Shown here: positions 1 through 64,000 of the stretch, in pieces
Position numbering within the stretch: the stretch's first letter is position 1
How the letters are laid out: each line of letters starts with the position of its first letter
Source of the DNA: Octopus sinensis
Lineage: Eukaryota
Direction: 5' to 3'
Length of the DNA: 64,000 nt
Assembly (NCBI RefSeq): GCF_006345805.1
Contig: NC_043016.1
Location: 7,254,001 to 7,318,000 of the forward strand
Program-made: the position numbers and the translations under genes
Notes under the pieces: generated by a model
What the model was told of the DNA's origin: nothing
What the model saw: only the letters and a program-made list of their open reading frames with translations
Databases searched by the model: none

Positions 1-711
1 AACAATAGAAAACATTTACATGTTTCTGTCATTTAACTGTGGTCATGCTGGAGCACTGCCTACAAGAATTTTAGAATGTTATTTATTCTAATCGTCTTTT
101 GCTGAACTGCTAAGTTACAAGGGTGTAAACACACCAACACCAGTTGTTAAATGGTATTTCGTCTGTCTTTGTGTTCTGAGTTCAAACTCCACCAAGGCCA
201 ACTTTGCCTTTCATCTTTTCAGGGTCGATAAATTAAGTTGCAGTCAAGTAGGGGTCTATATGTTCGATTGTCCCCCTCCCCACAAAAATCCAGGCTTTGT
301 GCCTATAATAGAAAATGATTATTATTATTGCTATTATTGTTGTTGCTGATGTTGTTCGGGGCAGTGGTTTGGTGAAATCATTAAAGTATGGGAAAGAATG
401 TCTTGCAGGATTTGTTCCGGGTCTACACATTCTGAGTTCAAATTCTGATTTTCTATCCTCTTGGGGTTAATATAAGTACTAGTCAAGCACTAGCATTCAT
501 TGACAGCATCAATCAACCCTTCCCCAAGATTTTGTTCCTTGTGCCTATAACATGAAGGATTATTATTAATTTTTCTTATCTCAATTTGGTTCCATTTCTT
601 TTGCTGAGTATCTTTGCAATACCTAGAGCAAAGAAACTTAGAGTATATATTGATAGGACATTAAATTATACACACCAGTTTATTATTGCTGTTATTATTA
701 TTATCATTATT

Positions 712-1063
712 GAGTGAGAGAGTAATGCATGCCATCAAAGTGACACTGAGGTAAAATATACGAAGCCCAATGTACCCATCATGACTACCTGTCTGATAAG
801 GGTACACCAGACGCATGCATCACAACCATATGTGCGTGACATGGTGATCTCATATCAAGACAAACAGCGCATGACCTTGCAGGTAGGGGCCCAGTTAGAA
901 TTTTCTTCAGGTTGAGTAGCCCATCCCGCTCAAAAGGTCCCTGAATAAGGGTTGTTTAAGGATATTGAATGAAACACCCATGTTTCCAGAGGTGAATTAT
1001 TCAAACCCCAAAGAATCCTTCTCGATACATGGCCATGATGCTCCCCCACTACTTCTGCTCGTG

Positions 1064-1065
<2 letters not shown>
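712..1065 (-). mobile_element. Dispersed repeat family 'D' (retroposon-like, (AAT)n-tailed on the - strand), partial copy
   Basis: The sequence recurs at 8777-9374. It is bounded by (TAT)n microsatellite. Confidence 0.6.
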
Positions 1066-1098
<33 letters not shown>

Positions 1099-1600
1099 GG
1101 CATTGAGATGGTAGAATTGTTGGCCCACTTGAGAAAAGGCTTAGTGACATTTCGACCATTTAAATTACTCCTAGGTTGACATTGCATTTCATCCTTTTGG
1201 TGTTGATGAAATAAATACCATTTGAATTCTGGGGTCAGTGTAATTGATTTACCCTCTCACCCAGTGGCATTGTTCCAAAATATGAAACTATTATTATTAT
1301 TATTATTATCCCATCCTTTATGTAAATACCTACAAATTGTTTACTGCTCTTGTGATGCCCTTCTCATCTATACCCTTGTGACTAATAAAAGAAATCATGA
1401 TGATTATTATAATTATTATTATTATTATTATTAGAGTATATTGTTAGAGTATCGGATTAAATGCTTTCTGGTATTTTTTCCTGCTCTGAAGATTCCAAAT
1501 TCAAAATCCAGCCAAGGTCATCTTTGACCTTTATCCTTCCAGAGTTACTGGTATCAATTTAATCAACTAACCTACTTCAGGGCTCATGCCTTTGTTATGA

Positions 1601-1645
<45 letters not shown>

Positions 1646-3419
1646 GCCATTCTTATAAAAGGGCTTTGGATTAATATTGTTCGAGCATTGAACAAACATC
1701 TCTTTTCATTCTAGATTCAAATTCTACTGAGGTAATCTTTACTTATTGTCCCTGGGGGGGGGGGGGGGGATACAATAAAGTACTGTCAAGTGCTTGAATC
1801 AATGGTACTGACCTACTCCTTCCTCAAAATTTTGGGCTTGGGCCTGAATTGGAACCATTATTATTATTATTATCATTACATTTTATTGATGATATAATTG
1901 TTAATTGTTTTTCTATTCATTAAATAAACCTATAACTGAAAGGTACATACATACATACATACATATGTATATATATATGTGTGTGTGTGTGTGTAGTAAA
2001 ATAAACAAAAAATGTACAGTGACCTTGGTGGGGTGGAAAATCCAGTGTTTCATTAAATTTTTCTCCTGTCAACTTTTTCTTGAAGAAGAAACTGTGTCCG
2101 AAACCTAGGATTTCCACTCCCCGTGCCATGTTCAGTGTAATTCTTTTCTCTATTTTACTAAACAATACAAGCCTTGCCGATGCAAACCAATGCCAGTCTC
2201 CTTGGATTCTGTTTTATTGCATATACATACATATATACATACATACATGTGTGTGTGTGTAAAATTCATTTTTTCCTGCTGAAATTCATTTTCCGCTCAC
2301 ATTTTTCATATTTTTCCTCTTGTATTTTTCCTTCTTCTTTAATTTCTTCTTGGGAGAAATAACAAATTCTTGAATGATATTATCTTCAAATTTTCCATTG
2401 TTTTTCTTCCAAGTCATCTTTAATTTTATTATCTAATTACAATAAAGAATTTTATTTTCATTATAATAATAATTATTATTATTAAATTTCATTCTTCTGG
2501 TGACTAATTTTTTTTTTTTTTACATTTTTGTGGACAATTATTATTATTATTATTATTATTATCATTATTATTATTATTTTTATTATTTTGTTTCTTTACC
2601 CTTGTTGTTCTTGATCTCTTTAATAATTGGGATTGTAATAAAAAATAATAATGAAATAGGTTACATTGTAAAAAACAAAAAAAAAAGATAAACAATACAA
2701 AATCATTGTCCATGTGAGATTTCAATAAACCATATGGTAAATGCATATATATGTGCATGTATGTAGAAATGCATATGCATCTGTATGCATATATATGTAT
2801 TTATATATATATGTGCATGTATATATATGCATTTATATATATATATATACATATATATGCATATATATATATACACATATATATGCATATATATATATAA
2901 AATCACATGGAACATTCTCTAGAGCCCGAATCCTACTGAAATTTGTTTTTGTGTCATCATAGCAAAAACACATTTTTGGTAGCAAAAACAAAACAAACAA
3001 AAAAAAAATTAAGTAAGAATGAAATTGAAATAAAAATTGATATAACTTTTTAAACTTTTTGTAATGTTTTTTAATTTCTTTTTCCTGTTATTTCTTTAAT
3101 TTATGACTGATTAATTATTATTATTATTATTTGATGAAAACTCAGTTTATTTTGATGGGTTTGATAGGAAGGATACATTGTAAAAAAAACAAAGAAAAAT
3201 AAAACAAAATCCACTACCAGCAGCGGCAGACTAAGGTGGGACTTGTTTACTGATCATGCTTCAAGAACCCAGTGGAGAATTCTAGCAGTTCCAAGCAATG
3301 GTCAGTTTTGTAGATGTTCTACCTTTATATTTGTACCAATCTTTTTGAGCCATGTTGGTAGTTGAGTACTGATATTTCCAAATGTGCCAGTTATTACTGG
3401 TATCACATATGATATGAAA

Positions 3420-3558
3420 GGCAGCGAGCTGGCAGAATCGTTAGCACGATGGGAGAAATGCTTAGCGGTATTTCGTTGATATAATCGACTTAATCCGTTT
3501 GTCCGTCCTTGTTTGTCCTCTCTGTGTTTAGCCCGTTGTGGGTAGTAAAGAAATAGGT
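3420..3558 (+). mobile_element. SINE family 'A', internally deleted copy
   Basis: Head ggcagcgagctggcagaatcgttagc and end gggtagtaaagaaataggt are shared with many copies in the window. Confidence 0.75.
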
Positions 3559-3679
3559 ATGCAGAAATGTGTTACATTTGGGATCTCTCTGACCATTGAT
3601 TCCAAATCACCTAGTTTCTTTAGGTCTCAAGGACCTTTTGAACAATCCTTGTTGTTCCTCATAAAACAGATTTCTGTCA

Positions 3680-3812
3680 TCATCATCGTTGTTCGACCGT
3701 GCTCGAGACAATGGAATTTACCATGCTACGCCAGAGTTCACAGTCCATCATAGCATTACGGAGGTCCTGTTGCTGGATGCCTGTATCCTTGGAGATTACA
3801 TCAGGGTAGGTG
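3680..3812 (-). mobile_element. RTE-clade LINE 3' end fragment
   Basis: Reverse-complement match to 36560-36690, including the (GAT)n-type tail. Confidence 0.8.
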
Positions 3813-4089
3813 ATTTCTGTATGAATGCAGCTCTTGAAGTTACATCTATCTCAATAAGGCATCAACTAAATCTCTTGGATTTCTGCAAAAATCATCCACT
3901 TGTTACCTCTTCCCTCATCTCACCCAATCTGTCTTCGTAAATTTTAACAATCGCGGCGAATAAAAGGTTATTTCCCTTTGAATGCTAACTTTAGCAGAAA
4001 CTGTTTTGTAGATGATATGTAAAAAAAATTGAATTTCGTTTTTGGATTTGGTTTGCCAGATGCTTTATATGAGTTCGTGTGTTGAAGCA

Positions 4090-4380
4090 TATTCTGTTGT
4101 GTCTGGAGAGAGTAATTTTCGTTTTGTGTCTTATAATTTAACACACTGACCGGTAAAATTTCCACTTTTTTTCTTATATTTATTGTCCTAAAATAATTTT
4201 CGTTGCGTCTTGCAACCTTTTCAATGGTCTTTTCAAGAGTCAAGACTCTTGAAAAGGTTGCAAGACGCAACAAAAATTTTAGGAAAATAAAAATAAGGAA
4301 TAAGTGGAAATTTTACCGGTGAGTGTGTTATATTATAAGGCACAAAAAGAAAATGACTCTCCCCAGATGCAACAAAAAAT
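4090..4380. repeat. Imperfect foldback (about 130-bp arms), possibly Penelope-like terminal sequence
   Basis: accggtaaaatttccact / agtggaaattttaccggt and gttgcgtcttgcaaccttttcaa / ttgaaaaggttgcaagacgcaac are mirrored around a centre near 4241. Confidence 0.7.
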
Positions 4381-4670
4381 TGAATGATACCGTGGAATCG
4401 AACCTGCATCTCAGAATCTGATCATCAACAACTTATCGTCACTACAATCAGTATTCACCTATTACAACTGTTGCTTAACTTAAAAAATTTGTTTTGAAGT
4501 TTGATGAAATTTAATTTTTAGGCGTTTCTGACTCGATGGATTAAGTGGAGATAATCTCCAGATAAAATGAATTATCTTTCTTGATTACGACGAATTTCCA
4601 TTTAGGGACATATTTTTTACAGGAGGAAAAGAAAGAAAAATATTTTTCAAGTATAGAAGATTAAATTATC

Positions 4671-5035
4671 GGCGTGGGTGGCAAGAAGCTTGCATTCCAG
4701 CCATATGATTCCTGGTTCAGTCCCACTGTTTGGCAGTTCGGGCATGTGTTTTCTACTATAGCTTCGGGCTGACCAAAGCCTTGTGAGTGGATTTGGTGGC
4801 TGGAAACTGAAAGAAGCACGTCATATATTTGTGTGTGTGTGTGTCCTACTACCATTGCTTGACAACCGGTGTTGGTGTGTTTACGTCTCCTTAGAGTTTT
4901 GACAAAGCGTGACCAATAGAATAAGTACTAGGTTTAAAAAAATGGAAATAAGTCCTGGGGTCGGTTTGTTCAACTAAAAACCTTTATGACAGTTCCCCAG
5001 CTTGTCTGCAATCTAATGACTGAAAGAAATAAAAA
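4671..5035 (+). mobile_element. tRNA-derived SINE family 'B' (CORE-like), diverged copy
   Basis: Pol III box-like head, internal (TG)n and a tgactgaaa 3' end. Homologous to 32203-32635. Confidence 0.8.
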
Positions 5036-5109
5036 GTAAAAGAAAAGATACAATATATTTATCTATCTATCGGTCGGTCTGTCTGTCTGTCTCTCTCTCC
5101 CCCTCTCTC

Positions 5110-5144
<35 letters not shown>

Positions 5145-5767
5145 ATCTATACACACACACACACACACACACACTTTACATGCCCCAGCTCTAATTACTT
5201 GGACAAGGAAACAAAGAAAAAAGGAACAGTGTGTGTAGGGAATTAAGTAACAAAAAAGATGTGGAGGTTGGGGGATAGAATAACAGGTTGTTCCCCTGGG
5301 CCCAAAAGGGTTTGTTCAGCAATGCTTCACAGACGTAATTGCAAAGGCATTGCTGCAGAGAAAGGCTAGTAACATTCGTTGTAACAGCCACCCTATCTCA
5401 TGAGGCTCATTTCTCAGATGGACTGCACTTATCCCAATTTTGTTGGGAAAATCAGCAGTGTTGGTCATGGGGGTATAACATTAAGGTTAGCGTGCATGGC
5501 TTATGATTAGAACGATGGGGGTTCAGTTTTTGAACCAAGAAGTGTGCTTCTGTTCTTGATGACACTTCATTTTACAATGTATGAGAAGATTTCTCTTTTT
5601 CCAACTGTCATAAATCGACCCCAGGATTTTTATTAAAACTTGGCACTTATTCTATCAGTCTCTTTTTCTAAACCGCTAAGCTACAGGTTGTCAAGCAGCG
5701 GTGGTGGACTATTGCATACATGAAGATACACACATATAGATATAAAGATATAGATATAAAAATATAT

Positions 5768-5820
<53 letters not shown>

Positions 5821-6069
5821 ACTTTTTTCAGTTTCAGAATTCATATTCATACCAATAATAATTGGAGCATTAGGTTTTGTTAGTAAATGCTTAACGGAGA
5901 TCTAAATAAACAGGGATTTTGGAAAGAGAAACTGACCAGCTGATTTGAACATTACTAGTGCAAGCTGTGAGTGGAACAGTAAAAACATGCAAGACTTTTC
6001 TCAAGTGCTAAATATGAATGTCTTGTTTTAACTACAGTGCTAGGACAATACTTCCCTGGTTATTTCATT

Positions 6070-6760
6070 GTTGGTTAATTTGTCCTGGGTCAATTCATCA
6101 TTGATCAATTCATCTGCAGGTCAATTCGTCACTGGCCAATTCTTCCCCAAATACTCTTAAATGTGATTTCCGAGGGAAAGTTTAAAACAATCACTTTAGA
6201 ATCAAAATTGTCTTTAGACAGTTTCAGATACTCTCTCTCTCTCTCTCTCTTAAGGATCTGTTCTGACCAGTTTACGAAGAAAGATTTTCAAGCAAATCGA
6301 ATTTATTCAATACATTCACCCTGCAAGATCATAACTTCAGAGAAAGGAAAAATGAAAGTGGTCGATCAAGAAAATTATAGAAACACAAAAAATAAGCAGA
6401 ATGCAGATGGATTGAGAATATACAGCAGGTGTGACAATCGTGTGTGCAAGGTGAGACTTCATACAGATGAAAATTATAAACAGCTTAAGAAGATTGGGAT
6501 CCATAATCACGCTTCAACTGCTGCAGAGGTGAATGCAAGGATAATAGTTTCGAATATTAAAGTCTATTTCATCTCAAGATGTCCCTCGCTCAATTATCTC
6601 TGGTGAAGTTCAGAATTTAAATGACTCTAAATTGCTGCAAATACTTCCGTTTGCACAGCTTAATAGGAATATCAGACGTTGGAGGTAAGCTCACTCCAAC
6701 TACCCTGCCACTCCTCTTACAAATGTTGGGTTTTCCGTTCCAAGTGCTGTTACTGGGAAT
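6070..6760 (+). mobile_element. Mutator-like (MULE) transposon relic with FLYWCH zinc finger
   Basis: ORF 6163-6606 contains SEKGK...IYSRCDNRVCKVRLHT...IHNH, a FLYWCH pattern with W>S. After a frameshift it continues PRSII...LP...LNRNIRRWR. About 15-bp tandem ggtcaattc repeats at 6070-6150 resemble MULE subterminal repeats. Confidence 0.7.
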
Positions 6761-7122
6761 TATTTTCACTTGAGTAAAATGAATTCCGTTAGTCATGGCC
6801 ACGACACACTGACTGGTCCAAGAATCAGTCAGTGATTCATCCAATCAAGGAGAAACCACTTCTAGCCCCCTTCGATAGGCATTTTCAATGCTACATTTTC
6901 CAGTTGCAGTTCAACCTAGAGTTTTAGTGGTAAACCAAACTGAACACTCAATACATACACCTATTTTATTATGTTAGTAGGTGAAAACTTCTTACACACA
7001 CACACACATACACACGTACATACATATATACATCTATACTTTGTTATCTCCCCTACTTCTTTGCTCTCGTGTGTGACAAGTCAGTCACCATGATAGATTG
7101 TTAGCCACTACACACATTTTTT

Positions 7123-7277
7123 TATCTCCTTGTTTTTTCTGTGTTCCTTTCTGTAGAAGAGGGTAGGCTCAAAACATAAAAGACTTTTTCTATTCCTGAG
7201 CATTATACTAATACATCTGTTTGTTTTATACACCACCTGTCTTCATCTTTTGTTGTTTCTTTCATAAACTCTCCCTA
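7123..7277 (+). mobile_element. Penelope-like repeat with hammerhead-like motif, copy 1
   Basis: Direct repeat of 8172-8330 and inverted repeat of 23228-23380. Confidence 0.55.
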
Positions 7278-7311
7278 TATATATATATATATATGTATGT
7301 ATATATTATAC

Positions 7312-7343
<32 letters not shown>

Positions 7344-7489
7344 TATATGCAGCACAGATTTTTGTCAGTGAACAGGTCGTGGATTTTAGCGACGAAAATA
7401 TTTTGACAAATTAAACTTAAATGTTGAAGTGAATCGAACGGCTTTTGTGTGTTTCTTAAATGGCTTATAAACACCTTCCACGCTGCAAT

Positions 7490-7688
7490 TGTTTATATAT
7501 ATATGTATATATATATAGATATATATATATATATATATGTATATATATTATATATATATATATTTATATATATATATATGTATATATATTTATATGTATA
7601 TATATGTATATATATTTATATGTATATATATGTATATATATTTATATATATATATATGTATATATATTTATATATATATATATATGTA

Positions 7689-7722
<34 letters not shown>

Positions 7723-7774
7723 CTATATATATATATATATGTATATATTTTATATATATATTTATATATATATA

Positions 7775-7849
<75 letters not shown>

Positions 7850-7894
7850 TTATATATATAATATATATATATATTTATATATATATATATATAA

Positions 7895-7946
<52 letters not shown>

Positions 7947-7949
7947 ATT

Positions 7950-8007
<58 letters not shown>

Positions 8008-8020
8008 ATATATATATATT

Positions 8021-8052
<32 letters not shown>

Positions 8053-8122
8053 ATTTATAATATATATATTTATATATATATATATGTATATATATTTATA
8101 TATGTATATATGTATATATATT

Positions 8123-8167
<45 letters not shown>

Positions 8168-8170
8168 ATA
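7490..8170. repeat. Long (TA)n microsatellite
   Basis: About 680 bp of nearly pure TA. Confidence 0.98.
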
Positions 8171-8171
8171 T

Positions 8172-8330
8172 TTGTTTCTCTCCTTGTTTTTTCTGTGTCC
8201 CTTTCTGTAGGTAGAAGAGCGTAGGCTCGAAACGTAAAAGACTTTTTCTATTCCTGAGCACTATACTAATACATCTGTTGTTTTCTACACCACCTGTCTT
8301 CGTCTTTTGTTTTTTTCGTAAACTCTCCCT
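8172..8330 (+). mobile_element. Penelope-like repeat with hammerhead-like motif, copy 2
   Basis: Contains gtagaagagcgtaggctcgaaacgtaaaag: a gagc/gctc stem followed by GAAACGTA. Confidence 0.55.
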
Positions 8331-8734
8331 TTATACATACAAACATATATACATATGTACATGCATAGATACATACATAAATACATACATACCTACATAT
8401 ATGTGCACATACATACATACATGTATATATGTACATATGTGCGCATATACACAATAGGCTTCTTTCAGTTTCTGCCTATCAAATTCATTAACAAGGCTTT
8501 AGTTGGTCATGGGCTAGAGCAAAAGTTACTCACCCAAGGTGCCATGCCATGAGAATTGAACTTGAAAAACCACGTTTTCATGGTTTTATTTAATTTTTTT
8601 TTACATGCCAGACTATGTTCCTGGGAAATTTATCTGCTCTTATTTGTGGGTTGAGTGCTCTTAAACCGAAATAACTATTGTAGAAATTAGGATTTGAGTT
8701 GAATGGAGGACAAATTGTTGTAATATATCTAATG

Positions 8735-9100
8735 TAGTGCTTCTCAACCAGGGTCCAAATGACCGTTGGGAGCCTTTGAATAAGGGTTGTTTAAAGATGT
8801 TGAACAAAACATCCATGTTTCTAGAGGTGAATTATTCAAACCCCAAAGAATTCCTCTCAACATATGGCTGTGATGCTCTCCACTACTTCTGCTTGTGATC
8901 AGAGATGCACATATTGTCAGCCTCTAAGGGACATGGTCAACTGGTTAAGGTCAAACAACTGACAAGCAAATCTGTGGTATTGAGCAGAATATTTGCTGTA
9001 GCCCATCTTTTATACCAAGACAAAACAATGTACATGATAACACTTCCAATCAGTTAAGATTAGAAGCCATGAGAGCCGCAGTCTGGTACTGCATCAGGGC

Positions 9101-9140
<40 letters not shown>

Positions 9141-9583
9141 GTTATTATTATTGTTATTATTATTATTATTGAGTGAGAGAGCAGTGCATGCCATCAAAAT
9201 GACACTGAGGTAAAATATGAATCCCAGTATACCCATCATGACTACCCATCCGATAAGGGTACGCCAGCCGCATGCTTCACAACCATATGTTCTCATATCA
9301 AGATAACAGGTGGGGCCCAGTTAGAATTTTCTTCAGGTCGAGTAGCTCATTTCACTCAAAAGGTTCCTGAATAAATTTTGTTGTTAAGTTTTATCAGCTA
9401 TAAATCGGTTATACTTCCACAATGCACAAATTATAATAAGGTTTTGAATACAATTCCTAATAATATTTAATTATGAAAATATGATAAAATTTTTTTAATG
9501 TCAAAAACAGCTCTGAGGAGGGTTTGTCCGAGCAAAACAGGAATCAGAAGGGTCCATAGGTGAGAAATGGTTGAGAACTGCTA
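8735..9583. mobile_element. hAT-type MITE containing a nested insertion
   Basis: TIRs tagtgcttctcaacc / ggttgagaactgcta, with an 8-bp TSD atctaatg / gtctaatg (7/8 match). Confidence 0.75.
8777..9374 (-). mobile_element. Repeat family 'D', circularly permuted copy
   Basis: The halves are in swapped order relative to 712-1065 and are separated by (TAT)n. Both ends read tgaataa. Confidence 0.7.
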
Positions 9584-10114
9584 GTCTAATGAATAAGCAA
9601 TAAAGAGGTGGGGGGGGACCTTTGATTTCTTTTCCTCTTCAACCCACATTCCCCTCCTCCTCCTCGTCGTCGTTGTTGTTGTTGCTCTTCTTCTTCTTCT
9701 TCTTCTTCTTCTTCTTCTCTGACTGCCTTCTTGCCTCTGTCTGTCTGTCTGTCATTTAATCTTGGCACATTTACGAACCATCTATTATCTCCCCTTAATG
9801 TGTGTTTTTTTTTATATTTACAAATATTTACCTTTAAATGTCCTTTCCTTTAATCATGTTATTATTAATGCTACTAAAATGTTCCACGATAGAGATATTT
9901 GTTTATTCTACTGATCAGCACAATAGATATAGTCTTTAGCGTTGACACAGATTTTTTGTCACGAAAACATTGAAAAATCTAACGAAGCAAGAAGTGACCT
10001 AAGGGAGAGAACTCAAAAGTTTTAAAATTATTTACTGTTTAATAAAGGTACAAGTGTTATATATTGTATAAAACCAGTTATCATTGCCTCGGCTCTCTTA
10101 GTAAAATGTATTCG

Positions 10115-10875
10115 GGATCTTTTCCTTTTGAACGGCAGTTTTCAACACAATTTCCGCGTAACTAAACACTTTTAAACTTCGTATACTGGTAGAATGTGTC
10201 AAAATAAAACATTTTTTTCTCTTGGCTTTCTTGAGAAAATTGTAATTTTAAAGTTTAACGTAGTCTAATTTTTCGAATTTTAACCAATCCTATGCCCTCT
10301 AATGAGCTAAAATTATTTGCTGCGTCTAAAACTGAGACAACATCCTGTCACTAACCCTAAGCCTCACCCTAACCCTAAATTTTAGCCTTTCGTTTTTTTT
10401 TCTTAATTGTTAAATTAATTTAATTGTTACGCGTGTCTAAAATTATTCGTTTTGTTTTTATTTTGAGTTTTTGCTTTCATTTTAGCCTTTGGTTTTTTTT
10501 TTTGTTAATTGTTAAATTAAAATTATTTTCCATTGCTTTCGTTTTAGCCTTTCGTTTTTTTTTCTCAATTGTTATCCTTAAATTAATTTAACAATTAAGA
10601 AAAAAAACCGAAAGGCTAAAATTTGAGGCTTAGGGTTAGTGACAGGATGTTGTCTCAGTTTTAGATGCAGCAAATTATTTTAGCTCATTAGAGGGCATAG
10701 GATTGGTTAAAATTCGAAAAATTAAACTACGTTAAACTTTAAAATTACAATTTTCTCAAGAAAGCCAAGAGAAAAAAATGTTTTATTTTGACACATTCTA
10801 CCAGTATACGAAGTTTAAAAGTGTTTAGTTACGCGGAAATTGTGTTGACATGTGCCGTTCAAAAGGAAAAGATCC
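10115..10875. mobile_element. Merlin-like foldback MITE with long (about 270-bp) inverted arms
   Basis: Ends GGATCTTTTC...GAAAAGATCC, with an 8-bp TSD tgtattcg / tttattcg (7/8 match). The arms are homologous to one arm of 17642-18055. Confidence 0.8.
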
Positions 10876-11028
10876 TTTATTCGAATCCGAAGAAGTCAGA
10901 GTAGACATAGTCAAAGATTTATCCTATAACAAATACTGTTTACTTCTTAACTCGCCACAGAATTATGTGTGTGCGCTCGTGTAGTGTGGTTTGTGTGTGC
11001 GTGTGTGTGTATGTGTGTGTGTGTGTGT

Positions 11029-11065
<37 letters not shown>

Positions 11066-11070
11066 ATATA

Positions 11071-11260
11071 TCACCGTGACCGACCAGGCTATCAGGTGTT
11101 GCTACACATCGCTGGTCACAATGCGCTTCGCATTGTTTTAGCCTTCAGATGACGCCACCGCGCTGGCTAAGCGAGCCGGCCAACAGAAGAAAGAGTGAGA
11201 GAAAGTTGTGGCGAAAAAGTACAGCAGGGATCGCCACCCCTCCCCCCTGCTGGAGTCTCG
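11071..11260 (-). mobile_element. SINE family 'E', 3' part
   Basis: Homologous to 32643-32718 plus 33022-33130. Confidence 0.7.
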
Positions 11261-12739
11261 TTTCACACTTTTTCTCTTTCTGTTTTCCGTATTCCTTCCT
11301 AGTATAACGTATTTAATTAAATACTCTAACGCTAACTTTTGTACCATAATTGTCACCACACTAATCCTAATCGTATCATAATCGTTATCATTAATACAGC
11401 ATCCACCAACGTATCTGTCGTAATATTTATTAATACGGTACCGCACTAAATTATCTATCATAAGTTATTATTAGTACCATACAGATAAAGCAAGGGTTTT
11501 AATAGATAAACGTTGACCGTCACATTCATTTGTATTTAGTCTTGTTGCGAAATTAGGCTCACGGGTTCGTTTTCAGTAGCTTTAGGATGAAATGGAAACG
11601 GTTGTTGCTGTTGTTCTTTTAGCAGTAATCACCAGCATTCTCTTAAAAGGCGCCTGGCCTAATAGTTAAGATGTTGCACTCGTTGTTGCAAGGTCGCGGT
11701 TTCGATTCTGGTACCGGGTGAGAGCAAAGCACTTCATTCCACGTTGGTCCAGTCTATTCAGCGTCGGACTGGAGCTCCGTTCACGTGGTGTGTTGTCGTC
11801 TTAGAATCACACACGCCGTGGAATCAGAACAACGGCCTTTGTGAGTCCTATGACACGAGAGCACAATATTCGATGAATGACGATGATAAAGAATATTCTC
11901 TCACATCTCCTGACGGTGATTATAGCCGAAGGTCAATTATTAAAACGAAAACTGAGGGCTAACAAAAATCAGTTACTTGAAGAAAGAAAGAGACATTTTG
12001 GAGAGTTGAGCAGCAGAAAGTCTTCACAAAAGAATCACCTCTGCTTCATGCAAGAGTTTCCACCTTTAACTACTTAAAGTCTAACTGGGATCAGCCGCAT
12101 CCAGATCACAACTCTTGGATACTCCTTTGCTAACACATTCTGTATTATTATCTGCATTACAACATGCGCCTTTCCTGGTGGTTAAGGTGCCCCAGAACCA
12201 AAATATTTTGTATACCGTAACCACTTCACTCTAGGAAACTAATTGAACGTAAGGTAAATTATGTCTCCTAAAATTCAATTTCATTCCTCCTTGACCAGAT
12301 TACCTGGAACTCGTTACAGCTAATTCTGCAATTGGCTTAAGCACCTTAATCCTCTTTTCCCCAGAAACTGAGAACCGTTTATCGAATAGAGGATTTGCCC
12401 ATAAGCCACCTCGATTCCCACCTCTATGGCAAGGAGATTCTTACAAAGTGTGGGCTAACCTAGCGACATAAGCTGACAGCCTGACAATTTTTACAATATA
12501 GCATCAGTTTCGTATTGATAAATACCAGCGGGACCCGTAGAGATTGTATTGTGGAAAAGTTACTTTCATAATTTTATCTCTGAAAATTGGAATATTTAAA
12601 GATAATTAATTGCACAAAATAAATCAAAATCAGAATTTTCTTTTAAATACGGAATATTCCTGGAATGTTTTGATAATTCATTAATAATTAATTATATGAT
12701 ATCTATAATAACTAATAATTTATATATTGTTCTATTGTT

Positions 12740-12960
12740 CTACTTGTTTCAGTCATTTGACTGTGGCCATGCTGGAGCACCACCTTAAATGTGTTTTATT
12801 TTAGTCGAAGAAAATCGATCCCCGGGACTTATTCTTTGTAAGCCTAGTACTTATTCCATCGATCTCTTTTGCCAAACCACTAAGTTACGGAGACATAAAC
12901 ACACTAGCATTGGTTGTCAAGCAATGGCAGGGCAACAAATACAGACACACACTCACACAA
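12740..12960 (-). mobile_element. SINE family 'B', 3' half
   Basis: Reverse complement of the family B tail (acttgtttcagtcatttgactgtggccatgctggagcac). Confidence 0.8.
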
Positions 12961-13058
12961 ATATACGTACACAATGGTTGACCAACACAAGCCCTCACCC
13001 CAGACGGATCCCCAGAGAACAGGATACAGTAAGCAGGATCCAAGTCAGAAAATCGAGC

Positions 13059-13072
13059 AAAAAAAAAAAAAA
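13059..13072 (-). terminator. RNA polymerase III poly-T terminator of tRNA-Asp
   Basis: A run of about 14 T on the - strand begins about 10 nt after the tRNA 3' end. Confidence 0.8.
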
Positions 13073-13081
13073 GGATCTCGC

Positions 13082-13153
13082 CTCCCCGGCGGGGAATCGA
13101 ACCCCGGTCTCCCGCGTGACAGGCGGGGATACTTACCACTATACTACCGAGGA
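13082..13153 (-). tRNA. tRNA-Asp (anticodon GTC)
   Basis: The reverse complement TCCTCGGTAGTATAGTGGTAAGTATCCCCGCCTGTCACGCGGGAGACCGGGGTTCGATTCCCCGCCGGGGAG is 72 nt and folds as a complete cloverleaf. It has the CTGTCAC anticodon loop and GTTCGATTC T-loop, and is nearly identical to metazoan tRNA-Asp. Confidence 0.97.
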
Positions 13154-13559
13154 ACTGTAATATTATAGTAATAATTATATTCTCATGAATATAAGATTCA
13201 AACTTGAATGGATGTTCAAATACTTATTCTTAAGATCTCTCCGCATTCAATCATCTTGATGTAAGTTATTCTCCTTTGTCTATTGTTTCAACCGGAACGC
13301 GTGATGATTTACCAATTCTTCAGGATGCCATACGCACACTACCGCTGATAGCTGAATATTAAACTCAGATGGAAATATTTCAATCTTGGCGATTTATTTC
13401 TGGGTTCAAAGAATGCAAACTAGGAACTGAGTTCTCTCCCTTGGCTGCGTACCGTGCATGAAAAAGCAAAAAAAAAAAAACGACGTAGAAATAAGAAAAA
13501 AAGTGGTTTCAAATTTTTACTGACAATTTTAAGACAAGGGGCTTAAGGGTGATTTCATC

Positions 13560-13893
13560 GTCCCCGATATCCAGCTGGTATTTATTTTATCGACCATGAA
13601 AAGATAAGAGCAAAGTCAACCTCGGTAGAGTTTGAATTCAAAATATAAAGATCCGGATAAAGTACCTATTTCTTTACTACCCACAAGGGGCTAAACACAG
13701 AGGGGGACAAACAAGGACAGACAAAGTATTAAGTCGATTACATCGACCCCAGTGCGTAACTGGTACTTAATTTATCGACCCCGAAAGGATGAAAGGCAAA
13801 GTCGACCTCGGAGTAATTTGAACTCAGAATGTAACGGCAGACGAAATACCGCTAAGCATTTTGACCGACTCGCTAACGATTATGCCAGTTCAC
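13560..13893 (-). mobile_element. SINE family 'A' full copy joined to a second partial copy
   Basis: cctatttctttactacccacaagggg...cgctaacgattatgccag, preceded by a further degenerate family A segment. Confidence 0.8.
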
Positions 13894-14741
13894 CATCTTA
13901 AGAGATTTTTTTTCTAGACTTTTTGTCAAGAGGAAGGCAATGTTCGTAATCTTTTATAGGGACTCCAAGACATTGGGGCGGAGAGAAGGGAGAGATGTTT
14001 TAGGAAATTAGAAACTGGACCTAAATGCTTGCAATAGAGCAGACCCTGCCAAAGATACCCAAGGTGTTTGACGCTAGTGCAAAACTGGGCAACGAGTTAA
14101 GTGTACCAGTAGTGTGGGCCATGGCAGGATTTGAAATGAGAATGCTAAGAGCATGACAAATAGCACAAGGCATCCAGTCTTAAGGTTTCACCAATACACC
14201 GCCTTGGCTTCATTCATTTTTATCGGAACGGAAAAGATAAAATGCAAAGTTGACCCCGGTGGAATTTGATCTTAGAACACAGAAAGAGAAATAAGTTTCG
14301 CGAGACATTCTTTTGCTGCTAACGTGTCTGCTAGTTGGCCACCTTTTAAATGCATTAAATACCGTTATCTGGAAAACCGAAAATCGCAGTTGGAGATTAA
14401 ACGGAGATGTTAAAACAGATCGTTTCTGTTTTTGATTTGTACGATTCATGATGTAAGCTCGTGTGTTCAAACAAATTTTGTTGAATCTCGGAAGGGTCAT
14501 TATGCCAATAATAAACACACACACTGGTTCTATTTCATTTCTTTATTAGTTATTAGTGAATTGGTTAATTTATTTAACCAATTAATCAATCGATTGCTTG
14601 ACTAATTGTTTGGCCAGTCAGTCATCAGTCATCGAAGTTTGGTAAAGTCTATTCGCCATTCACGATCCCAGCAATAATTTCTGCAATGTTTTCTCCACTC
14701 CGGATCATCTTCAATTCTAAACAGTGAATATGTTTCTTATT

Positions 14742-14890
14742 GGCGCATGCGTGGCTGTGTGATAAGAAGCTTGCTTCATAACGTAAGGTTCCGGGTTCCA
14801 GTCCTACTGCGTGGCAGCACCACTATATAGTCTCGGGCTGACCAAAGCTTTGTGAGTGTATTTGGTAGGCGAAAACTGAAAGAATCTCGT

Positions 14891-14967
<77 letters not shown>

Positions 14968-15170
14968 AATCTTTTACTTGTTTCAGTTATTTGACTGCGG
15001 CCACGCTGGAACACCGCCTTTAGTCGAAGAAATTGACCCCAAGACTTATTCTTTGTAAGTCTAGTACTTGTTCTATCGGTCTCCTTTGCCGAACCCCTAG
15101 GCTACGGGGGAGTAAACACACCAACACCGGTTGTCAAGCGATGGTAGGAAGACACACACACACAAATATG
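14742..15170. mobile_element. SINE family 'B': 5' half (+) and 3' half (-) around a (TA)n tract
   Basis: The head at 14742-14895 is on the + strand. The tail at 14972-15170 is on the - strand. Confidence 0.7.
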
Positions 15171-15177
15171 CACATGC

Positions 15178-15209
<32 letters not shown>

Positions 15210-15364
15210 TATATAATATATATATATATAATATATATATATTACATACATATAAGAGGGATGACCACTAAGTGGACATCCATTATGCTAGAAGTAGACC
15301 CCCCTTCCCTATGGTCTTACCATTAAGAAAGGATTATTTCTAAATTTTCTTGAGAACAATCCGA

Positions 15365-15637
15365 GTCAAAGTCGATCTCGGCGGAATTTGAACTCAGAAC
15401 GTAGCGGCAGACGAAATACCTATTTCTTTACTACCCACAAGGGGCTAAACTAAGAGAGGACAAACAAGGACAGAAAAACGGATTAAGTCGATTACATCGA
15501 CCCCAGTGCGTAACTGGTACTTAATTTATCGACTCCGAAGTCAACCTCGGAGGAATTTGAACTCAGAAGGTAACGGCAGACGAAATACAGCTTCGCATTT
15601 CGCCCGGCGTGCTAACGATTCTGCCAGCTCGCCGCCT
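15365..15637 (-). mobile_element. SINE family 'A' with tandem partial second unit
   Basis: Junction gacgaaatacc|tatttctttact at about 15420. Confidence 0.8.
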
Positions 15638-16679
15638 TGCTTTTGTAGTAAATTGACGAATAGAACAAATAAGTTACCGAGTTATTGCAAAACGTTTGAC
15701 TCAACACAGGAAATGAATAAATAAATGACATAAACTATTTTCTTTTGTTTAAATAAACACTTTAAAAAGAAAACAAAGAGTAAAGAAAGGAGCCTAGCAG
15801 CGAAAGACGGGGTGGATGGGGTGGATAAAATATAAAAATAATGGAATAAATTGAAACCAGCAAAAGAATAAATGCTTGCTAGCGTTCTGAGAGAGATAAC
15901 ACTTTGGTTTTTCTGTTTTCACTTTTGAAATACCCTTGTTGCCTTTGAAATTCTTTTTTCTTTGATCTCCTGCATATTCTTTTCCGAAACAGTTCTGAGA
16001 TTTATGAATTATTTTATTTATAACATTTAAATACAAAGAAACAGGAAAAACGAACGATAAGAAAAGAAGAAAAAAACGAAAAGCAGTAAAGGTGCGTGGC
16101 AGAAGATAGAAGGGTGGGATGATTGCCCACATATCCCAGAACAAGTGCGGAGAATGGCCTGTGTCATTCACTGCAGCAGCCATTCCAGCTCGCGGGCTAC
16201 ATTTCTTCGACAGGCCGCCCTTATACCTATTTCGCGAAGGAAAACGGTAGTATGGGGTGTCCTAGAAGACATGAAGCCTCGATGGTGACAACACAGAATG
16301 ATAGCGACCGGCCAAGTTCCTGTATTTATTAATTCTTCTCTACGCCGTCTTACAGGCAGTGACACCCGGGTTTCCAGCCAATGCTTCAAGTTTGGAGCCG
16401 GAGAACGCGCCGATGCATCTCGCGTCCCAGACAAGAGATCCGTCTCCCTCGAATGGGAAGTGAGTTATTCCGTCGGGGATAACTACCCAAAAGTCCAACC
16501 CCTCCTCAAAGTGGTAGGGTGGTGTAAACGGGCAGTGTCAGAGCTATGCCGGCAGGAACTTCGGTTCCTGGTAGGGTCACCCAAGGCGGATTGGTCTGGC
16601 ACCGAGCGGTATTAGGGCAGCAGCCTGGCCAACGGGGCTCTGGTGAAAATTCCAAGAGGCGTCTAATCGGCAACCGGCA

Positions 16680-17620
16680 GCTTCGAGGCCGTTCTGTCCC
16701 TGTGTCTGTGGAGACTCTGCAGCAAACAGGGCGTCCCGTCACTCGGGATATGCATGCGGGATATCGGGGACCGCTTGTGAATTCAATATTCCCACGAAAC
16801 TTCTTCTATGAATCCTATGGAACCGCGAATGGCTCGCTATCTTCAGTGACCTCGCACAGGACCGTCGAGCGTGAGCCGCCATGGTTCGTGATGCCGCCAG
16901 GACCAGAGAAGAAGCCGGCTCAACCTGCCCTGGGTGAACGCCGTCACAAGTAGTAAGTACTAAGGTCGAGACCTACTTGGCTCAAGTTTAGACGGGAAGC
17001 CAGCCGCGTCAAGGACACCTCTGATTATTTCACTAGTGCCGGTTGATGAAGAGTGTCTCGCTATTTGGCTGCGAGGCGAAATGGAGGCGGGTAAGGCGGT
17101 GGTGGCCTAGAGATGTCTCTGGCTGCTCGAAGGTCAACTTGCTTCTGATGTCGTCCCAGATGCATTAGACATCCGTATTCTAGGGACGGCGAGCTCATTA
17201 GCAGTCCGTTCGGCTTGTTCTGACTCCTGGGCCACATTTGGCTCGGCTATCTCGTGGAGTGTCTGTCGATAAGGATGCGACCGGAGGAGAGCGAGGGAAG
17301 ATAGGCTGGCCGATCGGAGGCCAAGGTCACCAAATCTAATCTGTTGCCAATGTCGGTTTCGCCAAAACTGACACTACAGTACAGTTTGGCACAGTGCTGG
17401 ATGGTGTTATCGAAATCACTGAAGCGATCATTGAGAGGGGCACATGGCGCACTGCATAGCGAGAAATGTAACTTAGACAGAGTGAAGCAATTCTTTAAGA
17501 AGAAGAAGAGCGGTGGGTACGTGTCTATGAAGTGCAGCTTCTCGGTTATCCTGGGAAAGTCTGCAAGCTTTGGTCTCCAGGCACCCCGTTATGGCTTTCG
17601 AGGCGATTGGGAAGCCAATG
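16680..17620 (-). pseudogene. Degenerate CRE-clade-like (restriction-like endonuclease) non-LTR retrotransposon fragment
   Basis: Manual - strand translation gives, in order, FFLKNCFTLSKLHFSLCSAPC...FSDFDNTIQ, HWQQ-IRFGDLGLRSA, WDDIR, RLHFASQPNS and RHSS...EIIRGVLDAAGFPSKLEP. These match recalled CRE motifs (LLRxCxxxPKLxYxLR; WxQAxLPxRxGGLGIRSA; RHxxLNxIIxRALxxAGxPSxLEP). There are many frameshifts. The segment is a GC/CpG-rich island in AT-rich DNA. Confidence 0.7.
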
Positions 17621-17641
17621 ATGCAGACAAAATTATTCTAT

Positions 17642-18055
17642 GGATCTTTTCAGTTTGAACGGCAGTTTTTTAAAATAATTTCCACGTAACTAAACACTTT
17701 TAAACTTCGTATACTGGTAGAATGTGTTTATAAAACATCTTTTTCTCTTGGCTTTATTGAGAAAATTCTACAGTTTGTAAGATTTTTGTTGTTTTTCTTC
17801 AATTTCTGCAATTTCAACCTATCAATGACGTCTATTTGAGGTGAAAACATTCTGTGCCGTATGAATATGTCCCTCGTTTAAGAAACAGATTGGGTTTATT
17901 TATATTTGTGAAGAAAAAATGATACCCTTCTCCCACCCCTAACCCTAACCCTAAAACAGATTGAAATGCAATAGATCGATACTAGGGTCATAATTATGGG
18001 TGACAATTTCATATGACACCGCTAGAAAAAACTGCCGTTCAAACCGAAAAGATCC
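17642..18055 (+). mobile_element. Merlin-like MITE with internal (CCCTAA)3
   Basis: TIRs ggatcttttcagtttgaacggcagttttt / aaaaactgccgttcaaaccgaaaagatcc, with an 8-bp TSD tattctat / aattctat (7/8 match). Confidence 0.85.
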
Positions 18056-18214
18056 AATTCTATTCTTTTAGTCATTTATCAACCCAGGTGGATGTTGTTA
18101 ATGCTTTGAGTATCCCTTCATCAGGGTCAATCCTAATCATTAAAACAAATTATCAGCTATTCTTGGTTGTCGTTGTTGTTGTTTGTTTGTTTGTTGAGCG
18201 AAGCGGTCTTCGTC

Positions 18215-18587
18215 CCAGAGCTCGCAAGATCGCTCCTCATGATTGTCTGTAGTGGGAGAAGTCCGAATCGTGGTCCTTTGCTATTCGTAAGACCTGCAGA
18301 AGAGAAAGCTGGTCAACCCCCGACACCGGGAGCATCGACGGATGGATGAATGCGCATCCAGGCTCAGCGGTTGCGTAGGAAGTCGGGGACAAGAAACAGG
18401 AAAAAAGAGTGAGAGAAAGTTGGGGCGAAAGAGTACAACAAGGGTCGCCACCACCACCTGCCGGAGCCTCGTGGAGCATTTAGGTGTTTTCGCTCAATAA
18501 ACACACACAACGCCTGGTTTGGGAATCGAAACCACGTTCCTCCAACCACGAGTCCGCTGCCCTAACTACTGAGCCATTGCGCCTCCG
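18215..18587 (-). mobile_element. SINE family 'E'-related copy with tRNA-like head
   Basis: The - strand head ggaggcgcaatggctcagtagttaggg...ggtttcgattccc has A/B boxes. The body is shared with 33022-33235. Confidence 0.7.
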
Positions 18588-18773
18588 TTGTTGTTGTTGG
18601 CGACAACGACGACGAAGACGATGTTAGGTTCTCTCTCAGATTGATGAGATCAACAAGGTGAAGGGTTCAACCTGATCCGGGGCTATGACTATAGCAGAAC
18701 GGTAGGCTCTGGAAGAAAAACCAAAGGGAAGTGTCCAGAGGGGAATACTCTCATAAAAGTACTGAAAGATGGA

Positions 18774-18811
<38 letters not shown>

Positions 18812-19129
18812 TGCGTGCGCATGTTTGAGTATGTTCATGCGCATGCGCGTATACATGCATGCATCTCGCCTGAACGGACTTTGCTAATGTCTACGAGATT
18901 ACTATATTATAAGGGAGATAACTATATTATAAAGTTGGATTATAAAGTGCTTACCTCCCCTGATTCATGAAAATATTTGTATTGCCATTCTTGTAAAACG
19001 TGATTATTACCAAATTTTCGCTATCGGAAAATTTACGAATGATTTCTATATTAATAGACGTAAATACGACAAATAGAACGAAATAAAACAGTTCATGGGC
19101 GCATGGACCGTTGAGTATGTGTATATGTG

Positions 19130-20135
<1,006 letters not shown>

Positions 20136-20996
20136 TCCATCTCTCTTTATTACAACTTTATTCTATCTTTCTCATTTCTCATTTCTCCCTCTGTACATTC
20201 ATTCTTTTGTTTATCCTTCAACTGTTTGTCAGTGTGATTTGGATATTCGAACGAAGGTTGTCAAAATCTCAATTTTTCTTCATCGTTTTCAACAAAGTGA
20301 GTAGTATCTCAATGCTATGCAGAAAAAAAAAGACAAAAACAGAAAAGAAAGGAAAAAATCGATAAGGGATGGTTTTGTTCTTGGAATAATGTTGACCAGT
20401 CTGACATTGAAAATATTTCAAAATAAAGTGCTGGCAAGCCAAGCTCTAAACAGCGTATACAGTCATATTACCATGTATCTCCTGTCCCCCTATCGTACTT
20501 TAGTCTATCATCATTTGGCGTAAAGCCATCTCCTTTATTATTACATCCCACCCAGAGTTTTCTCTTTTGAGTTACTTGGTGACTTTACTAGTCACGATTC
20601 TATAAATTCGCTGGTATCAGGAAGGGCGTTGAGCCGTAGAAACCAAGCCAAAAGAAACAGTGGAGCTCGGCACAGTCCCCTGGCTTCCTAACTCCAATAG
20701 AACTGTTCAACCCATATCAGCATGGAAAATGGACGTTAAATGATGATGATGGTAGTTTATCTAGAGATGTTTGTGTGCACCCGAAATATCTCAGAAAGAG
20801 TATATTTTATCTTAATTGTTTTTGAATATTTATTTTTATACTTACCTTCGGCAGTCCAGTATAATTTTTGTAATATTTGGGACTCTATTTATTAAGGAAA
20901 ATGATTGAACACAATTTTTGTCTGTTATTTCTTGACAAGAAAAAAAACATGGCTTCCGTGACGTCAACATACATACACATATACAGAATACACACA

Positions 20997-21118
20997 CAAT
21001 CTTCAGCTGCATAAAAATATAGAATTTAGTTAAATTCGAAGGATTCATTTTAAGAAAACTATACAAATGAATCCTTCGAATTTAACTAAATTCTATATTT
21101 TTATGCAGCTGAAGATTG
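20997..21118. repeat. Perfect 54-bp inverted repeat with 14-nt spacer
   Basis: 20997-21050 is the exact reverse complement of 21065-21118. Confidence 0.95.
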
Positions 21119-21358
21119 CTCTTCATTTTAAATTGATGTAATATTTGCATTGTTCAATTAAATGGAGTCGTATGAAACGATCGTATTGCGTTACTTATGG
21201 AGATCCTTGTTGCTTATTTTGATTTTAATCACTCCATTTTGAATTATATGGATAATACCATACTAAATTCTGGTGCCTTTAACTTAAGTTCCATATTCAA
21301 CTGAATCTAAATTTTACTGAACTTATATATATATAAACTTCATCATCCTCATCATATT

Positions 21359-21408
<50 letters not shown>

Positions 21409-21454
21409 TATATATTTATATATATATATATATATATATATGTACATATATACA

Positions 21455-22031
21455 CGAGAGGGTGCTGAAAAGTTCCTGGCTTTGGGGATATCACGAAAGG
21501 CCTGGTTGAAGGCCAACCTTCGAGTGCTTTAAAGGGTTTAGAAAAACTGATGGACTGCTGCAAATAAGAGTGTGACTCTGAGAGAGAGAATATTGTTAAT
21601 AATATTTCTTTCTTTCAATAATCCTCAACATGAATCTTGCTCCATTTGTATTGTTTTCCTTTGCTTTTTTTTTGTATTGTTTTCTATTATTTGCTTCCTC
21701 TTCACCTTTGGCTCTTACTTCACCCTTTTCTAAAATCTGGCCCAACTCTTCTCATTATCTTTCCCACTTCATATAATTTATAAATGTCTTTCATTTTCCA
21801 CATATTTCTTTTGATGAAACTCTGTCTGTCCGTCCGTCTGGCTTTAAGGTTATCTCGAAAGGCCTGGTTGAAGGCCCATGCTTCCGAATTCTTTTACAGG
21901 GCTTAGAAAAACTGATGGGCCGTTGTTAATAAGCTTATGAATCCAAGAGAATCCAATGATGTTCAATAAAATCGATTGATCCTCCTCTATTTTCTTTTAC
22001 CCAAAGCCAGGAACTTTTCAGCACACCCTAC
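21455..22031 (+). mobile_element. Non-autonomous mariner-like element
   Basis: TIRs gtgctgaaaagttcctggctttgg / ccaaagccaggaacttttcagcac lie in TA context. A transposase C-terminus-like segment (GLEKLM...) is present twice. Confidence 0.75.
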
Positions 22032-22056
22032 TATATATGCGTATATACATACATAT

Positions 22057-22088
<32 letters not shown>

Positions 22089-22504
22089 ATTATTTTCTTC
22101 TATTTTCGACAATTTCTGTTTTTTTGGTATACTTTTTGAACGTAGATAAGTTCAGCTCTGCGAAAACAATTTTCGCTATTTTACTTTTTAAGTCTCCCTA
22201 AATTTGTCACACATATCAAAAAGGTAAATTTTTATTATTTTACCCGTTTCTTCATATGGCGAGAGAGGGATTTCCCTAAAAAACGAATGAATTCCGATGT
22301 TTTTTTTTGTTTTTTTTTTTGACGGCCAAGTCGTTCAATAACATCAAAAGCTACAAAGAAAACATAATTCACTTTCAAAGTGACACGGTTGGAAATAATA
22401 AAACTTTATCGAAGGACAAACAAAATTGAAAATAAACCAGAAAACACGTTCTTGATTTTTATGCTTGCAAAGAGCTGAATTTACAGGCGATTCCAAAAAT
22501 AAGA

Positions 22505-22600
<96 letters not shown>

Positions 22601-22615
22601 CACATATACATATTA

Positions 22616-23193
22616 CAGGGTTATTCAAAAAGAATGAACCGATTTCATTACGCAATAAGGAAAAGCAATAGAATACTCCAGCTGAGTCACAAATATTTAC
22701 TCACAATCAACTTTTATTTGCAGTGTGGCCACCACCTGCAGCATGGGCAACATCAATGCGATGAGAGAATTCCTCTCAGACGCGGATCAGCATATTACGA
22801 TCCACTGAGTACATCTTTGGCTGCCAGGTTGAATGCTTTATCGAAGTTTTTTCATTTCCTTTCTTTGTCCAATATCTTCTGGAATCGCCTCAAGCAAAGC
22901 AAATTTATTCTTTAGTTCCATTATGAAATTGCTCTTGATAAGCTGATACACGTCTGAGAGGAATTCTCTTATCGCATTGACGTCTGAGAGGAATTCTCTT
23001 ATCGTCTGAGAGGAATTCTCTTATCGTCTGAGAGGAATTCTCTTATCGCATTGACGTTGCCCGTGCTGCAGGTGATGGCCACATTGAACATTTGTAAGAC
23101 AGGAAATAAAAGTTGATTGCGAGGTAAATACCTGGAGTTTTCGATTGCTTTTTCTTATTGCGTAAAGAAATTGGTTCATTCTTTTTGAATAAC

Positions 23194-23197
<4 letters not shown>
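22616..23197. mobile_element. Tc1/mariner-type palindromic MITE built from two transposase 3' ends
   Basis: TA|cagggttattcaaaaagaatgaacc ... ggttcattctttttgaataactctg|TA. The right arm encodes EEFSYRIDVARAAGDGHIEHL*. Internal 22-30-bp tandem repeats lie at 22951-23052. Confidence 0.8.
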
Positions 23198-23227
<30 letters not shown>

Positions 23228-23228
<1 letters not shown>

Positions 23229-23380
23229 GGGAGAGTACGAAAAAAAAAAGACGAAGACAGGTGGTGTACAAAACAAACAGATGTATTAGTATAACGCTCA
23301 GGAATAGAAAAAGTATTTTACGTTTCGAGCCTACGCTCTTCTACTGAAAGGGACACAGAAAAAACAAGGAGAGAAACAAA
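23228..23380 (-). mobile_element. Penelope-like repeat with hammerhead-like motif, copy 3
   Basis: Reverse complement of 8172-8330. Confidence 0.55.
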
Positions 23381-23393
23381 TATATGTATATAT

Positions 23394-23429
<36 letters not shown>

Positions 23430-23433
23430 TATA

Positions 23434-23945
23434 CTAGCAGTATCGCCCGGCGTTGCTCGGGTTTGTAAGGGGGAAATAACTATATAAGCATTTTTAGAGA
23501 GTTACTTCCCTTATAGATGCCAATTCGGGCTTCTTAGCCATTTGTTTTGGTGTCTTCAAGCCATGAAGTCGTTCTAAAAGAACGCTGGTCTCCTTGACAA
23601 CGCTTTACGACGTTGATTTCCTTACACTCCCTTCCCACAGCTTCACGAGGGGAGGAAGAAGGAGGGGAGAAGCCAAACAGGTGCAGGTGTGACCATGGAC
23701 GCCAACTCCGCCCGCCATCGACACACGAAAAATTATGCATTAAAATGGAATAAAAAATGATGTTAAATTATTTTTTAAATCGTAGACTCATCGTAGACGC
23801 GCGCTAATACTCGACGGGCTCGATATGAATCACGACTATAAGATACCCGAATTTGGTTAAACTGCACCGCAAAATGTGGGAGTAGTTAGGAATCTAAATC
23901 GAAGGGGACAGACACTCACACAACTACAGTTTTATATATATATAT
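23434..23945 (-). mobile_element. Non-autonomous Helitron-like element
   Basis: The - strand 3' end is a cccgagcaacgccggg hairpin followed by CTAG|T. The 5' region tatataaaactg...tgtctgtc resembles the other copies. Confidence 0.7.
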
Positions 23946-24092
23946 AATACTATATATATAATATGTGTGTGTGTGTATGTATGTATGTATGTATGTTGTA
24001 CGTATGTATGTATGTATGTATGTATGTATGTATGTATGCATGTATGTATGTATGTATGTCTGTGTGTGTGCGTATGTATGTATGTATATATA

Positions 24093-25323
24093 TACTGGAC
24101 AAAATAATGGAAACACCTAGCATATAGGCAGCAATAATTTTGAATATCTATAAAACCGTTAAAAGCTTATTTTTTTTACGCTTTTTGATATATTATTAGA
24201 GTTGCTTACTACGGTTTGCTAAAATTGCTGTTTCTGTTCAGATATCATCAGACAAAGGTAATCAAAATTCATTAAAATGGCAGATCTAACAGATTTTCAA
24301 AGAGGTCAAATTGTTGGTGCTCGTATGGCAGGCGCTAGCGTAACGAAAAAAGATGTTTGATGTATCAAGAAGTACTGTCTCGAAAGTAATGACAGCCTTT
24401 GTGAAAAGGGGGAAAAACAAAACTTCGGAAGAAACCAAAACTTTCAGATAGGGACCGTCGGACTTTTACTCGAATTGTAAGAAAGGATCACAAAAGTACA
24501 GCTCCAAAAAATTACTGCAGAGCTAAATGACCACCTCGAGAATCCAGTTTCCACAAAACTGCTCGCCGGGAGCTGCACAAAGCCGGATTTCATGGGAGGG
24601 CTGCAATCAGAAAACCACTACTTTCAAAAACAGACGTTGCAAAGCATTTCGAGAGGAGTAAAAACCTACAGAATTGGTCCCTAGAGTAGTGGAAGAATGT
24701 TATTTTCTAGGACGAGTCATCCATTACCTTATTTCCGACCACCGGCCGAGTATACGTGTGGAGACAGCCAAAAGAAGCATTTGACCTAGACTGCCTTCTT
24801 CCAACATGGAGGAGGATCTGTGGTTTTCTGGGGGACTATGTCTTGGAAACCGTCGGCCCAATGGTTTCTCTTTATGGCAGAATTAATAGTCAAGACTATT
24901 CAATCAAATTCATACTATGGTTGCGGAACTGTTTCCGGAAGGAACAAAATCTTTAGGATGATATGATGATAATGCCCAATTCACACAGCTCTAAAGTTGT
25001 TACTGAATGGCACGGGGAAACATTCTAGTGAGTTGAGCATGTTATCTGGCCACCACAGTCCCCAAATCTCAATATTATTGAACATTTATGGTGCATTTTA
25101 GAAAAACAAATAAGGAGTCAATCTCCTTCACCATCATCACTACAAGAAACTGGAGAGTTTTAGCTGAAGAAGAATGACCAAAAATCCTTTGGAAACAATT
25201 CAGACTGTGTACAAGTCCGATACCTCATAGAATTCAAGCTGTAATTACTGCCAAAGCAGTCCTACACCATATCAAAATAAATTTGTTTGATAAGGTGTTT
25301 CCATCATTTCATCCAACCCCCTA
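24093..25323 (+). mobile_element. Tc1-like DNA transposon, inactive
   Basis: TIRs tggacaaaataatggaaacacc / ggtgtttccatcatttcatcca lie in TA context and enclose a decayed transposase. Confidence 0.9.
24277..25275 (+). pseudogene. Tc1 (DD34E-type) transposase pseudogene
   Basis: Starts MADLTDFQRGQIVGARMAGASVTK. Catalytic-region motifs are VIF*DES, DDNA and WPPQSPNLNIIEHLW. It has multiple stops and frameshifts. Confidence 0.9.
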
Positions 25324-25837
25324 TATTATATGTATATCTATACACACATATGTATACACATGTATACACATATATATATACACATATGTATAAATATATG
25401 TATATATATATACATGTATATATATGCACATATATATACATATATGTATACATATATACCCATATATATACATATATGTATATATATATTTTTGTATATA
25501 TATATATATTTATATATATGTATATATGTAATATATATATATATATATATATATGTACATATTCATATATGTATATATATGTATATTATATACTATGTAT
25601 ATATATTGTATACCATATATATAAATATATATATATGTATCAGATAATGCAATACAAAGTATCGCGAGGTGAAAGCTACACATTAGCGTCGTATTTTTAC
25701 GTTCGCTATTTCCAGTAAATATCGGTACTTAGTTGTGCCATTTATTTACTAATTTGTGTTTATATATATATGTATATATATACATGTATATACATTTATA
25801 TTCATATGTATATATATATAAGTATACACACATACAC

Positions 25838-25870
<33 letters not shown>

Positions 25871-26074
25871 TGTATGTATGTATGTATGTATGTATGTATG
25901 TATGTATGTATGTATGTATGTACATTTTGAACCAATGGATATGTGTCGATTAGTGTGTTGAAATGTTTAGTAGAGCACTAGCACAGTTTGGGTTACCTGG
26001 TGTCATCCACAATTGGGATATATCTCTGTTGGATCTACTTCAGGAATTCTGCAGTGTTAGTTGAGAGAATTTGT

Positions 26075-26370
26075 CTTCTGCTATAACCTTGAACCGACCA
26101 AAGCCTTGTGAGTGGATTTAGTAGACGGAAACTGAAAGAAGCCCGTCGTATATATATATATATATACATATATGTGTGTTTGTGTGTCCCCCCAACATCG
26201 CTTGACAACCGATGATGGTGTGTTTACGTCCCCATAACCTAGCGGTTCGCCTAAAGAGTCCGATAGAATAAGTACTAGGCTTACAAAGAATAAGTCCTGG
26301 GGTCAATTTGCTCGACTAAAGGCGGTGCTCCAGCATGGCCACAGTTAAATGACTGAAACTAGTAAAAGAG
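26075..26370 (+). mobile_element. SINE family 'B', 5'-truncated
   Basis: Homology to 32203-32635. Confidence 0.85.
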
Positions 26371-26804
26371 TATAAATATGCCCAAAGGTGGGGACGGTGA
26401 GCCGGCAGAATCATTAGAACGCTAGGCAAAATGCATAGCGGCATTTCGTCCGTCTTTGTGTTCTGAGTTCAAATTCTGTCGAGGTTGACTTTGCCTTTCA
26501 TCGTTTCGTGTTCGACGCAACTGACTCATCACGAACCCGAAATTGTTGCTTTTGTGGCAAAATTTGAAATCAACACAAATATCCAAAGTTATCTTATGTA
26601 TGCGGGGGTGATATCGGGCGACACCTTTCTCAAGTTTTCCATCGATGTTGGAACTGCGATTGCTCCAAGGTTATTTACAATGGAATGATCGTGAGGCTAA
26701 TGGTGTGTAATATGAAATGAATGGAGGGGAGGGGCGGGCGGTTTTTGAGAAAAAAAAAAACTGAAACTGCAAATATTGCCCAGAACCACCTTATTTGCGC
26801 GAAA

Positions 26805-27050
26805 GCGGCGAGCTGGTAGAATCGTTAGCACGCCGTGCGAAATGCATAGCCAGTATTTCGTCTGTCGTACGTTCTTGAGTTCAAATTCCACCGACCGAGG
26901 TTCGACTTTGCCTTCATCCTTTCGGGGTCGATTAAATAAGTACCAGTTACGCACTGGGCACTGGGGTCGAGATAATTCGACTTAATCCGTTTGTCTGTCC
27001 TTGTTTGTCCTCTTGTGTTTAGCCTCTTGTAGGTAGTTAAAGAAATAGGT
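26805..27050 (+). mobile_element. SINE family 'A', full-length
   Basis: cggcgagctggtagaatcgttagcacgcc ... aaagaaataggt. Confidence 0.85.
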
Positions 27051-27497
27051 AAGGAGCTTGCTTCCCGACCATATAGTTCCGGGTTCAGTCCCACTGCGTG
27101 GCACCTTAGACAAAGCTATGTGAGTGGATTTGGCAGACGGAAACTGAAAGAAACCCGTCGTATCTATTTATATATACACATTTCTAATAATAATAAATGG
27201 GTAAAGCGACTTATCCCTGTATATATAGCTATGTGCGCGCGCGCGTGTGTTATCATCACTGCTTGACAACCGGTGTTAGTTTGTTTATGTCTTCGTAAAC
27301 TAGCGGGTTCGGTAAAGGGACCTAGAGAATATATAAGACGAAGCTCTTTTCTGTTTCCATCTACCAAATACGCTCACAAATGTTTTGGTCGGCCCCGCGG
27401 CTTTAGTAGGTGACACTTGCCCAAGATGCCGCCAAGTGGGACTGAACTCAAGACAACAAGGCTGGGAAACAAGCTTTCCAGCTGCACACAGCCACAC
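27050..27497. mobile_element. Two SINE family 'B' pieces in opposite orientation
   Basis: 27050-27320 is on the + strand and 27340-27497 is on the - strand. Confidence 0.75.
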
Positions 27498-27638
27498 TTG
27501 GAGAGGACGGATGAATCGTTTTTTCAGTCCAGTGAAAAGGAAATATTAAAACAACAATACCATGTTAATTGCATTTTAAAAACAACCAATACAACTTTTA
27601 TTCAAATTAAAAATATAATCAACACATATATATATTAT

Positions 27639-27681
<43 letters not shown>

Positions 27682-27722
27682 TATGTATACACATATATAT
27701 ATATGTTACATATCTATCTATC

Positions 27723-27791
<69 letters not shown>

Positions 27792-28204
27792 CACATATAT
27801 ATATATAAACATATGTATACATATATACATATATATACATTGTATATACATTTGTGTGTGAGTAGATATATATGCATACATATATATCATATGTGGGGGT
27901 GTGTGTGTGTGTGCATTCATATATATATTCATTTCTTTTAAAAAAATCATTTCTCATGTTTTTTTTGTTTTCTTTTTTTAAATTCTCATTTGATGGAATA
28001 GATTCCAAATTACTTTGTTTGCAATAAGAATTTTTCTTTGTTGTTTTTTTTGTTGTTGTTGTTGCTTTGTTTTAGGGGCAGTTTGCTTCATAAAATTTCA
28101 TAAAATTTCAAATATCTTTGTCTCTTTGGAAAAATAAAGAGATTACTAATAATTAAAAAGTTAGTAAAGGAATGTATTCATTAGCCTTACCATTAGCTCC
28201 CTCC

Positions 28205-28243
<39 letters not shown>

Positions 28244-28261
28244 TCTCTAATTAGATCCTTG

Positions 28262-28300
<39 letters not shown>

Positions 28301-28410
28301 CTTATATATATATCTGCCGAAGCTCAATTAGATTTCGCATTTCTCCGTCTCACCACCGATTGACATCTTTCGACAATAACAGAATCCATGCATCAGCAGC
28401 GAACCTATTA

Positions 28411-29883
28411 TTAAACAGCTTCTTTGGTTTCTCGAATGATGTTTGGGCTACAGTTTGGCACCATCACATCTCCCCTGGCAGATGCTCTGGTTGTGCCGTC
28501 GTAGACCAAATTGCAATATTTCCTCTCAAGCTGAGTCAAATCCATACATTTGTTTTGAGCATCAATATCGAAGATTTTCATATAACCAGGTTTCACGTAC
28601 TCCTCTTTGATGTGTTGTTGCTGCTGCTGTTGTTGTTGTTGTGGCTGTTGATATGAAGAACTAGTTTTAGTCCCAGGATCGCTTGAGAATATATCTCCCA
28701 TGTTAGAAGCAACGGAACCGTCACCGTTTTGGTAAATATCTTTGACCTTGTTCTCATAGTAGCTATTTGCCATCACCTTCAGGGTTTCCTCTTTCATACT
28801 GTCTTTTACACTTGTAATTCCTTTTTGCTTTGTATGGTTCTCAGCCTCTTTTTGGTTCCATTGATTTTCACGTAAACTAATTAGGTTTTCGATCATCAAT
28901 TTCAGTCTGTTAGGAGTCGAATTCTCTTCTGCGATGCTTTTTAATTGAATGAAATACACATCCATTTTAAACTTCTTTCCCGTATCAAGTCTCTCACCAA
29001 TTGTATTGAACAACAGACACACACTTTCCAAACTATTCTCTGATAAAGACTGAAGCATCTTTTTAATATATTTCTGCATCGTGTTTTCCCTCAACACACC
29101 AAGTTTAAACAATTCACAAAGAAACCGAACGTTTGCTTGTGATTTCCTTTTGAAAATTTCAATATCCTTCACAAGTTCCTTTTGAAATTTCAGTTTTTCT
29201 ATATTGTTGTCGGTGTCTTCAATTTGCTGCAATTTCTTATTCAACATTGCTTCTTCAACTTGGTATTTTTCGAATTCCTTTTGACATTTCTTATTAAGAA
29301 CTTTATGGACATTCACCACTTCCTTGTGGCAGTGAATTGATGGAACTCTCTTCAAAGTCAGACACCGACATACGTAAGCATACGCCGTAGAAAGCATCGG
29401 ATCACTCGTTGCCTTTTCAAACAAAAGATTCATGATAGCTACCAATTTACTCTCTTTATCAATTTGAATATCACGTATCTGTGATAAAACGGATTTATAT
29501 TTTTCCGGTGCTAGTCTGCTTGCAATATTCTTCATTTTCGTATTAAGTTCTTCGTCCTCCGAATCATTCACATATTCATCCACAGATTTCATATTCTTAG
29601 AACATTTAAACGGTATGATGTCTCGCCGTATTTTGTTGTATTTAAGTTGCTTCGGAATTTGTGGTTTCTTGAATAATATTTCCGGTAAGTCTGGAAGTCC
29701 AACAGGTTTGGTGAGGGAAGCTTCTTTATATTGTAACTTAAGAATGAAGTCTCGGTCATATTTTAGTCTTATCTGTGAGGGTAATGGAGTTCTTTGAGTT
29801 GCTTCTTGCGTTTCTTCAGTCGACGATACATTACTGTTTGGGTAAGAATATGCATTTTCAGATGGTGAGTTCGAAAATGGCAT
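28411..29883 (-). CDS. Compact intronless eIF4G-like protein (eIF4E-binding-like motif plus MIF4G/HEAT-1 domain), 490 aa
   Basis: Uninterrupted non-repetitive ORF. KYDRDFILKLQ...SLTKPVGLP matches eIF4G RYDREFLL...SMQKPEGLP. Residues about 112-342 align with the eIF4G MIF4G domain (LLFEKATSDP..S.AYA.VCRCL; KCQKEFEK; NVRFLCELFKL; SLESVCLLFNTIGERLD; MDVYF; LRENQW). No MA3 or W2 domain is present. Confidence 0.92.
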   Translation of the reverse strand: MPFSNSPSENAYSYPNSNVSSTEETQEATQRTPLPSQIRLKYDRDFILKLQYKEASLTKPVGLPDLPEILFKKPQIPKQLKYNKIRRDIIPFKCSKNMKSVDEYVNDSEDEELNTKMKNIASRLAPEKYKSVLSQIRDIQIDKESKLVAIMNLLFEKATSDPMLSTAYAYVCRCLTLKRVPSIHCHKEVVNVHKVLNKKCQKEFEKYQVEEAMLNKKLQQIEDTDNNIEKLKFQKELVKDIEIFKRKSQANVRFLCELFKLGVLRENTMQKYIKKMLQSLSENSLESVCLLFNTIGERLDTGKKFKMDVYFIQLKSIAEENSTPNRLKLMIENLISLRENQWNQKEAENHTKQKGITSVKDSMKEETLKVMANSYYENKVKDIYQNGDGSVASNMGDIFSSDPGTKTSSSYQQPQQQQQQQQQHIKEEYVKPGYMKIFDIDAQNKCMDLTQLERKYCNLVYDGTTRASARGDVMVPNCSPNIIRETKEAV

Positions 29884-29978
29884 AATTTCTCCAATTGTTT
29901 ATAAGACTAAAATCGTAAAATGTTTGTCGATGATGTTACAGTTATAGTAGAAACCAAACGCTATTCAGTCCTGTAACT

Positions 29979-29990
29979 AATATATATAAA
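29979..29990 (-). promoter_or_regulatory. Possible TATA box about 95 nt upstream of the eIF4G-like ATG
   Basis: The - strand reads tttatatatatt. Support is weak because TA runs are everywhere in this window. Confidence 0.2.
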
Positions 29991-30808
29991 CACGGTCAAA
30001 GTATTATTATTACTAAATAAATAAAAATAATGCGACGGTTGTTAATATTATACGATAATTATGATTGTTTTTGTTGCTGGAATTTCAAAATGTTAGAAAT
30101 AACTCTCGTTGTTATTGTCGTTATTATTGTTACTGTACTATTGTAATAATTATTTTTTTTCTCTTCTTTTTTCAGATATATTTTGTTGTCAGGTTTTGAT
30201 ACAGATAAAATGTTTAACCGTGAGAGAGACAGGAAACGAATGCCAAAATCTTATCTCGTCGACACCATTAATAAACAAGAAATAAAGAAATCATTATTGT
30301 TATTGTTATTACTATTGTGTCATATATATATATACGTATATATATCAAACCATTTCTTTTCGACTTACATACCTCTTGCTTTGCCTTGAAAATTTGAAAT
30401 GAGACATTCAGCGTTCTTTCCCGAGTTAACGTATGGACGAGTCCATTTTCTATTTTATCCTATTTTATTTTTAGGGGAACGTGGAATGTACATGAAATTA
30501 ACTGACGCACGCCCACACACATACGTATACATACATACATACATACACACATACATACACACATACATACATTAACGTGAACACGCGCACACATACACAC
30601 ACGTAGTCCTATGACGTCCAGAAAATAAAATTCGAATTCTGTTAGATTTCTGAAGAATTCACGTGAGGTTCTTCAACTGTGTGTGCACGTGCATGCGCAT
30701 GCGCTGCGTAAATTTCTCTCACTAACTTACTCATTCTCTCGTTCTCTTTCCTCTCTACATGCTCGTACATACATACATACAAACATACATACATACACAC
30801 ACACACAC

Positions 30809-30850
<42 letters not shown>

Positions 30851-30880
30851 TGGAGGAGAGTACATATGCAGGTACATACA

Positions 30881-30912
<32 letters not shown>

Positions 30913-31254
30913 CGTGTGTGTGTGTGTGTGTGTGCAATGGAGGAGAGTACATATGTACGTACATACATTCATACATACATATATATATGCATACACGCAC
31001 TCACATATACAGAGGTATATAATATGAATGCATGTATAAAAATATATATACACGTATGTATATGTGTGTCTATATATATGTGTGTGTGTAGGTGCATTTA
31101 TATATACACTCGCGCGCATACACACACATACATGCACACACGTAGACATCAATGCATTACATCTGCTTGCATGTAGTGAATATTTTAAAATCTTGTTTTA
31201 TACTCTCAAAGTTCCACACATTATTTATACGCATGCATATACATACATGCACAT

Positions 31255-31285
<31 letters not shown>

Positions 31286-31345
31286 CACACAATAATAATT
31301 ACATACGTGTGTAGCGTGGGCAGAACGAGAAAGAGCTGGAGAAAT

Positions 31346-31773
31346 GGATCTTTTCGATTTGAACGGCAGTTTTTTCTAGCGGTGTCATATGAAATTGTCA
31401 CACGTAATTATGACCCTAGTATCGATCTACTGCATTTCAATATGTTTTAGGGCTAGGGTTAGGGTTAGGGGTGGGGGGAAGGGTATCTTTTTTTCTTCAC
31501 AAATGTAAATAAACCCAATCTGTTTCTTAATCGAGGGATATATTCATACAGCACAGAATGTTTTTCACCTCAATAGACGTCACTGATTGGTTGAAATTGC
31601 AGAAATTGAAGAAAAAAAAAACCAACAAATATCTTACAAACTATAGAATTTTCTCAATAAAGCCAAGAGAAAAAGATGTTTTATAAACACATTCTACCAG
31701 TATACGAAGTTTAAAAGTGTTTAGGTACCTAGAAATTATGTTAAAAAAACTGCCGTTCAAACCGAAAAGATCC
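31346..31773 (-). mobile_element. Merlin-like MITE with internal TTAGGG repeats
   Basis: GGATC...GATCC TIRs with a perfect 8-bp TSD ggagaaat. It is an inverted copy of 17642-18055. Confidence 0.9.
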
Positions 31774-32202
31774 GGAGAAATTGCTCTGCAGTATTCATCA
31801 CAACAGTTGGTACTCTGAGTTCAAATTCCTTGGTGGTCAGCTCTATCTCTCATCCCTCCAGGATCGATAACATAAATTCTGTCAAATTCTGAAGTCATAT
31901 AATCGGCATTAACACCTACCTCAAATAGCGGCCCTTGTATATAACAGAAGCGCATATTACTTTTCTTACTAAGGTGACATCTTGACAAAATCGTTAGAGT
32001 GTTGGACAAAATTCTTAGAGGTATTTCTTCCGATAATGTACGTTCTGAATTCACATATCGCCGAGTTCGATTTTGTTTTTCTTCCTTTCGGGTTCGATAA
32101 AATAAATACCAGGGTCAATGTAATCGACTGGTCTTCCTTCTAAAAAAAATAATAGTGGCTTGGCGCTAAAATTTGAAATCATCATTATATATATATATAT
32201 AA

Positions 32203-32365
32203 TGCGCAGGAGTGGTTGTGTGGTAAGTAGCTTGCATACCAACCACATGGTTCCGGGTTCAGTCCCACTGCGTGGCACCTTGGGCAAGTGTCTTCTACTA
32301 TAGCCTCAGACCGACCAAAGCCTTGTGAGTGGATTTGGTTGACGGAAACTGAAAGAATCCCGTCG

Positions 32366-32403
<38 letters not shown>

Positions 32404-32635
32404 GTGGTGTGTGTGTGCGTGCGTGCGTGTATGTTTGTGTGTCTGTGTTTGTCCCCCTAGCATTGCTTGACAACCGATGCTGGTGTGTTTATGTCCCCGT
32501 AACTTAGCGGTTCGGCAAAAGAGACAAATAGAATAAGTACTGGGCTTACAAAGAATAAGTCCCGGGGTCGAGTTGCTCGACTAAAGGCGGTGCTCCAGCA
32601 TGGCCGCAGTCAACTGACTGAAACAAGTAAAAGAA
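32203..32635 (+). mobile_element. tRNA-derived SINE family 'B' (CORE-like), full-length
   Basis: A-box-like tggttgtgtggt, B-box gggttcagtcc, a ccttgggcaagt CORE-like motif, an internal (TA)/(TG) tract and a tgactgaaacaagtaaaaga tail. Confidence 0.9.
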
Positions 32636-32642
32636 AAAAAAA

Positions 32643-33237
32643 TCACCGTGATCATCGTGACCGACCAGGCTATCAGATGTTGCTACACATCGCTGGTCAC
32701 AATGCGCTTCGATGTTTTGCAAACAGCTTGCACATGCAAGTGCTACCTGTCAAAAACTTCGCATACCGGAAGCCAGCAAGTATATGGGGTCATCAGGAGA
32801 GAATGTGCGCCGTTTCGGGGCACATTCAGTGCGCACCGGCCCCACCTCACTGATATAAGGCCCCGCTCGCTAGATCAGCTGGTTATCAAGTTAAGTTCAA
32901 TATCCTTCTAGCCATCGCTCATCGTCTCTTTTTAACCGAATCCAGTGGCTAGCCTTCTCCACTGTAGATTGGATATCGGTCATGGTGGTATTGGCTTTAC
33001 GATGAGTTAGGCCTAGCGATAATGACGCCACCCCGCTGGCTAAGCGAGCAGGCCAACAGAAGAAAGAATGAGAGAAAGTTGTGGCGAAAGAGTACAGCAG
33101 GGATCGCCACCACTCCCTACCGGAGTCTCGTGGAGCTTTGGGTGTTTTCGCTCAATAAACACACAACGCCTGGTCTGGGAATCAAAACCGTGATCATACG
33201 ACCACGAGCTCGCTGCCCTAACCCCTGGGCAATTGGC
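32643..33237 (-). mobile_element. SINE family 'E' interrupted by an approximately 300-bp insertion (32719-33021)
   Basis: The flanks are contiguous in the copy at 11071-11260. Confidence 0.7.
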
Positions 33238-33267
33238 CACACACACACAGACACACAGACACACAGA

Positions 33268-33299
<32 letters not shown>

Positions 33300-33607
33300 T
33301 ATATATACAACTGAGAATGTTTGTCTGTCTGTGTGTGGTCATCACTAAAACTCGAGAATTACCCTACCGATTTCATTCAAATTTTACACATGCCATACTT
33401 AGGGTCCATGCAGTGTCATGGGCCCATAACATTTTCAAATTCTTGCCTAATGCGAGCCCGGAGCAATCTCTTATCTCTTACACTATTTCAACATTACCTG
33501 TCAAAAGTGAAACAATAACATCTCTATTGTAATGTATCACGCTACTTTCAGTTTTACTAGTTTCACTGTTAAAACTGAAAGTAGCGTGATACTAACCACA
33601 AAAGTAA

Positions 33608-33970
33608 CGTGGTAAGTAGCTTGCTTACCAACCACACGGTTCCGGGTTCAGTCCCACTGCATGGCACCTTGGGCAAGTGTATTTTACTATAACCTCGGCC
33701 CCACCAAAATCTCGTGAATGGATTTGGTAGACGGAAATATATATATATGTATATATATATACGTTTATATATATGTATGTATATGTATATACATATGTAT
33801 ACATATATGTATATATATATACGTTTGTGTGTCTGTGTTTGTCCTCCCACCATCACTTGACAACCGATGTTGGTGTGTTTTACATCCCCATAAATTAGCG
33901 GTTCGGCAAAAGTATTCGATAGAATAACTACTAGGCTTACTAAGAATAAGTCTTGGAGTCGATCTGTTCG
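33608..33970 (+). mobile_element. SINE family 'B'
   Basis: Homology to 32203-32635. Confidence 0.85.
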
Positions 33971-34190
33971 CATATATATATATATATATATTATATAATA
34001 TATAAAAGTAAATAAATGGTACAACGAAGCACCGATATTTACTGGAAAATAGCGAACGTAATAAATACGACGCTAATGTATAGCTTCACTGCGTATGTAC
34101 TAGTAAAGATGCGTGTGTGCAACAAACATGAAAAAAATTGTCTTACCTCTAGGAAGAACATCTGAAAAATGAAAAACCTAGAAACGGATA

Positions 34191-34262
34191 ATGCAGGACC
34201 GGTTTCAGACTCTTCAAAATACGTTTGCCAACGTATATTTAATTTGTCTTCATCAGCTGCAT
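34191..34262 (-). ncRNA. Minimal type I hammerhead ribozyme motif
   Basis: The - strand reads AUGCAG-CUGAUGA-AGAC[loop]GUCU-GAAAC-CG-GUC-CUGCAU. It has a 6-bp stem I, an intact core, a 4-bp stem II, palindromic stem III (ACCGGU) and a GUC cleavage triplet. Confidence 0.8.
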
Positions 34263-34401
34263 ATACCTCGACAACATTTCAAATGTTGCCACATCTATGC
34301 CAGTACACTCGTCTGAACGCCAAAACGTTAACAGAACGAGAACAGTGAAGAAGTTTCAATGAAAATAGTAATGCAATACGAGAGTATTGCTTTCTAGTAA
34401 A

Positions 34402-34442
<41 letters not shown>

Positions 34443-36277
34443 CACACATACACAACACATACACACACACACACCATATATATATGTATGTATGTAATGT
34501 TGTATGTATGTATGTATGTAAGTATGTATGTATGTATGTATGTATGTATGTATGTATGTATGTATGTGTGTTTGTACCCACACCATCGCTTGACAACCGA
34601 TGTTGCTGTGTTTACGTCCCCATAATTTAGACGTTTGGCAAAACAAACTGATAGAATAAGTACTAGGCTTACAAAGAATAAATCCTGGGGTCGATTTATC
34701 CGACTAAAGGCGGTGCACTAGCATGGCGGCAATCACATGACCAAAACAAGTAGAAGAATAAAAAAATTACGCCATTTAATTCCCAATCAACGCCGGGTAT
34801 CTCAGCTAGTTATTCATTAAAGCAGGCGATCCGCTTGTTTTCTTTTTCTTTCTTTTCTATCAGTATGGAAGAGTGTGCTGTATAAGTGCAAGCGACCTAC
34901 AACGTACATCTACTGGGTTGTTGGGTAAATGACCACAGAAGAAACTGTACGGTATCTTGCATTCGGTCAGTTAGGTTTACTTTCGCTTCCCACTTCTGTA
35001 TGTGTTAAAGTAAAAGACTTCCTGTTGGAGGACAACCACTTCCTTTTTTATAGAACTGCGAATTCTCCCCTTTCTGCCTGTTGTTGTAGACTTCTTATTT
35101 CTTTACTGCCCACAAGGGGCTAAACATAGAGGGGACAAACAAGAACAAACAAAGGGGTTAAGTCGATTATATCGACCCCAGTGCGTAACTGGTACTTAAT
35201 TTATCGACCCCGAAAGGATGAAAGGCAAAGAAGATTGTCTATTCATGATGCTAATGAAAATACCGATTAAAATCTCCTTTTAAAGTGTTCCCTTTTTTTA
35301 ACGAGTCCTATCTATGTCTTCCTGCAACTTGAATTGTGGTCACATGAAGTTGTTTGTGTAACTCCTTGTTGAATAATGCTTCTTCATGTTCTAGTAATTC
35401 TCGTTTTTCTTGTTTTTCCCTGCAATCACCGAGTTCAAATTCCGCCGTGATCGATATTGTTTGTGATCCTTTCGGGGTCGATAAAATGAGTAGCAGTTGA
35501 GCATTGGAGTTGATGCAGTCGAGTGTCCCCTTATCCTCAATTTCAGGCGTGCCCAATATTTTCTAATTTTTGACATAAGACCAGCAATCACATCTGCTCC
35601 AGTAACTGATTGGCATATTCGTACCCACAAAAGCTGAAAGGCAAAGTTGGCCTTGGAGTGATTTGAACTCAGAACCTAAATATTCGGAACAAATACTGCG
35701 AACAATATATTTTTTCCGACGCTTTGACGTTTCTGCCAGCATAACAGCAACAATACAACCAATCATAACAACACAGTCATTTGTTAGCGTTATGAATTGT
35801 CTGGGAGAAGGTGAAAGGAAAGGAGCAAGTAAAGGCCTTGTAGACCTGTCCAGGTATTTCCAAATATCTGACAGCTTTTATCTTGAAACTTTAGTGCGTT
35901 AATGTGGACAAATCGCACCGAATCTTTCTGTTGGTACTTAAAATTTTGAAGTAAGTCGATAGGATTTAAGGTCAAGTTGTCCACAGATTCGTGAAGTTGA
36001 CTACACTGACCACAACATCGTGATATATTAAATCAACCAAGAGAGGACCAAGAGGCAGGAGCTCATAACTAGAAGCCGAACGCATCATTCTCCGCGCATA
36101 AAGTTGTCAAAGACCGGATGACGGAATTGGTTCAGTAGGAAATGACATAGGGCGTCAGGTAGTGGGGTCTCGCTAAATAGAAAGATGCACTTTCGTAGCT
36201 TTTTTTTGAAAGAAGTAGCGGCAGAGATCATTAGAGAAGAGGAGGAGCTGGTAAATCAGTCAGTAAATCAATCAGTC

Positions 36278-36691
36278 AAACCAATTCTACTATATGGCTC
36301 AGAAACCTGGACGTTATCTAAGAAGCTTGAGAGGCGGTTGGATGTAACTTACACTCGCCTCCTTATGAGAGCTCAAAATCTCTCGTGGAAGCGTCATCCA
36401 ACCAAAGTACAAATATATGGGAAACTACCACCTGTGTCATCTCTTGTGAAAGGTAGAAGAGTCCAGTTTGCTGGACATTGTTGTAGAGATGAAAACGAGG
36501 TAATTTCTTCTCTTCTCCTCTGGAAGCCATCTGCTCGCGATGCCAGAGGGCGCACACTCTCCTACCCTGATGTAATCTCCAGGGATACAGGCTTCCAGCA
36601 ACAGGACCTCCGTAATGCTATGATGGACCGTGAAGTCTGGTGTAAAATAGTAAATTCCATTGTCTCGACCACGGTCGAACAATGATGGTGA
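36278..36691 (+). mobile_element. RTE-clade LINE, 5'-truncated 3' end with an open frame
   Basis: PILLYGSETWTLSKKLERRLD...LLMRAQNLSWKRH...RRVQFAGHCCR...LLLW...AMMDREVW is a typical RTE ORF C-terminus. Confidence 0.9.
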
Positions 36692-37203
36692 GAGATGCAT
36701 GGGAGAAGCATCACAAATAATGTACTAGCGCTGAGAATGGCCCTCGACCATTTTATCGCCTCGGAACACGAAAGATGTATTTCTCGTGTCATAGCACGTA
36801 CGCCGAAACGCAAGAGCACGAGAGCCGTTTGATGAGCCTATGTGGCAGACATATAATATAGCAACAAAGCCACTATCCAGTCTTTTACGGGTCACAATTC
36901 TCTTGCTATCCAATTCCAATAAAATATCTACTGCTTTCCGAGAACATTTGACCGAATGAAGAGCGTCGCTGTGGAGATAGTGAACTTCGACGCCTACTTC
37001 GACGGCCTACCGCGACTCTCAACCAGGAATGAAGGATGAAAAGCCGACTTCAGCAGACGAAATGATCACTAGCTGTGGAGACAAATCATCAAAGGTTGAT
37101 GGCCTGCCACACTAACCATATTATTAAATAGCAGACGTATTCGCTTCTGCCTTATTTGTTGTCATTGCAACAAGCAGAACACTGGAAACTGGATGGTAGT
37201 GAC

Positions 37204-37303
37204 NNNNNNNNNNNNNNNNNNNNNNNNNNNNNNNNNNNNNNNNNNNNNNNNNNNNNNNNNNNNNNNNNNNNNNNNNNNNNNNNNNNNNNNNNNNNNNNNN
37301 NNN
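37204..37303. other. Assembly gap (100 N)
   Basis: Run of n. Confidence 1.
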
Positions 37304-37439
37304 ATTAACAAATTGACTCCAGTACTTATTTTCAAAAGTTCTGTATTTATTCTATGATCACTTTTGCTGAACCATTAAGTTACAGGGAAGTAAACAAACC
37401 AACTCTGGTTGCCAAGTGACAGTGGGTCAATTATAAAGA

Positions 37440-38365
37440 CACGCACGCTTACTGTCACTCACACACACGCTTACTGTCACTCACACACACGCTTACTGTC
37501 ACTCACACACACGCTTACTGTCACTCACACACACGCTTACTGTCACTCACACACACGCTCACTCATACACACACACGCTCACTCATACACACACACGCTC
37601 ACTCATACACACACACGCTCACTCATACACACACACGCTCACTCATACACACACACACACGCTCACTCATACACACACACACACGCTCACTCATACACAC
37701 ACACACACGCTCACTCATACACACACACGCTCACTCATACATACACACGCTCACTCATACATACACACGCTCACTCATACATACACACGCTCACTCATAC
37801 ATACACACGCTCACTCATACATACACACGCTCACTCATACATACACACGCTCACTCATACATACACACGCTCACTCATACATACACACGCTCACTCATAC
37901 ATACACACGCTCACTCATACATACACACGCTCACTCATACATACACACGCTCACTCATACATACACACGCTCTCTCATACATACACACGCTCTCTCATAC
38001 ATACACACGCTCTCTCATACATACACACGCTCTCTCATACATACACACGCTTTCTCATACATACACACGCTCTCTCATACACACGCTCTCTCATACACAC
38101 GCTCTCTCATACACACGCTCACTCATACACACGCTCACTCTCACTCTCACTCACAGTCACACTGATACACACTCACTTTCATACACACTCTCACTCATAC
38201 ACACACTCATTCACACACATGCTTACTCTCACTCATACACATACATACTCACACTTATACACATGCTCACTCACTCATATACACTCACACTCACACACAC
38301 TCACTCTCACTCACTGTCACACACACTCACTCTCATACACACTCTCTCTCTCATACACACACACA
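37440..38365. repeat. Minisatellite of 20-22-bp units (cacacgcttactgtcactcaca grading into cacacgctcactcatacata)
   Basis: Direct tandem array. It accounts for ORF 37409-38368. Confidence 0.95.
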
Positions 38366-39202
38366 TGACAGGCATCCATACATTTTCCATCCTCCAAATT
38401 CACTCGCATGGCATTGGACAACCTGGGACTTGCCCCAGGTGTTATGCAGTAGGATTGAACTCAAAACCACAAAAATGTCTTTGTCATAACTCTGGTGAAT
38501 TATTGATCTTTAGAATCCTTTCAGATTTTGATCTCTCATTCACAGTTATCCACCTGTCATATAGATTAACCTTCATTACGTAGCTTTCATGAGATAACAT
38601 TTCCAAATAGACTGCTTCACAAATTTAGTATTGTTGATTTTTTTTTCTGTTTTCTTTTTCTTTTCGATGTACGCTTTTCTATGCTTGTCTAGTTCAGTAA
38701 CATGCCATCATGTAAATATACTTTTCAATAGTCTCGTCCTCCTTGTTGTTCTCTAAGATTACCTTATATTCATTGATTCATTCAGCTATCACACAGCCAC
38801 TTCTCTATTCCCTAAAATTTGTCTTAGATTGTCTGACGGACAACTCTCAGATTTTTCAAGTCTTTTTTTTTTTTTTTTTTGCTCTCTCATTAAACCATGA
38901 TTAGCAGACCCTCTTCCTTGTTAGAGGTGCTTAGTCCACGCATTTCCTCAACCCAACATATTCATTGATTTACCTGTTAAAGCGTTATCACACAGCCACT
39001 TATATATTTGTTAGGGGTGGATTTTTCTGTAGCCAGATTTTCTTTCTGTAACCAAGATTTTCCTCTTTCCGAGAAAGGAAATATTTCCACATGACCTGGC
39101 ATGTTTTCACACATGATTGGAAATGGACACCACTTGCATGGTGCTGTCACTCATTTACTATTATCATGTGATATCAATGCAATAAAACAGTAACAAGCAC
39201 AT

Positions 39203-39243
<41 letters not shown>

Positions 39244-40007
39244 TAAACACATATATCATCGTAATCATCATCATTTACTGTCTGCTTTCAATGCTGGCAT
39301 GAGTTGGACAGTTTGACAGAACTAGTAAACCAGAGAATTATAGCAGGTGCCAGTCTGTTTAGGTTTGGTTTCTACAGCTGCATGCCCTTCCCAATGCCAA
39401 CCACTTTACAAAGTGTACTGGGTGCCTTTAACATGTCACTGGCAGGTGTCCCCTTTACGTGTCACCAGCACTGGCCTCGGTTACAATTTCACTAAGCTTG
39501 GCATCTCTTCTCAAGCACAGTAAGAGAATAATGATATCTGCAAAAATAGTAAATAGATGAAACGAGGTTGAAAGAAGATTATCTTATCCGTGCATAAGCG
39601 ATCCGTTATTCTTCGACAGGGGATGAAAGCGAGTGGGAGTCCGTGTGCGTGCACTAGTTTATAATAGGGCAATGGTGTTGGAGGAAGTCTAGGCGAAGCA
39701 AGTGGTAATCGAAAGAGGGAGACACAGTGAAACATAGGGAGAGAGACAGAGTGAGTTAGAGAGGGGATATATATTATATATATATATAGTGAGTTAGAGA
39801 GGGGATATATATTATATATATATATATGTATATATATATATGTGTATATATATATATGTATATATGTATATATATTATATATATATAATATATGTACATA
39901 TACTTAATATTTATTTTTGAGTATGCATGTATGAATAACTGCGCGTATATATATTTACTATTTACTTATTTTTTGAGTATGCATGTTAGTATGAATATAT
40001 ATGTATA

Positions 40008-40060
<53 letters not shown>

Positions 40061-40179
40061 GTGTACATGTATGTATTTGTATGTAGGTGTACATGTATGT
40101 ATGTGTGTGTATTTATATTTATGGGTGTATATGTATAGACTAGCCTTCTAAGAGTGTAGACATGAATCTGTAGGTACGC

Positions 40180-40218
<39 letters not shown>

Positions 40219-41074
40219 TGTATGTATTTGTATGTAGGTGTACATGTATGTGTGTGTATTTATATTTATTGGTGTATATGTATAGACTAGCCTTCTAAGA
40301 GTGTAGACATGAATCTGTAGGTACGCGTACGTATGTGTATATACGTGAATGTATGTAGATGTATGTATGTATGAATATAACGCGTGCGTGCGCGTATGCG
40401 TATGAGTGTACGAATGAGTGAGTGTACGTGCTAATGAGTGTGCGTGAGTGAATGAGTAATTGTCTTCCAGTAGACGGATAAATGGTCTGGCTGTCATAGC
40501 CAAGATGTTTGTGACCAAGCGGCCAAAGATAACAAAAGTAATAAACGAAGATAATAAAATTAAAATTAGGGAATGGGTCTGTATTTGTATATGTATATAT
40601 ATATATGTGTGTATGTGTAGGTATGCATGGGTACACATATGTATATATATGTGTATATATATATATATATGTGTATGTATGTATATGTGTATATGTATGT
40701 GTATGTATGTATATATATGTGTATGTATGTGTATGTGTGGGTGTATATATATGTGTGTGTGTGTGTGTATATATGTGTATATAGGGACTAGTGTGCTGTG
40801 TGTGCATGTGTGTGTATGGATTTGTGTGTGTATGCGTGTATGTGAGTATATGTGTGTGTATGTGTATATATATATTTTCCTGTGTGTATATGTATGTGTG
40901 GTCGTGTGTGTATATATACATGTGTGTATACGTGTATGCAAGTGAGTGTGTGTATGTATACATATATATGTGTATGTGTAGATATGTATATGTATGTGTG
41001 AGTGTATATATGTGTGTATGTGTAGAGGTATAAGTGAGAATCTCCTTATTTACCTAAAACTCTATTCCCCCCTT

Positions 41075-41114
<40 letters not shown>

Positions 41115-41181
41115 TATATATTTTTTTTTTTTTTTAATTTTAATTTTTATTTTTATTTTTTTCTATTTTTTTATTTTCTAT

Positions 41182-41213
<32 letters not shown>

Positions 41214-41435
41214 ATTTTTTATTTATTCTCCTATCTAATTTAACACTGACTCCTTGACCACTCCCCCAAGTATGATTTTTTGCGCTATGCCTACCCCCCA
41301 AAAAGTCCCCCACCAACACCCCTTTAACCTGCCTAAATGTATAAATGCCAATACAATTCTTGTTAACTAGCTTCTGAAGATTTCTCTTGAATGAAAACAG
41401 TTCTAGTCCTGTAGAAGCTCCTTCTATATAATAAA

Positions 41436-41475
<40 letters not shown>

Positions 41476-41556
41476 TCCCCTCTCTAACTCACTCTGTCTC
41501 TCTCCCTATGTTTCACTGTGTCTCCCTCTTTCGATTACCACTTGCTTCGCCTAGAC

Positions 41557-41765
41557 ACGTTAGCGCGTCGGGCGAAATGCTTAGCGGTATTTTGTCTGTC
41601 GTTACGTTCTGAGTTCAATTCCGCCGAGGTCGACTTTGCCTTTCATCCTTTCGGGGTCGATAAATAAAAGTACCAGTTTCGCACTGGGGTCGATGTAATC
41701 GACTTAATCCCTTTGTCTGTCCTTGTTTGTCCTCTCTATGTTAGCCCCTTGTGGGCAATAAAGAA

Positions 41766-41770
<5 letters not shown>
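41557..41770 (+). mobile_element. SINE family 'A'
   Basis: Family homology. Confidence 0.85.
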
Positions 41771-41841
<71 letters not shown>

Positions 41842-42024
41842 ACTCTCTCCTTCACATACACATCTACATATCTCAGTCTGTCTGACTGTCACTCTCCCCC
41901 CTCCCTCCATTTTCTCTTTCCTTTTTCCTTTCCTTGCTGAACTATTAATTTATGGGGGATACAAGCAAATCGGTACTGGTTGTTTAGGAGTGAGAGTAAA
42001 AACAAATGCAGATGTGTACACAAG

Positions 42025-42430
42025 CGCACACACACACACACACACACACACGCAGACACACACACACGCAGACACACACACACTCAGACACACACACACT
42101 CAGACACACACACACGCAGACACACGCAGACACACGCACACGCAGACACACGCACACGCAGACACACGCACACGCAGACACACGCACACGCAGACACACG
42201 CACACGCAGACACACGCACACGCAGACACACGCACACGCAGACACACGCACACGCAGACACACGCACACGCAGACGCACGCACACGCAGACGCACGCACA
42301 CGCAGACGCACGCACACGCAGACGCACGCACACGCAGACACACGCACACGCAGACACACGCACACGCAGACACACGCACACGCAGACACACGCAGACACA
42401 CGCACACGCACACGCACACACACACACACA
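42025..42430. repeat. 16-bp minisatellite (cacgcacacgcagaca)n
   Basis: Direct tandem array. Confidence 0.95.
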
Positions 42431-43002
42431 AGCACAAGCACATGTATATGCATGGTGGACTTTCATAGGTTTCAGTGTACCAGATCCACTCAAAAGGAAT
42501 CGGTCAGCTTGGAATTAATGGCAGAGAAGTGCAGCTCAGCAACACTGAACTTAAAACCATGTATTTTCTGAGCGAATTTTTTAACCATACTGCTGTCTCT
42601 GACCATATAAATGTGTGTGTGTGTGTGTGTGTGCTTGTGCTATTGTTTCACATTCATATTTTCATGATTGTTTGGGTTTTGAGATATTTGTGGTTGTTAG
42701 AAATATGGTAATTATAGAAATGTTGATATGTTTATACAGTTGGAACTAGTATTTTCACAGCTAGTTGCCTTTCTTACCAATTACCAATGAACCGTGATGA
42801 ATTGGATTGAATCCTTTTCATCAGACAACCACATTGACGCAAACAATATGCATAATATTCTACACAAGTGTTGGTGGTAGTGATGGTGGGGAATGGTAGT
42901 GGTGGTGGTGATGGTTATGATCATAACGATGATGAACAATTAGGATTTAGTTTAAGCTTGAATAGAGAAATGAAAATGTTTTGACATTAATTTATACAAT
43001 GG

Positions 43003-43362
43003 GTGCAGTAATGTCTGTGTGGTAAGAAATCTTCCCCTTAACCACATGATTCCAGGTTCAATCCCATTGTGTTGCACCTTGGGCATGTCTTCTGCTACAG
43101 TTTTGGGCCAACCAAAGCTTTGTGAATGGATTTGGTAGGTGGAAACTGAATGAAGCCTGTTATATATATGTGTATTTGCATTTGTGTTAATCCACCAGTG
43201 CTTGACAACACGCTTGTGACTTAGCTGTTCAGCACAAGCAACTGATAGAATAAGTACCAGCCTAAATAAAAAAGAATGTATTGGAGTTGAAAGTTCTGTC
43301 GAACCCTCTCAAGGTGGTGCTGAAGCATGGCCACAATCCAATGACTGAAACAAGTAAAAGAT
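43003..43362 (+). mobile_element. SINE family 'B', old diverged copy
   Basis: Family homology. Confidence 0.75.
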
Positions 43363-43541
43363 AAAATGGTGTTAATGTTGGAATTATATAAATAGCTGAA
43401 GTTCCAATGTGGAATTCTCAATTGTCAGGTAGGAAGACATCATGAGTATCTTGTTCAAGATGATAACTCAAACTTCATCAGTTACCCCTCCCCTCAAAAT
43501 TTCAGGCCTTGGGCCTATAGTAGAAAGGATTATTGATATAA

Positions 43542-43940
43542 AGGCGCAGGAGTGGCTGTGTGGTAAGTAGCTTGCTTAGCAACCTCATGGTTCCGGGTTC
43601 AGTCCCACTGCGTGGCATCTTGGGCAAGTGTCTTCTGCTATAGCCCCGGGCCGACCAATGCCTTGTGAGTGGATTTGGTAGACGGAAACTGAAAGAAGCC
43701 CGTCGTATATATGTATGTATATATATATGCATGTGTGTGTTTGTGTGTCTGTGTTTGTCCCCCTAGCATAGCTTGACAACCGATGCTGGTGTGTTTACGT
43801 CCCCGTCACTTAGCAGTTCGGCAAAAAAGACCGATAGAATAAGTACTGGGTTTACAAAGAATAAGTCCCGGGGTCGATTTGCTCGACTAAAGGCGGTGCT
43901 CCAGCATGGCCACAGTCAAATGACTGAAACAAGTAAAAGA
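43542..43940 (+). mobile_element. SINE family 'B', full-length young copy
   Basis: ggcgcaggagtggctgtgtggtaag ... tgactgaaacaagtaaaaga. Confidence 0.9.
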
Positions 43941-44087
43941 GTAATTAATGATTAAGACTTCTGTGAACCAGAAATCATAAAAGTTATTTATTTAGTTTAC
44001 TGACATCAACAAACTACTAATACCTACATGTCTATAAGACAAGAAATTTTCCAAAAATATTGATGATTACAGACTAAATCTGTTACA

Positions 44088-44620
44088 GCATCATCGTCAT
44101 TGTTTAGTGTCCTCCTTTCATGCTGGCATGGTTTGACAGGAACTGGCAGAAACGTTAGCACGCCGGGCGAAATGCGTAGCCGTATTTCGTCTGCCGTTAT
44201 GTTCTGAGTTCAAATTCCGCCGAGGTCGACTTTGCCTTTCATCCTTTCGGGATCGATAAATTAAGTACCAGTTACGCACTGGGGTCGATATAATCGACTT
44301 AATCCATTTGTCTGTCCTTGTTGTCCTCTCTGTGTTTAGCCCCTTGTTGGTAGTAAAGAAATAGGTTTGACAGGAGCTGCCAAGCAGAAGACTGCACCAC
44401 ACTTCTGTGTCTGTTTTGGTATGGTTTTTACAGCTGGGTGCCCTTCCTAACACCAACCACCCAGCAGAGTGGGCTGAGTGCTTTTTACGTGGCATCAGCA
44501 CAGGTGAGGTCAGTTTTGGCATGGTTTTCACAGCTGAATGCCCTTCCAAAAATGCCAACCACTTCACAGTGTGGACTGGACACTTTTTATACGGCACCAG
44601 AACTGGCAGGATCATCAAGT
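44088..44620 (-). mobile_element. Repeat family 'C' ((GAT)n-tailed, RTE-associated SINE/LINE 3' end) interrupted by a family A SINE (44141-44364)
   Basis: ggtttgacagga is duplicated on both sides of the family A insertion (TSD). Confidence 0.75.
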
Positions 44621-45334
44621 AACTCGCAAGTCAAAGAATTTTGAGAGGGGCAGGGGCACTTGAAGAGGGGAACTCGTGTCAGATAAGGAAAAGTTGGAGT
44701 CTGACAGAGACGAAAACAGAAGTCTTTGCTGGAGAGGAGGTACCGTAGTTACCTGGCCAGAGAAAAAAAGAGAGAGAGAGAGAGCATTCTCTGGAAATAT
44801 TTAACCTTAACCATGTGTGTACACATATTTTTTATTTCATGTTCTTCATTCTTTTATTTTTTTGTAACCGTTTTGTTACCATATTTCCGTTGAAACATAC
44901 TGCCTTTGTTTCAATTTATCATCATCATCATTTAACATCCATATTTCATGATGGCATGGGTTGGATGGTTATACAGGTTCCAATGGATCCAAAGACTGCA
45001 CTGTTCTCCAGTGTCTGTCTGCTTTGGCAAGGTTTTTATGCAGAGAAGTGTGTGGGGGGTGGGGGGGGGGGCAAAGCAGGTTCTTGTAGAAAAGCTGCAT
45101 AGTTACTCACATTTAGTAAGGTGAGGGTGCAATGATCAGTAGGCACTGCAAAGAGATGGATAGTGGAGATGAGGTGCTCAAGAAGAAGCTCCCTTAAGTA
45201 CAAGGTGAGGAGAAGTGGGTGGGTGGGTTGCAAAATAGTATAATAAGCAGGAGATAAGGAAATGGGGAAGCAACATGCAATCGTGAAAAAAAGAAGATAA
45301 AACGAAAAAGAATATACGCTTTTACGCTTTTAAT

Positions 45335-45711
45335 TGTTTCAGTCATTTGACTGCGGCCATGCTGGAGCACCACCTTTTAGTCGAGCAAATCGACCCCGGG
45401 ACTTATTCTTTGTAAGCCCAGTGCTTATTGTATCGGTCTCTTTTGCCGAACCGCTAAGTGACGGGGACGTAAACACACCAGCATCGGTTGTCAAGCAATG
45501 CTGGGGGACAAACACATACACACATATACATATATATATACATATATACGACGGGCTTCTTTCAGTTTCCGTCTACCAAATCCACTCACAAGGCATTGGT
45601 CGGCCCGGGGCTATAGCAGAAGACACTTGCCCAAGATGCCACGCAGTGGGACTGAACCCGGAACCATGTGGTTGGTAAACAAGCTACTTACCACACAGCC
45701 ACTCCTGCGCC
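45335..45711 (-). mobile_element. SINE family 'B', full-length young copy
   Basis: Reverse complement of 43542-43940, including the same diagnostic variants. Confidence 0.9.
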
Positions 45712-46490
45712 TATATATGAAAATAATGAAGAATTTTGTCATGATTAAATCAGTGTTTAGGGCAGCGAGCTGATGGAACTGTTAACATACTGGGCAAAAT
45801 ACTAAGTAGCATTTTGTTCATTTTCACATTCTGAGTTCAAATTCCACTGAGGTCGGCTTTGCTTTTCATCCTTGAAGGGTTCATAAAATATGAAATAAAT
45901 CTTAACCCTCTCCCTCGAACTTGTTGGTGGCTTGTTCTAAAAATTTTAAGACAGTGTTTAGAATTTTGATGGAAAGTGTGGAGGAATTTTGATGGAAAGT
46001 TTAAATATATTGATTTTAAAGCAAGGATGTTTGCATCGTTAAATGAGGGGCAGCCTGAAAAGAGTTAAGGGAAGGATAGTGCATGCAACACATCTTAGAG
46101 TCTTTGTTGTTGGTTAGAGGAAGGGTGACAGTTATCCTTAGTTTAGAAACTGTCTGAATTCTTGCAACAGAATAGCTTGCTAAACTTTAAGTAGTGATGA
46201 TAAAAGGTTAGAAAAATGCTTTATATAACTTTAAAATCACAGATGTAGTGATGGTGTTAGTTGTAAGATGAATCATTTCTAGTATAGATACAAGGTCTGA
46301 AACTTACTGGAGTAGTTTGGGAATGCTATTGTCTTGACTGGTTCTTTATTAACTCTGAAAGGTTGAAAGCCAAAGTTAACCTCAGCAAGATTTGAACTCA
46401 GAACATAAAGAATCATAACTAAATATATTGCAGGGCATTTTATCTAACACTTTAACAATTCTGCCAGCCATTACTTCATGTAATCCCTTC

Positions 46491-46780
46491 TCATCATCAT
46501 CATTGTTCGACCGTGGTCGAGACAATGGAATTTACTATGTTACTCCAGACTTCACGGTCCATCATAGCATTACGAAGGTCCTATCACTGGATGCCTGTAT
46601 CCCTGGAGATTACATCAGGGTAGGAGAGTGTGCTCCCTCTGGTATCACGAGCAGATGGCTTCCAGAGGAGAAGAGTAGAAATTACCTTGTTTTCAGCTCT
46701 ACAACAATGTCCAGCAAACTGGACTCTCCTACCTTTCACAAGAGATGACACAGGTGGTAATTTCCCATATATTTGTACTT
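46491..46780 (-). mobile_element. RTE-clade LINE 3' end
   Basis: Reverse-complement match to 36405-36691. Confidence 0.88.
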
Positions 46781-46961
46781 ATTAGTCTTGAGAGAGAGCA
46801 TCTCTTATTGATGCATAAATTTAAAAAACACAGAAATATATGCCTACAAGAGATGCTTTCTCAAGACAAATACTGCAGTTCAGTATACTTTTAACAGTAT
46901 ATATGCCTTGAGTATGATATACGAATTACTATTTTGCAAATCCATTGCTAATAACTACAAT

Positions 46962-47010
<49 letters not shown>

Positions 47011-47269
47011 TGTTTATAAGAATGCATGGATGTGTGTGCATGTGTTTGTTTGACCCTACTGGTGTTGATTTATGCCCCTGTAAGGGACATAAATGAATAG
47101 GAACCAAACTTTATCAAATAAGTATTGGGGTTCATACTTTGAGGTGGTTTCCCCCCAGCATGGTTTCACTCCAATGACTAAATAAAACAAGTAAGAGTAC
47201 AGACAAAGCACTACTAGGCACTGTTCACATGTATTATGTAAAGCTGTGGTTTCTCACCGTTGCCTGATC

Positions 47270-47545
47270 GTTACCAACATCGCCTTACTGGCACCTGTGC
47301 CGGTGGCGTGTGTAAAAAGATTCGAGCAAGGTCATTGCCAGTACCGCCTGACTGACCCCGTGCTGGTGGCACGTAAAAAGCACCCACTACACTCTTGGAG
47401 TGGTTGGCGTTAGGAAGGGCATCCAGCTGTAGAAACTCTGCTAGATCAAGATTGGAGCCTGGTGTGGCTGTTTGGTTTGCCAGCCCTCAGTCAAAACCAT
47501 CCGACCCATGCTAGCATGGAAAGCGGACGTAAAATGATGATGATG
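47270..47545 (+). mobile_element. Repeat family 'C'
   Basis: ggtggcacgtaaaaagcacccactacac...catgctagcatggaaagcggacgt, ending in (gat)n. Confidence 0.8.
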
Positions 47546-48999
47546 GACCCCTTTGATTCCTCTTTTATTCTACTCAACCCCCAGAGCCATTCAGTGTTCC
47601 AAAAATCCTATTATATTTTTATAATTAAATATTATAAGGAATTGTATAAAAAAAAAAGAATTAAGAAATTTTGTGTATTGTAGGAATATAATCGATTTCT
47701 TGCAAATAAATTTTAACAAAATCTTGGATGGACCTCCAAAGGTCATGTGGATGCCAGTTGAGACCCTATTGCCCAAGAGTATTGTCAATATGATAGAAAA
47801 TATAAAACCAGCATGGAACACTGTGGAGCAAATGCATTGTTAGAGAAATGTAAAAGAAATACAAGTTAGACATGTATATAGTAATTTTGTGTGTGTTGGC
47901 ATCCTTTTATCTCAGGAGACAATGGAGTTGCACATAAAATAATCCAGTCTGGTTTTTACATTTCATGTCCTCTCCAGTTTCCTCTCCAGTTTTGCGCAGG
48001 CCTGAGCTAGATGTAAGAAAATCCTGGGTAGCCCAATCACCAGGATTCATTTCTTGACCTTGCTGATGTAGTCCAAAGGAGTGCAGAGCATTACGTTTGG
48101 CACCAGCTTGGTTGCAGGAACTGCCGGAAGAATGTCAAATCAAACACTAAACTGCCTATGGCACTCCACTCTAGATTTCTTTGAAAGTTGTCTCCTTTCC
48201 ATAACCCTGGAGAAGGGCCCTTATTGGGTACTGTCAGCTGGAGCTAGCTGAGCCCAGGACTTGTGTCAGGCAGGGTCGTCACTCCCTGAAGTAGTGAAGA
48301 AAATCGCTACCCACTACCTGTATATAGTAATCTATTAAACTAAAATACATTTTTTTCTATTGCCTGATGATGTGCTTGCTTCATGCTGGCCCTATAGTCC
48401 ACATCTACTTGTTGCATCTATAGTATGATGTCATGTGTTGCCAAATACTGAAACATAGAATACTGAAAATAGTAAATACCTGCAGGTTTCTGCTTGGTAA
48501 TGCAGTGAAAGTCTACTGTAAAGAAAAATAAAACTATTAAATATTGATAACAGTGATAAGGATGTTGATTATCAGTATGATAAAGATGGAGTTGATAATT
48601 ATAATTAAAGTGACAATAAGGAAGTAGTTGATAATAGTTATGACCATGGGGATGAAGCTGATAATTATAACAGCAACAATAATTATTGATATTTACAATA
48701 ATTACAATGAAGAAGTTAAGGATAATAAAAATTATGATGATGATAATTATGTTTTCTTGATTAACGACTAAGAGTTGACAAAAACATTGGAGTAACAGTA
48801 CATGATGATATAATGTGGGGGTTACATAAAAAAATTTTTTTAAATTAAATAGCAGAATCAAAAAACAAAAAATTCAAATAAGGAATGGTTTTCCTAAAAG
48901 TGAGGACTTTTGAAGGTTACTCATGAAAACTCCATAAAACCACAATCACTTTTACCCTCACCCTCTCGTCTTCCTCCAACTTATAAGCACATATTCACT

Positions 49000-49400
49000 C
49001 GGACAATGCTCACTACCCTCATTCACTTTCCAAAAACAATTTGCCGAGAGAAAGCATTTCCTTTACTACCCTCACTTTCCTTTTCAAGTGATGAGTGCTT
49101 GGCCAAAGAGGAAGGTATCTGTTTTTAGCCTTTCAGTCTTGTCACTACACAACCTCTTTTGCCAAAGCTACTAGACAGGCAAAGACTGCCTTTCCTTCTC
49201 AGCCAAAAGCAAGCAGTAGAACAATTTTTTACAGTAAACTTAGCTTTTAGTTGGATCTGTCCCACACAAAGCAGAAATACTCAGGCACTGGACAAATGTT
49301 TGCAGAACAGTTTCATTACTTTGTGTGTGCATTTGGATCATTCTACATCTTGTTTCCTGATGACACTGCCAGGTCAGGGATTTCTGGAAATTATTCATAC
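49000..49400 (-). pseudogene. Tx1/L1-like LINE ORF2 C-terminal relic
   Basis: SLTWQCH...SNETVLQTFVQC (zinc-knuckle ETxxHxFxxC-like) and VFACLVALAKEVV*..TRLK. Confidence 0.6.
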
Positions 49401-49744
49401 ACTCCAGACTTGGAGCAGACCCCCCTCCCCACACACACACACACCCATACACCCCCTCCCACCTCCCACGCCCACACACAAATCTGGGCAAGGTTGTTTA
49501 TGGAAGACCTGCAATTGCCCATGCATACCAGCCTCCCCTCTCTATGCCACCACTGTTATCCAAGGGAAAAGCAAAGGCCAATACAGCTTGGCATCAGTGA
49601 TGTCACAACTTGTTTCTATGGCTGAGTGAACTGGAGGAATGTTAGATAAAGTGTCTTGCTCAAGAACACAACACAGCCTGGTCAAGGAATTGAACTCATT
49701 ACCTTATGATTGTGAGTTCAACGCTCTAACTACTGAGCCATGTC

Positions 49745-49800
<56 letters not shown>

Positions 49801-49811
49801 CTTTTACTTTC

Positions 49812-50204
49812 TTACTTGTTTCAGTTACTTGACTGCAGCCATGCTGGAGCATTACCTTTAGTCAAACTAATCAACCCCAGGACTTATTCTTTGTAAGCCT
49901 AGCATTTATTCTCTTGGTCTCTTTTTCTGAAATGCTAAGTTACAGGGATATAAACACACCAACATCGGTTGTCAAGTGATGGTGGGGGGACAAACAAACA
50001 AATACATACATACATACATATATATATATATATATCATTTACAATGGGTTTCTTTCAGTTTCCGCCTACCAAATCCACTCACAAGGCTTTTGGTTGGCCC
50101 AAGGCTATAAGTAGAATACACTTGCCCAAGGTGCCATGCAGTGGGACTGAACCCAGAGCCATGTAGTTGGGAAGCAAGCTTCTTACCACATAGCCACTCC
50201 TGTA

Positions 50205-50206
<2 letters not shown>
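49812..50206 (-). mobile_element. SINE family 'B'
   Basis: Family homology. Confidence 0.85.
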
Positions 50207-50270
<64 letters not shown>

Positions 50271-50271
<1 letters not shown>

Positions 50272-50805
50272 TAGCAGCATAGCCCGGCGCTGCCCGGGTA
50301 TGTAAGAGCCCCTAGTAGGCAACGACTAATCCCAATCTAGTCCTTTCCCTCTAGGGAACGAAGGTGCATGTGTAGGTTGCAATGTCTTCTGTGTATACGA
50401 TATTCCTAGCTGTCCCTTTGGGTGAAAACGCGATTTCCCAAAATGGCATGATTTTATTGATTTTTTTCTGATGGTAAGGTATTGCATGGAAAACTAACGT
50501 CAGAATTAAGTTTCTTAGGGTAACATTAAGCTTCACCATGATTTTGGTGAAAATCGATTGCAAGTTGCGAAAACTACAACAGAAAATGTGTTGCATATAA
50601 AAAGCTGAGATTCTCGACCCCATGTCGAATTTATCGATTATTTTCAAAATTGGGGGAACTTTTCAAAATTTTCGCTGCGTTAGTTTTGAATTATGACATT
50701 GGGCTATGTGTGTGTCAAGTTTTATCAGAATTGGTTGAAAGCCGTGGTCAGGGTGAGGGTACAACCTGACAGACACACAGACAGACAAACTGCCATTTAT
50801 ATAGA
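50271..50805 (-). mobile_element. Non-autonomous Helitron-like element
   Basis: The - strand starts TCtatataaa and ends in a cccgggcagcgccggg hairpin plus CTAG|T. Confidence 0.75.
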
Positions 50806-51020
50806 GAGAGATATACATACACACACACACGTACATGTGTGTGTATAACCAAAGCTCCACTTGAAAATTATTGGCCAACTTACACTACACGGCTTAGACC
50901 TTCCTTTCACCACCTATAACAACTGCCACCTCTTTTCCTGGTTACCTATCTTGTCTTTCTCTCTCTCTCCCCTCTCTTTCTCTCTCCCCTCTCTTTCTCT
51001 CTCTCCTCTCTTTCTCACTC

Positions 51021-51053
<33 letters not shown>

Positions 51054-51672
51054 AACCTTTCTCCCTCTCAAAACTCACACCTCACTCACTCTCTACATCT
51101 CTTATTTACAGCAATCACTTCATCTATTTCCTGTCTCCATCTTTTAATCTATTCATTTCTTATTCACTTCTCCTGGTCATTACATTACATTACATTACAC
51201 CACCATTCTGTCAGATCGTTTTTCTCTGATACTTTTTCACTCTTTGCAACAAAACTTAACTGATTATCCAAAGTGTCGTTCTTTTTACAAGAAGGCAGGT
51301 TGTAATTTGAGGGAGATTTGGCTGTCATTTCTACTATTTTTGGTAGGAAGAGTAACCACACAAAGGCTTCCCCATTGGTGGCATTTTGTTGTTTGTATGA
51401 AAAATGAATAAATAAATATCAAGATTTTAATAATAATTATTTTTAAACACTTTCTAATTTTAATGTAATAAGACAAAACCAGAGCACATGAGTTTTTGTA
51501 ATGATTTCTTACATAGACAGAAGGCTTCTGATTTATAAAGAACACTTAAAATTATGTTTCTTCATGTTTTCTCTGAGAGTACACAATACACCCTTTAGCA
51601 TTTTAATATTGATATCAGCGCATTGTATCAAAAGTGTAGAGAAGCCGATGGCAGAGTAATTTAAATCCAGTG

Positions 51673-52170
51673 AAGCCAAGCCATTTGTATTCTAGCTATT
51701 GCACTCTCCGTACATCTCCAACTACTAATTTGGCCACAACCTCTAGAGAGCCTCGGAGGTATTTGAGAAGATCAGTTTCTTGAGTATCCAGTTTCTTTGG
51801 CTCCTACGCATCTTCCACATACAGGCACTCCTTTCTCTGATAACCTTCCTATTATTCCGCTACACCTCTTGTGTGTCCATAGCTTATGTTGGGCGAATGG
51901 AATTCCTGTATGGAATTTCTGCCTGCACCTTGCCTATATGTGTGCATGTGGATATATATATATCTCTATATATATATAAAGCTGAAGTTGTCTGTATGTG
52001 GCAGGTTTGGTAGCCTTCAACTAACACTATCTCTTCTGAGACCATGCGGCGCAAGTTGACCAAAATTGAGAGTATGATAGAAGAAGGTTTGCTCTTCCTT
52101 CTGTAGAAGAAAAAAATTCAAATCAGACCATATTAACACCAAAAATTATTTACATCAAAAAGGTGCTTTT
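51673..52170. repeat. Inverted duplicate of 60562-61063 (RTE relic plus Helitron 5' part)
   Basis: Near-identical reverse complement. The ORFs MAPTHLPHTGTPFSDNLP appear at both loci. Confidence 0.92.
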
Positions 52171-52189
52171 GATATGGTATTTATTTTAT

Positions 52190-52373
52190 GGTGGCACGTA
52201 AAAAGCACCCACTACACTCACGGAGTGGTTGGCGTTAGGAAGGGCATCCAGCCGTAGAAACACTGCCAGATCAGACTGGACCTGATGCAGCCTTCTGGCT
52301 TCACAGACCCCAGTTGAACCGTCCAACCCATGCTAGCATGGAAAGCGGACGCTAAATGATGATGATGATGATG
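52190..52373 (+). mobile_element. Repeat family 'C'
   Basis: Family homology and a (gat)n tail. Confidence 0.8.
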
Positions 52374-53077
52374 AACCTTGTAGGGATTGTTTTTTTCCTT
52401 TCATTTTATATATATTTTCTTCCCTTTCTCCTTATAACTTGTCTTTATTTGCTGTTCAGTTTAAAGACTTCACCTTTCCTTGTTGTTGTACTTGTTTCAT
52501 TTTGTTTCTGTTCATGTTCATCTTTCATCCCCTTTCATTTTTACCCCAGCAGCTTATGTTGCTGATACTGAACAATATTATTATAGACTAGCAGTTAAGC
52601 CCAGTTTCACCCGGTCTGTTTGGATGATGTGGCTGTGATCGTTTTCGGTTAGGCATAATCTATAACAGCATTTCTCAACCTTATCATTTTGGGGTCCCCT
52701 GTTTCGATTGGAGCCTCCAGCTGTATGAAAATTTCTTCACCCCTGTCAGAAAACAGCTTCAGGAGTTGTGAAGAAAGAATTTGTATGTAGTCTGTTTCTG
52801 AGAAAACTGTGATGATATTTGGCTGTTCGTTGAATGTGCTTTTCTGTTACTCTATATATTTCCCGTTGTCATATTTCTGTGTTATATTTTTATTATGAAA
52901 ACAAATGCTGATCTGGTTGAATTTTTAACTCAGTGTGTAGAAGGACAAGGCTAAAAAGCTTGACCTGTTCATTGCCATATTTCTGCTGAAATACACCACT
53001 TTTGTTTCTATTAAATTTGTAAATAATGAAGAATTTTGTGAAATAACTTTGGTGTTATTAAGCTGATGTTTGGCTCA

Positions 53078-53280
53078 TAAATTAGCATGAAATTTTAATT
53101 GAAGGTTTTCAATTAGCTTGAAATTTTAATTGAAGGTTTTAAATTAGCATGAAATTTTAATTGGAGATTTTAAATTAGCATGAAATTTTAATTGAAGATT
53201 TCACTTAAAAACAAGAAACTTGTTTCAAAGAAACTTGTTTCAAAGAAACTTGTTTCAAAGAAACTTGTTTCAAAGAAACA
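53078..53280. repeat. Two adjacent tandem arrays: about 30-bp units x4 (ttagcatgaaattttaattgaaggttttaa) and 15-bp units x4 (agaaacttgtttcaa)
   Basis: Direct observation. Confidence 0.9.
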
Positions 53281-53594
53281 TTGGTAATCTCAGGTTGGCT
53301 GGTATCAAGAGTTAAAATGTTTTGTCTGGTCCCTTTTTACCTCTCTGCTATCTATCTCCCTACCTCCTTTTAATTTGATAAAGGCTTACAGAATCTCACA
53401 TTTACAGAGATAAGATTGTGGCATCTATCCCTTAAATAGGTATTGGAATCAGTTTACAGACTCATTTTATCAGGAGCTTTAAACAATAAAAGAGCTTTTA
53501 ACAATAAAGATCACACCATTTCATACATATTACTTTTGGAATTGAACAATAGATGGCATGGTTTTGGTATTTTTATTAGAAACTTAAGCTTATT

Positions 53595-53636
<42 letters not shown>

Positions 53637-53997
53637 TATATATGGCTATTCAATCTGCTAAAAATAGCAACACCTGACTATCTTAGAAAAGGTTAAATAA
53701 TGTTGTCCTAGGTGCACTGTATCTTTAAAAAAAAAGACAAGGTAGTAATGGCCTTAATAACATTTGATCATTTCTTTTGATGATCAGGGCTGACCCAGAG
53801 GTTAAAAATGACGACTGTAAAATTCATGTGCAGGTTAAATTAATGAAGAGATGTGCTTACTGGACTTTATCACAACTATTGCCATAGAAAATATATTTAG
53901 TACATGTGCTGTTAAAGCAACTACTCTAAGCAAAGCTAGAATAAAATCAACAACATTATCATTAAACTAGTGAATAACTTCATTAAAAAATTATGTA

Positions 53998-54337
53998 GGT
54001 GCCGGAGTGGCTGTGTGGTAAGTAGCTTGCTTACACACCACATGGTTCCAGGTTCAGTCCCACTGCGTTACACTTTGGGCAAGTGTCTTCTACTATAGCC
54101 TCGGGCCAACCAAAGCCTTGTGAGTGGATTTGGTTGATGGAAACTGAAAGAAGCCCATCATATATATGTATATGTGTGTGTGCGTGTTTGTCCCCCCAAC
54201 ATCGCTTAGCGGTTTGGCAAAAGAGACTGATAAAATAAGTACTAGACTTACAAAGAATAAGTCCCGGGGTCGATTTGCTCGACTAAAGGCGGTGCTCCAG
54301 CATGGCCACAGTCAAATGACTGAAACAAGTAAAAGAG
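53998..54337 (+). mobile_element. SINE family 'B'
   Basis: Family homology. Confidence 0.85.
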
Positions 54338-54529
54338 AGTATTCTAATTGGTTATTAATATAAGGTTAGAAGAAGAATAATACAGGCACATTGAAGCCAA
54401 ATATAATGAATCTGTAAAATATAAACTTAAAAATCAGAGGATAAAGAAGATAGCAAATGAAGCAGATATACAAATGTAAATAAAACTGAACCACTCATTC
54501 TTGGTACTGTTCTGAATATGATCCATTCT

Positions 54530-55600
54530 TGAAGACTTGGAGAAACTGTGCTTAGAAGCCATCATCAGCTGTGGATTCCCAAGATCACAATGGAATTCTA
54601 GTGTGCATTGGCAGCAGATGGATCTCCTGATTAAAGGAGCCTGTCCATTCCACAGCCTAGCCTATTATTTTCAAGGATGAGGTACAATGATCAAGCAGCA
54701 GTACTCTATTGAGACAATCATCATTATCATCATCGTTTAACGTCCGTTTTCCGTGCTAGCATGGGTTGGACGGTTCGACCGGGGTCTGGGAAGCCAGGAG
54801 GCTGCACCAGGTTCCAGTCTGATCTGGCAGTGTTTCTACAGCTTGATGCCCTTCCTAATGCCAACCACTCCGTGAGTGTAGTGGGTGCTTTTTACGTGCC
54901 ACCGGCACAGGTGCCAGGGGAGGCTGGCAGCGGACACGATTGGTTGGTGCTTTTTACATGCTACTGGCACAGAAACCAGTCAAGGCGGCGCTGGCATCGG
55001 CCAGATGATATTAACCATTTCCACCCGACTGGTTAGGAACAACCTTCAATTAGCTCCTTTCTGATGAAGACTGGCCATTCTTCACAAGATTGCTTATGGA
55101 TTTGTTTTATTCCTTGAAGGTCTGATCTGAATCAGACATTAGCACCTGCACCTTGGTCCAGTCTCAGCCTCTGCTGTCTTACATGGCATTGCCTGAATTG
55201 TAAACTTACTTGATCTGTTCCAGTTAATACATGCTCCTGTTATTTCCTCATACTCTGCCAGTATGGTACCAACCACCTCAATTTCTGATGTGTCTGGCAT
55301 CATAACCATGACATTATCCACATATGTAAAATATCTCTTAATATTCCAACTTCTACAGCAAAGGCTTCAGCCCCCAAAGAACATGCTTGGCAGCCTGAGT
55401 GTGTGATGGGAAATGGTCCTGCTTGGCATTCATTTAGTTGGAACACTGAACAAATGTCTCTGTACATTGTAGCAAACTAGCCCCTGAAAGCATGAATGAT
55501 ATTGGCTGTGCTTAGGACAACTGATGATGATAACGGTCAGCTCTATCATATACTTTAAGCTGATCTAAATTTATCAGAGCTCCCATTAAGGGTGGCGGAT
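54530..55600 (-). pseudogene. Tx1/L1-like reverse transcriptase relic, interrupted by a family C repeat (54720-55000)
   Basis: ALINLDQLKVYDRAD (cf. LSLDQEKAFDRVD), YVDNV (cf. YADDV), YEEITGACINWNRS (cf. ASGLKINxxKS) and LWNGQAPLIRRS...DLGNPQL (cf. FLWxG...GGLGLP). Confidence 0.7.
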
Positions 55601-57049
55601 TGATTTGCTCTTCTTTTAATCTATTGTTCCGTGTTGCTACAACTTTACTAAAACTGGCAGATTCTGGTCTAATTTTCTGACTGTACCTGTCAATTTTCAT
55701 GTAACTAATTGTCTAATCTTGACGCTGAACCCTTTCTATATTAAGAAAGATTCATTTAGTTTCTTGAATCTAGAATCTTAATTATAAATTAAGCTGACTG
55801 TATGGATAATGAATGTCTGGTCTCTGTAGCAAACTATCTATAATTATGAATAAATACTATTTGTGTTAGTTAACTTCATGAAAACTGCATTTAAGTACAG
55901 CCTGCATTACCTGCTTCAGATTATAAGGATGAAGTTGGTTAAGATGATGCTGATGATGACGATGATAGTAAAGATGATGAGGATGATAATAGTGATGATG
56001 GAGGTGATGATGATGATGATGACAATAGTGACAGCGATAATGCTAATAATAAGGTTGAAGCTAATGATTATTAATGGTAAAGATGCTGATCATGATATTA
56101 ATGATTCAAATAACAACAACAATAACAATAATGATAATAATAATAATAATAATAAATTGAGATGAAAAAACATGATAGGAATATTTATCAGAGGCTGCAA
56201 CATTTTATGTTGTTGCAAATTTTTATTAAATGTTTTTTTTTTAATTGCAAATATGTCATTGAGTGATTGATCTGGTGAAAAATATTCAAAGAAACCTGAT
56301 TGGTTTGCTGGTAAAAATGCTTTGGTAATTCTTATGTTGTAACCTCTGGCAACGACATCATATATCGATTGATATTTAGAAATGGACATTTAAAAGCTAA
56401 ACAAACTTTTCTTTTTTGACATTTCCCTACAAAATTATTGATTAAATAAACTTCTCTTGTTCTTTCCTTCCAGCTTTATTTTTTTTTCATTTCTTCTTTC
56501 TTTTCTTTCTCCTTGTTTTTTTTTTCTTTCCTTCTGTACATTTGTTGATGTTATATCAATAACTTCCTTGGCTCTTTATTTCTCTCTTTCTTTGTTTTCC
56601 TTTCTTCCTTTTGTCTTTTCTTTTTTTTTTCTTAGACTATTCTTTCTATCTTCCTTTTTTCTACCTTCCTGTTACATATGCATAATAAAGACTGGTATAT
56701 ATTGCTTGTTTGTGTGTGTGTGTATGTATATGTCTGTTCTATCCAGTGATATGTCTGTCTATACACCTACCCATCCATTTGTCTCTCATTTATTTACCTA
56801 CCCATGCACCCAACTAACCACCCACCCATTTTAGACATCTAGGTCAAGTCCAAAACTTGGTTACAATCTCTTGGCTGAATATATATTTTCATTTCATTTG
56901 TAACACAAATATCATTGAGAAAGGTATGAACATCATATCTTATAATTTTTCTGTAAAATACCTGTCCTTTTTACCTCTTAATACATTTTCTTTTCTGTCT
57001 AGCAGTAAACTCCATATTAAATGGTGTTTTGATGCTTGATAGCTCCAAG

Positions 57050-58525
57050 AGAAATGTCAAGAACAGAATGTTAACTTGTACTCCATCCATGTCAGTCTGA
57101 CCAAGATTTTTGACCCTGAGAATGGAGAAAGTCTATGGCAACTCATAGCAGAATATGGATGCCTTAGAAAATTCATCACCATTGTATGACATATATCATC
57201 ATGCTAGCTAGGGTTTAAGGTATTGCAGGATTATTATAACCATTCTCTATCTGCAGTGGTGTAAAACAGGGTTGCGTTTTTGCTCCCATTCTATTCACTT
57301 ATGTTATAAGACATGCTGACTGACGTCTTCAAATTTGAAGACACAGATATTGGCATTGGTATTAGATAACACACTGATGGCTCAAGTGTCAGCCTTTGGA
57401 AATTCCAAGCAAAAGCTAAGGTTTCAATAGACAACATCAATAACTTTACTGATGACTTTGCCCTCTGTTCCATCAGAGGCTAACATACAATAATGCATTT
57501 TTATGATAGCTGTTAGAATTTCAGTGTGATAATCAGTACAAGGATGTCTGAAGCAATGTATCAGCTAGCTCCAAGAAAGACATGCACTGAACCCAACATC
57601 TTCATCAACCAGTATTAACTGAATGTAGTGTACAAGTTCCCTTACCTAGGAAGTGTATTCTCTTGTTCTCACGGCATTACCAGCCCACACATGTGCACCT
57701 TGTCCTTCTTTGGACACTAAAACTCTGCTTGCGAAGACCTGTTGAGGCAAGTGAAATCAAAATCAAATTCGATGACTGGCGTCCGTGCTAGCGGGGTGCA
57801 AAGAGCACCATACAAGTGTGATCATTGACAGAGCAGCTAACCGGCTTCTGTGCCAGTGGCACTTAAAAGGCACCATTCAAGCATGATCGTTACCAGTATC
57901 GCCTTACTGGCACCTGTGCCAGTGGCATGTGTAAAAGATTCGAGCGAGGTCGTTGCCAGTACCGCCTGTCTGACCCCGTGCCGGTGGCACGTAAAAGCAC
58001 CCACTACACTCTCGGAGTGGTTGGCATTAGGAAGGGCATCCAGCTGTAGAAACTCTGCCAGATCAAGATTGAAGCCTGGTGCAGCCCTCTGGTTTGCCAG
58101 CCCTCAGTCATTCATCCAACCCATGCTAGCATGAAAAGTGGACGTTAAACAATGATGATGATGATGATGAGAAGAATGTGAGACACACCATGGCCAGAAC
58201 CACATTCAGCAGATTTCACAAGAATGTCTGAAATCGGAGAGGCTTCATTCTAAAGACAAATATGAGGATGTAGTGTACTGGACCAAAGCTCTTCTCACTC
58301 TACTAACCATGGACTGTCTGTGAACAGTGTGCAAGGAAGCTGAGCCACTTCCAAACCATCTGCTTCTGAAAAATCTTGATAAATGGAAAAATAGGATTCC
58401 TGACTCAGATATGCTCCCTGGTGCAAAGCTGCCCAATATCTGCACAATTGTGATGTCGTGGCTGCTGCATTGGGTAGATCATGTAGTCATAGGTCAGAAC
58501 ACTGACTCCCCCAAGGTATTCTATT
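57050..58525 (+). pseudogene. RTE (BovB-like) LINE reverse transcriptase relic, interrupted by a family C element (57680-58169)
   Basis: KCQEQNVNLY..VSLTKIFD..NGESLWQL...GC..KFITIV, GVKQGCVFAPILF, FTDDFAL, KFPYLGS and WKNRIPDSDML. Confidence 0.8.
57680..58169 (+). mobile_element. Repeat family 'C', longest copy
   Basis: Internal tandem tgccagtggcac subrepeats and a (gat)n tail. Confidence 0.8.
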
Positions 58526-58527
58526 AG

Positions 58528-58760
58528 GGTGGCGAGCTGGCAGAAATGTTAGCATGCCGGGCGAAATGTGTACCATATTTCGTCTGCCATTACATTCTGA
58601 GTTCAAATTCTGCCAAGGTCGATTTTGCCTTTCATCCTTTCGGGGTCAATTAAATAAGTACCAGTTATGCACTGGCTGTCGATGTAATCAACTTAATCCA
58701 TTTGTCTGTCCTTGTTTGTCCTCTCTGTGTTTAGCCCCTTGTGGGTAGTAAAGAAATAGG
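58528..58760 (+). mobile_element. SINE family 'A' with TSD
   Basis: aggtattctatt is duplicated on both sides. Confidence 0.88.
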
Positions 58761-59460
58761 TATTCTATTTGTGAACTTAACACAATAACACACCTTAAGA
58801 GCCTGTAAAAGCACTATATTTTGTATGTTTATACAATATTAATTGTTATTGCTGTAGCTGCACAAGTTCTTTTTTACTTGTCATTGGACTACTGAACAAA
58901 TCATTGCTATTAGATATTTTCTTTAATCTCTTAGCATTCAGATTATTCTGTCAAAGCTTATTTATTCACATTGTTTTGAATTAATCATGCATCTTCTTAT
59001 AGCTTTGAGATTTTCATGATGTGATTGCTTATGTTTAGAAGGACATTGTAGGGTGAGTGTGAGAGACAAGATCTGGCCAGTTTGAACATAAAGGAGGCAG
59101 AATATCTAGGCTGGACATGGCCGGTTTGAATGCCAAAGGGTTAAATCTGGTACTTATTCTATTTTTTCTTAGTTATGGAGACGTAAACAAACCACTACTG
59201 GCTTTCAGTTTTTTTTTCTTTTTGCCTATCAAGTTTACTTACAGTTTTTACTGGCTTAAGGCTATAATTAATGATACTTGCTCTAAGTGTTGGAAGGTAA
59301 GACTGAACCTGAAACCACGTGGTCAAAAGTGAACTTCTTAAACACTCATCAATTTCTGTATGCATTTTCTTTCGCGTGTGTGTGTGTGTGAGAGAGAGAG
59401 AGAGAAGGATACTAAAAATAAAAGCATCTCTGTAAAATTATTTATACACACACACACTCA

Positions 59461-59688
59461 TATTTCTTTACTGCCCACAAGGGGCTACACACAGAGGGGA
59501 CAAACAAGGACAGACAAACAGATTAAGTCGATTATATTGACCCCAATGCATAACTGGTACTTATTTAATTAACCCCAAAAGGATGAAAGGCAAAGTCAAC
59601 CTTGGCGGAATTTGAACTCAGAACGTAGCGGCTGATGAAATACTGCTAAGCATTTCACCCGGCGTGGCAACAATTCTGCCAGCTCACC
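59461..59688 (-). mobile_element. SINE family 'A'
   Basis: Family homology. Confidence 0.85.
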
Positions 59689-60324
59689 AATTGTTGGTGT
59701 TAGAAAGGGCATCCAGCCATAAAAACCCTACCAAAGTAGACAGTGAAGCCTGGTGCAGTTTTCTGCCTAGCCAGCTCCTGTCAAACCATCCAATCCATGC
59801 TAGCATGGAAAATGGACGTTAAATGATGACGATGACACACACTCACTCTAATCATAAGCTTTCCACCACACAATATACGACATTCTGTTATGTGTATAAG
59901 TCTTATAATCTGTTTGTCTTGTTCTCTTTGTTGTCAGCAGGAGACTATGTACCTACATAAAAGCTCTTTCATGTTAACTACACACATGTAAAGTGTATGT
60001 TGTGAATAAATGGATGCTTATTTATTGTTGAGCTTGGATTCAACTGTGAATCAGTTTTTTTTGGGGTTTTTTTTGGTATTTTTTTTTTTATGTTTAAATA
60101 AGATTTGATTCATGAACATAATATAAAAGAATTAAAGAATTATGGGAATATTATCATGTACTTTTTTGTTAAATGAAAACATATACATATACACTCCCAA
60201 CCACAAACTTAATCTTTTTTAAGGATATGTGTGCTTTTGTGAATGTATGTACTTATATACTAACATCTATTTATTTATTTGTGTTTGTGTGTGTATTTGT
60301 CTGAAGGTGTGTGTGTTATTTATG

Positions 60325-60372
<48 letters not shown>

Positions 60373-60373
<1 letters not shown>

Positions 60374-60764
60374 TAGCAGTATCACCTGGCGTTGCTCGGG
60401 TTTGTTTCGACCCTTTAGAATTGGAATTTTTGAAAAGTAAAAATTTTGCATTATGTAGCTTGTTATTCTCTTTAAGTGAACATTTTTCTGGTTGAAATAC
60501 ACCGAAAAATGGCGACACAGCAGTCAAAAAAATCATAAAAAATAGGGATTTTCATAGAAAAAAAAGTACCTTTTTGATGTAAATAATTTTTGGTGTTAAC
60601 ATGGTCCGATTTGAATTTTTTCTTCTACGGAAGGAAGAGCAAGCCTTCTTTGATCATACTCTCAATTTTGGTCAACTTGCGCCGCAGGGTCTCGGAGGAG
60701 ATAGTGTTAGTTGAAGGCTACTAAACCTGCCACACACAGACAACTTCAGCTTTATATATATAGA
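60373..60764 (-). mobile_element. Non-autonomous Helitron-like element
   Basis: The - strand starts TCtatatatataaagctg and ends in a ccgagcaacgccagg hairpin plus CTAG|T. Confidence 0.75.
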
Positions 60765-60879
60765 TATATATATATATATATATCCACATGCACACATATA
60801 GGCAAGGTGCAGGCAGAAATTCCATACAGGAAAATCCATTCACCCAACATAAGCTATGGACACACAAGAGGTGTAGCGG

Positions 60880-61745
60880 AATAATAGGAAGGTTATCAGA
60901 GAAAGGAGTGCCTGTATGTGGAAGATGCGTAGGAGCCAAAGAAACTGGATACTCAAGAAACTGATCTTCTCAAATACCTCCGAGGCTCTCTAGAGGTTGT
61001 GGCCAAATTAGTAGTTGGAGATGTACGGAGAGTGCAATAGCTAGAATATAAATGGCTTGGCTTGGTTTATTGGTTTCTTATTTCTTTACTGCCCACAAGT
61101 GGCTACACACAGAGGGGACAAACAAGGACAGACAAACTGATTAGGTCGATTATATTGACCCCAGTGTGTAACTGGTAATTCTTTAATTGACCCCAAAAGG
61201 ATGAAAGGCAAAGTTGACCTCGGCAGAGTTTGAACTCAGAACATAGCGGCAGATGAAATTCTGCTAAGCATTTTGCCCGGCATGCTAACGTTTCTGCCAG
61301 CTCGCCACTTGGTTTATTGGTTTCATGCTCTTGGTTGATGTGGCTGGGGCCATTTCAAGTTAGTGGTCTTAGAGGCATCATCATGCATTGAGCTGACCAG
61401 GTCCATCAGTGCTCTCCATCACCGGTGGCCCTTTACCAGCTCCTCCACATCTTCCAAGGTGATGTTGTACCTCTGGAGATCTCCAATCATGAGTGAAAAG
61501 AGAAGATTGTATGATACATATATACAAACAGCAATTATACATGGTACTGAGTCATGGGTCCTGAATGCAGAGGATATGCGGAAGCTCAAGAGGAATGAGG
61601 CTAGTATGCTCTGCTGGATGTATAATGTAAGTTATATGTTCAACAGAGTGCTAGTGTATTGAGAGAGAAGCTAGGCATAAGAGAAATTAGATGTAGTGTG
61701 CAAGAGAGAAGACTGCACTGGTTTGGTCACATGATGCAGATACAT
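60880..61745 (+). pseudogene. RTE LINE relic split by a SINE
   Basis: GSLEVVAK...CTESAIARI*MAW, then KRRLYDTYIQTAIIHGTESWVL..EDMRKLKRNEASMLCWM, then RRLHWFGHM. Confidence 0.75.
61078..61307 (-). mobile_element. SINE family 'A' with 17-bp TSD
   Basis: cttggtttattggtttc is present on both sides. Confidence 0.88.
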
Positions 61746-61874
61746 CATGTGTCCCAAAGTACTGAAGTATGAGATAAGAAAGGACTGAGATATGTAGTGC
61801 CTTACTGTAGTCAAGAAGACCTGTCCTCCACAGCAGAAGTGTTAAGGCCATTCACCCTGGCCTGAAAGAGTCTT

Positions 61875-62092
61875 GTGCCAGTGCCATGTAAAAAGCGGTC
61901 ATGCTGGTACCATGTAAAATGCTCATACTGGTGCCATGTTAAAAGCACCCAGCACAAACTGTAAAGTGGTTGGTGTTAGGAAGGGCATCCAGCTATAGAA
62001 ACCAAACCAAATCAGACTGCAACTGGGTATGGCACTCCGGCTTGCCAGCTCTGGTCAAACTGTCCAACATATGCCAGCATGGAAAACTGACA
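61875..62092 (+). mobile_element. Repeat family 'C', diverged
   Basis: Family homology. Confidence 0.7.
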
Positions 62093-64000
62093 TTAACCCT
62101 TTCGTTACCAACCTGGCTGAAACTGGCTCTGAATACAAATGTCTTGTTTTCATGAGTTTTGAACTAAAATCTTCCACCAAGCTTTAGTCACAATTTATGT
62201 TCCTAACACTAGCTGAATGATAACAGTTATTTTACTAAATTCTTTGTTATATTTAAAATTAATTGAAAGAAACACAGAGCATCTCAACAGAAATACAGTA
62301 ATAAAAGTGTTAAAGGATGATGATAATGATAATGATTATGACACATACATACACACATGCATGCGTGTGTATGTATGTATGTGTGTGTGTGTGTGTGTGT
62401 GTGTAAAAGATAAATTTAAAGTAAACAAAAAGATCTTAAAACTCTAAACAAATGTAAAGACAACTTATTATATCTTATTAATGTAGATTTATGTGCACGC
62501 ATGCACACTCACACACACACACATGTGCACATACCTGCATACATATAAATGCACATACATGTATACATACAGGTTAACAAACACACACACACACACACAC
62601 AGATTCATTTCTGTGTAGATGTGTCAAACCTTTAGTACATATTTACATTCATTTTCGGAATTTTGTCTTATTGTCTTAATTAGTCTGTTACAAGATAGAA
62701 CAGTTGACATTAATCCTTAAAAGCTGTCCCAGACTGGTGTGATTGATGTAGTTGATCTATCTGTCATCCACTTAAACCCATAATTAATTACTGGCTCCTC
62801 CATGTATCTTTGTTAATCAGAGAAATGATTAATTAATGAAATATATAATGATTAATTAATATCCATTTAACCTTCTCAGTTCTGCTCTCTTTCTTTTCCT
62901 TTCCATTCAGTTTTTCTGATTTCATTGATATTGATCTGTTTACACATAGAAAGAACAAATGCTTACATGTTAATTTTACATATCCATGCCTATATACATG
63001 TATACATTATATATATACTTATATGTATACATACTTTTACTAAAGCTATAAAAATCTTCCACAGTTCATTGGAGAGTTGTGATCACAACTGTCCAATGAA
63101 TAGAAATGTGAAGCTCTGATTAACAGTCTTGTGATAATTTTGTAGATTTAATAGAAGCATATTACTCTGCCTTTGGTAATCAAGTACTATTTTTTCCACC
63201 ATGTTTTGCATATGTGTATGTGTGTGTGTGTACACATTCATACAAAAGTACAACCCAAGACATAACAAACTTTAACAGAGTATATACATACACAGATAAC
63301 TATCCATACACAAAATTCATTCTGCCATTTATCATAAGGAACCTACACAGCCACTTTAGCCACTGGACTACATGCAAACAACTGCTGTCCACTCTCCCAT
63401 CAGACAGATTAAATTCGGAGTGCCTTGATTATAACTAAACATGTTCACTCAACCGTGTCAGCCTTCTTTTTAGGTCCAAAATATTCTGTCATATGACACT
63501 AATGCACGGACGTAGCAGGGAACAAAAGGTTATAAACTTAATCATGTGTTCATTCCCTACAAACACTTGACAGAAAACATTCAGAGCATTGATTGTTTGG
63601 ACTTATGACACCAAAAATCGTTCCTTGATACTAACACACAGACATAGCGGGTGGGGTGGGGGGATCTACATAGGTTTCTAAGACCAATCATGTGACTGTC
63701 CTCTACCAATCAAACCCTTGTCAAAACACTAATTTGAGCCATGAACTCCCTATAAAAACAGGTCAAACTTCAAACACTAGTTAGAAGCAAGATAGCTGTG
63801 ACATAAGCCGTATCTTTCTATTTGAACTTATTGCAAATCAGCGTAAACTGTGAAACCAGTTAAAGCTTCAAATATTTTAATAAAATACTAGCACTATGAC
63901 CCGGCAACACTGGGTCATAGTGCTAATGCATGCGTATACAGCTGCGTGCATGCGCACATACATGCAAGTACTGTCCAAATCTCAGACCAATCACATACAG

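Follow-up and report, generated by a model that had tools for sequence, protein, structure and literature searches.

An intact open reading frame (ORF) of 490 codons on the reverse strand (positions 28411-29883) of the 64,000-nucleotide stretch of Octopus sinensis DNA analysed here (the window) encodes an eIF4G-like protein with only two recognisable modules, which raises the question of whether this is a functional gene, where it came from and what its product might do. The frame runs from ATG to stop without internal stops and, simple-repeat frames aside, is the longest in the window; it is also the sole long non-repeat ORF, its surroundings consisting of microsatellites and transposon remnants. 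An in-frame stop lies five codons 5' of the ATG, and 41 aa precede the eIF4E (4E)-binding-like motif. Pfam places the MIF4G domain of the protein (P0001, hereafter mini-eIF4G) at aa 116-340 (E 3.5e-31) and gives no match to MA3 or W2 at E<=1. P0001 also lacks the long N-terminus with its PABP site, and in the 264 kb around the ORF there is neither a match to the N-terminus of the parent gene nor, by tblastn, any remnant of MA3, W2 or N-terminal eIF4G sequence. The original prediction thus described the architecture well: an unbroken ORF among repeats, a motif at aa 42, MIF4G at about aa 112-342, no long N-terminus, MA3 or W2, and a polyQ tract in the tail, which we locate at aa 412-423. We conclude below that the mini-eIF4G is very probably a functional retrogene.

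A full-length eIF4G gene lies at 27.95 Mb on C20, on the opposite strand and 20.7 Mb from the mini-eIF4G at 7.28 Mb, and matches the O. bimaculoides eIF4G (4E, MIF4G, MA3 and W2) in 26 pieces at ~90%. Spliced together, nine of its exons give 427 codons free of stops. All eight of its introns in the aligned span (after aa 73, 85, 112, 157, 177, 226, 252 and 304) are missing from P0001, and three of the eight are seen as GT..AG joints in RNA contigs. Because all eight introns have been lost, we infer that the gene is a retrocopy, an eIF4G mRNA having been reverse-transcribed, probably in a coleoid ancestor. This agrees with the retroposed origin first proposed. A second eIF4G gene, on C25, is likewise multi-exon, so the source had introns whichever of the two it was. 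The C20 gene is the most likely parent: P0001 is 41.5% identical to it over 289 columns, the mini proteins described below are 41.5-43.3% identical to it and 32.3-33.0% identical to the C25 type over ~285 columns, and they group with the C20 type with support of 84/90 to 92/91 across trees. An origin beside the C25 paralog is not rejected by the AU test (p-AU 0.28). The gene is not DAP5, as had been argued from its motif, since its 4E region is present and C24 carries a distinct DAP5-like gene. Neither a target-site duplication nor a poly(A) remnant is recognisable among the simple repeats at the ORF, and no DNA-level similarity between the mini-eIF4G and its parent is left, as expected of an old copy.

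Four small contig sets (X17, X1, X2 and X19) cover the ORF without joints. The X17 contigs cover 28656-30285, those of X1 cover 28320-28606 and 28656-30135 with a skipped polyQ repeat as the sole gap, and X2 contributes one 1562-base contig over 28322-29896. Runs X17 and X1 are identified as RNA because the C20 parent is present in them in spliced form with its introns uncovered; X2 and X19 count here as cover of the ORF only. The stop codon is crossed by the X1 and X2 contigs, and the X1 RNA contigs run through it unspliced; for these runs this answers the concern, raised with the original prediction, that transcripts might splice onward to MA3/W2 exons. On the coding side, the ORF's own contigs continue without joints over 29884-30285, the likely 5' UTR (reverse strand). 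Within it, the coding strand lacks any ATG over the 377 bases of 29884-30260 (shuffles average 4.4, and 7/2000 have zero), as a 5' UTR would look, the contigs themselves being strandless. Contigs passing the stop codon cover 28320-28410, also on the reverse strand, the start of the likely 3' UTR, where non-triplet indels occur. A loose end of X19 at 30380 has no match in the window or the genome and leads to no upstream exon; it may represent an allele. By matching of sequence words, runs X21-X24, labelled as the species of the best-matching run, contain almost nothing of the ORF, which does not speak for its absence or for tissue restriction; X21 and X22 contain the spliced C20 parent. Contig depth for mini versus parent is 634 vs 95 in X17 and ~1000 vs 43 in X1, values that do not rank the two genes: contig depth is unsuited to this, and the runs were chosen for containing the mini-eIF4G.

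Differences from the ORF in these contigs are overwhelmingly silent. Among those listed, 34 of 37 are synonymous and three non-synonymous, with 35 at third codon positions, against 287 synonymous and 1183 non-synonymous sites; this count is partial, since 40 of 80 rows are listed and the first 113 codons are unrepresented. All six listed indels fall in the flanks and none inside the ORF. Judged from this comparison and from the intact copies in two Octopus species and Argonauta, purifying selection on the ORF is strong throughout the octopods and probably extends to cuttlefish, as the suggestion that selection had kept it open would require.

The Octopus vulgaris and O. bimaculoides proteins, in the 90% cluster of P0001, also have 490 aa and differ from it at one and two residues, and the Argonauta hians ortholog (488 aa, 74-76% identical) starts and ends as P0001 does. 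When a profile was run against 1.84 billion representatives, the best 150 matches listed included full-length relatives and a 361-aa protein whose cluster includes a Sepia pharaonis EIF4G; a further relative, of 365 aa, shares 86% identity with that protein. Both of these cuttlefish-type proteins have the same two-module layout, in which a short N-terminus leads to a perfect YX4LL motif and a short linker joins this to MIF4G, and they share with the octopod minis an N-terminal SPE motif and a similar shortening of the linker. A scan of metagenomes yielded no locus for the cuttlefish type. P0167, one of the cuttlefish-type proteins, comes from an ENA contig of 21.7 kb, which is at most a slight pointer to a single genomic ORF.

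The octopod minis join the cuttlefish-type ones in a single clade in a FastTree phylogeny of 157 rows (support 98) and again under LG+C20 with 24, 17 and 20 rows (100/99, 99/99 and 99/98). The LG+C20 rows were hand-picked from the 157, favouring those close to the parent; the 17-row tree drops seven rows, including two of the three long ones and an incomplete O. bimaculoides model, and all trees are without any decapodiform full-length eIF4G. This last feature leaves room for two separate origins, with the octopod and cuttlefish genes joined by long-branch attraction and parallel decay. Such a history would suit the low MIF4G identity between the two types (only 38-40%), their different tails, the independent rise of a paralog without MA3 and W2 in a limpet, and the long branches of both groups, whose join carries a long-branch warning in the 24-row tree. 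When the cuttlefish rows are removed, the octopod mini falls into an unresolved invertebrate polytomy and is not placed next to the parent. Against separate origins, the clade is strongly supported under LG+C20, the AU test on 17 rows rejects a clade of the octopod mini with the C20 parent (p 0.009), and 22 and 24 of 105 rare states of the octopod pair recur in the cuttlefish-type rows, compared with a maximum of 12 and a mean of 3.6 in the 144 background rows; the common SPE motif and linker shortening point the same way. A few of these rare states are also present in the parent. We therefore consider two origins improbable and a single origin of the octopod and cuttlefish minis probable on this comparative evidence. 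The grouping makes the gene likely older than the octopus/cuttlefish split, octopods and decapodiforms having separated ~270 million years ago, and the original description of it as specific to the octopus lineage is probably wrong. Still less credible is that the frame is a non-functional processed pseudogene, or a single large exon belonging to some longer eIF4G gene. The 41% identity to the parent MIF4G and the loss of interaction residues could be read as decay, but the ORF is intact with the same ends in Octopus and Argonauta, nearly all listed differences are synonymous, contigs cross the stop codon and no other eIF4G exons occur in the 264 kb, so that this reading is largely refuted and we regard it as very remote.

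The best-conserved part of the mini-eIF4G is the region that would contact eIF4E: aa 40-75 are identical between Octopus and Argonauta at 34 of 36 positions (94%). A stretch of P0001 (aa 28-74) matches the 4E-binding peptide of human eIF4G1 in PDB 5t46 (E 2.8e-4), and the bipartite 4E-binding-like region spans aa 42-73. Its canonical part, YDRDFIL (aa 42-48; 29740-29760, reverse strand), replaces the consensus Leu of YX4L-phi with Ile; an IL ending occurs in 1 of 69 regex-matched background proteins. The stretch aligned to the non-canonical 4E-binding region covers aa 59-73 (29665-29709, reverse strand) in the alignment with eIF4G1 of PDB 5t46/6zmw. By motif regex, the N-terminal motif is the only match in P0001. 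The cuttlefish-type motif, YNREFLL, keeps the Leu and thus the full YX4LL consensus, and these proteins match Pfam PF21140 weakly, whereas P0001 gives no match to it. The distance from the start of the motif to MIF4G is 70 aa in P0001 versus ~125 aa in the full-length paralog; the closeness of the two modules had been correctly noted, although the figure of about 65 aa was too low. It is likely, judging from the alignment, that P0001 docks on eIF4E through both the canonical and the non-canonical motif, and the Ile in the octopod motif could weaken this binding.

The MIF4G/HEAT1 domain (aa 112-342; 28858-29550, reverse strand) has an intact predicted fold. Human eIF4G1 chains in PDB match P0001 aa 99-352 at E 1e-48 and DAP5 matches at E 4e-17; in the AlphaFold model (mean pLDDT 63.5) MIF4G is confident and the rest low, and the best fold match is eIF4G HEAT1 (8huj_B, E 1.3e-15). 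Between P0001 and Argonauta the domain is identical at 204 of 231 positions. Across 144 background MIF4G regions, 95 columns are conserved at 70% or more; 88 of them are retained in the parent, compared with 57 in the cuttlefish mini and 50 in the octopod mini. Twenty-four of the 95 are altered in all four minis, and the losses concentrate at the eIF4A interface.

The contact between eIF4A and eIF4G is reported to comprise three sites, with Trp579 at site 3 (PMC9177959). Yeast N615 corresponds to DAP5 N86 and yeast K837 to DAP5 R295 (PMC10746786); the N86A mutation of DAP5 abolishes eIF4AI binding and spares eIF3 binding (PMC4402527), and F978A disrupts the high-affinity eIF4A site (PMC3074137). 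When these residue numbers are placed on the alignment by inference from PDB chain offsets, P0001 keeps none of the canonical contact residues (W579, N615/N86, F838/F978) at the sequence level. The linker Trp is absent in every mini, and P0001 has no Trp from its start to aa 342, so the site-3 Trp is missing from its linker under any alignment. The equivalent of Asn86 (DAP5)/N615 (yeast) is Ser122 in P0001, and that of Phe978 (eIF4G1)/F838 is Leu329 in P0001, Val in Argonauta and Ser in the cuttlefish type. At the position of yeast K837/DAP5 R295 a basic residue persists as Lys328, Arg326 is also kept, and the cuttlefish-type P0167 keeps the contact Asn in one alignment. Of the 22 conserved columns inside the contact patches, P0001 differs at 16, versus 26 of 68 elsewhere (p 0.005, a post hoc and descriptive value because the patches were drawn after the column-loss result), with 17, 16 and 15 of 22 changed in the other minis and 1/22 in the parent. 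Across the background, Trp, Asn and Phe are all kept in 94 of 144 rows, none is kept in 7, and a gap affects 14; where MA3 or W2 is present, all three persist in 62 of 72 rows. The natural changes (Asn to Ser, Phe to Leu, Val or Ser) are milder than the Ala mutations tested. These residue patterns suggest that P0001 has likely lost eIF4A binding. The original proposal of a specialised cap-binding complex, taken in the sense of a working mini-scaffold, fits poorly with the alteration of all three eIF4A-contact sites, which points instead to an eIF4A-independent or repressive role.

Outside these two modules conservation is uneven. The linker (aa 76-111; 29551-29658, reverse strand), ~54 aa shorter than in the parent and without Trp, is identical to Argonauta at 27 of 36 positions, and the N-terminus at 15 of 39. 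The proximal tail (aa 343-426; 28606-28857, reverse strand) is among the least conserved parts (38/84). It is a remnant of the parent's post-MIF4G linker followed by the polyQ tract at 28615-28650: the last MIF4G exon of the parent, together with the linker that follows, aligns at 31% with P0001 aa 307-406. By contrast, the octopod-only C-terminal segment (aa 427-490; 28414-28605, reverse strand) is conserved (49/64), is predicted to be disordered (pLDDT<50) and has no known match in Pfam and homology searches, with atlas matches to the tail only below 0.9; tblastx finds no origin for the tail within the parent locus. The tail of about 150 aa that had been called unrecognised is therefore so for aa 427-490, whereas aa 343-406 can be traced to the parent linker. 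An eIF3 site is reported ~100 aa downstream of MIF4G (PMC12709193). The cuttlefish-type proteins end just two residues past the final Trp of MIF4G, so this region is wholly missing there.

We tentatively favour the reading that the mini-eIF4G binds eIF4E and not eIF4A, and so competes with full-length eIF4G, with capped mRNAs being repressed or stored as a result. In this scheme the mRNA of an eIF4G gene, with C20 as its most likely source, would have been reverse-transcribed and inserted in a coleoid ancestor. Its product would occupy eIF4E through the bipartite motif without binding eIF4A. It would offer no PABP site, no second eIF4A site of MA3 and no W2/MNK site, which are impossible in the mini because the domains in question are missing, and its eIF3-binding linker would be at most decayed. 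By taking up eIF4E while recruiting neither the helicase nor eIF3, such a protein would act as an eIF4G competitor. That MIF4G is so strongly conserved speaks for another ligand of the domain, RNA or protein, and the retained fold may serve as a platform for an RNA or other partner that selects target mRNAs. 4E-T and Cup work in much this manner and offer an analogy. Loss of eIF4A binding alone does not imply repression, because DAP5 N86A is reported still to bind eIF3 (PMC4402527). A germline setting for the mini-eIF4G is a guess by analogy with flies. In its fullest form, a dominant-negative eIF4G of coleoids that arose before the octopus/cuttlefish split, blind to the helicase, repressing the cap complex and selecting stored mRNAs through a re-surfaced MIF4G in a restricted tissue such as germline or nervous system, the idea is speculative. 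Among 14 matches, none is an intact intronless eIF4E that could be a partner.

Competition with eIF4G has to be weighed against activation. Bound to eIF4E, the mini-eIF4G might recruit ribosomes to certain mRNAs independently of eIF4A, through eIF3 as Mextli does, or might rely on an eIF4A site that is only weakened or on a different DEAD-box helicase, a reading that likens it to a minimal scaffold such as a caspase fragment of eIF4G. Such fragments are reported to keep 4E, 4A and eIF3 binding (PMC12709193), DAP5 N86A retains eIF3 (PMC4402527), and the eIF4G2 of the fly testis is a needed paralog (PMC5354226). The intact predicted MIF4G fold, the high identity of the domain with Argonauta and the retained Lys328 and Arg326 would also suit an activator. 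However, the eIF3-site region is missing in the cuttlefish type and conserved at only 38 of 84 positions in octopods, and key residues are altered at all three eIF4A sites, which leaves activation possible but doubtful. A further reading makes the protein a neofunctionalised MIF4G adaptor, with weak or vestigial 4E binding and a new partner on the MIF4G surface or the C-terminal segment; SLIP1, CTIF and Paip1 are MIF4G adaptors that provide parallels. The Ile in the octopod motif, the 24 conserved columns changed in all four minis and the conserved yet unmatched C-terminal 64 aa would suit this reading. It is nevertheless unlikely, given that the bipartite 4E region is the best conserved part of the protein (34/36, Octopus vs Argonauta) and that the cuttlefish type keeps a perfect YX4LL and weak PF21140 matches.

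We found no paper describing a cephalopod mini-eIF4G in searches for octopus, cuttlefish, squid and cephalopod eIF4G or retrogenes, which covered titles and abstracts and few subscription journals, and the gene is apparently undescribed. New here are the cuttlefish-type two-module relatives and the altered eIF4A sites beside a nearly invariant 4E region. Databases label the protein simply eIF4G1, which hides an unusual pattern: under purifying selection, the 4E site stays nearly invariant while the most conserved feature of the family, the eIF4A surface, is remodelled. If eIF4E is indeed bound without eIF4A, retroposition would have turned an initiation scaffold into a regulator, and this would give a specific and testable handle on cephalopod translational control. 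A gene named 'EIF4G1' is a candidate qPCR reference in O. vulgaris (PMC5736919).

Comparison with known systems places the mini-eIF4G in the eIF4G family by descent, although it departs from the canonical form in MA3/W2, N-terminus and eIF4A contacts. It shares with eIF4G1/eIF4G3 (O. bimaculoides P0030/P0169, 1565-1569 aa) a bipartite 4E region followed by MIF4G, and differs in having no introns, long N-terminus, MA3 or W2, in a linker ~54 aa shorter and in changed eIF4A-site residues. Lineage-specific eIF4G paralogs are known, among them fly eIF4G2, plant iso4G and DAP5. The nearest precedent for a specialised eIF4G duplicate is the Drosophila eIF4G2 (off-schedule), likewise lineage-specific and with divergent termini. 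The fly protein is large, keeps the C-terminal domains and acts positively, whereas the cephalopod gene is a two-module retrocopy. Fly eIF4G2 is reported to be testis-enriched and needed for meiosis (PMC5354226). Mextli, an invertebrate protein with a MIF4G-like domain and 4E-binding motifs, competes with eIF4G (PMC4573856), but it has a KH domain and C-terminal 4E motifs and activates via eIF3, while the mini-eIF4G is of eIF4G descent, carries its motif at the N-terminus and has no Pfam match to a KH domain. DAP5/NAT1/eIF4G2 is also a truncated member of the family with MIF4G; without a 4E site and with eIF4A binding, MA3 and W2 kept, it is the mirror image of the mini-eIF4G. The 4E-BPs compete for eIF4E (PMC4573856), and the architecture of the mini-eIF4G suggests that it likely shares with 4E-T, Cup and 4E-BP a mode in which eIF4E is occupied without eIF4A; homology to these proteins is limited to the motif, whereas the mini-eIF4G has a real MIF4G. 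Truncation is less surprising as such in view of similar paralogs elsewhere. The limpet Patella proteins P0042/P0158, annotated as isoforms with one or two MIF4G domains, also lack MA3 and W2 and fall on a separate branch, and the tandem-MIF4G proteins of fish (P0006-P0010, annotated models) are other truncated paralogs on separate branches; in several of these Patella and fish proteins the eIF4A-site residues have decayed too.

The O. sinensis genome assembly (G000) contains a second multi-exon eIF4G gene at G000:C25:3.569-3.592 Mb (loci L066-L069, L038 and L041), which encodes a 4E motif (YDRDTLL) together with the MIF4G, MA3 and W2 modules. Across the 4E region and MIF4G, its product shares only about 50% identity with that of the full-length gene on contig C20, the likely parent of mini-eIF4G, and it falls on a long branch in the tree. 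The eIF4A-site residues (equivalents of Trp579, Asn86 and Phe978) that are changed in mini-eIF4G are retained in this gene. The relative of this gene in the databases, P0088 (1055 aa), begins only shortly ahead of the 4E motif. The eIF4G complement of Octopus thus comprises at least three genes, plus DAP5.

The full-length eIF4G models of O. bimaculoides (P0030 and P0169) are missing the last MIF4G exon. This exon is present in the O. sinensis genome at G000:C20:27965696-27965993 and is spliced into RNA contigs, so its absence from the two models is likely an assembly or annotation gap.

Databases also list truncated eIF4G paralogs from other animals. An independent mollusc paralog in Patella vulgata (P0042, P0158 and P0159) combines the 4E motif with one or two MIF4G domains, without MA3 or W2, and its first MIF4G lacks the Trp and the NKLT stretch. 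This paralog may be a parallel case to the cephalopod mini-eIF4G, or its layout may be a gene-model error. In teleost fishes, eIF4G1/3-like proteins (P0006-P0010) carry two or three tandem MIF4G domains, and all three eIF4A-site residues are changed in some of them.

Several small contigs of the assembly (C8907, C8594, C9480, C12600 and C7755; loci L015, L019, L022-L025 and L036) have high gene density and eIF4E-like genes interrupted by very short gaps; further genes broken up in this way are presumably UPF2-like and CWC22-like. These contigs look like another organism within the assembly rather than octopus pseudogenes.

Inside the leader of mini-eIF4G, plus-strand signals resembling a terminal exon (a pyrimidine tract, an AG at about 30176 and AATAAA further on) lie at window 30150-30290, where the contigs show no joint. 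A contig of X19, one of the sets covering the ORF, has a loose end at window 30380. Elsewhere, the window holds a tRNA-Asp(GTC) gene (13080-13154, minus strand). Two frames at 36146-36685 and 61339-61662 have no Pfam match, and we take them to resemble LINE remnants. A 175-aa frame at 6079-6606 (plus strand), with a weak, below-cut-off FLYWCH match (E 0.001), is probably a transposon remnant.
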